Notes under the pieces: generated by a model
What the model saw: only the letters and a program-made list of their open reading frames with translations
The model's database searches: none
What the model was told of the DNA's origin: nothing
Program-made: the position numbers and the translations under genes
Shown: piece by piece, positions 1 to 32,000 of the stretch
How positions within the stretch are numbered: position 1 is the stretch's first letter
How the letters are laid out: every line of letters begins with the position of its first letter
Assembly: GCA_018262775.1 (NCBI GenBank)
Contig: JADFDU010000033.1
Location: 1-32,000, forward strand
Source of the DNA: Rhodocyclaceae bacterium
GTDB lineage: Bacteria; Pseudomonadota; Gammaproteobacteria; Burkholderiales; Rhodocyclaceae
Direction: 5' to 3'
DNA length: 32,000 bases

Positions 1-138
1 GCCGAGGTGGGCACCACTGGCCGCTCCACCGGTCCGCATCTGCATTTCGAGGTGCGCTTCAAGGGGGTCGCGCAAAACCCCAACCGCTTCCTCAAGAACG
101 CGCAACAGCAGAAGCAGATTTTCGCCCGCCTCAAGTAA
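1..138 (+). CDS. M23/LytM-family metallopeptidase, C-terminal fragment (5' end outside window)
   Basis: Open frame runs off the left edge and ends at TAA 136-138. It translates to [31 protein letters not shown]; GxHLHFE(V)R is the zinc-ligand motif of M23 peptidases. Confidence 0.6.
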
Positions 139-237
139 TAACGAGTAACGCTTTTCCACGCTTCTCCCGGGCTGCGCTGTTCGATGGGAGCGGCGTGGTA
201 AAATTTCCCCTTTTTACGCTGCCCATCGCGTTTCCGC

Positions 238-2958
238 ATGATTCCCCGCCTCCTCAAGAAACTATTCGGCAGCCGCAATGACCGGCTGATCCGCCAGTAC
301 GGTCACGCCGTGCGTGCCATCAATGCTCTCGAAGCATCCGTCAGCGTCCTCTCTGACGAGCAGTTGCGTGGCAAGACCGACGAGTTCCGCCAGAAGCTGG
401 CAGCCGGCGCTGCGCTTGACGACCTCCTGGCGGAAGCCTTTGCCGTGGTGCGCGAGGCGGGCAGGCGCGCCCTCGGCATGCGCCACTTCGACGTGCAGCT
501 GATCGGCGGCATGGTGCTGCACGACGGCAAGATCGCGGAGATGCGCACCGGCGAGGGCAAGACCCTGGCCGCCACCCTGCCGGCCTACCTGAACGCCCTC
601 TCCGGCAAGGGCGTGCACGTCGTCACGGTCAACGACTACCTGGCCTCGCGTGACGCTGAGTGGATGGCCAAGCTCTACCACTTCCTCGGCATGAGCGTCG
701 GCGTCAATCTGTCGCAGATGTCGCATGAGCAGAAGCAGGCCGCCTATGCTGCCGACATCACTTACGGCACCAACAACGAATTCGGCTTCGACTACCTGCG
801 CGACAACATGGTCTACACGGCGGGGGAGCGGGTGCAGAAAAAGCTCAATTTCGCCATCGTTGACGAAGTCGATTCCATCCTCATCGACGAGGCGCGCACG
901 CCGCTCATCATTTCCGGCCAGGCCGAGGACCATACCGACCTCTACGTGCGCATGAACCAGGTGGCGCCGCTGCTCACCCGCCAAGCAGACGAGAAGGGCG
1001 AGGGCGACTACTGGGTCGACGAGAAAGCGCATACGGTGTTGCTCTCTGAGATCGGCCATGAGCACGCCGAAGAGATTCTCGCGCGCCAGGGCATGCTGGC
1101 CGAGGGCAGCAGCCTCTACGAGCCGGGCAACATCCTCCTCATGCATCATCTCTACGCCGCTTTGCGCGCGCACAGCCTGTTTCATCTCGACCAGCATTAC
1201 GTGTCGCAGAACGGCGAGATCGTCATCGTCGACGAATTCACCGGCCGCCTCATGCCGGGCCGGCGCTGGTCAGACGGCCTGCACCAGGCGGTCGAGGCGA
1301 AGGAGGGCGTGTCGATCCAGAACGAGAACCAGACACTCGCCTCGATCACCTTCCAGAACTATTTCCGCATGTACGCCAGGCTGTCCGGCATGACCGGCAC
1401 GGCCGACACGGAGGCCTACGAGTTTCACCAGATATACAGTCTGGAAACGGTGGTCATTCCTACCAACCAGCCGATGATTCGCGAAGACCGCATGGACCAG
1501 GTCTATCGCACTGCAGCGGAAAAGCATCGCGCCATCATCGACGACATTCGCGGCTGCCACCAGCGCGGTCAACCGGTGCTGGTCGGCACGACATCCATCG
1601 AGAATTCCGAGCTGCTCTCCGGCATGCTGGACCAGGAAAAGCTGCCGCACCAGGTGCTCAACGCCAAGCAGCACGCGAAAGAGGCGCTCATCGTCGCCCA
1701 GGCCGGCCGTCCCGGCATGATCACCATCGCCACCAACATGGCCGGTCGCGGCACCGACATCGTGCTCGGCGGCAACGTCGAGAAACAGGTCGAGGCGCTG
1801 CGAGCCGATACGCCGATGTCGGAGGCCGACGAGGAGGCCCGCAGCACCCAGTTGCGTGGCGAATGGCAGGCGCTGCACGCGCAGACGGTGAAGGCCGGCG
1901 GCCTGCACATCATCGGCTCCGAACGGCACGAATCGCGGCGCATCGACAACCAGCTGCGTGGTCGTGCCGGCCGCCAGGGCGACCCCGGCTCCAGCCGTTT
2001 CTACCTTTCCCTGGAGGATCCGCTGCTGCGCATTTTTGCCGGCGAGCGCCTCAATGCCATCATGGTACGGCTGAAAATGCCCGAGGGCGAGGCCATCGAG
2101 CACCCGCTGGTGACGCGCTCGCTCGAATCGGCGCAACGCAAGGTGGAACAGCGCAACTTCGACATCCGCAAGCAGCTGCTGGAGTACGACGACGTCTCCA
2201 ACGATCAGCGCAAGGTGATCTACCAGCAGCGCAACGAGCTGCTCGAGACGGACGACATCGCCGAAACCATCACGGCCATGCGCCAGGGCGTGTTGCACGA
2301 CGTCTTTCGCACCTACGTGCCGGCGGACAGCGTCGAAGAGCAGTGGGACATCGTCGCTGCCGAAGCCGCCCTGGCCGCCGAGTACCAGTTGCAGTTGCCG
2401 CTCGGCGAGTGGCTCAAGGCGGAGCCCGAGCTCACGGATGACGCCATCGTCCGCCGCATCCTGGATGAGGCGGACCGCCACTACGCCGCCAAGGTCGAAC
2501 TGGTGGGGGCCGAGTCCTTCCACCACTTCGAGCGCAACATGATGCTGCAAAGCCTCGACACGCACTGGCGCGAACATCTGGCGGCGCTGGACCATCTGCG
2601 CCAGGGCATCCATCTGCGCGGCTATGCGCAGAAAAACCCGAAGCAGGAGTACAAGCGCGAGGCCTTCGAGCTGTTCGAGGGCCTGCTGCACTTGGTTCGT
2701 AATGAAGTCACCCAGCTGCTCATGACCGTCGAGATCCGCTCGCAGGAACAGATTGAGGCGAGCGAGCCGCAGCAGACCGTGGAGAACGTGCAATACCACC
2801 ATTCCGACTACGACGAGGCGCTGGGCCTGGGCATGCCGGACGATGCGGAAAGGCCAGTCCAGCCCCACGTACGCCATGGGCAGAAGGTCGGCCGCAATGA
2901 TCCCTGCCCCTGCGGTTCAGGCAGGAAATACAAGCACTGCCACGGCAAGCTGAGCTAG
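238..2958 (+). CDS. secA: Preprotein translocase ATPase SecA
   Basis: 906-aa ORF. N-terminus [16 protein letters not shown], Walker [27 protein letters not shown] box, and C-terminal zinc finger [14 protein letters not shown]. Confidence 0.97.
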
Positions 2959-2979
2959 GGCGCATCCTGGTCGCGCGCC

Positions 2980-3855
2980 ATGACTCAGGACTTGCATTCC
3001 CATGATCGATTGAATGCCTGGATCGAGCGCATCCGCGATCAGGAACTGCCCATCTTCGGCCGCACGGCCGAACAGATCCGCGCACTGACCGACAATGACA
3101 AGGCGGCAGTATCCCAGCTGGCTGATGCCATCCTCTGCGATCCCGGCATGACGGCCAAGCTGCTGCGCATTGCCAACAGCGTCATCTTCAACACTTCGGG
3201 CACCCAGATCACCACCATCAGCCGGGCCGTCCTGATGCTCGGCTTCAATATGGTGCGGCAGGTTGCCCTCTCGGTCGCCTTCGTGGACGCCTTGCTGCGT
3301 GGGCCGGTGCGGGAGCGGGTGTTGCGCGAGATGGGGCGGGCCTGCCATGCTGCCACACAGGCGCGTTGGCTGGCCTCGAGAAGGCATGACGTGCAGCCGG
3401 AGGAAGCCTTCATCGCCGCCTTGCTCTATCGCTTCGGCGAGATGGCTTTCTGGTGCCTTGCCGGCGAAACCGGCGACGAGCTTGAGGCAGCCCTGCGCCA
3501 AAATCCGAACACACCAGGCGAGGTTGAACAGTCTCTGCTCGGTTTCCGCCTGAACCAACTCACCATCGCCATGGTGCACGACTGGCGCGTCAGCCCGCTG
3601 TTGCAAAGCATCCTCAAGGGCACCTATCCAAGGCGTTCGCGCGAGCAGGCCGTAGTGCTCGCCTTCCGCCTGGCCGAGGATTCCGAGAACGGCTGGCACA
3701 GCGAGCGTGCCCGTGCCCGGCTGAAGGATGTCGCCGAGTACCTGCAGCAGCCGCTCGAAGAAATTGCCGGCCCGGTGATGAAGAACGCCATCGATGCGGC
3801 TGCCATCGCCGAGTGCTACGGAGCGGGCAGCGCAGTGCGCTTCATTCCGCAGTAG
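2980..3855 (+). CDS. HDOD domain-containing signalling protein
   Basis: 291-aa ORF 21 nt after secA. The N-terminal [14 protein letters not shown]...[22 protein letters not shown] pattern is typical of HDOD domains. No other domain recognised. Confidence 0.75.
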
Positions 3856-3910
3856 TCTGCGCCATCGATTATCATCCGCTTCGTTTGCACGCCCGCGCCG
3901 AGACCCCATC

Positions 3911-5137
3911 ATGCCCGTCAACCTGAAGCCGCCCGTCGCCGCACAACTCCTGCCCGTCCCGGGTGTCGCCCTCGGCATTGCCCGGGCCGGCATCCGCAAG
4001 GCCAATCGCCGCGACCTGCTGCTGATCCGCCTCGACGAAGGGGCCGCCGTCGCCGGCGTGTTTACGCAGAACCGCTTTTGCGCCGCGCCGGTCATCGTCT
4101 GCCGCGAGCACCTGGAAGGCACCGGCATTCGCGCGCTTGTCGTCAACACCGGTATCGCCAACGCCGGCACTGGCGCGCCCGGCATGCAGGCGGCGCGCGA
4201 CACCTGCGCCGCCGCGGCGCGGCTGCTCGGTTGCGCGCCACAGCAGGTGCTGCCGTTTTCCACCGGCGTCATCATGGAGCCGCTGCCCGTCGAACGCCTT
4301 GTGGCGGGGCTGCCGGCCTGCGTGGCTGATTTGCGCGAGAGCAACTGGGACGCCGCCGCCGAGGCCATCATGACCACCGACACCCTGCCCAAGGCGGTTT
4401 CGCGGAAAGTCAGCCTCGGCGGTACGGCGGTCACGATCACCGGCATCGCCAAAGGCGCCGGCATGATCCGCCCCAACATGGCCACCATGCTCGGCTTCGT
4501 CGCCACGGATGCCTCGGTAGCGCAGCCTGTATTGGAACAACTCGTGCGCGAGGCGGCCGACGCCTCTTTCAACTGCATCACGGTGGATGGCGACACCTCG
4601 ACCAACGATTCCTTCATGCTCATCGCCAGCGGGCGGGCGGGCAATGCACCGATCGCCGATGTCGCCTCCGAGGGCTATGCTGCGCTGAAGGAAGCCGTCA
4701 CCGCCGTGGCGGCGGAACTCGCCCAGGCCATCGTCCGCGACGGCGAGGGTGCCACCAAGTTCATTACCGTCGCCGTTCAGGGCGGCCGCGACATCGCCGA
4801 ATGCAAGGCCGTCGGCTACGCCATCGGCCATTCGCCGCTGGTGAAGACCGCCTTCTTCGCTTCCGATCCCAACCTCGGCCGCATCCTCGCCGCCATCGGC
4901 AACGCCGGCATTGCCGACCTCGACGTCGCGCGCTTGAAGCTCTGGCTTGATGAGGTACTGGTGGCCGAAAACGGCGGGCCTGCGGCGAGCTATCGCGAGG
5001 GGGAGGGCGCGCGGGTGATGAAACAGGAGGAGATCACGGTGCGCATCGATCTCGCCCGCGGCGATGCGCAGGCTACCGTGTGGACCTGCGACTTTTCCTA
5101 CGACTACGTGAAGATCAACGCGGATTACCGCAGTTGA
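3911..5137 (+). CDS. argJ: Bifunctional ornithine acetyltransferase / N-acetylglutamate synthase ArgJ
   Basis: ATG 3911 (MPVNLKP...) preferred over the upstream in-frame start at 3794. IMTTDT motif, self-cleavage region [15 protein letters not shown]-terminal INADYRS. Confidence 0.92.
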
Positions 5138-5247
5138 ACATTGCCCCTCGGCACCCGCCCGGCCGCCCGAAGGGCGCTGAGCGCCCCCTCGGGGGGCAGC
5201 GAACGAAGTGAGCGTGGGGGTCGGTCATATTAGTCAGGCTTGATCAG

Positions 5248-5631
5248 TCAATGCAGCACGCGCGGCATGGCGAGGGTGAACTCCGCCACCGATGCCTCGA
5301 ACTGCGCGCCGTCCTCCGCCGTCATCTGGAAGCTGCCGCGCATGGTGCCGACAGGCGTGGTGAGGACACAGCCGCTGGTGTATTCGAAACTCTCGTCGGG
5401 CTTGAGTAGGGGCTGGTGGCCGACCACGCCGAGGCCGCGCACTTCCTGCACGTGCGACTCGGCATCCGTGATGACCCAGTGACGTGAAATCAGCTGCGCC
5501 GCGATGGTGCCGGTGTTGCGGATGGTGATGTTGTAGGCGAAGACATAGCGCCCGTCCTGCGGGTCCGACTGGTCGGCCAGGTACTGGGTTTCCGCCGTGA
5601 CGCGGATCTCGTATTTAATGCTTTCCGCCAT
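5248..5631 (-). CDS. apaG: ApaG (DUF525) protein
   Basis: 127 aa. RYVFAYNITIRNTG...GVVGHQPLLKPDESFEYTSGCVLTTPVGTMRGSFQM aligns closely with remembered E. coli ApaG. Confidence 0.88.
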   Translation of the reverse strand: MAESIKYEIRVTAETQYLADQSDPQDGRYVFAYNITIRNTGTIAAQLISRHWVITDAESHVQEVRGLGVVGHQPLLKPDESFEYTSGCVLTTPVGTMRGSFQMTAEDGAQFEASVAEFTLAMPRVLH

Positions 5632-5744
5632 GCGGCCATTATAGGGGCGTGGGGGAGAAGCCGGCTTATGGGGGCCATAATTTCTTTTAGCCGGCGATGG
5701 GTTCGATTGCGTTTAAAATCAGAATCATCATAGGGGGAATCGCC

Positions 5745-6428
5745 ATGACCTACCGCATTGCACCGAGCATCCTCTCCGCCAACTTCGCCAAGTTGGGCGA
5801 GGAGGTGGACAATGTCCTTAAGTCCGGCGCCGACATCGTGCACTTCGACGTCATGGATAATCATTACGTGCCGAACCTGACCATCGGCCCGCTGGTCTGC
5901 GAGGCCCTGCGCAAGCACGGCGTCACCGCGCCCATCGACGTACACTTGATGGTGAAGCCGGTGGACCGCATCATTCCCGACTTCGCCAAGGCGGGTGCCA
6001 CCTACATCACCTTCCACCCGGAGGCTTCCGAGCACATCGACCGCACCATCGGCCTGATCCGCGAATCCGGCTGCAAGCCTGGCTTGGTGTTCAACCCGGC
6101 GACGCCGCTCGACGTGCTGGAATGGACGCTCGACAAGCTCGACATGGTGCTGCTGATGTCGGTGAACCCCGGCTTCGGCGGCCAGAAATTCATTCCCTAC
6201 GTCCTCGACAAGGCGCGCAAGGTGCGCCAGATGATCGAGGCGCGTGGCCTCGACGTCAGCCTGGAGATCGACGGTGGCGTTGGCCCGGCCAACATCTGTG
6301 AGGTGGCACAGGCCGGCGTTGACACCTTCGTCGCCGGCTCCGCCGTTTTCGGCGCCGGCAAGGACGGCGACCCGCAGCGCTACAACACCATCATCGCCTC
6401 CCTGCGCGCCGAACTGGCGAAGGTTTGA
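5745..6428 (+). CDS. rpe: Ribulose-phosphate 3-epimerase
   Basis: ATG 5745 ([21 protein letters not shown]). Motifs [14 protein letters not shown] and [13 protein letters not shown]. Divergent from apaG. Confidence 0.93.
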
Positions 6429-7105
6429 TGGCCTTGCCGATACGCGCAGTCCTCATCGACCTCGACGGCACACTGCTCGACACCGTTCCCGATCTCGCCG
6501 ACGCGGCCAACGCCATGCTCGCCGAGTTGGGGCGGCTGACTTTGCCGGTCGACACCATCCGCGAATTCGTCGGCAAGGGAATCCCAAACCTCGTTGGCCG
6601 CTGCCTCGGCTATCCGGGCGAATCGAATGCGCCGGATGCCCTCGAAGCGCTGGCCGTTTTCAAGCGCCATTACGCCGCCGTCAATGGCCGCAACACGCGC
6701 ATCTACCCCGGTGTGATTGAGGGCCTTGAAGCCATGCGCGCCGCCGGCCTGAAGACCGCTTGCGTCACCAACAAGGCCGCCGCCTTTACCGGCCCCCTGC
6801 TCGAAACCACCGGCCTGTCCGCACTCCTCGACATGACGGTGAGCGGCGACACCCTGGCGGAAAAGAAGCCGCACCCGCTGCCTTTCCTGCACCTCTGCGA
6901 ACGCTTCGGCATCGCCCCCGCTGAGGCGCTGGTCATCGGCGATTCGCGCAACGATGTCGCCGGCGCGCGCGCGGCGGGTTGCCCGGTGGTCTGCGTGCCC
7001 TATGGCTACAGCGAAGGCGAGGATGTGCGCGATCTCGGTGCCGATGCTATAGTGGGCACCCTCGAGGAGGTAGCCAGGTTGGCCATTCAGGCCGGGTGCC
7101 AATGA
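6428..7105 (+). CDS. gph: Phosphoglycolate phosphatase (HAD superfamily)
   Basis: ATG 6428 overlaps the rpe stop (TGATG). HAD motif I LIDLDGTLLDT, later KKPHP and GDSRNDV motifs. Classic rpe-gph pairing. Confidence 0.85.
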   Translation: MALPIRAVLIDLDGTLLDTVPDLADAANAMLAELGRLTLPVDTIREFVGKGIPNLVGRCLGYPGESNAPDALEALAVFKRHYAAVNGRNTRIYPGVIEGLEAMRAAGLKTACVTNKAAAFTGPLLETTGLSALLDMTVSGDTLAEKKPHPLPFLHLCERFGIAPAEALVIGDSRNDVAGARAAGCPVVCVPYGYSEGEDVRDLGADAIVGTLEEVARLAIQAGCQ

Positions 7106-7108
7106 GTT

Positions 7109-7177
7109 GTCATTCCCGCGAAAGCGGGAATTCACAATACGAATCGAAGGCTGGATTCCCGCTTTCGCGGGAATGAC
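7109..7177. repeat. REP-like palindromic element: perfect 23-bp inverted repeat, each arm itself a hairpin
   Basis: gtcattcccgcgaaagcgggaat (7109-7131) is the exact reverse complement of attcccgctttcgcgggaatgac (7155-7177), with a 23-nt spacer. It produces the familiar spurious peptides SFPRKRE / VIPAKAGIQ...FRGND in ORFs 7107..7301 and 6380..7192. Confidence 0.85.
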
Positions 7178-7202
7178 GGGTAATACTGGCATTGTGATCT
7201 AC

Positions 7203-7301
7203 ATGAACTTGAAACGCGTGAGGAAATTTGCCCCGAAGGAAATCCCCTTGGGGGACGCCGTAGGCGGGGAGGCCTGGCCCTGGCGTCGCTTGCCTGACTG
7301 A
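7203..7301 (+). CDS. Candidate trp leader peptide ([32 protein letters not shown])
   Basis: 32-codon ORF directly upstream of trpE, with two Trp codons within three codons (TGG 7275, TGG 7281) near its end. No clear SD before ATG 7203. Confidence 0.35.
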
Positions 7302-7314
7302 ACGTCGCAAGCGG

Positions 7315-7348
7315 CGGGCGCTTTTGTGTAGTTTGCGCCCGTGTTTTT
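7315..7348 (+). terminator. Candidate attenuator terminator between leader ORF and trpE
   Basis: Stem cgggcgc (7315-7321) / gcgcccg (7335-7341), 13-nt loop, then tgttttt (7342-7348), 24 nt before trpE ATG 7372. Confidence 0.4.
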
Positions 7349-7371
7349 CCCGAGTTTCAAGTAGTGGAGTC

Positions 7372-8859
7372 ATGATGACCGAAGCCGCATTCAACGCGTT
7401 GGCCGCGCAGGGCTATAACCGTATTCCGGTGACCCTGGAAACCTTCGCCGACCTCGATACCCCCCTTTCGATCTACCTCAAGCTGGCCACTGGTAACAGT
7501 GGCGCCTATACCTACCTGCTCGAGTCCGTGCAAGGTGGCGAGCGCTTCGGCCGCTATTCCTTCATCGGCCTGTCCGCGCCGACGCGCATCGCCGCCTATG
7601 GCCGCGACGTCATGGTGCTCACCGGCCACCGCATCGCCGAGCGGCGCGACGATTGTGATCCGCTCGCCTTCGTCGGCGAGTACATGGCGCGCTTCCGGCT
7701 CGCGCCGCGCGCCGGCCTGCCGCGCTTCTGCGGCGGCCTCGTCGGCTGCTTCGGCTACGACACCGTGCACTACATCGAGCCGAAGCTGGCAAAGACGCAA
7801 AAGCCCGACGCGCTCGGCACGCCCGACGTGCTGCTGCTCCTCTCCGAGGAAATTGCCGTTGTCGACAACCTCTCCGGCAAGCTGACCCTGGTGGTGTATG
7901 CCGAGCCCGGCGTGCCCGGCGCCTTCAAGCGCGCCCAGACGCGGCTGAAGGAACTGCTGGTGCGGCTGCGTGAACCCGTGGCCATTCCCCCCGAACAGCC
8001 CGTTGCGTCGCAGGCGGCTGTCTCTTCATTCGGCGAGGAACCCTTCAAGCAGGCCGTGGCGCGCGCCAAGCAATACATCGTCGACGGCGACATCATGCAG
8101 GTGGTGCTCTCGCAGCGCATGTCGAAACCCTTCGCCGCCACGCCGCTGGCGCTCTACCGCGCGCTGCGCACCCTCAATCCCTCGCCCTACATGTTCTACT
8201 TCGACTTCGAGGACTTCCACGTCGTCGGCGCCTCGCCGGAGATCCTCGTTCGCCTGGAGGACGGCAGCGTCACCCTGCGGCCGATCGCCGGCACGCGTCG
8301 GCGCGGCAAGACGGTCGAGGAAGACGAGGCCCTCGCCGCCGAACTGCTCACCGACGAAAAGGAACGCGCCGAGCACCTCATGCTGCTCGACCTCGGCCGC
8401 AACGACGTCGGCCGCGTGGCGCAGACCGGCAGCGTCAAGGTGACCGAGCAGTTCGTCATCGAGCGCTACTCGCACGTGATGCACATCGTCTCCAGCGTCG
8501 AAGGCAGGCTGAAGCCCGAGCTGGATGCGCTAGCGGTGCTGCGCGCCACCTTCCCCGCCGGCACGGTGTCCGGTGCGCCCAAAGTGCGGGCGATGGAGGT
8601 CATTGACGAGCTGGAGCCGGTCAAGCGCGGCCTCTACGCCGGCGCCGTCGGCTACCTCGGCTTCCACGGCGACATGGACCTCGCCATCGCCATCCGCACC
8701 GCCGTCGTCAAGGACGGCCACATCCACGTCCAAGCCGGCGCCGGCATCGTCGCCGATTCCGACCCGGCCGCGGAATGGCAGGAGACGCAGAGCAAGGCCC
8801 GCGCCCAACTGCGCGCCGCCGAAATGGCCGAGTCGGGCCTCGATACGCGCTTGGATTGA
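7372..8859 (+). CDS. trpE: Anthranilate synthase component I
   Basis: ATG 7372 preceded by GGAG (7366-7369). [28 protein letters not shown], and the C-terminal GAVGYLGF...AIRT...[10 protein letters not shown] chorismate-binding signature. Confidence 0.95.
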
Positions 8860-8860
8860 A

Positions 8861-9331
8861 CCGCATTCAACACAGAGGGCACAGAGGTACAGAGAACACA
8901 GAGATGGAAGACAATGTCCTTTCCGGTCAGGTGATTGGCGCCGCGATTGAAGTGCATCGGGTTCTGGGCCCGGGGCTGCTTGAGTCGGCCTATGAGCTGG
9001 CGCTGGAGCGAGAGCTCCGGCTGCTCGGGCTCGACGTTCTTCGCCAGGTGCCGGTCCCGCTTCAGTACAAAGGTGCGAACCTTGGGGACGGATTTCGCAT
9101 CGACATTCTCGTGAGCGGGTTGCTGCTGGTCGAGATCAAGGCAGTCGAACAGCTTGCGCCTTTGCACGAAGCCCAGCTATTGACCTATTTGCGCTTGACC
9201 GGCAAGCGGCATGGGTTGCTCATCAATTTCAACGTCTCGGCGCTCAAGAACGGGGTCAAACGGGTGGTAAATGGATACTAGATTTTTCTCTGTGATCTCT
9301 GTGCCTCCGTGTCCTCTGTGTTTAAAGAGGT
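8861..9331. mobile_element. CACAGAG-repeat palindromic element, cargo-bearing copy (arms 8861-8903 and 9282-9331 flank the GxxExxY gene)
   Basis: Left arm caaCACAGAGGgCACaGAGGtACAGAGAaCACAGAG. The reverse complement of the right arm is aaaCACAGAGGaCACgGAGGcACAGAGAtCACAGAG. The same arms occur back-to-back at 9910-10022 and 11078-11180. Confidence 0.6.
8904..9281 (+). CDS. GxxExxY family protein (PD-(D/E)xK nuclease fold)
   Basis: 125 aa from ATG 8904. GLLESAY is the GxxExxY motif. FRIDILV...LLLVEIKAV fits D...ExK nuclease catalytic spacing. In-frame TTG 8856 overlapping the trpE stop is an alternative start. Confidence 0.85.
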   Translation: MEDNVLSGQVIGAAIEVHRVLGPGLLESAYELALERELRLLGLDVLRQVPVPLQYKGANLGDGFRIDILVSGLLLVEIKAVEQLAPLHEAQLLTYLRLTGKRHGLLINFNVSALKNGVKRVVNGY

Positions 9332-9338
9332 TCCCCCC

Positions 9339-9902
9339 ATGCTCCTGATGATCGACAACTACGACTCCTTCACCTACAACCTGGTGCAGTATTTCGGCGA
9401 GCTGGATGAGGAGGTGCGCGTCTTCCGCAATGACGAAATTTCGGTTGAGGGCATTGTCGCGCTCAAGCCCGATCGCATCGTCGTCTCCCCCGGTCCCTGT
9501 TCGCCCGCCGAGGCCGGCATCTCGGTGGCGGTGATCCGGGCGTTTGCCGGCAAGGTTCCGTTGCTGGGCGTCTGCCTCGGCCACCAATGCATCGGCGCCG
9601 CTTTCGGCGGCAAGGTCGTGCATGCCCGCCAACTCATGCACGGCAAGACATCATTGGTGCAGCATGCCGGCGCCGGCGTTTTCCGCGACCTGCCGAATCC
9701 CTTCACCGCCACGCGCTACCACTCGCTCGCCATCGAGCGTGCCTCGCTGCCGGATTGCCTTGAAGTGACGGCGTGGACCGACGACGGCGAGATCATGGGC
9801 GTGCGCCATCGCGAATTCGCTGTGGAAGGCGTGCAGTTCCACCCCGAATCCATCCGCAGCGAGCACGGCCACCGACTGTTGAAGACTTTTTTAGAGACAT
9901 GA
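9339..9902 (+). CDS. trpG: Anthranilate synthase component II (glutamine amidotransferase)
   Basis: ATG 9339 ([18 protein letters not shown]). Catalytic GVCLGHQ and FHPES. AAGAGG at 9325-9330 lies inside the repeat arm. Confidence 0.93.
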
Positions 9903-9909
9903 ACCTTGA

Positions 9910-10022
9910 CCTCTTTCAACACAGAGAGCACAGAGGCACAGAGAACACAGAGAGAGAAACGGTTTTATTCAATGTTCTTCTCTGTGCCCTCTGTGTCCCC
10001 GTGTCCTCTGTGTTGAAAGAGG
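9910..10022. repeat. CACAGAG-repeat palindromic element, cargo-less copy (113 bp)
   Basis: cctctttcaaCACAGAGaGCACAGAGGCACAGAGAACACAGAG...loop...CTCTGTGcCCTCTGTGtCCCcGTGTCCTCTGTGttgaaagagg. Begins 8 nt after the trpG stop and ends 25 nt before the trpD ATG. Confidence 0.88.
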
Positions 10023-10047
10023 TTGCTTTTATTAGGGAGTCAAAATC

Positions 10048-11073
10048 ATGATCACCCCACAGGAAGCCCTGCAGCGCACCATCGAACACCGCGAGATCTT
10101 TCATGACGAGATGCTGCATCTCATGCGCCAGATCATGGGCGGCGAGATCACGCCGCTGATGGTCGCCGCCATCCTCACCGGTCTGCGCGTGAAGAAGGAA
10201 ACCATCGGCGAGATTTCTGCTGCCGCCAAAGTGATGCGCGACCTGTGCACTCGCGTCGACACGCCCCACAACCCCCACTTCGTCGATGTCGTCGGCACCG
10301 GCGGCGATGCGTCCCACACCTTCAACATCTCCACCGCCTCGGCTTTCGTCGCCGCCGCAGCGGGCGCCACCGTCGCCAAGCACGGCAACCGCGGCGTCTC
10401 GTCGAAGTCCGGCTCAGCCGACGTGCTGGAGGCGCTCGGCGCGAAGATCGACCTGGCCGCGCCGCAGGTAGCCGAGTGCATCCAGGCCACCGGCATCGGC
10501 TTCATGTTCGCCCCCAACCATCACCCGGCCATGAAGAACGTCGCCCCGGTACGACGCGAAATGGGCGTGCGCACCATCTTCAACATCCTCGGCCCGCTGA
10601 CCAATCCGGCCGGCGCACCGAACACCCTGATGGGCGTGTTTCATCCCGACCTCGTCGGCATCCAGGTGCGCGTCATGCGCGAACTGGGCGCCGACCACGT
10701 CCTGGTGGTGTGGGGCAAGGACGGCATGGACGAGATTTCGCTTGGCGCGGCGACTCTGGTCGGCGAACTCAAGGACGGCAAGATCACCGAGTACGAAATC
10801 CACCCCGAGGACTATGGCCTGCAGATGGTCTCCAACCGTGGCCTGCGCGTCGCCGACGCCACCGAGTCGAAGGAAATGGTGCTGGAGGCGCTCGCCAACA
10901 CGCCCGGCACGCCGCGCGAGATCGTCACCCTGAACGCCGGCGCGGCGCTCTATGCGGCGAACGTCGCCGATTCGGTCGCCGACGGCATCGTTCGCGCGCG
11001 AGAGGCCATCGCCAGCGGCGCGGCGCGCGCCAAGCTCGACGCGTTCGTCAATTACACGCGGCGGTTTACTTGA
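10048..11073 (+). CDS. trpD: Anthranilate phosphoribosyltransferase
   Basis: 341 aa. [17 protein letters not shown] and [21 protein letters not shown] signatures. Confidence 0.95.
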
Positions 11074-11077
11074 GAAA

Positions 11078-11180
11078 CTCTTTCAACACGGAGGGCACAG
11101 AGGCACAGAGGACACAGAGAAGAACTTTCTCTGGATGTTCTCTGTGCTCTCTGTGCCTCTGTGTTCTCTGTGTCAAAAGC
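11078..11180. repeat. CACAGAG-repeat palindromic element, second cargo-less copy (~103 bp)
   Basis: ctctttcaaCACgGAGGGCACAGAGGCACAGAGGACACAGAG...loop...CTCTGTGctCTCTGTGCCTCTGTGttCTCTGTGtcaaaagc. Begins 5 nt after the trpD stop and ends 14 nt before the trpC ATG. Confidence 0.88.
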
Positions 11181-11194
11181 GGTTAAGGCTCCCT

Positions 11195-12112
11195 ATGTCC
11201 GACATCCTGCAGAAAATTCTCGCGGTAAAGCACGAGGAAATCGCCGCCGCGCAGGCAAAAAAGCCGCTCGCCGCCCTGCGCGCCGAGGCCGATGCGCAGT
11301 CGCTGCCGCGCGACTTCGTCGGCGCGATTCGTAAAAAAATCGGCACGAAAGTCAGCCTCGGCAACACGGCGAAATGCGCGGCGGTCATTGCCGAGATCAA
11401 GAAGGCCAGCCCCTCCAAGGGCGTCATCCGCGCCGATTTCCGCCCCGGCGAGATCGCCGCGTCCTATGCGGCCCATGGTGCTACCTGCCTGTCGGTGCTG
11501 ACAGACCGGCAGTTCTTCCAGGGCGCGCCGGAATACCTCGTCGAAGCACGCGCAGCCTGCGCGTTGCCGGTGCTGCGCAAGGATTTCATCATCGACGCCT
11601 ACCAGGTGGTCGAGGCGCGTGCGATGGGGGCTGACTGTATCCTGCTTATCGTCGCGGCCTTCCTCCCCCCTCACCCCAACCCTCTCCCCCGCGGGGGAGA
11701 GGGAGCAACAATCACCCCCTCTCCCCTCGGGGAGAGGGCAGGGGTGAGGGGGGCAGTCGCTCAAATGCGCGAACTCGAAACCCTCGCCCACGAATTCGGC
11801 ATGGCCGTACTGGTCGAGGCGCACGACGACGCCGAACTCGACCTCGCCCTAGCGCTCAAAACCCCGCTCATCGGCATCAACAACCGCAACCTGCGCACCT
11901 TTGCAGTCTCGCTACAGACGACCCTCGATCTGCTGGCACGCATCTCTGCCGATCGCATCGTCGTCACCGAGTCGGGCATCCTGGCGCCTGCCGACGTCAC
12001 CCTCATGCGCGGCCATGGCGTGAATGTCTTCCTCGTCGGCGAGGCCTTCATGCGTGCGCCCGACCCGGGTGCGGAACTGGCTCGGCTGTTCGAACAGGGG
12101 GATTCGTCATGA
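11195..12112 (+). CDS. trpC: Indole-3-glycerol phosphate synthase (carries an in-frame repeat insertion)
   Basis: ATG 11195 ([16 protein letters not shown]). [18 protein letters not shown] and [10 protein letters not shown] motifs. At 305 aa it is about 35-40 aa longer than typical TrpC. Confidence 0.92.
11665..11753. repeat. G/C-rich nested palindromic (REP-like) element embedded in the trpC reading frame
   Basis: Outer inverted repeat cccccctcacccc (11665-11677) / ggggtgagggggg (11741-11753). Two inner hairpins: ccctctcccc-cgcg-ggggagaggg and ccctctcccc-tc-ggggagaggg. Translates in frame as [29 protein letters not shown]. Confidence 0.8.
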
Positions 12113-12245
12113 CAGAGACCATCCCATTGAGTAGCGTGAGTCGCAGCGCACGGCCTGATTGATGGGTAGCTGATGGGTAGCAATTACGCAGTTGAACTCA
12201 TGCGGGCGTGGTGCCAGCTACCGCGTGGCTTGTCCTCGGTTTCAG

Positions 12246-12572
12246 CTACGCCAATCCCATCCAGACAGCCAAAGCGCGGCTCACGCGCAGGACCGTCTCG
12301 TCCTCAAGGCGTCCGAAAGCCTGGCCCAGTTTGTCGCGCCTGACGGATACGATCTTGTCTACCATCACTTGCGATACCTCGCGCAAGCCGTTTGCGGCGG
12401 AAGGTTCGACGGTAATGCGGAACAGCGGGGCGCTGCGGATTTCTCCAGTCAGCGGCGCCAGCGTCACGCTCGGGTGCGTTTCGTTGAAGAGATCGGATTG
12501 AATCACCAGCGCCGGCCGTGGCTTGCCAAGGTCGCCCTGCAGTGCGACCGCCACCAAGTCGCCGCGCCTCAT
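12246..12572 (-). CDS. mazF: Type II toxin, PemK/MazF family endoribonuclease
   Basis: ATG at 12572 (MRRGDLVAVALQGDLGKPRPALVIQSD...), 108 aa. RGD(L/I)...KxRPxxV(I) N-terminus typical of MazF/PemK. Start overlaps the upstream antitoxin stop by 4 nt. Confidence 0.85.
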   Translation of the reverse strand: MRRGDLVAVALQGDLGKPRPALVIQSDLFNETHPSVTLAPLTGEIRSAPLFRITVEPSAANGLREVSQVMVDKIVSVRRDKLGQAFGRLEDETVLRVSRALAVWMGLA

Positions 12573-12793
12573 TTCCAATCCTCGATATCCCTGAGGGTGG
12601 CATCCAGTTCGTCGAGGATGGTCTGTTCGGCCGCGTCGTTCGCCACCAGGAGGGATTGACGCCGGCATTCCTCGGCAAATTTCGGTGAGCGGGTATCCGG
12701 TACCCAAATCTGGATCGGCCTGAATCCCTGAGCGCGCATTTTGTCGCGGTAACGGCTGACGCTTTCCCGCGCGGGCTGAGACGAATTTCGCAT
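12569..12793 (-). CDS. mazE: MazE-family antitoxin (DUF3018-like)
   Basis: 74 aa. YRDKMRAQGFRPIQIWVPDTRSPKFAEECRRQSLLVA resembles the MazE-like/DUF3018 pattern. 4-nt overlap with the toxin gene. Confidence 0.72.
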   Translation of the reverse strand: MRNSSQPARESVSRYRDKMRAQGFRPIQIWVPDTRSPKFAEECRRQSLLVANDAAEQTILDELDATLRDIEDWK

Positions 12794-12908
12794 GGCATTT
12801 CCTTTGGTTATTCAGTTCATGCCATATTACATGAAATAAGGCATGAAGGAATCCTGCCGCATCTGGAAACCGTGGTCTGAGCTAGCCCGGTTTGATGGAA
12901 TATCCTTC

Positions 12909-13190
12909 TCAGCCGAAAAGCTCGCTATGAGAGCCAAGACGGGCCAGCCGCAGGGTGTCGCTGTCCGATTTGCGGTAGATCAGCAGTAAATCGGGCTTGA
13001 CGTGGCACTCACGGTAGCCAGCCCAATCGCCGCTCAAATCATGGTCGCGGTGTTTTGGTTCCAACGGCTGGCCGTTCGCCAGAGCCGCCAAGACCGGGAC
13101 CAGGTCAGCATCGAGTGTTGTCCGGTGCTGACCTTTCGCCTCGCGCTTGTAATCTCGCTTGAATGCCGTTGAGCGGTCAATCGTCCGCAT
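12909..13190 (-). CDS. yafQ: Type II toxin, YafQ/RelE family mRNA interferase
   Basis: 93 aa. DHDLSGDWAGYRECHVKPDLLLIYRK...RLGSHSELFG parallels E. coli YafQ DHPLQGSWKGYRDAHVEPDWILIYK...RTGTHAALFG. Confidence 0.87.
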   Translation of the reverse strand: MRTIDRSTAFKRDYKREAKGQHRTTLDADLVPVLAALANGQPLEPKHRDHDLSGDWAGYRECHVKPDLLLIYRKSDSDTLRLARLGSHSELFG

Positions 13191-13443
13191 GCAAGTCAGC
13201 CATTAGTGCCTCAATGCCGGCAAAGCGCTTGCCCTTTCCGGCTTCAAGCTCAGCAATGGCCTTGCGGGTGGTCGCGTTCGGTACCTTGACCTCGAATGGC
13301 AAGCGGCGCTCGTCTGCTACGCGCAGCATCAGCAAGCGGATGGCGTCAGAAATGGACAAGCCCATCGCCTCCAGCGCATCGGCAGCGCGTTCCTTGGTGG
13401 CGGTATCAATGCGGGCGCGAACGTAGGTGTCGGCGGTGCTCAT
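13177..13443 (-). CDS. dinJ: RelB/DinJ family antitoxin
   Basis: ATG at 13443 (MSTADTYVRARIDTATKERAADALEAMGLSISDAIRLLM) parallels DinJ FVRARIDEDLKNQAADVLAGMGLTISDLVR. 14-nt overlap with yafQ. Confidence 0.87.
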   Translation of the reverse strand: MSTADTYVRARIDTATKERAADALEAMGLSISDAIRLLMLRVADERRLPFEVKVPNATTRKAIAELEAGKGKRFAGIEALMADLHADD

Positions 13444-13477
13444 GATGAGTTTCTCCCTAGGGGGTTCTTGAATTTCA

Positions 13478-13506
13478 ATTGTAGTCACAACGAGACCACG
13501 GCGCAA
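13478..13506 (-). promoter_or_regulatory. Candidate sigma70 promoter/operator of dinJ-yafQ
   Basis: On the minus strand: TTGCGC (13506-13501), 17 nt, TACAAT (13483-13478). The spacer/-10 contains the palindrome TTGTgactACAA, a plausible autoregulatory operator. Confidence 0.35.
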
Positions 13507-13816
13507 GCCCTGCCATTACTCAAAGTTCTGCTACTGTGACCTTGTGGGTTCAAGCGGGAATGGCAATTTAGAGTGAAGTGCCCTTCAGGCCATGAACCCC
13601 GAGATTTCCGGGTTGTTGCAAAAAACCAACAGAACCAGCCCCGCCGCCTCTGAAAAACGCCCTTTCCCTTGCCCCACGGAAGTCCGCGCGGGCAGAATGC
13701 ATCAACTTCTCAGATTCAAGGGAAGCATGGCAGGCGGGAAGGGTTGGCGCAGTACGGATGTGCACATGGCGCCAGCACAAACCACCAAACTCTCAAATAA
13801 AGAGGAGATTCACCAA

Positions 13817-14905
13817 ATGCAAAAGAAACTCATCGCTGCAGCAGTCGCCGGCCTGATCGCCGCGCCGGTCATGGCGCAGACCAACGTCACGATTTCCGGC
13901 CGTGCAGTGGCTGGTTACGAAAACTACAAACTGAGCGGCCCCGGCACCGGCTACGACACGTATTCGGCGCTGACCGACCAGTCCTCGCGCATCATTTTCA
14001 ATGTCAATGAAGATCTTGGCGGTGGCCTGAAAGCCTGGGCGCAGATGGACATGCGCTATGGCAACGACACGGGCGCCATCGGCATGACCGGCAACACCGG
14101 CCTGGGCCTGATGGGCGGCTGGGGCAAATTCACCATGGGCCGTTGGGATGTTCACTACAACGAAGCCGTGGGCGGCACCAACGCAGCTCAGCGCGCGGGT
14201 TCCCTGACGAGCATCGTCGGCTTCGGCTTGATGGATCAAGTTAATGGCACGGTGGTCGCCAATGGTACGCGTACCACCAACCTGTTCATGTGGGACAGCC
14301 CGAACTGGAACGGCTTCACTGCCCGTCTCGGTTATTCGACCGCCCCGTTCGGCGCCGAAGGCGTCACCAACCGCGCCCCCGGCGACCCCGGCGACGGCAG
14401 TGCCTGGACCGGTGCCGTGCGTTATGGCAACGGCCCGTGGAAGGCCGGCCTGAGCTACTGGAATGCTGATGCCGAAGGTGCCGCACTCGGTGCTGGCGAC
14501 CAGCGCAGCACCAAGCTCTGGGGCAGCTATATGTTTGGCATGGGCCTGAGCGTTGGCCTGAGCTATGACCGTAGCAGCGTTGATTTCGGTGCCGCAACTT
14601 CGCGCCGTACTGCTTGGAGCATTCCGATCAACTATGCCTTCGGCGCGCACAAGGTGTATTTCGAATATGCCAAGGCGAACGATGCCAGCAACACGGCCGG
14701 CAACAGCAGTGGCAACGAGTGGTCGATTGGTTACGACTACGCGCTCTCCAAGCGCACCTCGGCCGGTGTCTACTACACCAAGGTCAACAACAGCAACGCT
14801 GGCATGTATGACATGTTCGCCCGTGCTGCTCAGGGCGGCGCCCTGCTGACGGCACCTGGCGAAGATGCCCGCCAGATCTACTTCGGCATGGCGCACAACT
14901 TCTAA
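13817..14905 (+). CDS. Outer-membrane general porin (Gram-negative porin family)
   Basis: ATG 13817 preceded by AGGAGA (13802-13807). Signal peptide MQKKLIAAAVAGLIAAPVMA/QT, alternating beta-strand pattern, C-terminal ...YFGMAHNF ending in Phe. Confidence 0.85.
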   Translation: MQKKLIAAAVAGLIAAPVMAQTNVTISGRAVAGYENYKLSGPGTGYDTYSALTDQSSRIIFNVNEDLGGGLKAWAQMDMRYGNDTGAIGMTGNTGLGLMGGWGKFTMGRWDVHYNEAVGGTNAAQRAGSLTSIVGFGLMDQVNGTVVANGTRTTNLFMWDSPNWNGFTARLGYSTAPFGAEGVTNRAPGDPGDGSAWTGAVRYGNGPWKAGLSYWNADAEGAALGAGDQRSTKLWGSYMFGMGLSVGLSYDRSSVDFGAATSRRTAWSIPINYAFGAHKVYFEYAKANDASNTAGNSSGNEWSIGYDYALSKRTSAGVYYTKVNNSNAGMYDMFARAAQGGALLTAPGEDARQIYFGMAHNF

Positions 14906-14936
14906 TCGACTCTCCGAGTCAGTTAGCAGTATCGAA

Positions 14937-14964
14937 CGGCCGCCTTCGGGCGGCCGTTTTTTTT
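14937..14964 (+). terminator. Rho-independent terminator of the porin gene
   Basis: cggccgcc-ttcg-ggcggccg followed by TTTTTTTT (14957-14964). Confidence 0.85.
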
Positions 14965-15058
14965 GTCTCCGATTTTCCGCCTTGCCATGCAGCACCCATG
15001 TGCTAAGTTGAAGATAGTGCCGGTGTTCTCTGGCGCGGACTGACAAGGAGGAGGCGTG

Positions 15059-15181
15059 ATGCGAGATATTTCCAGAGGGCTTGCCGCAACTTTGCTGGTA
15101 CTGGCGGTCTTGCTAGGCGGCTGCGCTGCCGTGGGTGGATACAACGGTGGTTCCGGCAATTCCGCCGTCAGTGGTGAATAA
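15059..15181 (+). CDS. Putative 40-aa lipoprotein (not in the ORF track)
   Basis: AGGAGG at 15046-15051, ATG 15059. MRDISRGLAATLLVLAVLLGGCAAVGGYNGGSGNSAVSGE has a lipobox LLGG/C. The mature peptide would be a 19-aa Gly/Ser-rich tail. TAA 15179-15181. Confidence 0.4.
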   Translation: MRDISRGLAATLLVLAVLLGGCAAVGGYNGGSGNSAVSGE

Positions 15182-15428
15182 GGGGGTAGGGGAAAAGGGG
15201 CTGTATTCGGATTGATTTCACGATACCCCTCGGCACTCTTCCCCGCCGTCGCTAAAGTCAGTCCCCGCAGCACGGCGAAACAGAATTTCACCGGGTCGCC
15301 GCAGTGCTCTAGTGTCTGTGCAGCGATGAGTCGAACGGCCTCTGCCGCGGGAGCGGATGGGTCGCGCTCTTCGCGTTATCGTCGATATTCTCGACGACTT
15401 CATCTTTCGAATAAGCGCGATTGTGGTT

Positions 15429-17684
<2,256 letters not shown>

Positions 17685-17698
17685 GTGTTGTATAAATG

Positions 17699-17725
17699 AA
17701 AAAAGCCCTGCCGCGACGGCAGGGC
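17699..17725 (-). terminator. Rho-independent terminator/attenuator downstream of rpmA
   Basis: Minus strand: gccctgcc-gtcgc-ggcagggc followed by TTTTTT (complement of A 17699-17704). Lies 24 nt after the rpmA stop. Confidence 0.7.
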
Positions 17726-17748
17726 TTTTGTCGCGGTGACCGGGTTGC

Positions 17749-18009
17749 TCAGGCGGCCGGGACGATGTTCACCGTCTTGCGCTTCTCGGCGCCCTTGACG
17801 GCGAATTCGACCGTGCCGGTGACCTTGGCGAACAGCGTGTGGTCGCGGCCCATGCCGACGTTGTCGCCGGCGTGGAACTGGGTGCCGCGCTGGCGCACGA
17901 TGATGCTGCCGGCGTTGATCAACTGACCGCCATAGCGCTTCACGCCGAGGCGCTTGGATTGTGAGTCGCGGCCGTTGCGCGAACTGCCGCCTGCTTTTTT
18001 GTGTGCCAT
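17749..18009 (-). CDS. rpmA: 50S ribosomal protein L27
   Basis: [29 protein letters not shown]... is the canonical L27 N-terminus. Confidence 0.97.
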
Positions 18010-18021
18010 GTGTCTGCTCCT

Positions 18022-18333
18022 TTAGGCCGCGATGTCGGAGATCTGGATCTCCGTGTAGTTCTGGCGGTGGCCCTGGTGCTTCTGGTAATGCTTGCGCCGA
18101 CGCATCTTGAAGATTTTCACTTTCGGATGCCGACCCTGGGCGAGGACCGTTGCCTTGACAGAAGCGCCTTGCACCAGCGGCGCGCCGACCTTCACCGACT
18201 CGCCATCGCCGACCATGAGAACCTGGTCGAGGGTGATTTCAGCGCCCACTTCTGCCGGTATCTGTTCTATTTTCAGTTTTTCGCCGGCTGCGACGCGATA
18301 TTGCTTGCCGCCGGTTTTTATGACCGCATACAT
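18022..18333 (-). CDS. rplU: 50S ribosomal protein L21
   Basis: [23 protein letters not shown]... is the canonical L21 sequence, immediately upstream of rpmA. Confidence 0.97.
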
Positions 18334-18480
18334 GATGGACTACTCCGTAGTTTGAATTCGTCTTGCAACAGAACCGCGCATTATACTTAAGCGATTGATT
18401 CCAGTCAAAGCCCCCCGGACGGGCTAAAATCCGCTTCCTACCATGCCGCATTTGCCGGAAATCACGTCGGAAGCCGCACC

Positions 18481-19449
18481 TTGAGCCTCGAAGCCCTATA
18501 CGCGCCGATCGCTGCGGACATGCAGGCGGTGGATGGCGTCATCCGCGAGCGGCTGCATTCCGAAGTGGTGCTGATCCGCCAGGTCGCCGAATACATCATC
18601 GGCGCCGGCGGCAAGCGGCTGCGCCCGGCCCTGGTGCTGTTCTCGGCGGGTGCGCTCGGCTACCGTGGTAGCCATCACCGGGAACTGGCAGCGGTGGTGG
18701 AGTTCATTCATACCGCCACATTGCTGCACGACGACGTGGTGGACGAGTCCGACCTGCGCCGTGGCAACCGCACCGCCAATGCCCTCTTCGGCAACGCAGC
18801 CTCGGTGCTGGTAGGCGACTTTCTTTATTCACGCGCCTTCCAGATGATGGTCTCGGTGGGCAGCATGCGCATCCAGCAGGTGCTCGCCGATGCCACCAAC
18901 ACCATCGCCGAGGGCGAAGTGCTGCAGCTCCTCAACTGCCATAACGCGGACATCGACGTCTCGCAGTACCTGCAGGTGATCCGCTACAAGACGGCCAAGC
19001 TGTTCGAGGCGGCTGCGCGGCTGGGCGCCATTCTCTCCGGTGCATCGGCGGAAATCGAAGAGGGCATGGCGCGCTACGGCATGCATCTGGGCACGGCTTT
19101 CCAGTTGGTCGACGATGTGCTTGATTATTCCGGCGACGAGGCGGCCACAGGCAAACACCTGGGCGACGATCTGGCCGAGGGCAAGCCGACGCTGCCGCTC
19201 ATTCATGCCATGAGGCAGGGCAACGCTGCGCAATCTGCCTGCGTGCGCCACGCCATCGAAGAGGGCGGACGCGAGGCGTTGCCGGGGGTGCTCGCGGCGA
19301 TTCGCGCTACCGGTGCGCTGGATGAAACACGCCGCCATGCGGAGGCTGAGGCGCGGCTTGCGCTGGAAGCCGTGGCGATGCTGCCAGCGTCGACATACAG
19401 GGATTCTCTGGTACAATTGGCGCCGTTTGCAGTCGCACGTGACTTCTGA
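18481..19449 (+). CDS. ispB: Octaprenyl-diphosphate synthase
   Basis: TTG start (start uncertain). GGKRLRP, first DDxxD LLHDDVVDESD, second QLVDDVLD. Divergent from rplU as in E. coli. Confidence 0.9.
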   Translation: MSLEALYAPIAADMQAVDGVIRERLHSEVVLIRQVAEYIIGAGGKRLRPALVLFSAGALGYRGSHHRELAAVVEFIHTATLLHDDVVDESDLRRGNRTANALFGNAASVLVGDFLYSRAFQMMVSVGSMRIQQVLADATNTIAEGEVLQLLNCHNADIDVSQYLQVIRYKTAKLFEAAARLGAILSGASAEIEEGMARYGMHLGTAFQLVDDVLDYSGDEAATGKHLGDDLAEGKPTLPLIHAMRQGNAAQSACVRHAIEEGGREALPGVLAAIRATGALDETRRHAEAEARLALEAVAMLPASTYRDSLVQLAPFAVARDF

Positions 19450-19573
19450 CCGGAAGGCGCGCTCGCGGCTGTATTCGTTTTAGTTCCGGCGTAACGCCTG
19501 CTGGCGCGGGCATTAGCCTTCACTGAAACTTCGTTTTGGCGGGCGCCAGTTGATTGCGCCCAGCTGAAGTCGT

Positions 19574-19650
19574 CGGGGTGTAGCTCAGCCTGGTAGAGTA
19601 CTGCGTTCGGGACGCAGGAGTCGGAGGTTCAAATCCTCTCACCCCGACCA
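19574..19650 (+). tRNA. tRNA-Pro (anticodon CGG)
   Basis: Cloverleaf folded by hand. Acceptor cggggtg/caccccg, D stem gctc/gagt, anticodon stem ctgcg/cgcag with loop ttCGGga, T arm ggagg-ttcaaat-cctct, encoded CCA. Closely resembles E. coli proK. Confidence 0.95.
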
Positions 19651-19693
19651 ATCCTAACAACGCCCGCGGCTGTGGGCGGCGACGGAGCCAGGC

Positions 19694-19921
19694 ATGTCCA
19701 AACTGATCCTGCTGCTCGTTCTCGGGTTCCTCGCCTATCTTGTATTCAAGGGATTTCAGCGTGCGGCCGTGCGTCGCGAGCGCAATGCGGACGGCCCGCT
19801 GTCATCCGAACGCATGGTGGCCTGCGCACGCTGCGGCGTGCATCTTCCCGAGAGCGAGGCGGTCGAGGACGACGGCCGTCGCTTCTGCAGCGAAGAGCAC
19901 CGCCGCCTCGGCGCCGCATGA
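19694..19921 (+). CDS. Small membrane-anchored zinc-ribbon protein (resembles 'PP0621 family')
   Basis: GGAG 19684-19687, ATG 19694. N-terminal TM helix LILLLVLGFLAYLVF, then CARCGVHLPESEA...GRRFCSEEH (CxxC...CxxxH). Stop overlaps the pilS ATG (ATGA). Confidence 0.6.
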   Translation: MSKLILLLVLGFLAYLVFKGFQRAAVRRERNADGPLSSERMVACARCGVHLPESEAVEDDGRRFCSEEHRRLGAA

Positions 19922-21500
19922 CCGAGGGGCAGCCCGAAGCGGCCTATACGGCCGGACGACCGGTCTCGGTCTGGACCTCGCTCCACTATTTCAATATCTA
20001 TCGCCTGATCGTGGCGAGCGTGTTCCTGCTCGCCGTGGCGTTCTATCCGCGCACGAGCGGCCTCGGCTCGCAGAGTCTGAGCCAGTTCGTATGGACCGGG
20101 CTGGCTTACTGGTTGCTGGCCATCTTTTTCTTTGGCGCGCAGACGCGGCTACGCCTAGGCTTTAATACGCTGCTGACCCTGCAGGTGACGGCCGACATCC
20201 TGGCGATCGCCCTGCTGATGTATGCCAGCGGCGGCGAAAAAAGCGGATTGGCGGTGATGCTGCTGGTGGTGCTGGCGGGCGCAGGCCTGGTCGGCCAGGG
20301 ACGGCTGACGTTGTTCTTCGCGGCACTGGCTACGCTTGCCGTCCTGATCGAGCAGGGCCTGCGCGTGATCGAATTTGGCGCCGACCCGGCCGATTTCGTG
20401 CAGGCCGGTATTCTTTGCATCGGCTTTTTTGCTACGGCGGTTTCCGCTCGCCTGCTAGCGCGGCGCGTTATCGCCAACGAGCAGTTGGCGCGCCAGCGTG
20501 GCATCGACCTGGCGAACCAGCTGTCCGTCAGCGAACGGGTGATCCGCGACATGCAGGATGGCGTGATGGTGGTGGATTTGAAGGAGAAGGTACGGCAATG
20601 GAATCCACAAGCCGAGATGCTGCTGCGCGTGCGCGCCCCGGTGCAGCCGGATCTGGCCTCTTTCTCGGTCGTATTGGCCGAGCAGTACCGCATTTACAAG
20701 GGTGATGCGCGCGAACGGATAGCGTCGTTGCGTGTGCCGGGTAGCGGTGCGTTGCTGCGTGCGCGCTTCGTCCTCGCCGGTGAGAGCGGCGATGTCCTGA
20801 TCTATATCGAGGACATGGGCCGCATCCAGCAGCAGGCGCAGCAGATCAAGCTGGCCGCGCTTGGCAGGCTGACGGCGAACATCGCACACGAGATCCGCAA
20901 CCCGCTCTCCGCCATCAGCCATGCCGCCGAACTGCTGCGCGAGGAAAAACGGATCGAGGGACAGGCGCGACTATCGCGCATCATCAACGACAACGCCCAG
21001 CGGCTGGAACGCCTGGTGCGGGATGTGCTGGAACTGGGCAGGCGCGACCGCACCTCGCAGGAGCCGGTACGGCTAACCGGCTTCCTAGAAAGCTGCCTCG
21101 AAGAGATGGCGATGCATGAGCGGATCGATCCGACCGTCTTTGCGCTGGCGGTCGAAGCCGACACCGTGCTGCTCTTTGACCGCACCCACCTCAACCAGGT
21201 GCTGTGGAATCTGTTGTCCAATGCGCTGCGCTATTGCAGCGGTGGGTCGGGTGCGATCAGGATCGAGGTGCGCAATATGGCGACCTCAGGGCGCACCGAA
21301 TTGCATATCATTGACGACGGTGCCGGGATCGACGAGGAAGCGCAGGGCAAGATCTTCGAGCCGTTCTTCACCACCCATGGCAAGGGGACGGGGCTCGGCC
21401 TGTATATCGCCCGTGAACTTTGCGAGGCCAACGATGCGGAGCTTGAGTGGATCGACAATGCGCCGGGTGCGCATTTCCGCATAATCGGGAGAAACCAGCA

Positions 21501-22873
<1,373 letters not shown>

Positions 22874-22877
<4 letters not shown>

Positions 22878-23425
22878 ACGGTGTTGAAGCAGAAGGCTGG
22901 CTGGCGGGTCTGCGGCGTGTGGGTTCCCCCAATTGCGACGAGCGCCCGCCCGGGATGCAGGTGAGGCTGATCGTCGTTCATGCCATCTCCCTGCCGCCGG
23001 GGGAGTTCGGCGGCGACGGCATAGAGCGCCTGTTCACCAATACGCTGGATCCCGGGGCGCACCCCTATTTTCACGAGATCCAGGCGTTACGCGTTTCCGC
23101 CCATTTCCTCATTTGGCGCGATGGCCGGATCGCGCAGTTCGTGCCTTGCCGTCTGCGTGCTTGGCATGCCGGCGCCTCCAGTTGGCGCGGGGCTGAGTGC
23201 TGTAACGATTTCTCGATCGGCATCGAGCTCGAGGGCTGCGACGAATTGCCTTTCGAGCCGCAGCAATATACGGCCTTGACGCGCCTCGTCCATATCCTGC
23301 AGCAGCACTATCCCATCGAAGATATCGTCGGCCATGCCGACATTGCACCCGAGCGAAAGACAGACCCCGGTCCGAAGTTCGATTGGGCACATTTCCATCA
23401 CCTCCTCGCCAGCAGTGAAGCGTAA
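22874..23425 (+). CDS. ampD: 1,6-anhydro-N-acetylmuramyl-L-alanine amidase AmpD
   Basis: 183 aa. SPNCDERP, VHAISLPPGEFGG, AWHAGASSW, NDFSIGIELEG, GHADIAPERKTDPGPKFDW. ATG overlaps the pilR stop (ATGA). Confidence 0.9.
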
Positions 23426-23523
23426 AAATTTCCGGTGTAGCGCGGCGACGCAAACGCATCGGCAAGCATGAGGTTTTTTTGCGACACGGATTTTTGGGGT
23501 ATGGCGAAAAATGCAGAAAACAC

Positions 23524-23552
23524 TTGCATCCGAAAAGTCAAGCTACTAGAAT
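23524..23552 (+). promoter_or_regulatory. Candidate sigma70 promoter
   Basis: TTGCAT (23524-23529), 17 nt, TAGAAT (23547-23552). About 470 nt upstream of the next convincing start codon (24026). Confidence 0.45.
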
Positions 23553-24025
23553 TAGGTCGTAATCTTTACTTGGGTACTATATCTAGTAGGTTGATGCAGT
23601 GTCCAGAATAGAGAAACGGACAGTAGTCCATACGTAAAAGGAGCGGGGCAATGAGGCAGTCCGGCAAGCCAGGCAGCAGGAGAAGCACGGAGACCGCTTG
23701 ATGCAGATCGCGATACGCGTCGGCCGCAGGCCGCGACATCCCTCCGGTTCATTCGTTCCTCTTTTCCTTTCCTCCTTCCTTTCTGTTTTTCCAGTCTTAA
23801 GCCGCAGCGGTGTCGCTGCCGGCACCCAAGTCACCCGATACAATTTTTCGCCGACTCGCCTGGCGTGCGAGTTGCTGCTTGCGCGCTTGCCATGCTCGTC
23901 GGCGGTTAACGGTTTTTGGAATTCAATCGGCGTGGTGTTGCCGCGTCGTTGGATAGTCCGAGCTCATTGAGGCGGACTGTAGTTGATGGTGTTTCTTTCC
24001 TGTTACTCGATATAGGAGGTTTGAA

Positions 24026-24649
24026 ATGGCTACTGCTAAGAAACCCGCTTCTAAAGCCAAGAAGCCCGCTGCCAAAAAACCGGCGGTGAAGAAGGCCGCC
24101 GCCAAGAGGCCGGCGGCGAAGAAGAAGCCTGCTGCGAAGAAGGCCGCTACCAAGAAGCCGGCAGTGAAGAAGGCCGCTGCCAAGAAGCTGGCGGCGAAGA
24201 AGAAGGCTGCTGCCAAGCGGCCGGCGGCGAAAAAAGCTGCTGCCAAGAAGCCTGCTGCGAAGAAGGCTGCTGCCAAGAAGCCGGCGGCGAAGAAGAAGGC
24301 TGCTGCCAAGCGGCCGGCGGCGAAAAAAGCTGCCAAAAAAGTAGCGAAGAAAAAGCCGGCAGCAAAGAAAGCGGCCAAAAAGAAGCCTGCGGCGAAAAAA
24401 GCAGCAAAGAAAAAGCCTGCGGCGAAAAAAGCAGCAAAGAAAAAGCCTGCGGCGAAAAAGAAGCCTGCGGCGAAAAAAGCGGCGAAAAAGAAGCCTGCGG
24501 CAAAGAAAGCAGCGAAGCCTGCTGCGAAACCGGCGGCAGCCCCTGCGACTGCCTCCTCCATGCCGTCAACCGCTGCTGCTCCAGGCCTGAAGTCATCGCT
24601 CAATCCGGCGGCAGCTTGGCCTTTCCCGACCGGCTCGCGTCCTTCCTGA
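24026..24649 (+). CDS. Histone H1-like / AlgP-like lysine-alanine-proline repeat protein (probable nucleoid-associated)
   Basis: AGGAGG 24014-24019, ATG 24026. About 170 aa of KKPAAKKAA repeats, then a non-repetitive tail ...SSLNPAAAWPFPTGSRPS. The antisense FFAAG ORF is a shadow. Confidence 0.8.
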   Translation: MATAKKPASKAKKPAAKKPAVKKAAAKRPAAKKKPAAKKAATKKPAVKKAAAKKLAAKKKAAAKRPAAKKAAAKKPAAKKAAAKKPAAKKKAAAKRPAAKKAAKKVAKKKPAAKKAAKKKPAAKKAAKKKPAAKKAAKKKPAAKKKPAAKKAAKKKPAAKKAAKPAAKPAAAPATASSMPSTAAAPGLKSSLNPAAAWPFPTGSRPS

Positions 24650-24656
24650 GCTCATG

Positions 24657-24723
24657 CGGACCGCCCGGATGGGTGGCTTGGCCCTATCGTGACCAAGCCC
24701 ACCCGTCGGCGGTCCGTTTTTTT
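24657..24723 (+). terminator. Rho-independent terminator (long stem)
   Basis: cggaccgcccggatgggtggcttgg ... ccaagcccacccgtcggcggtccg followed by TTTTTTT (24717-24723). Confidence 0.8.
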
Positions 24724-24797
24724 GACGCTACCCTGCCAGTCTGGCAAGCATGGGCACTGCATTGAACTGGGTGCAGTTAATGTGCGACGCACAATTA

Positions 24798-24838
24798 TTG
24801 CCATATATATTGACAAAGCTATAATAAATCAACACAAT
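24798..24838 (+). promoter_or_regulatory. Two overlapping sigma70 promoter candidates in an AT-rich patch
   Basis: TTGCCA (24798), 16 nt, TATAAT (24820-24825). Also TTGACA (24810-24815), 17 nt, CACAAT (24833-24838). Preceded by the 13-bp palindrome tgtgcgacgcaca (24781-24793). Confidence 0.4.
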
Positions 24839-25064
24839 GATAAATGCTGCATCGCCATATTTTTTAGAAGTTAAAACCAAGATTCGAGGCGGCTCTTAGT
24901 CTAGGATTAGCGGCAGTTCTACTCTCGGTTCATCCGGCAACCGGGATAAGCGCGCCACAAAGTGTCGCGCCTTGTTATTCATTCCCTTCAGTTTCAGACC
25001 ATGGTGCCCAACGCCATGGCGAATTAGCGGGGAGCAGATGGCCCGGAATTTGAAAGGAGCAAGC

Positions 25065-25754
25065 ATGATGTTGAATGCTGCGGGACTGAAGCGATTCATG
25101 AGAGAAGCAGTATCCATCGCGATGCACTTCACACATGGCGGCCTGGTAGTGGCGGGTATTCTGGTTACCGGTTTCCTGTTTGCGCACATCGGGTCGGCAA
25201 AAAGTCATGGGCTTGGTTTGCAGGAACTTGGCGGCATGATCGCCGAAGGGCGGGTGCAGAAGGAGGGTGATGCTGCCTTCGACTTAGGCGTGACGAAGTC
25301 GGGCGTTTTCGCTACTGTGGAGTTTCTTTCGCGCAGATACCGGGTTGCTGCAACGGCCATCGAACCTCTCGTACGTGCAGCCCAGACTGCGGGTGAACGG
25401 ACAGGCCTTGATCCGATGCTGCTTGTCGCCGTCATGGCGATCGAGTCTGGATTCAATCCGATTGCCGAAAGTCCGATGGGCGCACAGGGCTTGATGCAGG
25501 TGATCCCACGCTTCCACCAAGACAAGTTGGAGGCGGTGTCGAACAGCGAAAGCCTGCTCAACCCCATCGTGAATATCCAGGTTGGTGCGCTCGTTCTGAA
25601 GGAATACATCCGCAGTACCGGCTCGCTGGAAGCCGGACTGCAGAAGTATGCCGGCGCGCTTGGCGATGATGAAGGTATGTATGCCGCCAAGGTGCTGGCG
25701 GAGAAGCAGCGCATTGAATCCGCCACCCGGCGTGGACGCCAGAACAGCGCCTGA
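25065..25754 (+). CDS. Membrane-anchored lytic transglycosylase (SLT domain)
   Basis: AAGGAG 25054-25059, ATG 25065. TM helix GGLVVAGILVTGFLFA. Catalytic signature VMAIESGFNPIAESPMGAQGLMQV. Confidence 0.85.
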   Translation: MMLNAAGLKRFMREAVSIAMHFTHGGLVVAGILVTGFLFAHIGSAKSHGLGLQELGGMIAEGRVQKEGDAAFDLGVTKSGVFATVEFLSRRYRVAATAIEPLVRAAQTAGERTGLDPMLLVAVMAIESGFNPIAESPMGAQGLMQVIPRFHQDKLEAVSNSESLLNPIVNIQVGALVLKEYIRSTGSLEAGLQKYAGALGDDEGMYAAKVLAEKQRIESATRRGRQNSA

Positions 25755-25766
25755 ACGCCCGCTCGG

Positions 25767-27054
25767 CTAATTTCCCAGATAGCGCGCCATGCGCGCTACC
25801 CCCTCTTCCAGTTTGTCCCTTGCCACCGTGTAGGCAAAACGCACGTGCCGTTGCGGCGCGTTCGCTCCGAAGTCCAGGCCCGGCGTGATGGCGACGCCGG
25901 GCTTTTCGATGAGCTCGCGAGCAAAAGCCTCGCTGTCTGGCGTGATCCGCGAGCAGTCGGCGTAAAGATAGAAGGCTCCGCGGGGCTCCGCGGCGATGCG
26001 GAATCCCATGCGGCGCAAAGCCGGCAGCAAATAATCACGCCGTGCCTTGAACTCTGCCCGCCGTGTTTCCAACAATGCAATCGTCTCAGGCAGAAACGCG
26101 GCCAGGGCAGCATGCTGTGCTGGTGCCGATGGCGAGATGAACAGGTTCTGCGCCAGTTTCTCGATGTCGCGCTTGAAGCGCTGCGGGGCCACCAGCCAGC
26201 CCAGCCGCCAGCCGGTCATGCCGAAATATTTTGACAAGTGTTTTAGCTTTTTACCCCAATAGTGTTTTCTATTGTAAAAACCGGTCTAATTTTTTACTCA
26301 ATAGAAAACATGTTGAGAAACTATTGATGACAAAAATCTCGTCCGAGAGCGCGAGAGCGGTGTCGGTATCGCGGCCACCCCCCAAGGGGACGTCCTTCGG
26401 GGCGTAGGTCAAGCCGTGGTATATCTCGTCCACCAGCAACGCCCCGCCGCGTTTGGCGACGCAGTCAGCCAGTTCGACCATAGAGGCTGTTTCAATCAGG
26501 GTGCCCGTTGGATTGGCCGGTGACGCGACCAGGAGCCCCTTGCTGCGCGGTGTCCAGTGCTGCGCCACCTGTTCGGCCGTGGGTTGATAGTTCGTTTCCG
26601 GGCCGACGGCCATGGCGCGTGGCGCACCTTCCAGCGTGCGCACGAAATGCCGGTTGCAGGGGTAGCCGGGATCGGGCAGCAGCAGTTCGTCGCCGGGGTT
26701 CAGCAGTGCGGCCAGGGCGAGCAACAAGGCCCCTGATGAACCAGCGGTGACGGCGATGCGCTCAGGGGAGACATTGACGCCGTAGCGTTCGGCGTAGAAA
26801 CGGGAAATCGCCTCGCGCAATGGGGGGATGCCGAGGGCCGGGGTGTAGAAAACCTGGCCTTGACGGATGAATGCCTCTGCTGCCTCGATGACGGCGGGCG
26901 GCGTGGGAAAGTCCGGCTCGCCCACTTCCATGTGGATGATGCTGCGGCCCTCGGCCTCAAGCTGACGAGCGCGCGTGAGCAGTTCCATGACATGAAAGGG
27001 CGCGATGTCGGCCATGCGCCGGGCCGGGGCCGGCTGGGGAAGGTGACGGCTCAT
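25767..27054 (-). pseudogene. Class I/II PLP-dependent aminotransferase, interrupted at the PLP-lysine codon by an 82-bp insertion
   Basis: The N-terminal part (27054-26314) ends ...DEIFVINSFS then reads into the insert and stops. The C-terminal part resumes (S)KYFGMTGWRLGWLV at 26234. Deleting 26235-26316 restores VINSFSKYFGMTGW and a 401-codon frame. Confidence 0.85.
26235..26316. mobile_element. AT-rich miniature hairpin element (78 bp plus a second copy of TTGA)
   Basis: TTGA at 26231-26234 and 26313-26316. Perfect 12-bp inverted repeat tgttttctattg (26263-26274) / caatagaaaaca (26299-26310). CAATAG-tgtttt-CTATTG palindrome at 26257-26274. Strongly AT-rich compared with the flanking coding sequence. 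Confidence 0.6.
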
Positions 27055-27084
27055 GATGGGGGAAGAATAGCATTACCCATCAAT

Positions 27085-27114
27085 GGCAACGGGCGCCGAG
27101 AGGCGCCCGTTGCC
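27085..27114 (-). terminator. 13-bp GC hairpin between pckG and the aminotransferase (terminator-like, no U-tract)
   Basis: ggcaacgggcgcc-gaga-ggcgcccgttgcc, 16 nt downstream of the pckG stop. No T-run on the minus strand, so function is uncertain. Confidence 0.3.
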
Positions 27115-27129
27115 GAAGCGGGGAGAGGT

Positions 27130-28971
27130 TTATTCCAACCTGCCAAAATTCATGCGGAAGAGCTCGCGCTTGAGCACCAGCTGCTGCGGCAGACGCTCCT
27201 TCAGCTTGTCGAACAGCTCGCCGTGGAGGTCGAGTTCCTCCTGCCACATCTGCGTATCAACGCGGGTGAGTTCCTGGAATTGCTCGCGCTTGACGTCGTC
27301 CAGCCCCGTCCAGTCGAGGTCCTCGAAGCGCGGCATCCAGCCAAGCGGCGTTTGCTGCGCGCCGACGCGGCCCTTGACGCGGTCCACAATCCACTTGAGG
27401 ACACGCATGTTTTCGCCGAAGCCGGGCCACATGAAATTGCCCTTCGCATCCTGGCGGAACCAGTTCACTGTGAAGATGCGCGGCGGATTGTCGACGACAT
27501 GCCCCATGCGCAGCCAGTGGTTGAAGTAGTCGCCCATGTGGTAGCCACAGAAGGGCAGCATGGCGAAGGGGTCGCGGCGCACCTGGCCGATCTTGCCGGC
27601 GGCGGCAGCGGTGGTTTCCGAGCCGAGGGTGGCGGCCATGTACACGCCATAGTTCCAGTTGAAGGCCTCGAACACCAGCGGCACGGTGGTGGAGCGCCTG
27701 CCGCCGAAGATGAAGGCGGAGAGGGGTACACCGGCCGGGTCTTGCCATTTTTCGTCGAGCGACGGGCACTGACTAGCCGGGGCCGTGAAGCGAGCGTTGG
27801 GATGTGCGGCCGGGCGGCCGCAGCCGGGAGTCCATTCCTTGCCGGTCCAGTCGGTGAGCTTCTCCGGCGGCTGTTTGGTCATGCCTTCCCACCAGACGTC
27901 GCCGTCGGGGGTAAGCGCCACGTTGGTGAAGATGACGTTGGCGCGAAGCGTGGCCATGGCGTTGAAATTGGACTTCTCGGAGGTGCCCGGCGCAACGCCG
28001 AAATAGCCGGCTTCCGGGTTGATAGCGTAGAGTTGGCCACCCTTGCCCGGCTTGATCCAGGCAATGTCGTCGCCCACGGTGGTGACCTTCCAGCCGCCGA
28101 GGCTCTTCGGCGGGATCAGCATGGCGAAATTGGTCTTGCCGCAGGCACTTGGGAAGGCCGCCGCGACGTAGCTCTTCTCGCCCTTGGGGTTTTCCACGCC
28201 GAGGATCAGCATGTGCTCGGCGAGCCAGCCCTGGTCGCGTGCCATGGTCGAGGCGATGCGCAGGGCGAAGCACTTCTTGCCGAGCAGCGCGTTACCGCCG
28301 TAGCCGGAACCGTAGGACCAGATCTCGCGCGTCTCGGGAAAGTGCACGATGTACTTGGTGTCCTTGTTGCAGGGCCAGCGCACGTCCTGCTGGCCGGGTT
28401 CAAGCGGGTGGCCGACGCTGTGCAGGCAGGGGACGAATTCCCCGTCCTCGCCTAGGACGTCATACACGGCCTTGCCCATGCGCGTCATGATGCGCATGTT
28501 GGTGACGACATAGGGCGAGTCCGAGATCTCCACGCCGATGTGGGCGATGGGGCTGCCCAGGGGACCCATGCTGAAGGGAATCACATACATCGTGCGGCCG
28601 CGCATGCAGCCGCTGAAGAGGCCCTTGAGCGTTGCCTTCATCTTCGCCGGGTCTTCCCAGTTGTTGTTCGGGCCGGCGTCGTCCTTGTGCTGCGAACAGA
28701 TGAAGGTGCGGTCCTCGACGCGCGCTACGTCGGAGGGATCGGACCAGGCCAGATAGGAATTCGGGCGTTTTTCCGGGTTGAGCTTGATCAGGCTGCCGGC
28801 CGCGACCATCTCGCCGCTCAGACGGTCATATTCTTCCTCGGAGCCGTCGACCCAGACGATGCGCTCGGGCTGGGTGAGGGCCGCGACTTCCGCCACCCAG
28901 GCCTTGAGGTGGGCGTTGCGGACATAAGCGGGTGCGTTGATGGCAATGGGTTCGGAAAGGCGCTGGTTCAT
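27130..28971 (-). CDS. pckG: Phosphoenolpyruvate carboxykinase (GTP)
   Basis: ATG at 28971 ([17 protein letters not shown]). [15 protein letters not shown] kinase-1a P-loop, [34 protein letters not shown]-terminal signature. Confidence 0.95.
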
Positions 28972-29181
28972 GATGCGGATTCTCCAGGACGAATCTTGCG
29001 TGAAGTCGATTTGCGGCTGGCCGGGATGGCGAAGCATTCACGGTAGCGGAATGGACTGTATGCGTGCGATTTGAGGCGGAAAGTGCAATGCAATATTATG
29101 CCACAACCCCAATGACCCGATAAACTCCGCTATTGGTCTGGCCTTTTCGGCCGGCCTCGAGAAAACACAAGGATAAAGAAG

Positions 29182-31461
<2,280 letters not shown>

Positions 31462-31504
31462 TCTCGGTCTTCAGGGCTGCGCCGCCGCTGCCGTTATACC
31501 CAGC

Positions 31505-32000
31505 ATGAAAGTCAGTCCCGGCAAGACGGCGTTGATCCTCACCGGCGGCGGCGCGCGCGCTGCCTATCAGGTCGGTGTGCTGGCGGCCATCAGCGAGCTG
31601 CTGCCGGACAACACAAGCAATCCCTTCCCGATCATTTGCGGCACTTCGGCGGGCGCCATCAACGCCGCCGCACTGGCGTGCTGCGCCGAGGATTTCGACA
31701 AGGGCGTGCGTTACCTGCAGGATGTCTGGCGGAATTTTCATGCGTCCGATGTCTATCGCGCAGATGCGCTGGGGATCGGCGCCAGCGGCCTCAACTGGCT
31801 GTCGGCCTTCATGTTCGGCTGGCTCTTCAAGCACAGCCCGCGTTCCCTGCTCGACAATACGCCGCTGCGGCACCTGCTCGAGCGTAGTCTGGATTTCGGC
31901 AATATCGATGCGGCGATCGAAAGCGGCGCCCTCTATGCCGTGTCGATTACCGCCTCGGGCTACCTTACCGGCCACAGCATCAGTTTCTTCCAGGCTGCGC
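31505..32000 (+). CDS. Patatin-like phospholipase (3' end outside window)
   Basis: ATG 31505. LILTGGGARAAYQVG (GGGxR oxyanion hole) and CGTSAGAINA (GxSxG). Frame stays open to the window edge. Confidence 0.8.
   Translation, partial: MKVSPGKTALILTGGGARAAYQVGVLAAISELLPDNTSNPFPIICGTSAGAINAAALACCAEDFDKGVRYLQDVWRNFHASDVYRADALGIGASGLNWLSAFMFGWLFKHSPRSLLDNTPLRHLLERSLDFGNIDAAIESGALYAVSITASGYLTGHSISFFQAA

Follow-up and report, generated by a model that had tools for sequence, protein, structure and literature searches.

The window (the whole 32,000-nt stretch of DNA analysed here) carries trpE (anthranilate synthase component I; 7378-8859; TIGR00564, E 5.3e-171), trpG (glutamine amidotransferase of anthranilate synthase; 9339-9902; TIGR00566, E 3.8e-79), trpD (anthranilate phosphoribosyltransferase; 10048-11073; TIGR01245, E 2.3e-121) and trpC (indole-3-glycerol phosphate synthase; 11195-12112; NF001373, E 6.8e-115, matched in two stretches), all on the plus strand. 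Within trpC there is an unrelated in-frame palindrome. Between trpE and trpG lies a long palindrome with a gene for a GxxExxY protein of the PD-(D/E)XK nuclease type in its loop (8904-9281, plus strand), which confirms an earlier observation on this locus. By its sequence organization, the stretch from 8859 to 9332 belongs, as a loaded copy, to a widespread class of palindromic cassettes, whose arms consist of 3-5 tandem 8-9-nt units and a short outer stem.

The repeat finder reported arms at 8849-8904 and 9287-9342 (56 nt, 80% complementary, spacing 382 nt); the actual palindrome comprises 8859-8904 and 9287-9332, which pair with each other in the minimum-free-energy fold. The inverted copies that the initial annotation had placed at 8868-8903 and 9289-9324 are present, but the true arms reach further outward. 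Each arm is built of four tandem 8-9-nt units and an outer stem. The units read CACAGAGgg, CACAGAGgt, ACAGAGaa and CACAGAG on the left, and CTCTGTGat, CTCTGTGc, CTCCGTGtc and CTCTGTG, followed by the outer stem, on the right. The outer stem is AACCGCATTCAA in the left arm, where it is anti-SD-like, and TTTAAAGAGGTT in the right arm, where it carries the trpG SD (AAGAGG) 7 nt upstream of the trpG ATG. The fit with the surrounding and enclosed genes is tight: the left outer stem meets the TGA stop of trpE (8857-8859) with its first base, the last left-arm unit directly adjoins the nuclease ATG, and six nucleotides separate the nuclease stop codon from the first CTCTGTG. The nuclease gene thus exactly fills the palindrome loop, as had been claimed.

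The arms are not a chance repeat. The window contains 21 CACAGAG heptamers where 3.6 would be expected, a count that none of 100 shuffles reached, and 20 of the 21 occurrences fall within the loaded cassette and two empty hairpins described below. The loaded copy has a fold z-score of -5.4, with the arms pairing across the gene, and a comparison of its orthologues revealed double compensatory changes at 12 of the 38 arm pairs. Direct inspection of the Rhodocyclales junctions, to which this reading of the SD is confined (the automatic finder was misled by GTGs inside the CTCTGTG units), placed the right-outer-stem sequence GAAAGAGGT(T/A) 5-9 nt before the trpG ATG in all orthologues, and its complement after the trpE stop. 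G.U versus A.C asymmetry, by which the functional strand might have been found, was absent (74 versus 69 G.U pairs), and specific selection on the sense RNA is therefore not demonstrated. A search of Rfam with the trpE-trpG element at E values up to 1 returned sub-threshold look-alikes of miRNA hairpins and no rRNA or other family.

The nuclease reading frame runs from the ATG at 8904 to the TAG at 9279-9281 and encodes 125 amino acids. Its product matches the TIGR04256 'GxxExxY protein' profile (E 2.6e-41, 140.6 bits; cutoff 35) and PF13366, PDDEXK_3 (E 7.2e-40, 136.4 bits; cutoff 22). Both the GxxExxY motif, G24-L-L-E27-S-A-Y30, and the nuclease signature, D67...E77-I-K79, are intact as initially noted; in an alignment of 25 sequences from many phyla, G24, E27, Y30, D67 and K79 are invariant and E77 is nearly so. 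An AlphaFold2 (AF2) model built from a deeper alignment reached a pLDDT of 95, and its nearest structures were the cores of the DNA nucleases Cas4 and lambda/alkaline exonuclease (probability up to 1.0, TM 0.48-0.56); an earlier model from a shallow alignment had a pLDDT of 63, and its Foldseek matches were set aside. A sequence search of the PDB with the nuclease gave zero matches, a PHROGs search gave no meaningful match, and PADLOC found no defence system for it, just weak similarity to the Cas4 core. The protein is under strong purifying selection, with dN/dS among orthologues of about 0.1 (median 0.106) and dS up to saturation.

The nuclease gene has no canonical SD of its own. Its dependence on trp transcription, proposed in the initial annotation, is plausible because no sigma-70-like promoter was found in 7000-12300. 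The accompanying suggestion of a TTG start at 8856 that overlaps the trpE stop is unlikely, since an ATG or GTG is kept at the arm edge in all orthologues and the N termini of the family align there.

Two cargo-less hairpins with the same arms lie downstream, in agreement with the two empty copies first reported. One occupies the trpG|trpD spacer (9909-10023; arms 9909-9953 and 9979-10023, loop 25 nt) and the other the trpD|trpC spacer (11075-11184; arms 11075-11121 and 11138-11184, loop 16 nt). The repeat finder gave arms of 45 nt (84%) for the first and 47 nt (81%) for the second, and fold z-scores were -10.5 on the plus and -11.2 on the minus strand for the first and -9.1 and -8.5 for the second. 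Their presence varies among relatives: the trpG|trpD hairpin is present at loci L011, L022, L023 and L173 and absent at L014, L016, L019, L021, L024 and L046, and the trpD|trpC hairpin is orthologous at L011, L012 and L023 and absent at L014, L016 and L022. At orthologous junctions, all units of three empty hairpins are CGCAAAG in L011 and CACAGAG in L173, a difference that points to conversion or overwriting; the loaded copy retained its units where these empty hairpins changed theirs. Of the two marks of a MITE, terminal inverted repeats are present in the cargo-less copies and a target-site duplication was not recognisable; filled and empty junctions are too diverged to compare. We rejected a trp attenuator or terminator as an explanation because the same hairpins are also found at rpe|gph and in fab, radA and phage operons; moreover, the long stems are not followed by a T-run.

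To place the loaded copy in time, we compared trpE|trpG junctions among relatives. Orthologous loaded copies are common to at least 17 Rhodocyclales-like contigs, and among the orthologues compared we saw none of the GxxExxY genes without arms. This copy is old and has been inherited vertically for a long time, with compensatory changes in its arms. Element-free trpE|trpG spacers of at most 30 nt were found at 33 of the 57 scorable betaproteobacterial junctions, and the ancestral junction is tight. The element is sporadic at this conserved site, being found in the Rhodocyclales-like set and at L203 and L222, and relatives have the uninterrupted form. At L203 the junction holds a distantly related GxxExxY gene (55% identity) with different ends, and elsewhere in Betaproteobacteria the same junction bears various palindromes and small genes. 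Other small selfish modules sit at neighbouring junctions of relatives, namely Phd-PIN in trpG|trpD, HepT/MNT and MazEF. Throughout the divergence of these species (dS 0.6 to above 2), the loaded copy and its empty neighbours have lain 0.6-1.8 kb from each other, with no conversion and no filling of the empty ones. There is also no sign of recent copying, as identical proteins were each found in one genomic context only.

The linkage of GxxExxY genes to such arms extends across the family. Inverted arrays of tandem CACAGAG-like units bracket GxxExxY genes from at least 10 phyla, among them genes of Beta-, Alpha- and Gammaproteobacteria, Bacteroidota, Planctomycetota, Gemmatimonadota and Thermodesulfobacteriota. 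When we tabulated independent loci from many phyla, about 19 of 25 were bracketed in this way, three more (L025, L027 and L038) sat between complete hairpins, and L029 and L031 had no arms. In many phyla the coding sequence occupies the loop with nucleotide precision. The type of arm unit tracks the protein clade: four CATGAAG-armed genes from four phyla cluster together, and only 9 of 10,626 four-member subsets are equally similar. Across phyla whose proteins are just ~50% identical, the cassettes retain the CAC(A/G)GAG heptamer and the TCACC...GGTGA ends, and in the sample examined the cargo within CACAGAG-type arms was always a GxxExxY gene. At L027 a GxxExxY gene is accompanied by CACAGAG hairpins and a four-helix-bundle gene by AAGGCTAAGG-type arms. 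Several phyla have no single master copy but many GxxExxY paralogues, located at fixed sites. The family comprises 20,895 clusters at 50% identity (E below 1e-3); a plasmid search yielded only 6 matches, mostly on chromid-like replicons. In annotated genes, the arms give rise to spurious ORF extensions or fusions, for example 'HRGHRGTENTE'. The searchable literature contained only a few incidental mentions of GxxExxY/PDDEXK_3 proteins and no published description of their association with hairpins.

The arms also occur in contigs without any such gene. A survey of more than 120 arm-bearing stretches of phage-like contigs (1.03 Mb) turned up no GxxExxY gene, and neither the whole viral collection nor the INPHARED phages contained one. 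What looked like larger cargo between arm pairs in these contigs turned out to be ordinary phage genes flanked by neighbouring hairpins rather than genes in a loop. In 25 of 43 cases the hairpins fit snugly between co-directional ORFs, and at L158, L063, L118 and L108 a hairpin loop contains a second hairpin of a different unit type. Integron attC sites were rejected as an identity for the element, as its TCACC/GGTGA ends do not fit RYYYAAC/GTTRRRY and the gene lies inside the palindrome.

A second, unrelated protein family uses the same arrangement. Genes for four-helix-bundle proteins (23S_rRNA_IVP) lie between housekeeping genes in the same kind of tandem-unit hairpins. At the Caminicella locus L277 the units on the two sides of such a gene are non-complementary, so the bracket is not universal in that family.

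The explanation that we favour, tentatively and at somewhat short of even confidence, is that the element is an IVS-type hairpin cassette residing in an mRNA operon, and that heptamer-array palindromes are the most likely target of its nuclease, in a homing or maintenance role. We infer the RNA-level behaviour and the nuclease substrate as follows. The cassette would be transcribed by read-through from the trp operon, and the arms would then pair across the gene to form a stem of ~45 bp whose top covers the nuclease AUG. At the base of this stem, the anti-SD-like sequence just behind the trpE stop would pair with the trpG SD; because that sequence lies directly behind the stop, a ribosome terminating on trpE could open the stem base, which would keep trpE and trpG translationally coupled and the insertion harmless. 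The stem is probably a substrate of RNase III, as in IVSs. On DNA, the nuclease may cut cargo-less or collapsed copies, with recombinational repair then retaining or copying the cassette and homogenising the repeat family. A homing or maintenance role is the most likely one for the enzyme, in preference to that of a classical transposase. As a broader proposition, which we regard as possible but on the doubtful side, GxxExxY proteins in general would be sequence- and structure-specific endonucleases that recognise their own tandem-heptamer palindromes and drive the copying, retention and homogenisation of these repeats.

A different account, which we judge less likely than the favoured one, treats the hairpin as a generic expression or insulation device and the nuclease as unrelated cargo with a cellular or defensive job of its own: it might serve in DNA repair or against phages, or be an addiction-type toxin. 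By way of RNase III processing, a stabilised mRNA and restored translational coupling, the hairpin would let small promoter-less genes survive in housekeeping operons, and the correlation between gene and arms would reflect common descent of the linked DNA. Such a device would readily explain why an unrelated non-nuclease family occupies the same architecture, why this architecture recurs in 23S IVSs processed by RNase III, why empty hairpins lie between co-directional genes (phage genes included) with no GxxExxY gene nearby, and why the outer stem supplies the downstream SD. The strong purifying selection on the nuclease, over a long time at one fixed position, is what a host-useful or addictive gene would show, and the Phd-PIN, HepT/MNT and MazEF modules at relatives' neighbouring junctions are in keeping with this account. 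However, structure alone would not conserve CAC(A/G)GAG and the tandem units across phyla when the proteins are at ~50% identity and dS is saturated, and CACAGAG-type arms held GxxExxY cargo every time in the sample examined. The missing sense-strand G.U bias and the PADLOC result, weak Cas4-core similarity in place of a defence-system match, also tell against it.

The initial annotation had proposed that GxxExxY is a dedicated RAYT-like enzyme that replicates the cargo-less doublets in trans, which would make the system a non-HUH analogue of REPIN-RAYT. We consider this improbable. Part of it stood: gene and arms form one unit, and the loaded copy is accompanied by doublets, with inverted repeat copies flanking the gene and cargo-less ones nearby. 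As with RAYTs, the loaded copy is single, vertical and under purifying selection (10.1101/2022.05.22.493013). Close relatives differ in whether a given orthologous site has an empty hairpin and in the unit type that it carries, and phage contigs contain empty hairpins too, which implies recent spread in trans. The remainder is unsupported or weakened by the non-nuclease cargo, the gene-less hairpins and the lack of conversion. Neither strand transfer nor ligation is an evident function of a minimal PD-(D/E)XK core of 125 aa, and the sister architecture holds a non-enzymatic four-helix bundle. Hairpin-rich contigs lack the gene, the CGCAAAG units of the L011 empty hairpins are unlike the arms of the resident loaded copy, and several phyla keep many paralogues at fixed sites in place of one master copy. 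The four-helix-bundle genes show that the architecture is not specific to GxxExxY, and, as this bundle is not a nuclease, the class need not depend on a cargo nuclease to propagate; mobilisation of the repeats by the nuclease found no support. Least probable is independent capture, in which a GxxExxY gene landed in a pre-existing hairpin loop acting as an insertion hot spot and has no functional relation to the arms. In its favour, the nested hairpins mark loops as common targets of insertion, palindromes and small genes of various kinds occupy trpE|trpG in different Betaproteobacteria, and the L203 gene has other ends at the same junction. Against it, in many phyla the gene takes up the loop so exactly that no space remains for termini belonging to the gene itself, arm type goes with protein clade from phylum to phylum, and no arm-less orthologue was seen at trpE|trpG.

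If the broader proposition on GxxExxY proteins is true, palindromic elements linked to a nuclease would constitute a new class that crosses phyla. It would stand as a non-HUH counterpart to REPIN-RAYT and as an mRNA-borne sister of the 23S rRNA IVSs, and the IVS proteins of the four-helix-bundle type would be a parallel cargo that binds the arms. GxxExxY/PDDEXK_3 is among the larger families without an assigned function, and its near-constant placement in heptamer arrays offers a candidate substrate and a simple biochemical test. The shared architecture ties the family to the puzzle of the nature and spread of ORF-bearing 23S IVSs, and it is found within mRNA operons as well. The anti-SD/SD outer stem offers a possible reason why 470 nt of inserted DNA can lie between translationally coupled genes of an essential operon and cause no polarity. 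This idea is relevant to how operons evolve and to how insulated gene cassettes might be designed. Knowledge of the architecture would also improve annotation.

Among known systems, the palindromic MITE-like intergenic repeats of bacteria, such as ERIC, Correia/NEMIS and BIME/REP, resemble the cargo-less copies, which are imperfect palindromes of ~110 nt in transcribed operon spacers and vary in presence among relatives. The cassettes differ from them in the tandem 8-9-nt array within each arm, the absence of a detectable target-site duplication, a loaded form that carries a non-transposase gene, and a spread across phyla. Free-standing homing genes offer a second parallel, and I-Ssp6803I is a PD-(D/E)XK homing enzyme. 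As in such genes, a small promoter-less nuclease gene is wedged between conserved genes, its presence is sporadic at an otherwise tight, conserved junction, and its insertion would split a symmetrical site. Unlike them, the nuclease gene is bracketed by long structured repeats, and one site has been kept long-term under purifying selection while the adjacent empty hairpins stay empty.

REPs in REPIN-RAYT systems carry a 5' GTAG, whereas the arms described here are tandem heptamer arrays. The two systems share an enzyme gene between inverted copies of a short palindromic repeat and many cargo-less doublets, here hairpins of ~100 nt surveyed in the 32-kb window and the fetched loci. They also share a single, vertically inherited and long-lived loaded copy (10.1101/2022.05.22.493013, 10.1101/2021.07.10.451892), at trpE|trpG in the present case; in REPIN-RAYT it is likewise under purifying selection (10.1101/2022.05.22.493013). 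The enzyme, however, is a PF13366/TIGR04256 protein with PD-(D/E)XK structural neighbours and not an IS200-like Y1 (HUH) transposase. Hairpins also occur without the gene in phage-like contigs although the loaded copy is inherited vertically, other phyla have many GxxExxY paralogues, and a second, non-enzymatic cargo family, the four-helix bundle, shares the layout.

The closest known relative is an ORF-bearing IVS rather than RAYT/REPIN, because four-helix-bundle genes and the Coxiella IVS share the architecture. The Coxiella 23S IVS has a 28-bp stem of terminal inverted repeats and 3-4 tandem heptamers, GACAGAT, that abut the ORF ATG, and it is excised by RNase III (PMC4990558). Like it, the trpE|trpG copy has a stem of terminal inverted repeats, a loop consisting of a small ORF without its own promoter or good SD, and tandem heptamers (CACAGAG in place of GACAGAT) that abut the ATG; both lie inside an essential, highly transcribed unit and are inherited vertically. 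IVSs of Coxiella, Leptospira and others, with their S23p ORF, are regarded as selfish, as the trpE|trpG cassette may be. The trpE|trpG copy differs in that it sits in an mRNA operon and not in helix 25 or 45 of 23S rRNA, and its cargo is a PF13366 nuclease and not an S23p/four-helix-bundle protein (PF05635). RNase III excision is established for the IVS, whereas the trpE|trpG cassette has a predicted stem of ~45 bp only. The Coxiella ORF is decaying, whereas the nuclease is under strong purifying selection, and the outer stem of the trpE|trpG cassette doubles as an anti-SD/SD pair for the downstream gene.

A gene for a GxxExxY nuclease lies between trpE and trpG in the window, enclosed to the nucleotide by an inverted repeat. 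The trp operon comprises trpE (ending at 8859), trpG (9339-9902), trpD (10048-11073) and trpC (11195-12112), all on the forward strand, with rpe and gph upstream and toxin-antitoxin pairs downstream. The 125-codon ORF (ATG at 8904 to TAG at 9281, forward strand) belongs clearly by profile match to both TIGR04256 ('GxxExxY protein') and Pfam PDDEXK_3, with an intact GLLESAY motif and catalytic signature (D67...E77-x-K79). Each arm (8859-8904 and 9287-9332) consists of a 12-nt outer stem and a tandem array of four units of 8-9 nt, which read CACAGAGnn in the left arm and nnCTCTGTG in the right; the ATG directly abuts the last left unit, and the stop codon is followed, after six nt, by the first right unit. 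Cargo-less hairpins with the same arms occupy the trpG-trpD (9909-10023) and trpD-trpC (11075-11184) spacers. CACAGAG occurs 21 times in the window against 3.6 expected, with 20 of the 21 in these three elements; fold z-scores of the empty hairpins are -8.5 to -11.2, whichever strand is taken, and in the minimum-free-energy fold of the 487-nt loaded segment (z -5.4) the two arms pair with the entire gene between them. Together, these counts and fold scores indicate that the arm pattern is non-random. Coordinates, counts and folds thus bear out the initial annotation, which had placed the gene exactly in the loop of a CACAGAG palindrome accompanied by two empty copies, except that the palindrome reaches further outward than it had described. 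The TTG at 8856, which it had offered as a possible start, is unlikely to serve as one, as every orthologue conserves an ATG or GTG at the edge of the arm, where the N-termini of the family also align. No promoter-like site or U-tract terminator was found at the arm elements of the window, and a search of these elements against Rfam returned no matching family.

Other repeats and toxin-antitoxin modules lie close by. An unrelated G+C-rich palindrome sits in-frame in trpC (11665-11753; CCCCCCTCACCCCAACCCTCTCCCCCGCGGGGGAGAGGG ... CCCCCTCTCCCCTCGGGGAGAGGGCAGGGGTGAGGGGGG), with 39-nt arms that are 82% complementary and about 33 added residues; the TrpC HMM match is broken around it into 1-155 and 190-290, and the insert is absent from the relative L012. 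Another palindromic repeat, in the gph-trpE gap (7100-7200; GTCATTCCCGCGAAAGCGGGAAT ... ATTCCCGCTTTCGCGGGAATGAC), reads 'IPAFAGMTG' in spurious ORFs. Small toxin-antitoxin modules cluster at the operon: downstream of trpC the window has a MazF/PemK-like pair and RelE/RelB (12246-13506), and in Ca. Desulfobacillus (L001, 11067-11761 and 13788-17369) Phd-PIN lies in the trpG-trpD gap, with MNT-HepT, MazEF, PIN and HicAB after trpC.

The nearest relatives of the window protein (70-100% identity) all belong to Rhodocyclales-like Betaproteobacteria. Comparing trpE-trpG junctions, as the initial annotation had suggested, we found the gene with the same kind of arm in Ca. Desulfobacillus denitrificans and about 16 further genomes or contigs, and a tight junction in most other Betaproteobacteria (of 57 scorable betaproteobacterial loci, 33 lack the element and have a spacer no longer than 30 nt). 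The prevalence of tight, element-free junctions indicates that the cassette is an insertion into an ancestrally tight junction, which was probably translationally coupled. Orthologue pairs range in dS from 0.2 to more than 2, with a median dN/dS of 0.106 and a maximum of 0.21. Judged from sequence, the insertion is old and its gene functional. In ten orthologues, 12 of 38 arm pairs show double changes that compensate each other and so retain pairing, and whole units switch among CACAGAG, CGCAGAG, CACGGAG and CGCAAAG in both arms. The junction was entered at least twice, since one locus, L203, carries there a distant GxxExxY gene (55% identity, nearest to an alphaproteobacterial member) with different ends (TCACC...GGTGG). 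In other Betaproteobacteria the junction is a hot spot, with contents surveyed at L244 (2870-3000), L250 (2910-3000), L192 (2920-3000), L205 and L215 (2665-3000) and L252 (2445-3000). Tandem-unit palindromes built from unrelated units occur in L244, L250 and L192; further contents include a small gene resembling chorismate mutase, another that is DUF2283-like, and a lipoprotein-like ORF with a lone CGCAAAG-type right arm after it.

Empty hairpins at neighbouring junctions are common to several relatives, yet polymorphic by junction. The trpG-trpD hairpin is present in the window, L011, L022, L023 and L173; otherwise this position holds a Phd-PIN toxin-antitoxin pair (Desulfobacillus) or a spacer of 8-12 nt (six others). 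At trpD-trpC, L022 has TGATG where its close relative L023 has a hairpin, and at rpe-gph a hairpin is found in L011, L012, L013, L173, L018 and L047, with an overlapping TGATG in the window. L173 and L011, separated by a GxxExxY dS of only 0.2, differ in all empty-hairpin units at orthologous junctions (CACAGAG versus CGCAAAG; L011 1460-1547, 5029-5120 and 6191-6282, L173 59-151 and 3582-3671), while their loaded cassettes retained CACAGAG units. This change resembles the outcome of conversion or re-insertion, with the old units overwritten, more than that of point mutation, and the pattern indicates concerted replacement of entire elements.

The GxxExxY family is large (20,895 clusters at 50% identity, E below 1e-3). 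In a locus scan of one genome per species (42 loci), inverted tandem-unit arrays bracketed about 19 of the 25 independent genes, that is, those outside the trpE-trpG orthologues, usually 0-25 nt from the start and stop codons. Three further independent loci have the reversed layout, with the gene between two complete hairpins (L038 3890-4500, L027 3590-4830 and L025 3940-4450), one has a non-tandem inverted repeat and two have none. In L038 the hairpins are near-identical 105-nt direct repeats, and in L027 the gene is followed by a duplicated 3' gene fragment and an arm. Bracketed genes were found in Rhodospirillales, Kangiellaceae, Piscirickettsiaceae, Cytophagales, Bacteroidales, Prolixibacteraceae, Balneolaceae, Gemmatimonadaceae, Planctomycetota, Thermodesulfobacteriota, Desulfobacteraceae, Hydrogenedentota, Sphingomonas and others. 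Among annotated loci, Sphingomonas has the order fabD-GxxExxY-fabG, with CGCGAAG units of which the last adjoins the ATG; gut Bacteroidaceae have radA-GxxExxY-FAD protein with the arm TCACCACAAAGtaCACAGAGtttCACAGAG...CTCAGTGaaaCTCCGTGttaCTCTGTGGTGA, a context constant in all contigs read. The CAC(A/G)GAG heptamer with TCACC...GGTGA ends persists from Betaproteobacteria to Bacteroidota despite a protein identity of only about 50%.

Arm type also goes with protein clade. Four CATGAAG-armed genes from four phyla are mutually nearest relatives, with a mean identity of 64% compared with 51% overall, a similarity reached by only 9 of the 10,626 subsets of four. Other clade-unit pairings involve CGCAGAT and ACAGGAGG. 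The CATGAAG-type unit contains ATG (L032 3971-4005, L036 3959-3990 and L041 3947-3985), so that the arm provides in-frame starts for the nuclease ORF (MKDMNHMK...). Many database GxxExxY ORFs are lengthened or fused through arm sequence. True two-domain fusions (P0121-P0135, about 270-295 aa) have a second domain lacking the D/E/K residues of the active site, which is degenerate, a hint of dimeric action in the family and of possible nickase activity in the fusions.

Arms without the gene are also frequent: a three-CACAGAG-unit pattern matched at least 120 stretches of phage-like IMG/VR contigs. Among the matches listed, most are cargo-less (TCACC-(CACAGAGnn)x3, a loop of 9-280 nt, (nnCTCTGTG)x3-GGTGA), and in 25 of 43 cases the hairpin sits snugly between co-directional long ORFs, the upstream stop falling 0-20 nt before the palindrome. 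Several hairpin contigs clearly encode phage structural proteins. In phage-like L084 (3191-3290), a cargo-less CACAGAG hairpin separates two structural genes, and its right end, GGTTAAAGAGGTTCCCCCATG, is nearly the same as the SD-bearing end at trpG in the window. The GxxExxY gene was absent from 1.03 Mb of listed arm-bearing IMG/VR stretches, and was found neither in the whole viral collection, using two near-invariant peptide patterns, nor by tblastn against 50,697 phage genomes. Hairpins are repeatedly nested, one unit type (for example, CACGAAG or CGCAGAT) in the loop of another (L158 2126-2309, L063 1399-1588, L118 1571-1848 and L108 1774-1902), so that insertion or recombination seems to favour loops.

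Because the layout resembles that of rRNA intervening sequences (IVSs), we retrieved four-helix-bundle proteins (PF05635 23S_rRNA_IVP / bAvd) with a consensus-like query and examined five chromosomal contexts. In four of the five, and for a gene in L027, promoter-less ORFs of about 120 aa are wedged between co-directional housekeeping genes (AbpE-mnmA, dprA-topA and others) within inverted arrays of tandem 7-9-nt units (L264 1090-1620, L267 1090-1700, L270 1090-1610, L273 1090-1600 and L027 7080-7700); the exception, a Firmicute Caminicella locus (L277), has no clean bracket. The architecture is that of the GxxExxY genes, but the units (AGGGTTC, CTAGC, TTAATTA, AGGATTA and AAGGCTAAGG) differ in sequence; the L027 gene shares its contig with a GxxExxY gene.

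The arms may also act in the RNA. In every orthologue the right outer stem, GAAAGAGGT(T/A), lies 5-9 nt upstream of the trpG ATG and is the sole Shine-Dalgarno (SD) sequence there; its complement, AACCGCTTTC, begins at or just past the trpE stop codon. In the predicted stem these two sequences pair with each other at the base and the nuclease AUG is paired at the top, and in other phyla the TCACC/GGTGA ends are likewise anti-SD-like and SD-like. A ribosome ending trpE would open the stem base and free the trpG SD, so that the cassette would restore trpE-trpG translational coupling over 470 nt; the long stem would be an RNase III substrate, like IVSs, and would gate nuclease expression at a low level. 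As the sense strand shows no G.U bias (74 versus 69 G.U pairs), the data do not establish selection on the RNA; palindromy of the DNA, or frequent copying, may be the stronger influence.

The nuclease itself gave a confident AF2 model (pLDDT 95), whose nearest structures are those of Cas4, lambda and alkaline exonucleases and Bax1; by this model the protein amounts to a minimal DNA-nuclease core, and no functional homologue is closer. Searches of PADLOC and PHROGs gave nothing useful for it. The heptamer is conserved across phyla, the units form tandem arrays, and unit type matches clade, down to a single contig on which two cargo families each have their own arms. These observations point to a factor, inherited along with the arrays, that recognises their sequence; the encoded nuclease is the simplest candidate. 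We therefore favour a homing or maintenance role, in which palindromes that are cargo-less or collapsed would be cut by the nuclease and then repaired by recombination with a copy bearing homologous arms, so that the cassette would be retained and the repeats homogenised. Three observations count against this role: loaded and empty copies have long coexisted, hairpin-rich phage contigs lack the gene, and the sister cargo, the four-helix bundle, is not a nuclease. The analogy with RAYT transposases and REPINs first drawn for this locus is partly supported: architecture and inheritance pattern fit it, but the enzyme class does not, and mobilisation of the repeats by the nuclease is putative.

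Our literature search, which did not extend to curated comments in family records, found no paper linking GxxExxY/PDDEXK_3 to tandem-heptamer repeats, and there is a fair chance that the cassette leads into a new class of nuclease-linked palindromic elements. Its closest known kind is the ORF-bearing 23S rRNA IVS. That of Coxiella has terminal inverted repeats forming a 28-bp stem, within which RNase III excises, and three to four tandem GACAGAT heptamers immediately 5' of the ATG of S23p, the IVS ORF product, with a poor SD; it is vertically inherited, and its origin is described as unknown, 'remnants of a transposition event' (PMC4990558). Given these features and the bracketed four-helix-bundle genes, the window element is best filed as an IVS-type hairpin cassette, differing from the rRNA form in residing in an mRNA operon and in carrying a nuclease in place of S23p.

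Follow-up and report, generated by a model that had tools for sequence, protein, structure and literature searches.

A Hairpin Cassette Family Confined to Operon-Internal Stop-to-Start Junctions Occupies All Three Junctions of trpEGDC in a Rhodocyclaceae Genome

Introduction

The trpEGDC operon of a Rhodocyclaceae bacterium carries a palindromic element in every one of its intercistronic junctions (E/G, G/D and D/C), and the locus raises the question of why such elements should have accumulated in precisely these gaps. An earlier note on this DNA, made from the sequence alone, offered a pair of alternatives: either insertion strongly prefers short gaps after stop codons in transcribed operons, or only such insertions are tolerated. 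Here, the question is approached through the distribution of the whole element family in the genome, the state of the same junctions in related species, and the occurrence of the family's single cargo gene elsewhere in the phylum.

The window (the whole 32,000-nt stretch that was analysed) lies on contig C33 of a 3.09-Mb draft genome, labelled G000, of 57 contigs, 63% G+C and 91.8% completeness. Genes were called with a home-made codon-usage ORF finder, which yielded 2822 genes and recovered the trp genes exactly, with start codons that are approximate. The element family was sought over the genome contigs with a profile of its terminal "foot" and repeat units, and a looser search added weaker copies. 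Twenty genomes of the genus were compared at the trp operon and five at 25 further sites, while 200 genomes were drawn from the phylum, and 29 loci of the cargo gene were fetched from other genomes.

The Copies in the trp Operon

The junction between trpD (stop codon TGA at 11071–11073) and trpC (ATG at 11195) holds a gene-less palindrome of 110 bases, which begins 1–4 nt past the trpD stop, ends 10 nt short of the trpC ATG, and is the third CACAGAG-unit copy in the operon, as the earlier note had described (Table 1). Its two arms of 47 nt are 81% complementary and enclose a 16-nt loop; the left arm consists of AAACTCTTTCAA followed by the four units CACGGAGG, GCACAGAGG, CACAGAGGA and CACAGAG, and the right arm terminates in TCAAAAGCGGTT. 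The limits first given for this copy, 11078–11180, cover the unit arrays, but pairing and the family model add 3–4 nt on each side, out to AAACTCTTTCAA and TCAAAAGCGGTT. A substitution quoted at that time as evidence of divergence between the arms of different copies (CACGGAGG at 11087 versus CACAGAGA at 9920) is correct. As RNA, the element has a predicted folding energy of −71.9 kcal/mol versus −37 for shuffled sequences (z = −9.2), and the opposite strand folds with nearly the same stability. Within the window, the pattern CACAGAGNNCACAGAG with up to two mismatches occurs 12 times, versus 0.22 expected.

Table 1. Positions, within the window, of the trp genes and of the elements between them
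Feature	Position	Strand	Remarks
trpE (anthranilate synthase component I)	7375..8859	+	ORF and tblastn to relatives, 92–95% aa
Cargo-bearing cassette, trpE/trpG junction	8859..9332	+	left arm 8859–8905, GxxExxY ORF 8904–9281, right arm 9286–9332
trpG	9339..9902	+	ORF
Gene-less copy, trpG/trpD junction	9908..10024	.	4+4 units, 27-nt loop
trpD	10048..11073	+	ORF
Gene-less copy, trpD/trpC junction	11075..11184	.	left arm 11075–11121 (4 units CACGGAG/CACAGAG), loop 11122–11137, right arm 11138–11184
AAGG, Shine-Dalgarno-like tetramer	11185..11188	+	immediately follows the foot of the stem, with the trpC ATG 6 nt further on; read from sequence, putative function
trpC	11195..12112	+	ORF

The three junctions are all filled, as had been claimed. 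In the copy between trpE and trpG, the first base is also the final A of the trpE stop codon TGA, the right foot contains AAGAGG 8 nt upstream of the trpG ATG, and the loop encodes a 125-codon ORF that matches TIGR04256 ("GxxExxY") with an E-value of 2.6e-41. This is the sole GxxExxY gene in the genome.

An intrinsic terminator was considered for the trpD/trpC element and rejected: there is no U-tract, GGTTAAGGCTCCC follows the stem, and a terminator scan flags small sub-hairpins only. An Rfam scan at permissive E-values returned only sub-threshold matches to generic hairpins (miRNA precursor), none of them above the gathering score.

The Cassette Family

In the genome, the foot-and-unit profile detects 42 paired elements, along with two arms that stand alone, and the looser search contributes 6 weaker copies, a three-unit subtype among them, for a total of 42–48. 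Nearly all 42 copies consist of 4+4 units around an A/T-rich loop of 13–48 nt, and the feet are conserved, with (G)AAACCGCTTTCAA at one end and TTGAAAG(C/A)GGTTT(C) at the other. Two unit types, CACAGAG and CGCAAAG, are found with common feet, and mosaic copies are present. The full cassette consists of a GxxExxY gene (PD-(D/E)XK fold) between two inverted arrays of four 8–9-nt units, and an arm HMM built from the gene-less copies also matches the arms of the GxxExxY-bearing copy. The features that define such a cassette are accordingly all present: inverted arms made of 7–9-nt unit arrays, a TIGR04256/PF13366 gene in the full form, and gene-less copies with the same arms and feet. The stems of the copies have predicted energies of −47 to −85 kcal/mol; T-runs follow only a few of them, and a U-tract is missing after most.

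No signature of transposition was detected for the family. No excess of flank identity indicative of a target-site duplication was detected at any offset for k = 2–8, although short duplications could have been erased by age, and longer duplications of the flanks were likewise not found (5.07 for matched versus 5.12 for mismatched flanks, p = 0.6). A duplication of the start region was suspected from ATGA relics upstream of certain copies (C54:98234 and the trpG/trpD copy) and was set aside when the flank tests proved negative; the ATGA relics upstream of several copies are better read as the remains of former gene overlaps. The genome, which is 91.8% complete, yielded no RAYT / Y1 transposase (PF01797) in a search that did give matches in control genomes, nor any other recognisable transposase. 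The partner that has the same ends as the gene-less copies encodes a PD-(D/E)XK-like protein. We know of no function for the cargo family PF13366/TIGR04256. A search of PDB sequences with the cargo returned no relative among solved structures, the literature searched contained GxxExxY and PDDEXK_3 in passing only and no description of the cassette, and an S23p four-helix-bundle cargo was not found in the genome.

Individual copies depart from the standard form. The copy at C5:33564-33731 is lopsided, with 10 units on the left against 4 on the right, which indicates unit expansion by slippage, and the copies at C7:40258, C52:19507 and C54:98234 have in common a 46–48-nt loop with a second small hairpin (CACCCGGTGGGTGAG-like).

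Distribution Relative to Genes

Genome-wide, 38 of the 42 elements are flanked by co-directional genes and one has convergent neighbours; no copy has divergent ones, and in the other three an upstream ORF runs into the element. Divergent spacers account for 24% of intergenic bp (0/42 copies, p = 9e-6), and convergent spacers account for 13% of intergenic bp and 22% of gene ends, where 5.5 or 9 copies, respectively, would be expected versus the one observed (p = 0.02 and 4e-4). The elements are also placed asymmetrically within their spacers: the median stop-to-element distance is 4 nt (≤11 nt in 34/37), the median element-to-start distance is 10 nt, and the stop is nearer than the start in 31/37 copies (p = 4e-5). 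The description of the trp copies as lying just past stop codons therefore extends to the family at large, and even copies in long spacers are stop-proximal. When the element is subtracted, the residual spacer is ≤30 nt in 32/38 of the co-directional copies, with a median of 16 nt. Spacers of this size account for 3.3% of co-directional intergenic bp and ~2% of intergenic bp overall (enrichment p = 1e-45 for the latter); counted as junctions, they are 50% of the co-directional ones (enrichment p = 1.5e-5).

Such a map had been proposed in the earlier note as a check on its reading, with a random spread over intergenic space as the outcome that would count against it. Post-stop junctions prove strongly enriched, with 32/42 copies in ~2% of intergenic bp, and a random spread is rejected both by the empty divergent spacers and by the concentration in tight ones. 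The family is confined to stop-to-start junctions inside operons, where its copies lie right behind the preceding stop and leave ~10 nt to the following start, and the filling of every trpEGDC junction conforms to this genome-wide rule.

The pattern was compared with that of a second palindrome family of the same genome, comprising 51 loci of dRS3-like ATTCCCGCGAAAGCGGGAAT pairs. In this control family, the residual spacer is 104 nt versus 16 nt for the CACAGAG family (p = 5e-12), the stop distance is 26 nt versus 4 nt (p = 2e-8), and 12/51 loci are convergent or divergent versus 1/42 (p = 0.005), a distribution that amounts to an ordinary REP-like spread. Since the control is spread so differently, the junction pattern is specific to the CACAGAG family and not general to palindromes. 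One control-type palindrome, with two inverted ATTCCCGCGAAAGCGGGAAT cores, is also present in the window at 7109–7177, 3 nt past the stop codon of the gene that precedes the trp leader.

The main rival to the mechanism proposed below is a survival filter without any targeting, by which insertion would occur anywhere and the remaining copies would mark the sites where insertion was harmless; tight junctions could moreover act as traps, as an imprecise deletion of the long, unstable palindrome would remove the stop, Shine-Dalgarno sequence or start of a needed gene. We regard this as somewhat unlikely. Convergent spacers should be the safest sites of all under such a filter, yet they hold the single copy noted above, and the dRS3-like palindromes do persist in long and convergent spacers. 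In addition, no decayed remnants outside co-directional junctions were found in the looser genome search, and 32 chance arrivals in a 2% target, often only 0–10 nt wide, would imply very many lost insertions. The filter nevertheless draws strength from the age of the copies and from other evidence given below.

The further statement that elements are never inside coding sequence holds within the trp operon but not throughout the genome, where upstream ORFs enter the element in 3/42 cases and one lolA-like ORF reads through an element in frame. The three (C1:23244-23362, C11:123150-123269 and C44:66005-66105) have an upstream ORF without a stop before the element that enters it for ~20 codons; the empty site corresponding to C1:23244-23362 in genome G012 is a GTGA overlap. 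The lolA-like ORF (C38:7819-8502) keeps its native TGATG start and continues in the same frame across a CGCAAAG-type element of 106 nt (C38:7830-7935), whose CTTTGCG units are translated as ...KRIFALFALFALFALNAVSA, which could plausibly serve as a signal peptide. The same locus in G012 is without the element and encodes an ordinary 16-residue signal peptide (MRLAAILLFALLPVVA). It is possible that the element has here been taken over as coding sequence.

Native Junctions and a Proposed Mechanism

Relatives without the elements reveal what the junctions looked like when empty. Empty trpE/trpG junctions are 7–11 nt long and contain GGAG, empty trpG/trpD junctions are an ATGA overlap or 1 nt, and empty trpD/trpC junctions are an ATGA overlap. 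Over 19 sites at which relatives lack the element, the native junction measures ≤18 nt in 17 cases, and 7 are overlaps, ATGA and GTGA among them; across the order, trpG/trpD and trpD/trpC spacers are mostly −4 to 30 nt. With native junctions this tight or overlapping, the elements sit where translationally coupled genes once touched.

The elements can also contribute signals of translation. The stop codon overlaps or abuts the element foot in 9/37 copies, and no bias in stop-codon identity was seen at the elements. At C56:82058, for example, four relatives have an 8-nt gene overlap (ATGGATAA), and in this genome the upstream stop TAA is made up of a T and the element's first two A's. A modest asymmetry is seen at the other end, where GAGG (giving AAGAGG) occurs at 16/39 start-facing feet versus 6/39 stop-facing feet.

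These observations are consistent with a cassette that rides on operon transcription, enters tight junctions preferentially, and is harmless as a portable intercistronic spacer that restores coupling, a reading to which we assign a probability of roughly one half. The cassette would have no promoter and would depend on transcription of the host operon, and tight operon junctions would be preferred at the insertion step. The A-rich left foot would often complete the stop codon, and the right foot would carry or abut the Shine-Dalgarno sequence of the next gene. The stem would start within the ~10 nt unwound by a terminating ribosome; with its start inside that stretch, the downstream ribosome-binding site would stay hidden unless the upstream gene is being translated, and coupling would thereby be restored. 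On this view, repeated colonisation of a conserved operon with three tight junctions would be expected to end in the state seen at trpEGDC. The occupancy of the same junctions by different unit types in sister species, the constraint on the arms and the clustering of occupied junctions, all given below, likewise speak for this reading. Against this mechanism stand the missing transposition signature, the lack of any sign of selection on the sense-strand hairpin, and the modest size of the Shine-Dalgarno asymmetry. Moreover, elements in long spacers are still stop-proximal, and the coupling idea alone does not explain them.

Age, Turnover and Exchange of Alleles

Copies of the family are at most 87% identical to one another, with a median of 69%, and all 25 non-trp sites checked are either filled in at least one other species or, at one site, represented by a decayed remnant. 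The copies are therefore old. The remnant, which lies in the close relative G018 at C54:98234, is 58 nt long and has the same flanks. None of 114 contig ends contains units, and since no contig end stops in an element, the assembly hides no class of young copies.

Given that all copies are old, the unfiltered spectrum of insertions is unseen, and survival bias could give the same map as targeting. Such a bias gains further from the commonness of the copies to sister species, from the slow in-place erosion to which the G018 remnant testifies, and from the absence of a target-site duplication or other site-specific mark; in relatives, moreover, these junctions can be filled by several unrelated palindromes (BoxC-like, GGAGTGA-unit and GTGAGCG-unit) or by a vapBC-like module. 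The earlier pair of alternatives, insertion preference or selective tolerance, is thus supported as a pair, and the data would accommodate either member.

The three trp copies are 78–80% identical to one another and 82–84% identical to copies on other contigs, which bears out the claim that they are not one recent duplication. That the trp cluster is a chance run of insertions, or arose on the spot through tandem duplication or short-range hopping, could be suggested by the genome-wide count of adjacent occupied junction pairs (5 versus 0.65 expected, p = 5e-4) and by the fact that trp is the only run of three occupied junctions in the genome. The closer kinship of the trp copies to those on other contigs speaks against such a local origin, as does the filling of all three trp junctions by other unit types in two sister species (G014 and G019), and no duplicated sequence is found in the flanks. 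Together with the low pairwise identities and the occupancy of orthologous junctions in sister species, these findings largely refute a local origin, which we consider very improbable, and local tandem duplication, named in the earlier note as a possible cause of the trp clustering, is rejected.

Occupants of a given junction vary between species. The trpD/trpC junction holds a CACAGAG type in G000, G003, G012 and G004, a CGCAAAG type in G014 and G022, a three-unit type with other feet in G019, G001 and G016, and, in G007, a CACCAAG type bearing a GxxExxY gene of its own. Other junctions in some species contain further unit types or BoxC-like palindromes. In a trpD tree, the occupancy states are scattered: the fully occupied G000 is placed as sister (support 95/94) to G018, in which none of the three junctions is filled. 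In trpC, the second codon (Ser2) reads TCC or TCT wherever the allele is filled and AGC wherever it is empty, a correlation that would fit recombinational exchange of entire junction alleles.

Orthologous copies differ at 11% of paired arm positions and at 31% of loop positions, and the arms, evolving about three times slower than the loops, must be constrained or homogenised. Pair-preserving one-sided substitutions are no more frequent than expected, and double changes number 28 versus 12 expected and are not enriched for pairing. Folding is without strand bias as well, with the sense strand more stable in 18 copies and the antisense strand in 20, and G-U counts are unbiased.

Such measurements bear on the conceivable retention of the elements by the host for an RNA function, in which the ~45 bp stem would serve as an RNase III site or a barrier to 3′-exonucleases and junction copies would be positively selected; the trp mRNA, for example, could be cut into separately stable pieces, or the levels of neighbouring cistrons could be set. 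Precedents include the RNase III excision of stems from 23S rRNA intervening sequences (PMC4990558) and palindromic repeats that are co-transcribed with their neighbours (PMC3049150). The great stability of the stems and the slow evolution of the arms would agree with such a role, and the missing U-tract in most copies leads one to expect transcriptional read-through. Against it, there is neither a strand bias in folding energy or G-U pairs nor an excess of pair-preserving substitutions; moreover, close relatives such as G018 manage without elements at all three trp junctions. From what Liang, Rudd and Deutscher reportedly described for REP sequences in Mol Cell in 2015, stable hairpins ≤15 nt from a stop would be expected to lower upstream expression, which also counts against a beneficial role. 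We therefore consider retention for an RNA function to be distinctly unlikely.

GxxExxY Loci beyond the Genus

A GxxExxY gene is present in 31 of the 200 phylum genomes besides this one. Of the 29 fetched genes, 13 occupy precisely the trpD/trpC gap, in the same orientation as both neighbours (L210–L230 range, family f44); these belong to several genera of one distant family, in which TrpD is ~45% identical to TrpD here, and the arms of their cassettes are built from CGCAGAG, CACAGAG and CGCAAAG units. At the remaining loci, a rough ORF-based reading indicates an upstream neighbour that in most cases has the same orientation and terminates at the cassette; one locus is clearly anti-oriented. 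In a GxxExxY protein tree, the E/G cargos of the genus form one clade (99/96), and the D/C cargo of G007 falls outside it, among D/C cargos of other families, with weak support for that placement.

The recurrence of the cassette between trpD and trpC across families, as read from these sequences, suggests site fidelity or site preference, with the proviso that the 13 loci may share descent and hence do not represent 13 independent events. Occupancy of the same junction in a family with so distant a TrpD is also difficult to reconcile with a survival filter alone. A bolder and rather doubtful reading, which would build on this recurrence, is that GxxExxY cassettes are junction-seeking selfish operon elements that spread in a homing-like manner, that nuclease lineages stay faithful to particular junctions such as trpD/trpC across families, that the hairpin is silent to RNA and translation, and that the gene-less hairpins are what remains after loss of the nuclease. 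Silence might be achieved through processing of the stem or through coupling opened by the ribosome. We know of no cleavage activity or recognition site for GxxExxY. If true, GxxExxY cassettes would be the operon counterpart of rRNA intervening sequences and inteins.

Comparison with Known Elements

The closest published parallel is found in the intergenic heptameric arrays of Xanthomonas (GGGAATC) and Nostoc (GGGGAYT) described by Rehm et al. 2015 (PMC4692102). In Xanthomonas, 70–75 loci are paired and inverted; 89–93% of arrays are intergenic, mostly between co-oriented ORFs, with some overlapping a stop codon, and the mean distance is 28 nt to the upstream ORF versus 160 nt to the downstream one (PMC4692102). 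The arrays were read as G-quadruplex formers, the stop-proximal bias was left unexplained, and no link to a gene cassette was made (PMC4692102). Both systems consist of tandem 7-nt units in paired inverted arrays that are stop-proximal between co-oriented ORFs. In contrast to the heptamer arrays, which have neither cargo gene nor conserved feet, the units here are not G-rich, are fixed at four per arm between conserved feet, lie in spacers with a median of 16 nt, and in one case enclose a GxxExxY gene in the loop.

A second parallel involves the ORF-bearing intervening sequences of 23S rRNA, for example in Coxiella burnetii, for which RNase III excision has been shown (PMC4990558). These, too, are small selfish inserts with inverted repeats that form a long stem in a host transcript, with an optional ORF in the loop; they are tolerated since the host RNA works without religation, and we liken the cassette to them in this tolerance. 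All copies here, however, are found between protein genes or at their ends and not in rRNA helices, and the ORF of the intervening sequences encodes an S23p four-helix bundle rather than GxxExxY.

The cassette also resembles MITE/REP-type repeats, such as Correia/NEMIS, ERIC and RUP/BOX, that are co-transcribed with their neighbours (PMC3049150), as well as REPIN-RAYT systems, in being ~100 bp long with terminal inverted repeats, in numbering tens of copies, and in being intergenic and probably transcribed with the flanking genes. Gene-less forms beside a rarer gene-bearing form are likewise typical of MITE/REP-type repeats. The cassette family differs from MITEs in the lack of a detectable target-site duplication, and from REPIN-RAYT systems in the lack of a RAYT in the genome, in arms that are tandem unit arrays, and in its restriction to tight co-directional junctions.

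Finally, the free-standing homing endonuclease genes of T4-like phages, which spread by "intronless homing" (PMC2988022), offer a parallel for the cargo. In both cases, a small gene, for a putative nuclease in the cassette, lies between conserved genes, presence and absence are polymorphic at the same junction, and a flanking marker (here the trpC Ser2 codon) tracks occupancy. The phage genes, unlike the cassette, are without hairpin arms and without many gene-less copies at dozens of loci.

Implications

What this analysis adds is a quantitative genome-wide map, a control family, a reconstruction of native junctions, and the recurrence at trpD/trpC across families. Three filled junctions have thereby become a measured rule for one genome, and the rule gives context for the stop-proximal bias published for heptamer arrays, which, if related to the cassette class, would belong with a gene cassette of PF13366/TIGR04256 cargo. 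The rule also raises the question of why essential cistrons are not silenced by a stem of 45 bp between them. For the question of homing, G000 and G018 constitute a natural pair of filled and empty alleles. There is a warning for annotation as well, as the elements can supply stop codons, ribosome-binding sites and even signal peptides.

Other Inserts at the Same Junctions

Several unrelated inserts were encountered in and around the trp operons of the genus. In G001, G003, G004, G007 and G022 (L004, L005, L007, L010 and L014), the trpG/trpD junction holds a vapBC-like insert of 750–800 nt, in which a palindrome, GGCTATCTA(A/G)ATAGCC, accompanies two small ORFs, of which the second has an end resembling that of a VapC PIN toxin (...NTADF..F.GL..QNWF). 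The trpE/trpG junction of G020 (L018) contains an unrelated 128-nt palindrome (GCGCAATAGCCGC... / ...GCGGCTATTGCGC). Within trpC of the present genome, an in-frame, G/C-rich nested palindrome unrelated to the CACAGAG element lies at 11665–11753 (CCCTCTCCCC...GGGGAGAGGG), and BoxC-like elements that resemble it fill junctions of G018 and G003 at which this genome has CACAGAG elements.

Follow-up and report, generated by a model that had tools for sequence, protein, structure and literature searches.

The BoxC/PIT/TMECO repeat is a classic interspersed repeat of E. coli, its literature reportedly running from Bachellier in the 1990s to Hoyne and Maher in 2000, and to our knowledge such repeats have stood without explanation since the 1990s. 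The REPIN concept, through which another class of short palindromes is discussed, is said to come from Bertels and Rainey in 2011. In E. coli the BoxC/PIT/TMECO units were described as always intergenic and without a link to mobile elements, five closely spaced inverted pairs of them were counted, no triplex was found in vivo, and loci with the triplex motif proved more rearranged between strains (Holder 2015, PMC4666352); earlier work cited in that paper found PIT elements to be without promoter or terminator activity. Rickettsia palindromic elements (RPEs) are about 100-150 bp long and have no known partner gene (Ogata et al. 2000, 2002, summarised in PMC10969869), and REPs inside genes have been published for many species (Di Nocera et al. 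2013, PMC3733652).

Against this background, we analysed an element lying in frame inside the tryptophan gene trpC of a betaproteobacterium whose closest relatives are Rhodocyclaceae. The window, meaning the whole stretch of DNA analysed, is 32 kb long, and the nearest trpC locus among the relatives' loci compared is 90% identical to it. Judged by its pattern, the trpC element is an inverted pair of known BoxC/PIT/TMECO triplex-motif units and no new repeat.

The trpC gene and its in-frame insert

The product of the window trpC was matched to the Pfam family IGPS (3.5e-83, in two stretches) and to the PDB IGPS entry 6y88 (2e-79). Both Pfam and the solved IGPS structures align as two query stretches, residues 3-156 and 191-301, which correspond in P. 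aeruginosa IGPS 6y88 to chain residues 5-150 and 155-266. This split therefore indicates about 30 extra residues in the window TrpC, the number that an earlier note on this DNA had estimated, and its combination with a comparison to empty alleles set the boundaries of a 30-codon insert (Table 1). The catalytic residues E67, K69, K129, E208, N229/N230, E259, and S260 are all present, and the host gene has a dN/dS of 0.21 in the comparison of the window with the relative L089.

Table 1. Coordinates of trpC, its insert, and the parts of the palindromic element in the window
Feature	Position	Strand	Description
trpC (indole-3-glycerol-phosphate synthase)	11195..12112	+	305 codons; closes the trpG-trpD-trpC run
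TTC codon, Phe156	11660..11662	+	Leu in empty alleles, Phe in every occupied allele
In-frame insert, 90 nt = 30 codons	11663..11752	+	residues 157-186, beta4-alpha4 loop
Left outer arm CCCCCCTCACCCC	11665..11677	.	complement of the third-strand G stem; pairs with 11741-11753
Left BoxC/PIT/TMECO unit CCCTCTCCCCCGCGGGGGAGAGGGTTGGGGTGAGGG	11668..11703	-	C stem, loop, G stem 1, loop, G stem 2
Inner hairpin 1: CCCTCTCCCCCG/CGGGGGAGAGGG	11680..11703	.	perfect 12+12
11-nt core AGCAACAATCA between the two units	11704..11714	.	differs between window and L089
Inner hairpin 2: CCCTCTCCCC-TC-GGGGAGAGGG	11717..11738	.	perfect 10+10
Right BoxC/PIT/TMECO unit CCCTCTCCCCTCGGGGAGAGGGCAGGGGTGAGGG	11717..11750	+	exact pattern match
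Right outer arm GGGGTGAGGGGGG	11741..11753	.	pairs with left outer arm 11665-11677

The AlphaFold2 model of the window TrpC (mean pLDDT 89) keeps the barrel intact and places the insert after the strand formed by residues 148-152, with pLDDT below 50 at residues 164-176 and with residues 177-186 modelled as an extended helix alpha4. On this model the insert is a mostly disordered loop, and the rest of the TIM barrel is modelled with confidence. The claim that the extra residues separate a beta strand from the helix after it is thereby supported, and the claim that they are tolerated agrees with the modelled barrel, the retained catalytic residues, and the dN/dS of the host gene. The encoded segment of about 30 residues is Pro/Gly-rich, and its reading frame is open without a stop, as had been read earlier; three of the six frames are open across the insert. 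A search for homologues of the insert peptide gave 20 candidates and 2 weak matches. From the open frame we infer that the ribosome reads through the insert. In-frame insertion, intact catalytic residues, and a low-pLDDT loop on a confident barrel make the trpC element comparable to an RPE, an in-frame palindrome in a functional gene that is translated and occupies a fold-compatible position (PMC10969869), and the two are set apart by description, in their host group and their sequence family.

At the DNA level, the palindrome was located where it had been reported, with inverted arms of 39 nt at 11665-11703 and 11715-11753 that are 82% complementary and separated by 11 nt, and the reported organisation into an outer inverted repeat and two perfect inner hairpins was recovered in full (Table 1). 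The outer arms co-vary in L089, where an A/T change in the left arm is answered by T/A in the right. The window contains nine words resembling CCCTCTCCCC, where 2.25 would be expected; six of them lie inside the element, and the remainder of the 32 kb has no second copy of it. Between the window and L089 the insert has a dS of 0.13 and a dN/dS of 0.8 against a dS of 0.49 in the flanks, and the stems are invariant or co-varying while the loops and the core differ; by these substitution patterns the insert is conserved as DNA and not as protein.

Folded as a single strand, the element reaches -82 kcal/mol, compared with -53.2 +/- 4.2 in 200 dinucleotide shuffles (z -6.9; 0 of 200 as good). Such a very stable predicted hairpin would suit a role of the RNA or DNA structure in regulating trpC, whether as a pause in translation, as a stabiliser of the mRNA, or as an attenuator within the gene, and translational bypass encoded by mobile elements, for which there are precedents (bioRxiv 10.1101/2022.08.31.505936), would suit a segment skipped by the ribosome or removed before the protein is complete. 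We consider this family of explanations highly improbable. The sense strand lacks a U-tract terminator at the element, and a terminator and promoter scan found nothing on that strand there. The matches from an Rfam scan of 8500-12500 were all to eukaryotic miRNA hairpins and below threshold, so no known RNA family is present in that interval, and the lack of promoter or terminator activity in PIT elements (earlier work cited in PMC4666352) also speaks against regulation. Bypass or splicing would not require what is seen in every variant, namely a frame that is kept and free of stops, and the insert of the homologue P0120, which contains DUF559 and MTES_1575 only, has no Hint or intein domain by which it might be removed.

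Identity of the repeat

The TMECO pattern, taken from PMC4666352, reads CCCTCNCCC N3-6 GGGNGAGGG N3 GGGNGAGGG, and both trpC units fit it exactly, with 0 matches in 100 shuffles and 0 expected by chance. The two units are inverted and stand 13 nt apart. As in BoxC/PIT/TMECO, a C stem and loop are followed by a G stem, a 3-nt loop, and a second G stem, and with that repeat the trpC element also shares the occurrence in inverted pairs and a tie to local genomic variability. This repeat family is characterised by a G-rich strand that folds into an intrastrand purine-motif triplex in vitro; in the trpC units the second G stem mirrors the first, an arrangement that would be compatible with G·G and A·A or T·A triplets. 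Unlike E. coli TMECO, the trpC pair lies in frame in an essential biosynthetic gene, its site turns over between near-identical alleles, and, in a further departure from TMECO as described, it is linked here to DUF559 nuclease genes.

The two-arm part of the unit was found in at least 120 other genomes from several phyla, and inverted pairs of units also occur at L106, L187, L201, and L212. Our own scan placed the same motif in frame in LigA, UvrB, IspG, KsgA, DsbD, and an ABC exporter, and about 8% of the sampled units from other phyla lie in frame inside housekeeping genes. The earlier note had called such insertions uncommon outside Rickettsia, a view contradicted by these genes and by the intragenic REPs of many species (PMC3733652).

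The element had also been taken for a REP or MITE that landed in a coding region. A repeated palindrome in trpC is indeed what we find, but its family is BoxC/PIT/TMECO; the element is no GTAG/CGTC REP, nor is it known to be a transposase-driven MITE. Like BoxC units, GTAG/CGTC REPs and REPINs are short palindromes, often in inverted doublets, and sometimes sit in genes, repair genes included. Relatives (L008 and L214) have a GTAG-tagged REP doublet at the very same codon, and L089, L213, and L214 each have Y1_Tnp genes within a few kb of trpC, which could suggest that a tyrosine (Y1) transposase brought a RAYT-type REP/REPIN into trpC. This origin is nevertheless very unlikely for the window element, since positions 11660-11757 contain no GTAG or CGTC tag and fit the TMECO pattern instead, and since neither a Y1_Tnp homologue (tblastn) nor a GTAG REP was found in the 32-kb window. 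Like bacterial MITEs, the trpC element has a short core enclosed by terminal inverted repeats, and it has longer relatives that carry a gene; unlike MITEs, it shows no target-site duplication, no direct repeat flanking the insert when occupied and empty alleles were compared, and its gene-carrying relatives encode DUF559 and no known transposase.

Turnover of the cassette at the trpC codon

The site was then viewed across relatives. Among 120 TrpC homologues, 60 are empty at this codon, 46 carry an insert of this type, 10 carry a REP doublet, 2 a DUF559 domain, and 2 something else, and these occupancy classes are interleaved in the tree of the homologues. The empty site reads GTCGCCGCGCTCGATTTGCCGCGCATG. 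Occupation of this codon extends to many Rhodocyclaceae and other Betaproteobacteria, invariably after a change from Leu to Phe, so that Phe156 marks the class of occupied alleles; the distribution suggests that the occupied allele is old and common to many Betaproteobacteria. A scan of metagenome TrpC sequences gave, among the matches listed, mostly distant and empty alleles and a few occupied ones.

Relatives with 99-100% identical trpC DNA may be empty or may carry one unit, two units, or a GTAG-type REP doublet. The pair L089/L090 is about 99% identical to L091/L092, the sole differences being the cassette and a short flanking tract, and L213 and L214 have identical trpC DNA except at codon 2 and in the cassette, where a triplex-motif unit in one is swapped for a REP doublet in the other; both comparisons are within Ca. 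Desulfobacillus populations. Changes in the flanks are limited to a few codons in genes that are otherwise 99-100% identical. The single-unit alleles L006 and L009 keep the right end of the element, with its third arm CA-GGGG[T/A]GAGGGGG, together with hairpin 1's CGCG loop. Across 477 kb around trpC in relatives, such hairpins are almost confined to this codon, and for their near absence elsewhere we reject a random rain of an abundant repeat. Read together, these allele comparisons indicate that the trpC site is a hypervariable cassette, a finding that is new here. A simple landing of the repeat in this genome, as formerly proposed, is at odds with the occupation of one codon across many Rhodocyclaceae and other Betaproteobacteria and with a cassette that has been gained, lost, shortened, and replaced.

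The same comparisons bear on the idea that the segment is a functional or ancestral loop of the TrpC lineage in which the palindrome is incidental. Many relatives are extended at the site, always after Phe, and the inserts of the distant L012, L022, L032, and L033 are no longer palindromic, as might be expected of an inherited loop. However, the insert evolves with a dN/dS of about 0.8-1 and yet its DNA is better conserved than synonymous sites in the flanks, presence, absence, and complete replacement are seen at 99-100% flanking identity, the same DNA motif recurs in unrelated genes and phyla, and AlphaFold2 predicts the loop to be disordered. We consider a functional or ancestral loop very unlikely.

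A candidate DUF559 nuclease partner

DUF559, a domain of unknown function, defines a very large family. Three metagenome contigs (L001, L002, and L003) have a DUF559 (Vsr-like) domain in frame at the same trpC codon, bracketed by 39-nt terminal inverted repeats of the same architecture; this nuclease ORF is absent from the window copy, and L001 and L003 have about 420-550 nt encoding DUF559 where the window has its 11-nt core. No DUF559 gene was found anywhere in the 32-kb window. The domain in trpC is under purifying selection (dN/dS 0.10), and between L001 and L003 the hairpin parts differ with a dS of 0.04 against 0.5-0.66 in trpC. AlphaFold2 folds both domains of the DUF559-bearing TrpC and renders the repeat-encoded peptides as disordered linkers. 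An intein was considered for these genes and rejected, as Pfam on P0118 and P0120 found only IGPS, DUF559, and MTES_1575 and no Hint domain, and as the model has the domain simply inserted and joined by disordered linkers; intein, intron, and bypass are alike discounted by a frame that is kept and by a nuclease under purifying selection in the TrpC frame.

Outside trpC, a DUF559 gene between 41-nt terminal repeats built of units fills the trpG-trpD spacer of L014, and further examples of DUF559 with units were seen in L220, L179, and L216, the inverted units of L220 being true terminal repeats. Repeat-encoded tails were found in 70 of 117 DUF559 homologues and in 0 of 120 sequences of the TrpC control. 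In E. coli K-12, a degenerate unit forms the end of the DUF559 gene ycjD, and a canonical TMECO comes next. The median number of TMECO-like places per E. coli genome is 18 with ycjD and 4 without it, a correlation that is confounded by phylogroup because ycjD, which replaces the eef operon, is found in phylogroups A, B1, and C. Only 2 of the 132 sampled units touch a DUF559 ORF. The association is strong when viewed from the nuclease side, and only from there, and the link between DUF559 and BoxC, which is the novel part of our account, is unproven; literature searches on DUF559 and ycjD returned no paper making them partners of a repeat.

A lone PD-(D/E)xK nuclease is, as far as we know, incapable of transposing DNA, and the mechanism of mobility is therefore conjectural. 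The division into one single-gene partner and many cargo-less copies is common to REP/REPIN-RAYT and to BoxC-DUF559; unlike REP/REPIN, the candidate partner of the trpC units is a PD-(D/E)xK nuclease and not a Y1 transposase. A Vsr-like nuclease fold is shared by DUF559 and the Vsr-like (EDxHD) homing endonucleases such as I-Bth0305I, known from intronless homing (PMC2677866, PMC3239194), and the similarity of DUF559 to 3R3P is not significant (E 0.44). Intronless homing also resembles the trpC cassette in its use of one site in homologous genes, its short flanking co-conversion tracts, and its degenerate cargo-less remnants. Unlike in intron or intein homing, the DUF559 domain in trpC is read through in frame by way of repeat-encoded linkers.

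We propose an account in which the trpC pair would be a cargo-less version of a larger element that, when complete, holds a DUF559 (Vsr-like, PD-(D/E)xK) gene between like terminal units. The insert would do nothing for TrpC and would persist because Pro/Gly-rich linker peptides are harmless in that loop. Short-patch recombination between close relatives would exchange, shorten, delete, or replace the cassette together with a few flanking bases. Such exchange would most likely be triggered by breaks at the repeat, made by DUF559 in trans or arising from repeat-induced replication stalling, the latter being the published instability model (Holder 2015, PMC4666352). As a whole, this account of an inverted BoxC pair that is in frame, tolerated, exchanged as a cassette, and derived as the cargo-less form of a DUF559 element is probably correct. 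For one of its parts, the making of the breaks by the DUF559 nuclease in trans in a homing-like gene conversion, our confidence is limited, and we offer it as a possibility. The universal Phe marker counts against the main account, as it fits one ancient insertion followed by ordinary recombination, for which no dedicated nuclease is needed. The lack of a second copy and of a DUF559 gene in the 32-kb window, the lack of a visible target-site duplication, and the missing tie to mobile elements in E. coli (Holder 2015, PMC4666352) weigh against it too.

A related alternative holds that the units are sites made fragile by their own structure, without any dedicated enzyme, at which a triplex or hairpin stalls replication, repair by slippage or recombination produces the turnover in trpC, and DUF559 genes merely lodge. 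It draws on the greater rearrangement of triplex-motif loci and their lack of a mobile-element link (Holder 2015, PMC4666352), on the scarcity of units that adjoin a DUF559 gene (just 2 of 132), and on single-unit alleles that resemble slippage deletions between direct repeats of the two-unit form. It leaves unexplained why different phyla have conserved one and the same unit sequence of 20-22 nt, why units occupy the ORF tails of 60% of DUF559 homologues, and why inverted units form true terminal repeats of DUF559 in L001, L014, and L220; we regard it as rather unlikely.

Returning to the nuclease-linked account, its broadest extension is put forward tentatively. BoxC/PIT/TMECO repeats may stem from a selfish DUF559 (YcjD-type, Vsr-like) element, as its terminal repeats and as derivatives without cargo, the element living in frame in essential genes and spreading by nuclease-stimulated short-patch gene conversion, in effect homing without an intron or intein, with the same-operon PDDEXK_3 genes that have CACAGAG-type inverted repeats as a second family of like design. 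Essential genes could tolerate such an element, we propose, since the repeats are translated into Pro/Gly linkers that do no harm.

If this is true, BoxC and DUF559 would both be explained as two halves of one selfish element, and the idea is directly testable in E. coli K-12 by means of ycjD. The trpC site itself provides a natural series, running from an empty site through one unit, two units, and a foreign REP doublet to a whole nuclease domain, which shows an essential TIM-barrel enzyme tolerating loop insertions and the speed at which cassettes turn over. For annotation, the finding carries a warning that a loop of low complexity, rich in Pro and Gly, can be a translated repeat when it is met in a housekeeping protein.

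A paired triplex-motif repeat in the trpC reading frame

The alignment of the window TrpC to Pfam IGPS and to solved IGPS structures was split into two stretches (residues 3-156 and 191-301), and since the corresponding points lie just four residues apart in P. aeruginosa IGPS (6y88), about 30 residues are extra, bearing out the estimate of the earlier note. The symmetric palindromic element that it had placed in frame within trpC was likewise confirmed, as 90 nt with paired arms and a perfect hairpin inside each. As a single strand, the element folds at -82 kcal/mol (z -6.9 vs shuffles), three of the six frames are open across it, and no further copy was found within the 32-kb window.

The arm sequences were traced by full-text literature search to Holder et al. 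2015, where the TMECO "intrastrand triplex motif", identical with BoxC (1990s) and the PIT element (2000), is defined as CCCTCNCCC N3-6 GGGNGAGGG N3 GGGNGAGGG (PMC4666352). Two exact matches, inverted, occur in the window where none is expected by chance, and the trpC element belongs to this family. The outer inverted repeat and inner hairpins first described from the sequence stand as structures and change in role: given the two inverted matches, the outer repeat supplies each unit with its third (triplex) arm, and the inner hairpins are the duplex parts. It is unlikely that such an element originated as a REP moved by a RAYT transposase. Published TMECO copies number 3610 across 262 proteobacterial genomes, with 23 in E. 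coli K-12; those of E. coli are always intergenic and include five inverted pairs, and motif-bearing loci vary more between E. coli strains (PMC4666352). The triplex formed in vitro and was not seen in vivo, promoter or terminator activity was lacking, and the authors saw no mobile-element link (PMC4666352); a regulatory structure is an improbable reading of the trpC element.

The AlphaFold2 model of the window TrpC, built with 93 homologues (mean pLDDT 89), contains a complete (beta-alpha)8 barrel, and the catalytic residues are present. By strand count in the model, the insert comes after the fourth strand (148-152) and lies in a loop; pLDDT drops under 50 over residues 164-176, while in the model residues 177-186 lengthen helix alpha4 at its N-terminal end. 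The open frame and multiple-of-three length suggest that the insert is translated, and its removal by bypass or splicing is unlikely. Residues about 50-61 form a second variable stretch, which exceeds that of 6y88 and many homologues by 8-12 residues (pLDDT <50 at 52-55).

Comparison with the trpC of L089, a Ca. Desulfobacillus denitrificans locus, gave dS 0.49 and dN/dS 0.21 for the flanks, so that the gene is under purifying selection, and dS 0.13 and dN/dS 0.8 for the insert. The stems are unchanged except for one A/T difference mirrored in both outer arms, while the loops and core differ. Between two nuclease-bearing alleles (L001 and L003), trpC gave dS 0.52-0.66 and dN/dS 0.10-0.19, and the repeat-encoded parts dS 0.04 and dN/dS about 1. 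Low insert dS together with stable stems and variable loops places the constraint at the DNA level; judging from these sequences, the repeat is maintained or homogenised as DNA, not as protein, and an adaptive loop, with the peptide itself selected, is unlikely.

Features of the window and of the compared loci
Feature	Position	Strand	Remarks
PDDEXK_3 nuclease ORF	8775-9281		between trpE and trpG; Pfam 1.9e-39
56-nt inverted repeats, CACAGAGG-type words	8849-8904 and 9287-9342		around PDDEXK_3 ORF
Second element family	8775-9342; 9909-10023; 11075-11184		window trp operon
trpG	9309-9902		upstream of trpD and trpC
trpD	10048-11073		between trpG and trpC
trpC	11195-12112	+	305 codons
Second variable stretch of trpC	11342-11377		
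Extra DNA in trpC	11663-11752		90 nt
Inverted arms of element	11665-11703 and 11715-11753		39 nt each, 82% complementary, 11 nt between
TMECO pattern match	11668-11703	-	
TMECO pattern match	11717-11750	+	
Toxin-antitoxin-like ORFs	12246-13506	-	after trpC
PemK/MazF-like ORF	12246-12707	-	by eye and synteny
RelE-like ORF	12909-13190	-	partner 13177-13506; by eye and synteny
Different hairpin family in trpC	L014 3474-3548		
Y1_Tnp genes	L089 19489-20154; L213 6819-6858; L214 5730-6428		
CACAGAG-type palindrome	L213 2895-3000		absent at L214 2541-2544
DUF559 ORF into rseP-like gene	L158 3963-5552 and 5552-6739		
PDDEXK_3 and DUF559 genes	L220 176-621 and 1334-2037		Gallionellaceae sdh operon
ycjD 3' side	L215 (NC_000913.3 1351195-1351430)		

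Turnover of the cassette in trpC

At the codon of the insert, 60 of the 120 best TrpC homologues (all from Rhodocyclaceae-like Betaproteobacteria) are empty (AAL-DLP/ELP-). A further 46 carry C/G-rich inserts made up of one to three units, 10 a CRSGFSPT...VGLKPDLQ insert that at the DNA level is a GTAG-tagged REP doublet, 2 about 200 residues including a DUF559 domain, and 2 something else. Phe is found in all occupied alleles where empty alleles have Leu, and the classes are intermingled in a TrpC tree built with the insert left out (neighbour-joining, from a short protein). A single unit corresponding to the right half of the window element is held by two loci (L006, L009), and inserts after AAF, some no longer palindromic, also occur in more distant Betaproteobacteria among the matches listed. 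Element-type hairpins are almost absent elsewhere in 477 kb of trpC-centred loci, so that the loci share occupancy through inheritance or transfer of an allele and not through repeated random hits.

Turnover was also observed between close relatives. The Ca. Desulfobacillus denitrificans loci L089/L090 carry two units and L091/L092 are empty, with common synteny and trpC ~99% identical; the differences are confined to the 87-nt cassette, the adjoining codons (GCG CTC GAT TTG CCG CGC vs GCC TTC CAG ... GCG GTC GCG CAA) and, five positions further downstream, a single codon. In a further pair (L213 and L214), trpC DNA is identical save codon 2 and the cassette, one triplex-motif unit giving way to a REP doublet. 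On these alignments the site is a hypervariable cassette, polymorphic together with short flanking tracts.

The trpC insert of L014, at the same codon, is of a different hairpin family, CCCCCTTTATCAAGGGGG / CCCCCTTGATAAAGGGGG, whose perfect inverted repeat is 18 nt long. L089, L213 and L214 have Y1_Tnp (RAYT-like) genes a few kb downstream of trpC; the L089 gene has no counterpart in L090, which is otherwise collinear with it. These genes are possible partners of the GTAG REP doublets that L008 and L214 carry within trpC.

Nuclease genes and in-frame units

In L001, L002 and L003 (three contigs from three samples, two variants), the codon of the window insert holds 39-nt terminal inverted repeats of like architecture (outer arm plus hairpin), enclosing a DUF559/MTES_1575 domain encoded by ~420-550 nt in the TrpC frame without a stop. 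This domain has dN/dS 0.10, similar to TrpC. Confidence in the AlphaFold2 model is high for both the barrel and the nuclease domain and low for the repeat-encoded peptides that link them. Among solved structures, the nuclease domain is closest to 3HRL, an "endonuclease-like protein" (E 1e-26); similarity to the Vsr-like homing endonuclease I-Bth0305I (3R3P) was not significant (E 0.44).

DUF559 also stands between such units elsewhere. A free-standing gene of 124 codons fills the trpG-trpD spacer of L014 within 41-nt inverted repeats built of BoxC/TMECO units; that of L220, between sdhB and gltA, has perfect 22-nt inverted repeats and reads through in frame into SdhE; and in L179 and L216 a unit lies at the 3' end of the DUF559 ORF. 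Repeat-encoded Pro/Gly tails occur in 70/117 close DUF559 homologues vs 0/120 in the TrpC control. Seen from the repeats, the association is weak: of the 132 units sampled in other genomes, just 2 adjoin a DUF559 ORF. This fits a large excess of cargo-less copies, and it fits equally well if DUF559 genes simply tend to settle close to repeats of this kind. On an Omnitrophota contig (L158), a DUF559 ORF continues into an rseP-like gene with no stop between them, and the adjacent ispG carries an in-frame unit.

The E. coli K-12 member, ycjD, has its stop codon within a degenerate unit; downstream, ~45 nt of the ycjD 3' end are duplicated, and a canonical type-A TMECO comes next. Of 5426 complete E. 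coli genomes, 3321 retain the ycjD region. TMECO-like places range from 1 to 27 per genome and track presence of the region. In an evenly spaced sample of 60 genomes the median was 18 with the region vs 4 without (Mann-Whitney p 6e-10), a difference with few independent events behind it because ycjD follows phylogroup (PMC12817139).

The two-arm part of the unit was scanned in one genome per species, yielding at least 120 loci. The matches listed come from Proteobacteria, Planctomycetota, Verrucomicrobiota, Chloroflexota, Acidobacteriota, Omnitrophota and others, with constant unit architecture and about a tenth of units as inverted pairs. Among them, Pfam-confirmed in-frame units lie inside LigA, UvrB, IspG, KsgA, DsbD and an ABC exporter, with Mfd, VgrG, an Lhr-like helicase, AcrB and GlnE as likely further cases; in-frame copies are common, at ~8% of these units with the likely cases counted in. 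GTAG/CGTC-family REPs are reported inside genes, often repair genes, including in Thauera (PMC3733652).

The window trp operon holds a second element family of like design, with a PDDEXK_3 nuclease ORF between inverted repeats and cargo-less inverted pairs of the CACAGAGG-type repeat filling the trpG-trpD and trpD-trpC spacers. A CACAGAG-type palindrome is present in the latter spacer of L213 and absent from L214, where trpD and trpC overlap; given the near-identical trpC, this repeat is polymorphic at strain level too. The L220 PDDEXK_3 gene has 33-nt inverted repeats and lies between sdhA and sdhB. Past trpC, where the window has small toxin-antitoxin-like ORFs, relatives have PemK/MazE, PIN, HicA and HepT/Polbeta modules.

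Precedent and proposed mechanism

The BoxC/PIT/TMECO family and, in kind, in-frame palindromic repeats are already known. The searchable literature yielded no report of this family in frame in essential genes, of strain-level cassette turnover at one trpC codon, of in-frame DUF559 domain insertion, or of an association between DUF559 and BoxC, ycjD of E. coli K-12 included.

Statements on mobility draw on comparative patterns throughout. The two-unit form would be a deletion derivative of a DUF559-bearing element, and allele-to-allele exchange would proceed by break-induced gene conversion. The breaks could possibly be made by a DUF559 nuclease in a homing-like manner, a reading we hold tentatively; that they arise from a replication-stalling structure of the repeat itself, as in Holder's model, is a somewhat less likely alternative. 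For TrpC, the insert peptide would be a harmless linker.

Follow-up and report, generated by a model that had tools for sequence, protein, structure and literature searches.

The interrupted aminotransferase gene and its insert

The window, by which we mean the whole 32-kb stretch of DNA that was analysed, represents ordinary chromosomal DNA from a betaproteobacterium of the Rhodocyclales. It contains secA, apaG, rpe, trpE-G-D-C and the genes for a porin, L21/L27, a PilS-like kinase and an H1-like protein, and further those for an SLT transglycosylase, an aminotransferase, a GTP-dependent PEP carboxykinase (PckG) and malic enzyme. The order PckG, aminotransferase, SLT is conserved in one related MAG. 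No transposase or integrase, and neither TnpA nor TnpB, is encoded in the 32-kb window.

The gene of interest encodes a class-I aminotransferase on the minus strand and is interrupted at 26235-26316, that is, by 82 bp. Its upstream part lies in an ORF at 26269-27054 (minus strand), the native reading of which up to the junction is …LSDEIFVINSFS; this frame arrives at …EIFVINSFS, continues with the 14 codons TCFLLSKKLDRFLQ and stops at a TAG. A second ORF on the same strand (25767-26237) picks up at (L/M)SKYFGMTGWRLGW. Once the 82 bp are deleted, a single ORF of 401 codons is obtained which reads VINSFSKYFGMTGW, the junction peptide of the full-length protein being …VINSFSKYFGMTGWR. The restored ORF matches the NCBIfam model PRK08960 (PLP-dependent aminotransferase) from end to end, with 616.8 bits against a cutoff of 554. 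The figure of 401 is a count of the longest ORF only, since the likely true start, MADIAPF, gives 388 amino acids as in the relatives. The deletion can be made in five equivalent registers, from 26231-26312 to 26235-26316, and all of them restore the ORF; hence the 4-bp direct repeat that brackets the insert.

The deposited annotation of the assembly treats the N-terminal fragment as a gene of 248 amino acids and lets the C-terminal fragment start at the ATG at 26219 (150 amino acids). Since the two halves are annotated there as separate genes, the interruption is present in the deposited consensus. Both fragments, like PckG, are present with exactly these sequences in one NCBI assembly. The fragments are singletons in the protein collection that was searched, and full-length homologues of the restored protein number in the thousands. 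Neither the TTG at 26235-37 nor the ATG at 26219 has a well-placed Shine-Dalgarno sequence: the only Shine-Dalgarno-like run for the TTG is a GGGG 14 nt upstream, and the ATG has none. The 14 insert-read codons that end the N-terminal fragment are all rare in this genome, which follows from the AT-richness of the insert. The features of the locus are collected in Table 1.

Table 1. Coordinates of the gene fragments, the insert and its repeats and folds (positions in the window)
Feature	Position	Strand	Remarks
N-terminal gene fragment	26269..27015	-	234 native residues from MADIAPF and a 14-residue insert-read tail; TAG at 26269-71
C-terminal gene fragment	25767..26237	-	insert gives an in-frame TTG (26235-37) just before SKYFG
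Insert core, 78 bp	26235..26312	.	29% GC, non-coding; register arbitrary within the 4-bp repeat
Left direct repeat TTGA (coding strand TCAA)	26231..26234	.	five equivalent 82-bp deletions
Right direct repeat TTGA	26313..26316	.	five equivalent 82-bp deletions
Main hairpin	26263..26310	.	12-bp perfect arms TGTTTTCTATTG / CAATAGAAAACA, inner stem across a small bulge
Alternative hairpin TTTTTAC-cc-CAATAG [TGTTTT] CTATTG-TAAAAA	26248..26280	.	3' arm common with the main hairpin
Host flank	26317..26337	-	derived synonymous TTC>TTT and AAC>AAT; flank and repeat read TTTTTgtcatCAATAG

In composition the insert stands apart from its surroundings, with 29% GC against 63% for the window; on the same scale, the only other stretch of the window that is equally AT-rich is an intergenic promoter region near 24787-24880. 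Open frames through the insert reach 28 codons at most, and the longest has no homologue. Rfam 15 gave no match at the gathering threshold (the best sub-threshold score was 19.5 bits against a cutoff of 50, E=1.6), and a scan of the insert for promoters and terminators found no promoter-like or terminator-like site.

What the insert does possess is symmetry. A perfect 12-bp inverted repeat (26263-74/26299-310) encloses a spacer of 24 nt, and a perfect inverted repeat of at least 12 bp occurs in only 0.04% of dinucleotide shuffles of the insert (P=0.0004). In the minimum free energy folds the inner stem of the main hairpin is paired over 6-7 bp, and the hairpin reaches -12.6 kcal/mol as RNA. 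Relative to shuffles, the fold of the insert has a z-score of -2.3 as RNA and -2.7 as DNA. The palindrome CAATAG-n6-CTATTG is found at 26257-74, and AGTGTTTT occurs twice, at 26237 and 26261. The main and the alternative hairpin are mutually exclusive, because one arm is common to both. On the coding strand the layout is as follows (^ marks a junction): host A[TTTTT-gtcat-CAATAG]TTTC TCA ^ ACA TGTTTT [CTATTG-agt-AAAAAA] ttagaccgg [TTTTT-a-CAATAG] AAAACA [CTATTG-ggg-TAAAAA] gc TAAAACA cttg TCA ^ AAA. Three short motifs (TGTTTT, CAATAG and TTTTTAC) are thus reused within the insert in direct and in inverted orientation. The ends of the insert read CAAGTGTTTT… and …AAAACATG. They form a terminal inverted repeat that is short and imperfect, CAagTGTTTT… / …AAAACAtg (the right end as reverse complement being CATGTTTT); it amounts to 6 contiguous bases, or to 8 of 10 if a 2-nt gap is allowed, and is in part a by-product of the internal TGTTTT.

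A sequence-only reading of this DNA had already described an AT-rich element of 82 bp that splits an aminotransferase at its PLP-lysine codon, and had claimed that clean excision rebuilds a 401-codon gene with the canonical SxSK motif. The ORF readings, the GC contents and the end-to-end match to PRK08960 bear out both statements. The TTGA on either side, the 12-bp inverted repeat with its 24-nt spacer, the CAATAG-n6-CTATTG palindrome and the repeated motif, which it had also listed, were all found.

The empty site in relatives and the age of the insertion

For an empty-site comparison we used the DNA of 14 relatives from four lineages, which have 81-90% nucleotide identity to the gene. All 14 read …ATC AAC AGY TTC TCG AAR TAY TTC…, TCG being followed directly by AAR. 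The uninterrupted allele that the sequence-only reading expected in relatives does exist, then, and no conserved spacer occupies the site in any of them. The insertion is real and precise.

It was further claimed that the insertion is recent, and the substitutions in the gene agree with this. On the branch leading to the gene of the window there are 32 synonymous and 12 nonsynonymous changes, and on the intact sister branch 41 and 17. The two halves of the interrupted gene are alike in their substitution pattern, and the gene displays neither a sign of relaxed constraint nor an excess of nonsynonymous changes. Because the gene is otherwise intact and free of relaxed constraint, the insertion is evidently recent relative to a branch of ~5% divergence, a figure that is about half of the 10% by which the gene and its sister differ in nucleotides.

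The empty site of the relatives is a single TCGA, whereas the repeat here is TCAA. Given this G>A difference, the allele that received the insert must already have been TCAA. The change responsible, TCG>TCA, falls in the direct repeat and is the third of three derived synonymous GC>AT changes, all of which lie no more than 7 codons from the junction (for the other two see Table 1). An anchored test for clustering of the three gives P=0.045. With these changes the flank TTTTTgtcatCAATAG resembles the T-run/CAATAG motif that is repeated in the insert; the similarity of flank and insert has P=0.03, and the ancestral flank 0.59. Yet the match of the flank is equalled or surpassed by that of several unrelated AT-rich 40-mers from the window, and we therefore treat the resemblance as weak. 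The likely cause is chance, or else that the element was drawn to an AT-rich target. Conceivably, the changes in the flank were co-converted from a donor allele, or local structure was under selection. The nearest relatives were sampled from wastewater.

Origin of the insert

The search for relatives of the insert covered several kinds of collections. Within the 32-kb window, neither a mismatch-tolerant search nor local alignment found a second copy, just as the sequence-only reading had noted; the best partial match elsewhere in the window falls short of significance (P about 0.28), and so does a candidate remnant copy at 23501-23526, which was set aside. That reading had also proposed a search of the genome and metagenome for further copies; in the public collections none turned up. 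Exact hairpin-arm patterns matched 11 times in one genome per GTDB species (596 Gb) and 16 times in the JGI metagenomes, and all of these are chance hairpins, the 27 matches having no likeness to the insert beyond the specified arm bases; both scans demanded an exact match to 22 specified bases, so that diverged relatives would escape them. In IMG/VR five patterns (arms, termini, centre and a degenerate hairpin) had no match. Blastn of 86 bp against plasmids (7.3 Gb), phages (2.3 Gb) and E. coli genomes returned nothing significant, and a mismatch-tolerant comparison of the six-frame translation with 5.8 billion proteins gave no match. The corresponding loci of the relatives contain no related sequence either. 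In the collections searched the insert appears to be an orphan element without a relative. A GC content of 29% in a genome of 63%, together with the lack of a relative, suggests that it came from outside.

In our opinion the insert is somewhat more probably than otherwise a MITE-like non-autonomous mobile element that was inserted once and recently. The features given for prokaryotic MITEs are a length below 500 bp, direct repeats in young copies, AT-richness, an AT-rich target site and a stable stem-loop, with terminal inverted repeats of about 4-30 bp and, at the lower extreme, a single copy per genome (PMC10969869). The insert agrees with this description in being small, non-coding, AT-rich and able to form a stem-loop, in its direct repeat, and in having the AT-richest part of the gene as its target. 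Further short palindromes are present in the same genome, including one within trpC (11665-11753, in frame), so that insertions of this sort do occur here. On the other hand, neither the window nor seven public collections yielded a repeated family or a parent IS with the same ends, the inverted repeat at the termini is weak, the window is without a transposase, and the TTGA target could be tied to no named IS family.

Of the two related suggestions in the sequence-only reading, a miniature non-autonomous element in general and a conventional MITE with a 4-bp duplication in particular, the same part stands in both: the element is small and AT-rich, has a stem-loop and is bracketed by a 4-bp repeat. 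Membership of a repeated family found no support in the window and the collections searched, where neither a second copy nor a parent IS turned up, and for the conventional MITE the terminal repeat is marginal.

Under the MITE-like reading, a short element of this kind would have landed in the AT-richest stretch of the gene (…ATC AAT AGT TTC TCA AAA TAT TTC…). A staggered 4-bp cut at TCAA, subsequently filled in, would have created the TTGA/TCAA duplication. The 82 added bases shift the frame at the serine preceding the Schiff-base lysine, so that the N-terminal 247 residues (234 if counted from MADIAPF) run into 14 foreign codons and the TAG, and the Schiff-base lysine is cut off together with the C-terminal 154 residues. 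From the loss of this lysine and of these 154 residues we infer that the aminotransferase is most probably inactivated by the insertion. Because the downstream neighbour, the SLT gene, is convergent and lies on the other strand, the insertion should have no polar effect. A palindrome between direct repeats makes precise excision mechanistically easy, by slippage or with the help of a transposase. Since the insert is palindromic and bracketed by direct repeats, the knock-out may be reversible, and precise loss of the insert could restore the aminotransferase.

Such an event would be a strain-level gene knock-out by a small insertion, which is of a common kind; the element itself is unusually orphan. 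What gives the locus its value is that the insert sits exactly at the catalytic-lysine codon of a well-conserved and undecayed enzyme, between repeats that permit precise reversion. It is therefore a clean natural case for measuring the excision of a palindromic insert or, less likely, read-across of it. If the source genome holds more copies, they would define a new family of structured elements of 78 bp with a TCAA/TTGA target.

MITEs that disrupt coding sequence, for example Correia elements in Neisseria and MITEAba12 in Acinetobacter (PMC10969869, PMC6382973), are small, AT-rich and non-coding and have a stem-loop, as does the insert, and they share with it a short direct repeat, an AT-rich target and inactivation of the gene. 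For the insert, unlike these, no family, parent IS or second copy could be found, and its terminal repeat is very short and imperfect. The palindromic elements of Rickettsia (Ogata et al. 2000, cited in PMC10969869) are likewise palindromic selfish elements inside protein genes, and the trpC palindrome is such a case in this window. Insertions of this type are in frame and leave the protein readable, whereas the insert, with 82 nt, is not a multiple of 3 in length, shifts the frame and puts the lysine out of context. As regards the duplicated bases, the insert has the 4 bp of TTGA. Correia elements differ here, since they duplicate TA.

We regard it as unlikely that the insert is a one-off remnant, for example of a larger IS or transposon with a 4-bp duplication that lost its interior and left a 78-bp 'solo' of its two ends, or else a captured fragment in a staggered break that was filled in. 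An orphan of foreign composition in every collection searched is what a remnant or fragment would look like, and a parent with its arms far apart would escape the gapped pattern (15-40 nt). The internal organization of the insert points elsewhere: the reuse of three motifs looks more like a designed fold than like arbitrary IS ends or filler. Furthermore, plasmids (7.3 Gb) and phages (2.3 Gb), both rich in IS copies, gave no end-like BLAST match better than E=0.2.

Quite improbable, in our judgement, is the IS200/IS605 derivation that the sequence-only reading put forward. In this case the insert would be a PATE-like miniature, moved as single-stranded DNA by a Y1 TnpA and placed 3' of TCAA/TTGA without any duplication, its right end finishing in the same tetranucleotide and so imitating one of 4 bp. 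A layout of TCAA ^ element…TCAA in a single copy is compatible with an IS200/IS605 insertion as well as with a true 4-bp duplication. Subterminal hairpins rather than long terminal repeats dominate the insert. It ends in TCAA, the right-end cleavage tetranucleotide of IS608, which keeps the idea alive without establishing it, and on the minus strand a 7-bp stem, which begins 15 nt from the left junction where IS608 has 19 nt, carries a TTGA (the complement of TCAA) directly 5' of its foot.

The detailed rules known from IS608 do not fit. In that element the left and right imperfect palindromes are separate, and TnpA binds both at once (PMC3201880). Cleavage takes place at tetranucleotides 19 nt 5' and 10 nt 3' of the palindromes, and the guides lie immediately 5' of the hairpin foot, TTAC going with AAAG and TCAA with GAAT, under the pairing rule G2:C-3, G3:C-4, G4:C-1 (PMC3201880, PMC5934647). 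In the insert both candidate hairpins use one arm (minus-strand positions 37-43) and cannot coexist. The guides to be expected, NAAT for TTGA and NGAT for TCAA, are at no hairpin foot, the sole partial fit being the TTGA at the 7-bp stem, and the tetranucleotide at the foot of the second hairpin, CCGG, is unrelated to TCAA. The total of 78-82 nt is below the LE80/LE100 and RE45-RE70 oligonucleotide substrates (PMC3201880), and the 32-kb window has no TnpA or TnpB. Thus, hairpin-dominated ends and TCAA are what the insert has in common with IS200/IS605 elements and their miniatures (PMC3201880, PMC5934647; PATEs PMC3119063), while the overlap of its hairpins, the unmatched guide rule, the lack of TnpA/TnpB nearby and a length short of the experimental ends set it apart. 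The shared arm, the missing guide and the lack of TnpA/TnpB in the window leave the IS200/IS605 derivation unsupported.

It is very unlikely that the 82 bp are absent from the DNA of the organism and result from an artefact of sequencing or assembly. One could argue for this from a single instance, of foreign composition, in an apparently metagenome-derived assembly. But false joins do not yield a clean 4-bp duplication together with exact restoration of motif and frame, and there is no match to vector, phage, plasmid or E. coli DNA. To our knowledge the insert has no resemblance to sequencing adapters or to FRT or loxP scars.

Several other classes were rejected on inspection: an integron attC site (R''/R' boxes are missing, as is G^TT at the left junction), IS91, ISCR and Helitron-like elements (no CTTG/GTTC or A^T target), REP/REPIN (unrepeated here, no GTAG), and a group I or II intron or an intein, for which the insert is far too short and its length not a multiple of 3.

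A tolerated gap as an improbable alternative

All readings discussed so far concern where the insert came from. A different one, which we consider extremely improbable, is that the gap is tolerated and the enzyme is still made, either by a hop over 79 nt (UCA to UCA) like that of gene 60, or by separate fragments that reassemble. In the first variant the 79-nt gap would be a recoding signal: the ribosome would take off at UCA, aided by the rare codon ACA and the hairpin, and land on the second UCA, so that the enzyme with its SFSK would be made intact. On this view the 5' flank would have adapted to take-off through its three derived synonymous changes. Were such bypassing true, a tiny mobile element would have brought to a bacterial chromosome an equivalent of the phage gene-60 hop.

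Certain features of the locus do invite this idea, in that they superficially resemble those given for bypass cassettes. The junction codons are matched (UCA and UCA), the codon after take-off is the rare ACA (2.5 per thousand among 5,710 window codons), a strong hairpin begins 3 nt past the take-off codon, and the AU-rich sequence of the gap contains a GGGG; moreover, the gene is without decay and the three derived synonymous changes adjoin the insert. Matched take-off and landing codons, however, are trivial, because any target duplication yields them. The absence of decay is equally explained by recency. ACA, though rare, is well above the 0.08% quoted for AGG (bioRxiv 10.1101/2022.08.31.505936; PMC5462505). 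There is no stop adjacent to the take-off codon, the first in-frame one coming only 15 codons past it, and the GGGG is not close to the landing codon but 14 nt upstream of the TTG that precedes it. With 79 nt the gap exceeds the 50 nt of gene 60, and none of the 14 relatives has the insert, so that no conservation is shown. As for reassembly or a restart, neither restart codon has a usable Shine-Dalgarno sequence, and the Schiff-base lysine would be an unlikely split point for complementation by fragments.

The cassette of T4 gene 60 (bioRxiv 10.1101/2022.08.31.505936; PMC5462505) is similar to the insert in being a non-coding gap in a conserved enzyme gene with identical codons at its edges, a stem-loop after take-off, a following codon that is poorly decoded, and a mobile origin. 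It differs in the length of the gap (79 nt in our case against 50 nt), and the insert has no stop next to take-off, no homing endonuclease, no conserved nascent-peptide signal, the upstream peptide being ordinary enzyme sequence, and no conservation in relatives. All the likenesses to gene 60 are to be expected from target duplication and AT-richness.

Sequence around the aminotransferase insert

Next to the 82-bp AT-rich insert that splits the minus-strand aminotransferase gene, the coding sequence carries three lineage-specific synonymous changes from GC to AT (TTC>TTT, AAC>AAT and TCG>TCA; window 26313-26337), at codons -6, -3 and 0 counted from the junction serine, the residue before the Schiff-base lysine. 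GC-ending codons occupy these three positions in all 14 relatives with an intact gene and empty site, and the clustering of the changes has P = 0.045. With them, the flank is more similar to the T-run/CAATAG motif reused within the insert. Elsewhere in the window, an AT-rich intergenic stretch at 23501-23526 (TGGCGAAAAATGCAGAAAACACTTG) is similar, with a score of 14, to the final 25 nt of the insert on its coding strand; compared with shuffles, this likeness is not significant (P ~0.28).

Repeats of the trp region

Hairpin repeats of one family fill the spacers ahead of trpG, between trpG and trpD and between trpD and trpC, with arms that are 84-89% complementary. The family resembles MITEs or REPs, seems to belong to the host and appears to have no relation to the AT-rich insert. 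The ORF between trpE and trpG (8775-9281) has as its start the translated repeat motif (…HRGHRGTENTE…).

The palindrome within trpC (CCCCCCTCACCCCAACCCTCTCCCCCGCGGGGGAGAGGG … CCCCCTCTCCCCTCGGGGAGAGGGCAGGGGTGAGGGGGG) is an RPE-like coding palindrome: as in the RPE type, it lies in frame, and the indole-3-glycerol-phosphate synthase ORF stays open across it. Some 30 residues of the protein (157-190 of the query) come from the palindrome, and the solved homologue 6y88 has no equivalent of them.

Other genes

The two long ORFs with coding-like GC3 matched nothing in a Pfam search at E<=0.001; they could be readings of the wrong strand, or else encode novel proteins. The protein that matches HC2 (histone H1-like nucleoprotein) is composed of AAKKPAAKK repeats, and the long ORFs on the strand opposite it are spurious. 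A local low-GC stretch (12776-12855) adjoins the toxin gene.

Coordinates of repeats and genes in the window
Feature	Position	Strand	Remarks
Long ORF, 575 aa	2917-4644	-	GC3 coding-like
CACAGAG/CTCTGTG-rich hairpin repeats, ~115 bp	9283-9333, 9901-10024, 11075-11191		trp spacers
GC-rich palindrome, ~89 bp	11665-11753		inside trpC, ORF ~11195-12112 (+)
YafQ/ParE-type toxin gene	12909-13190	-	Pfam PF15738, 110.7 bits
Long ORF, 470 aa	16327-17739	+	GC3 coding-like
Lysine/alanine-rich protein, 207 aa	24026-24649	+	Pfam HC2, 81 bits
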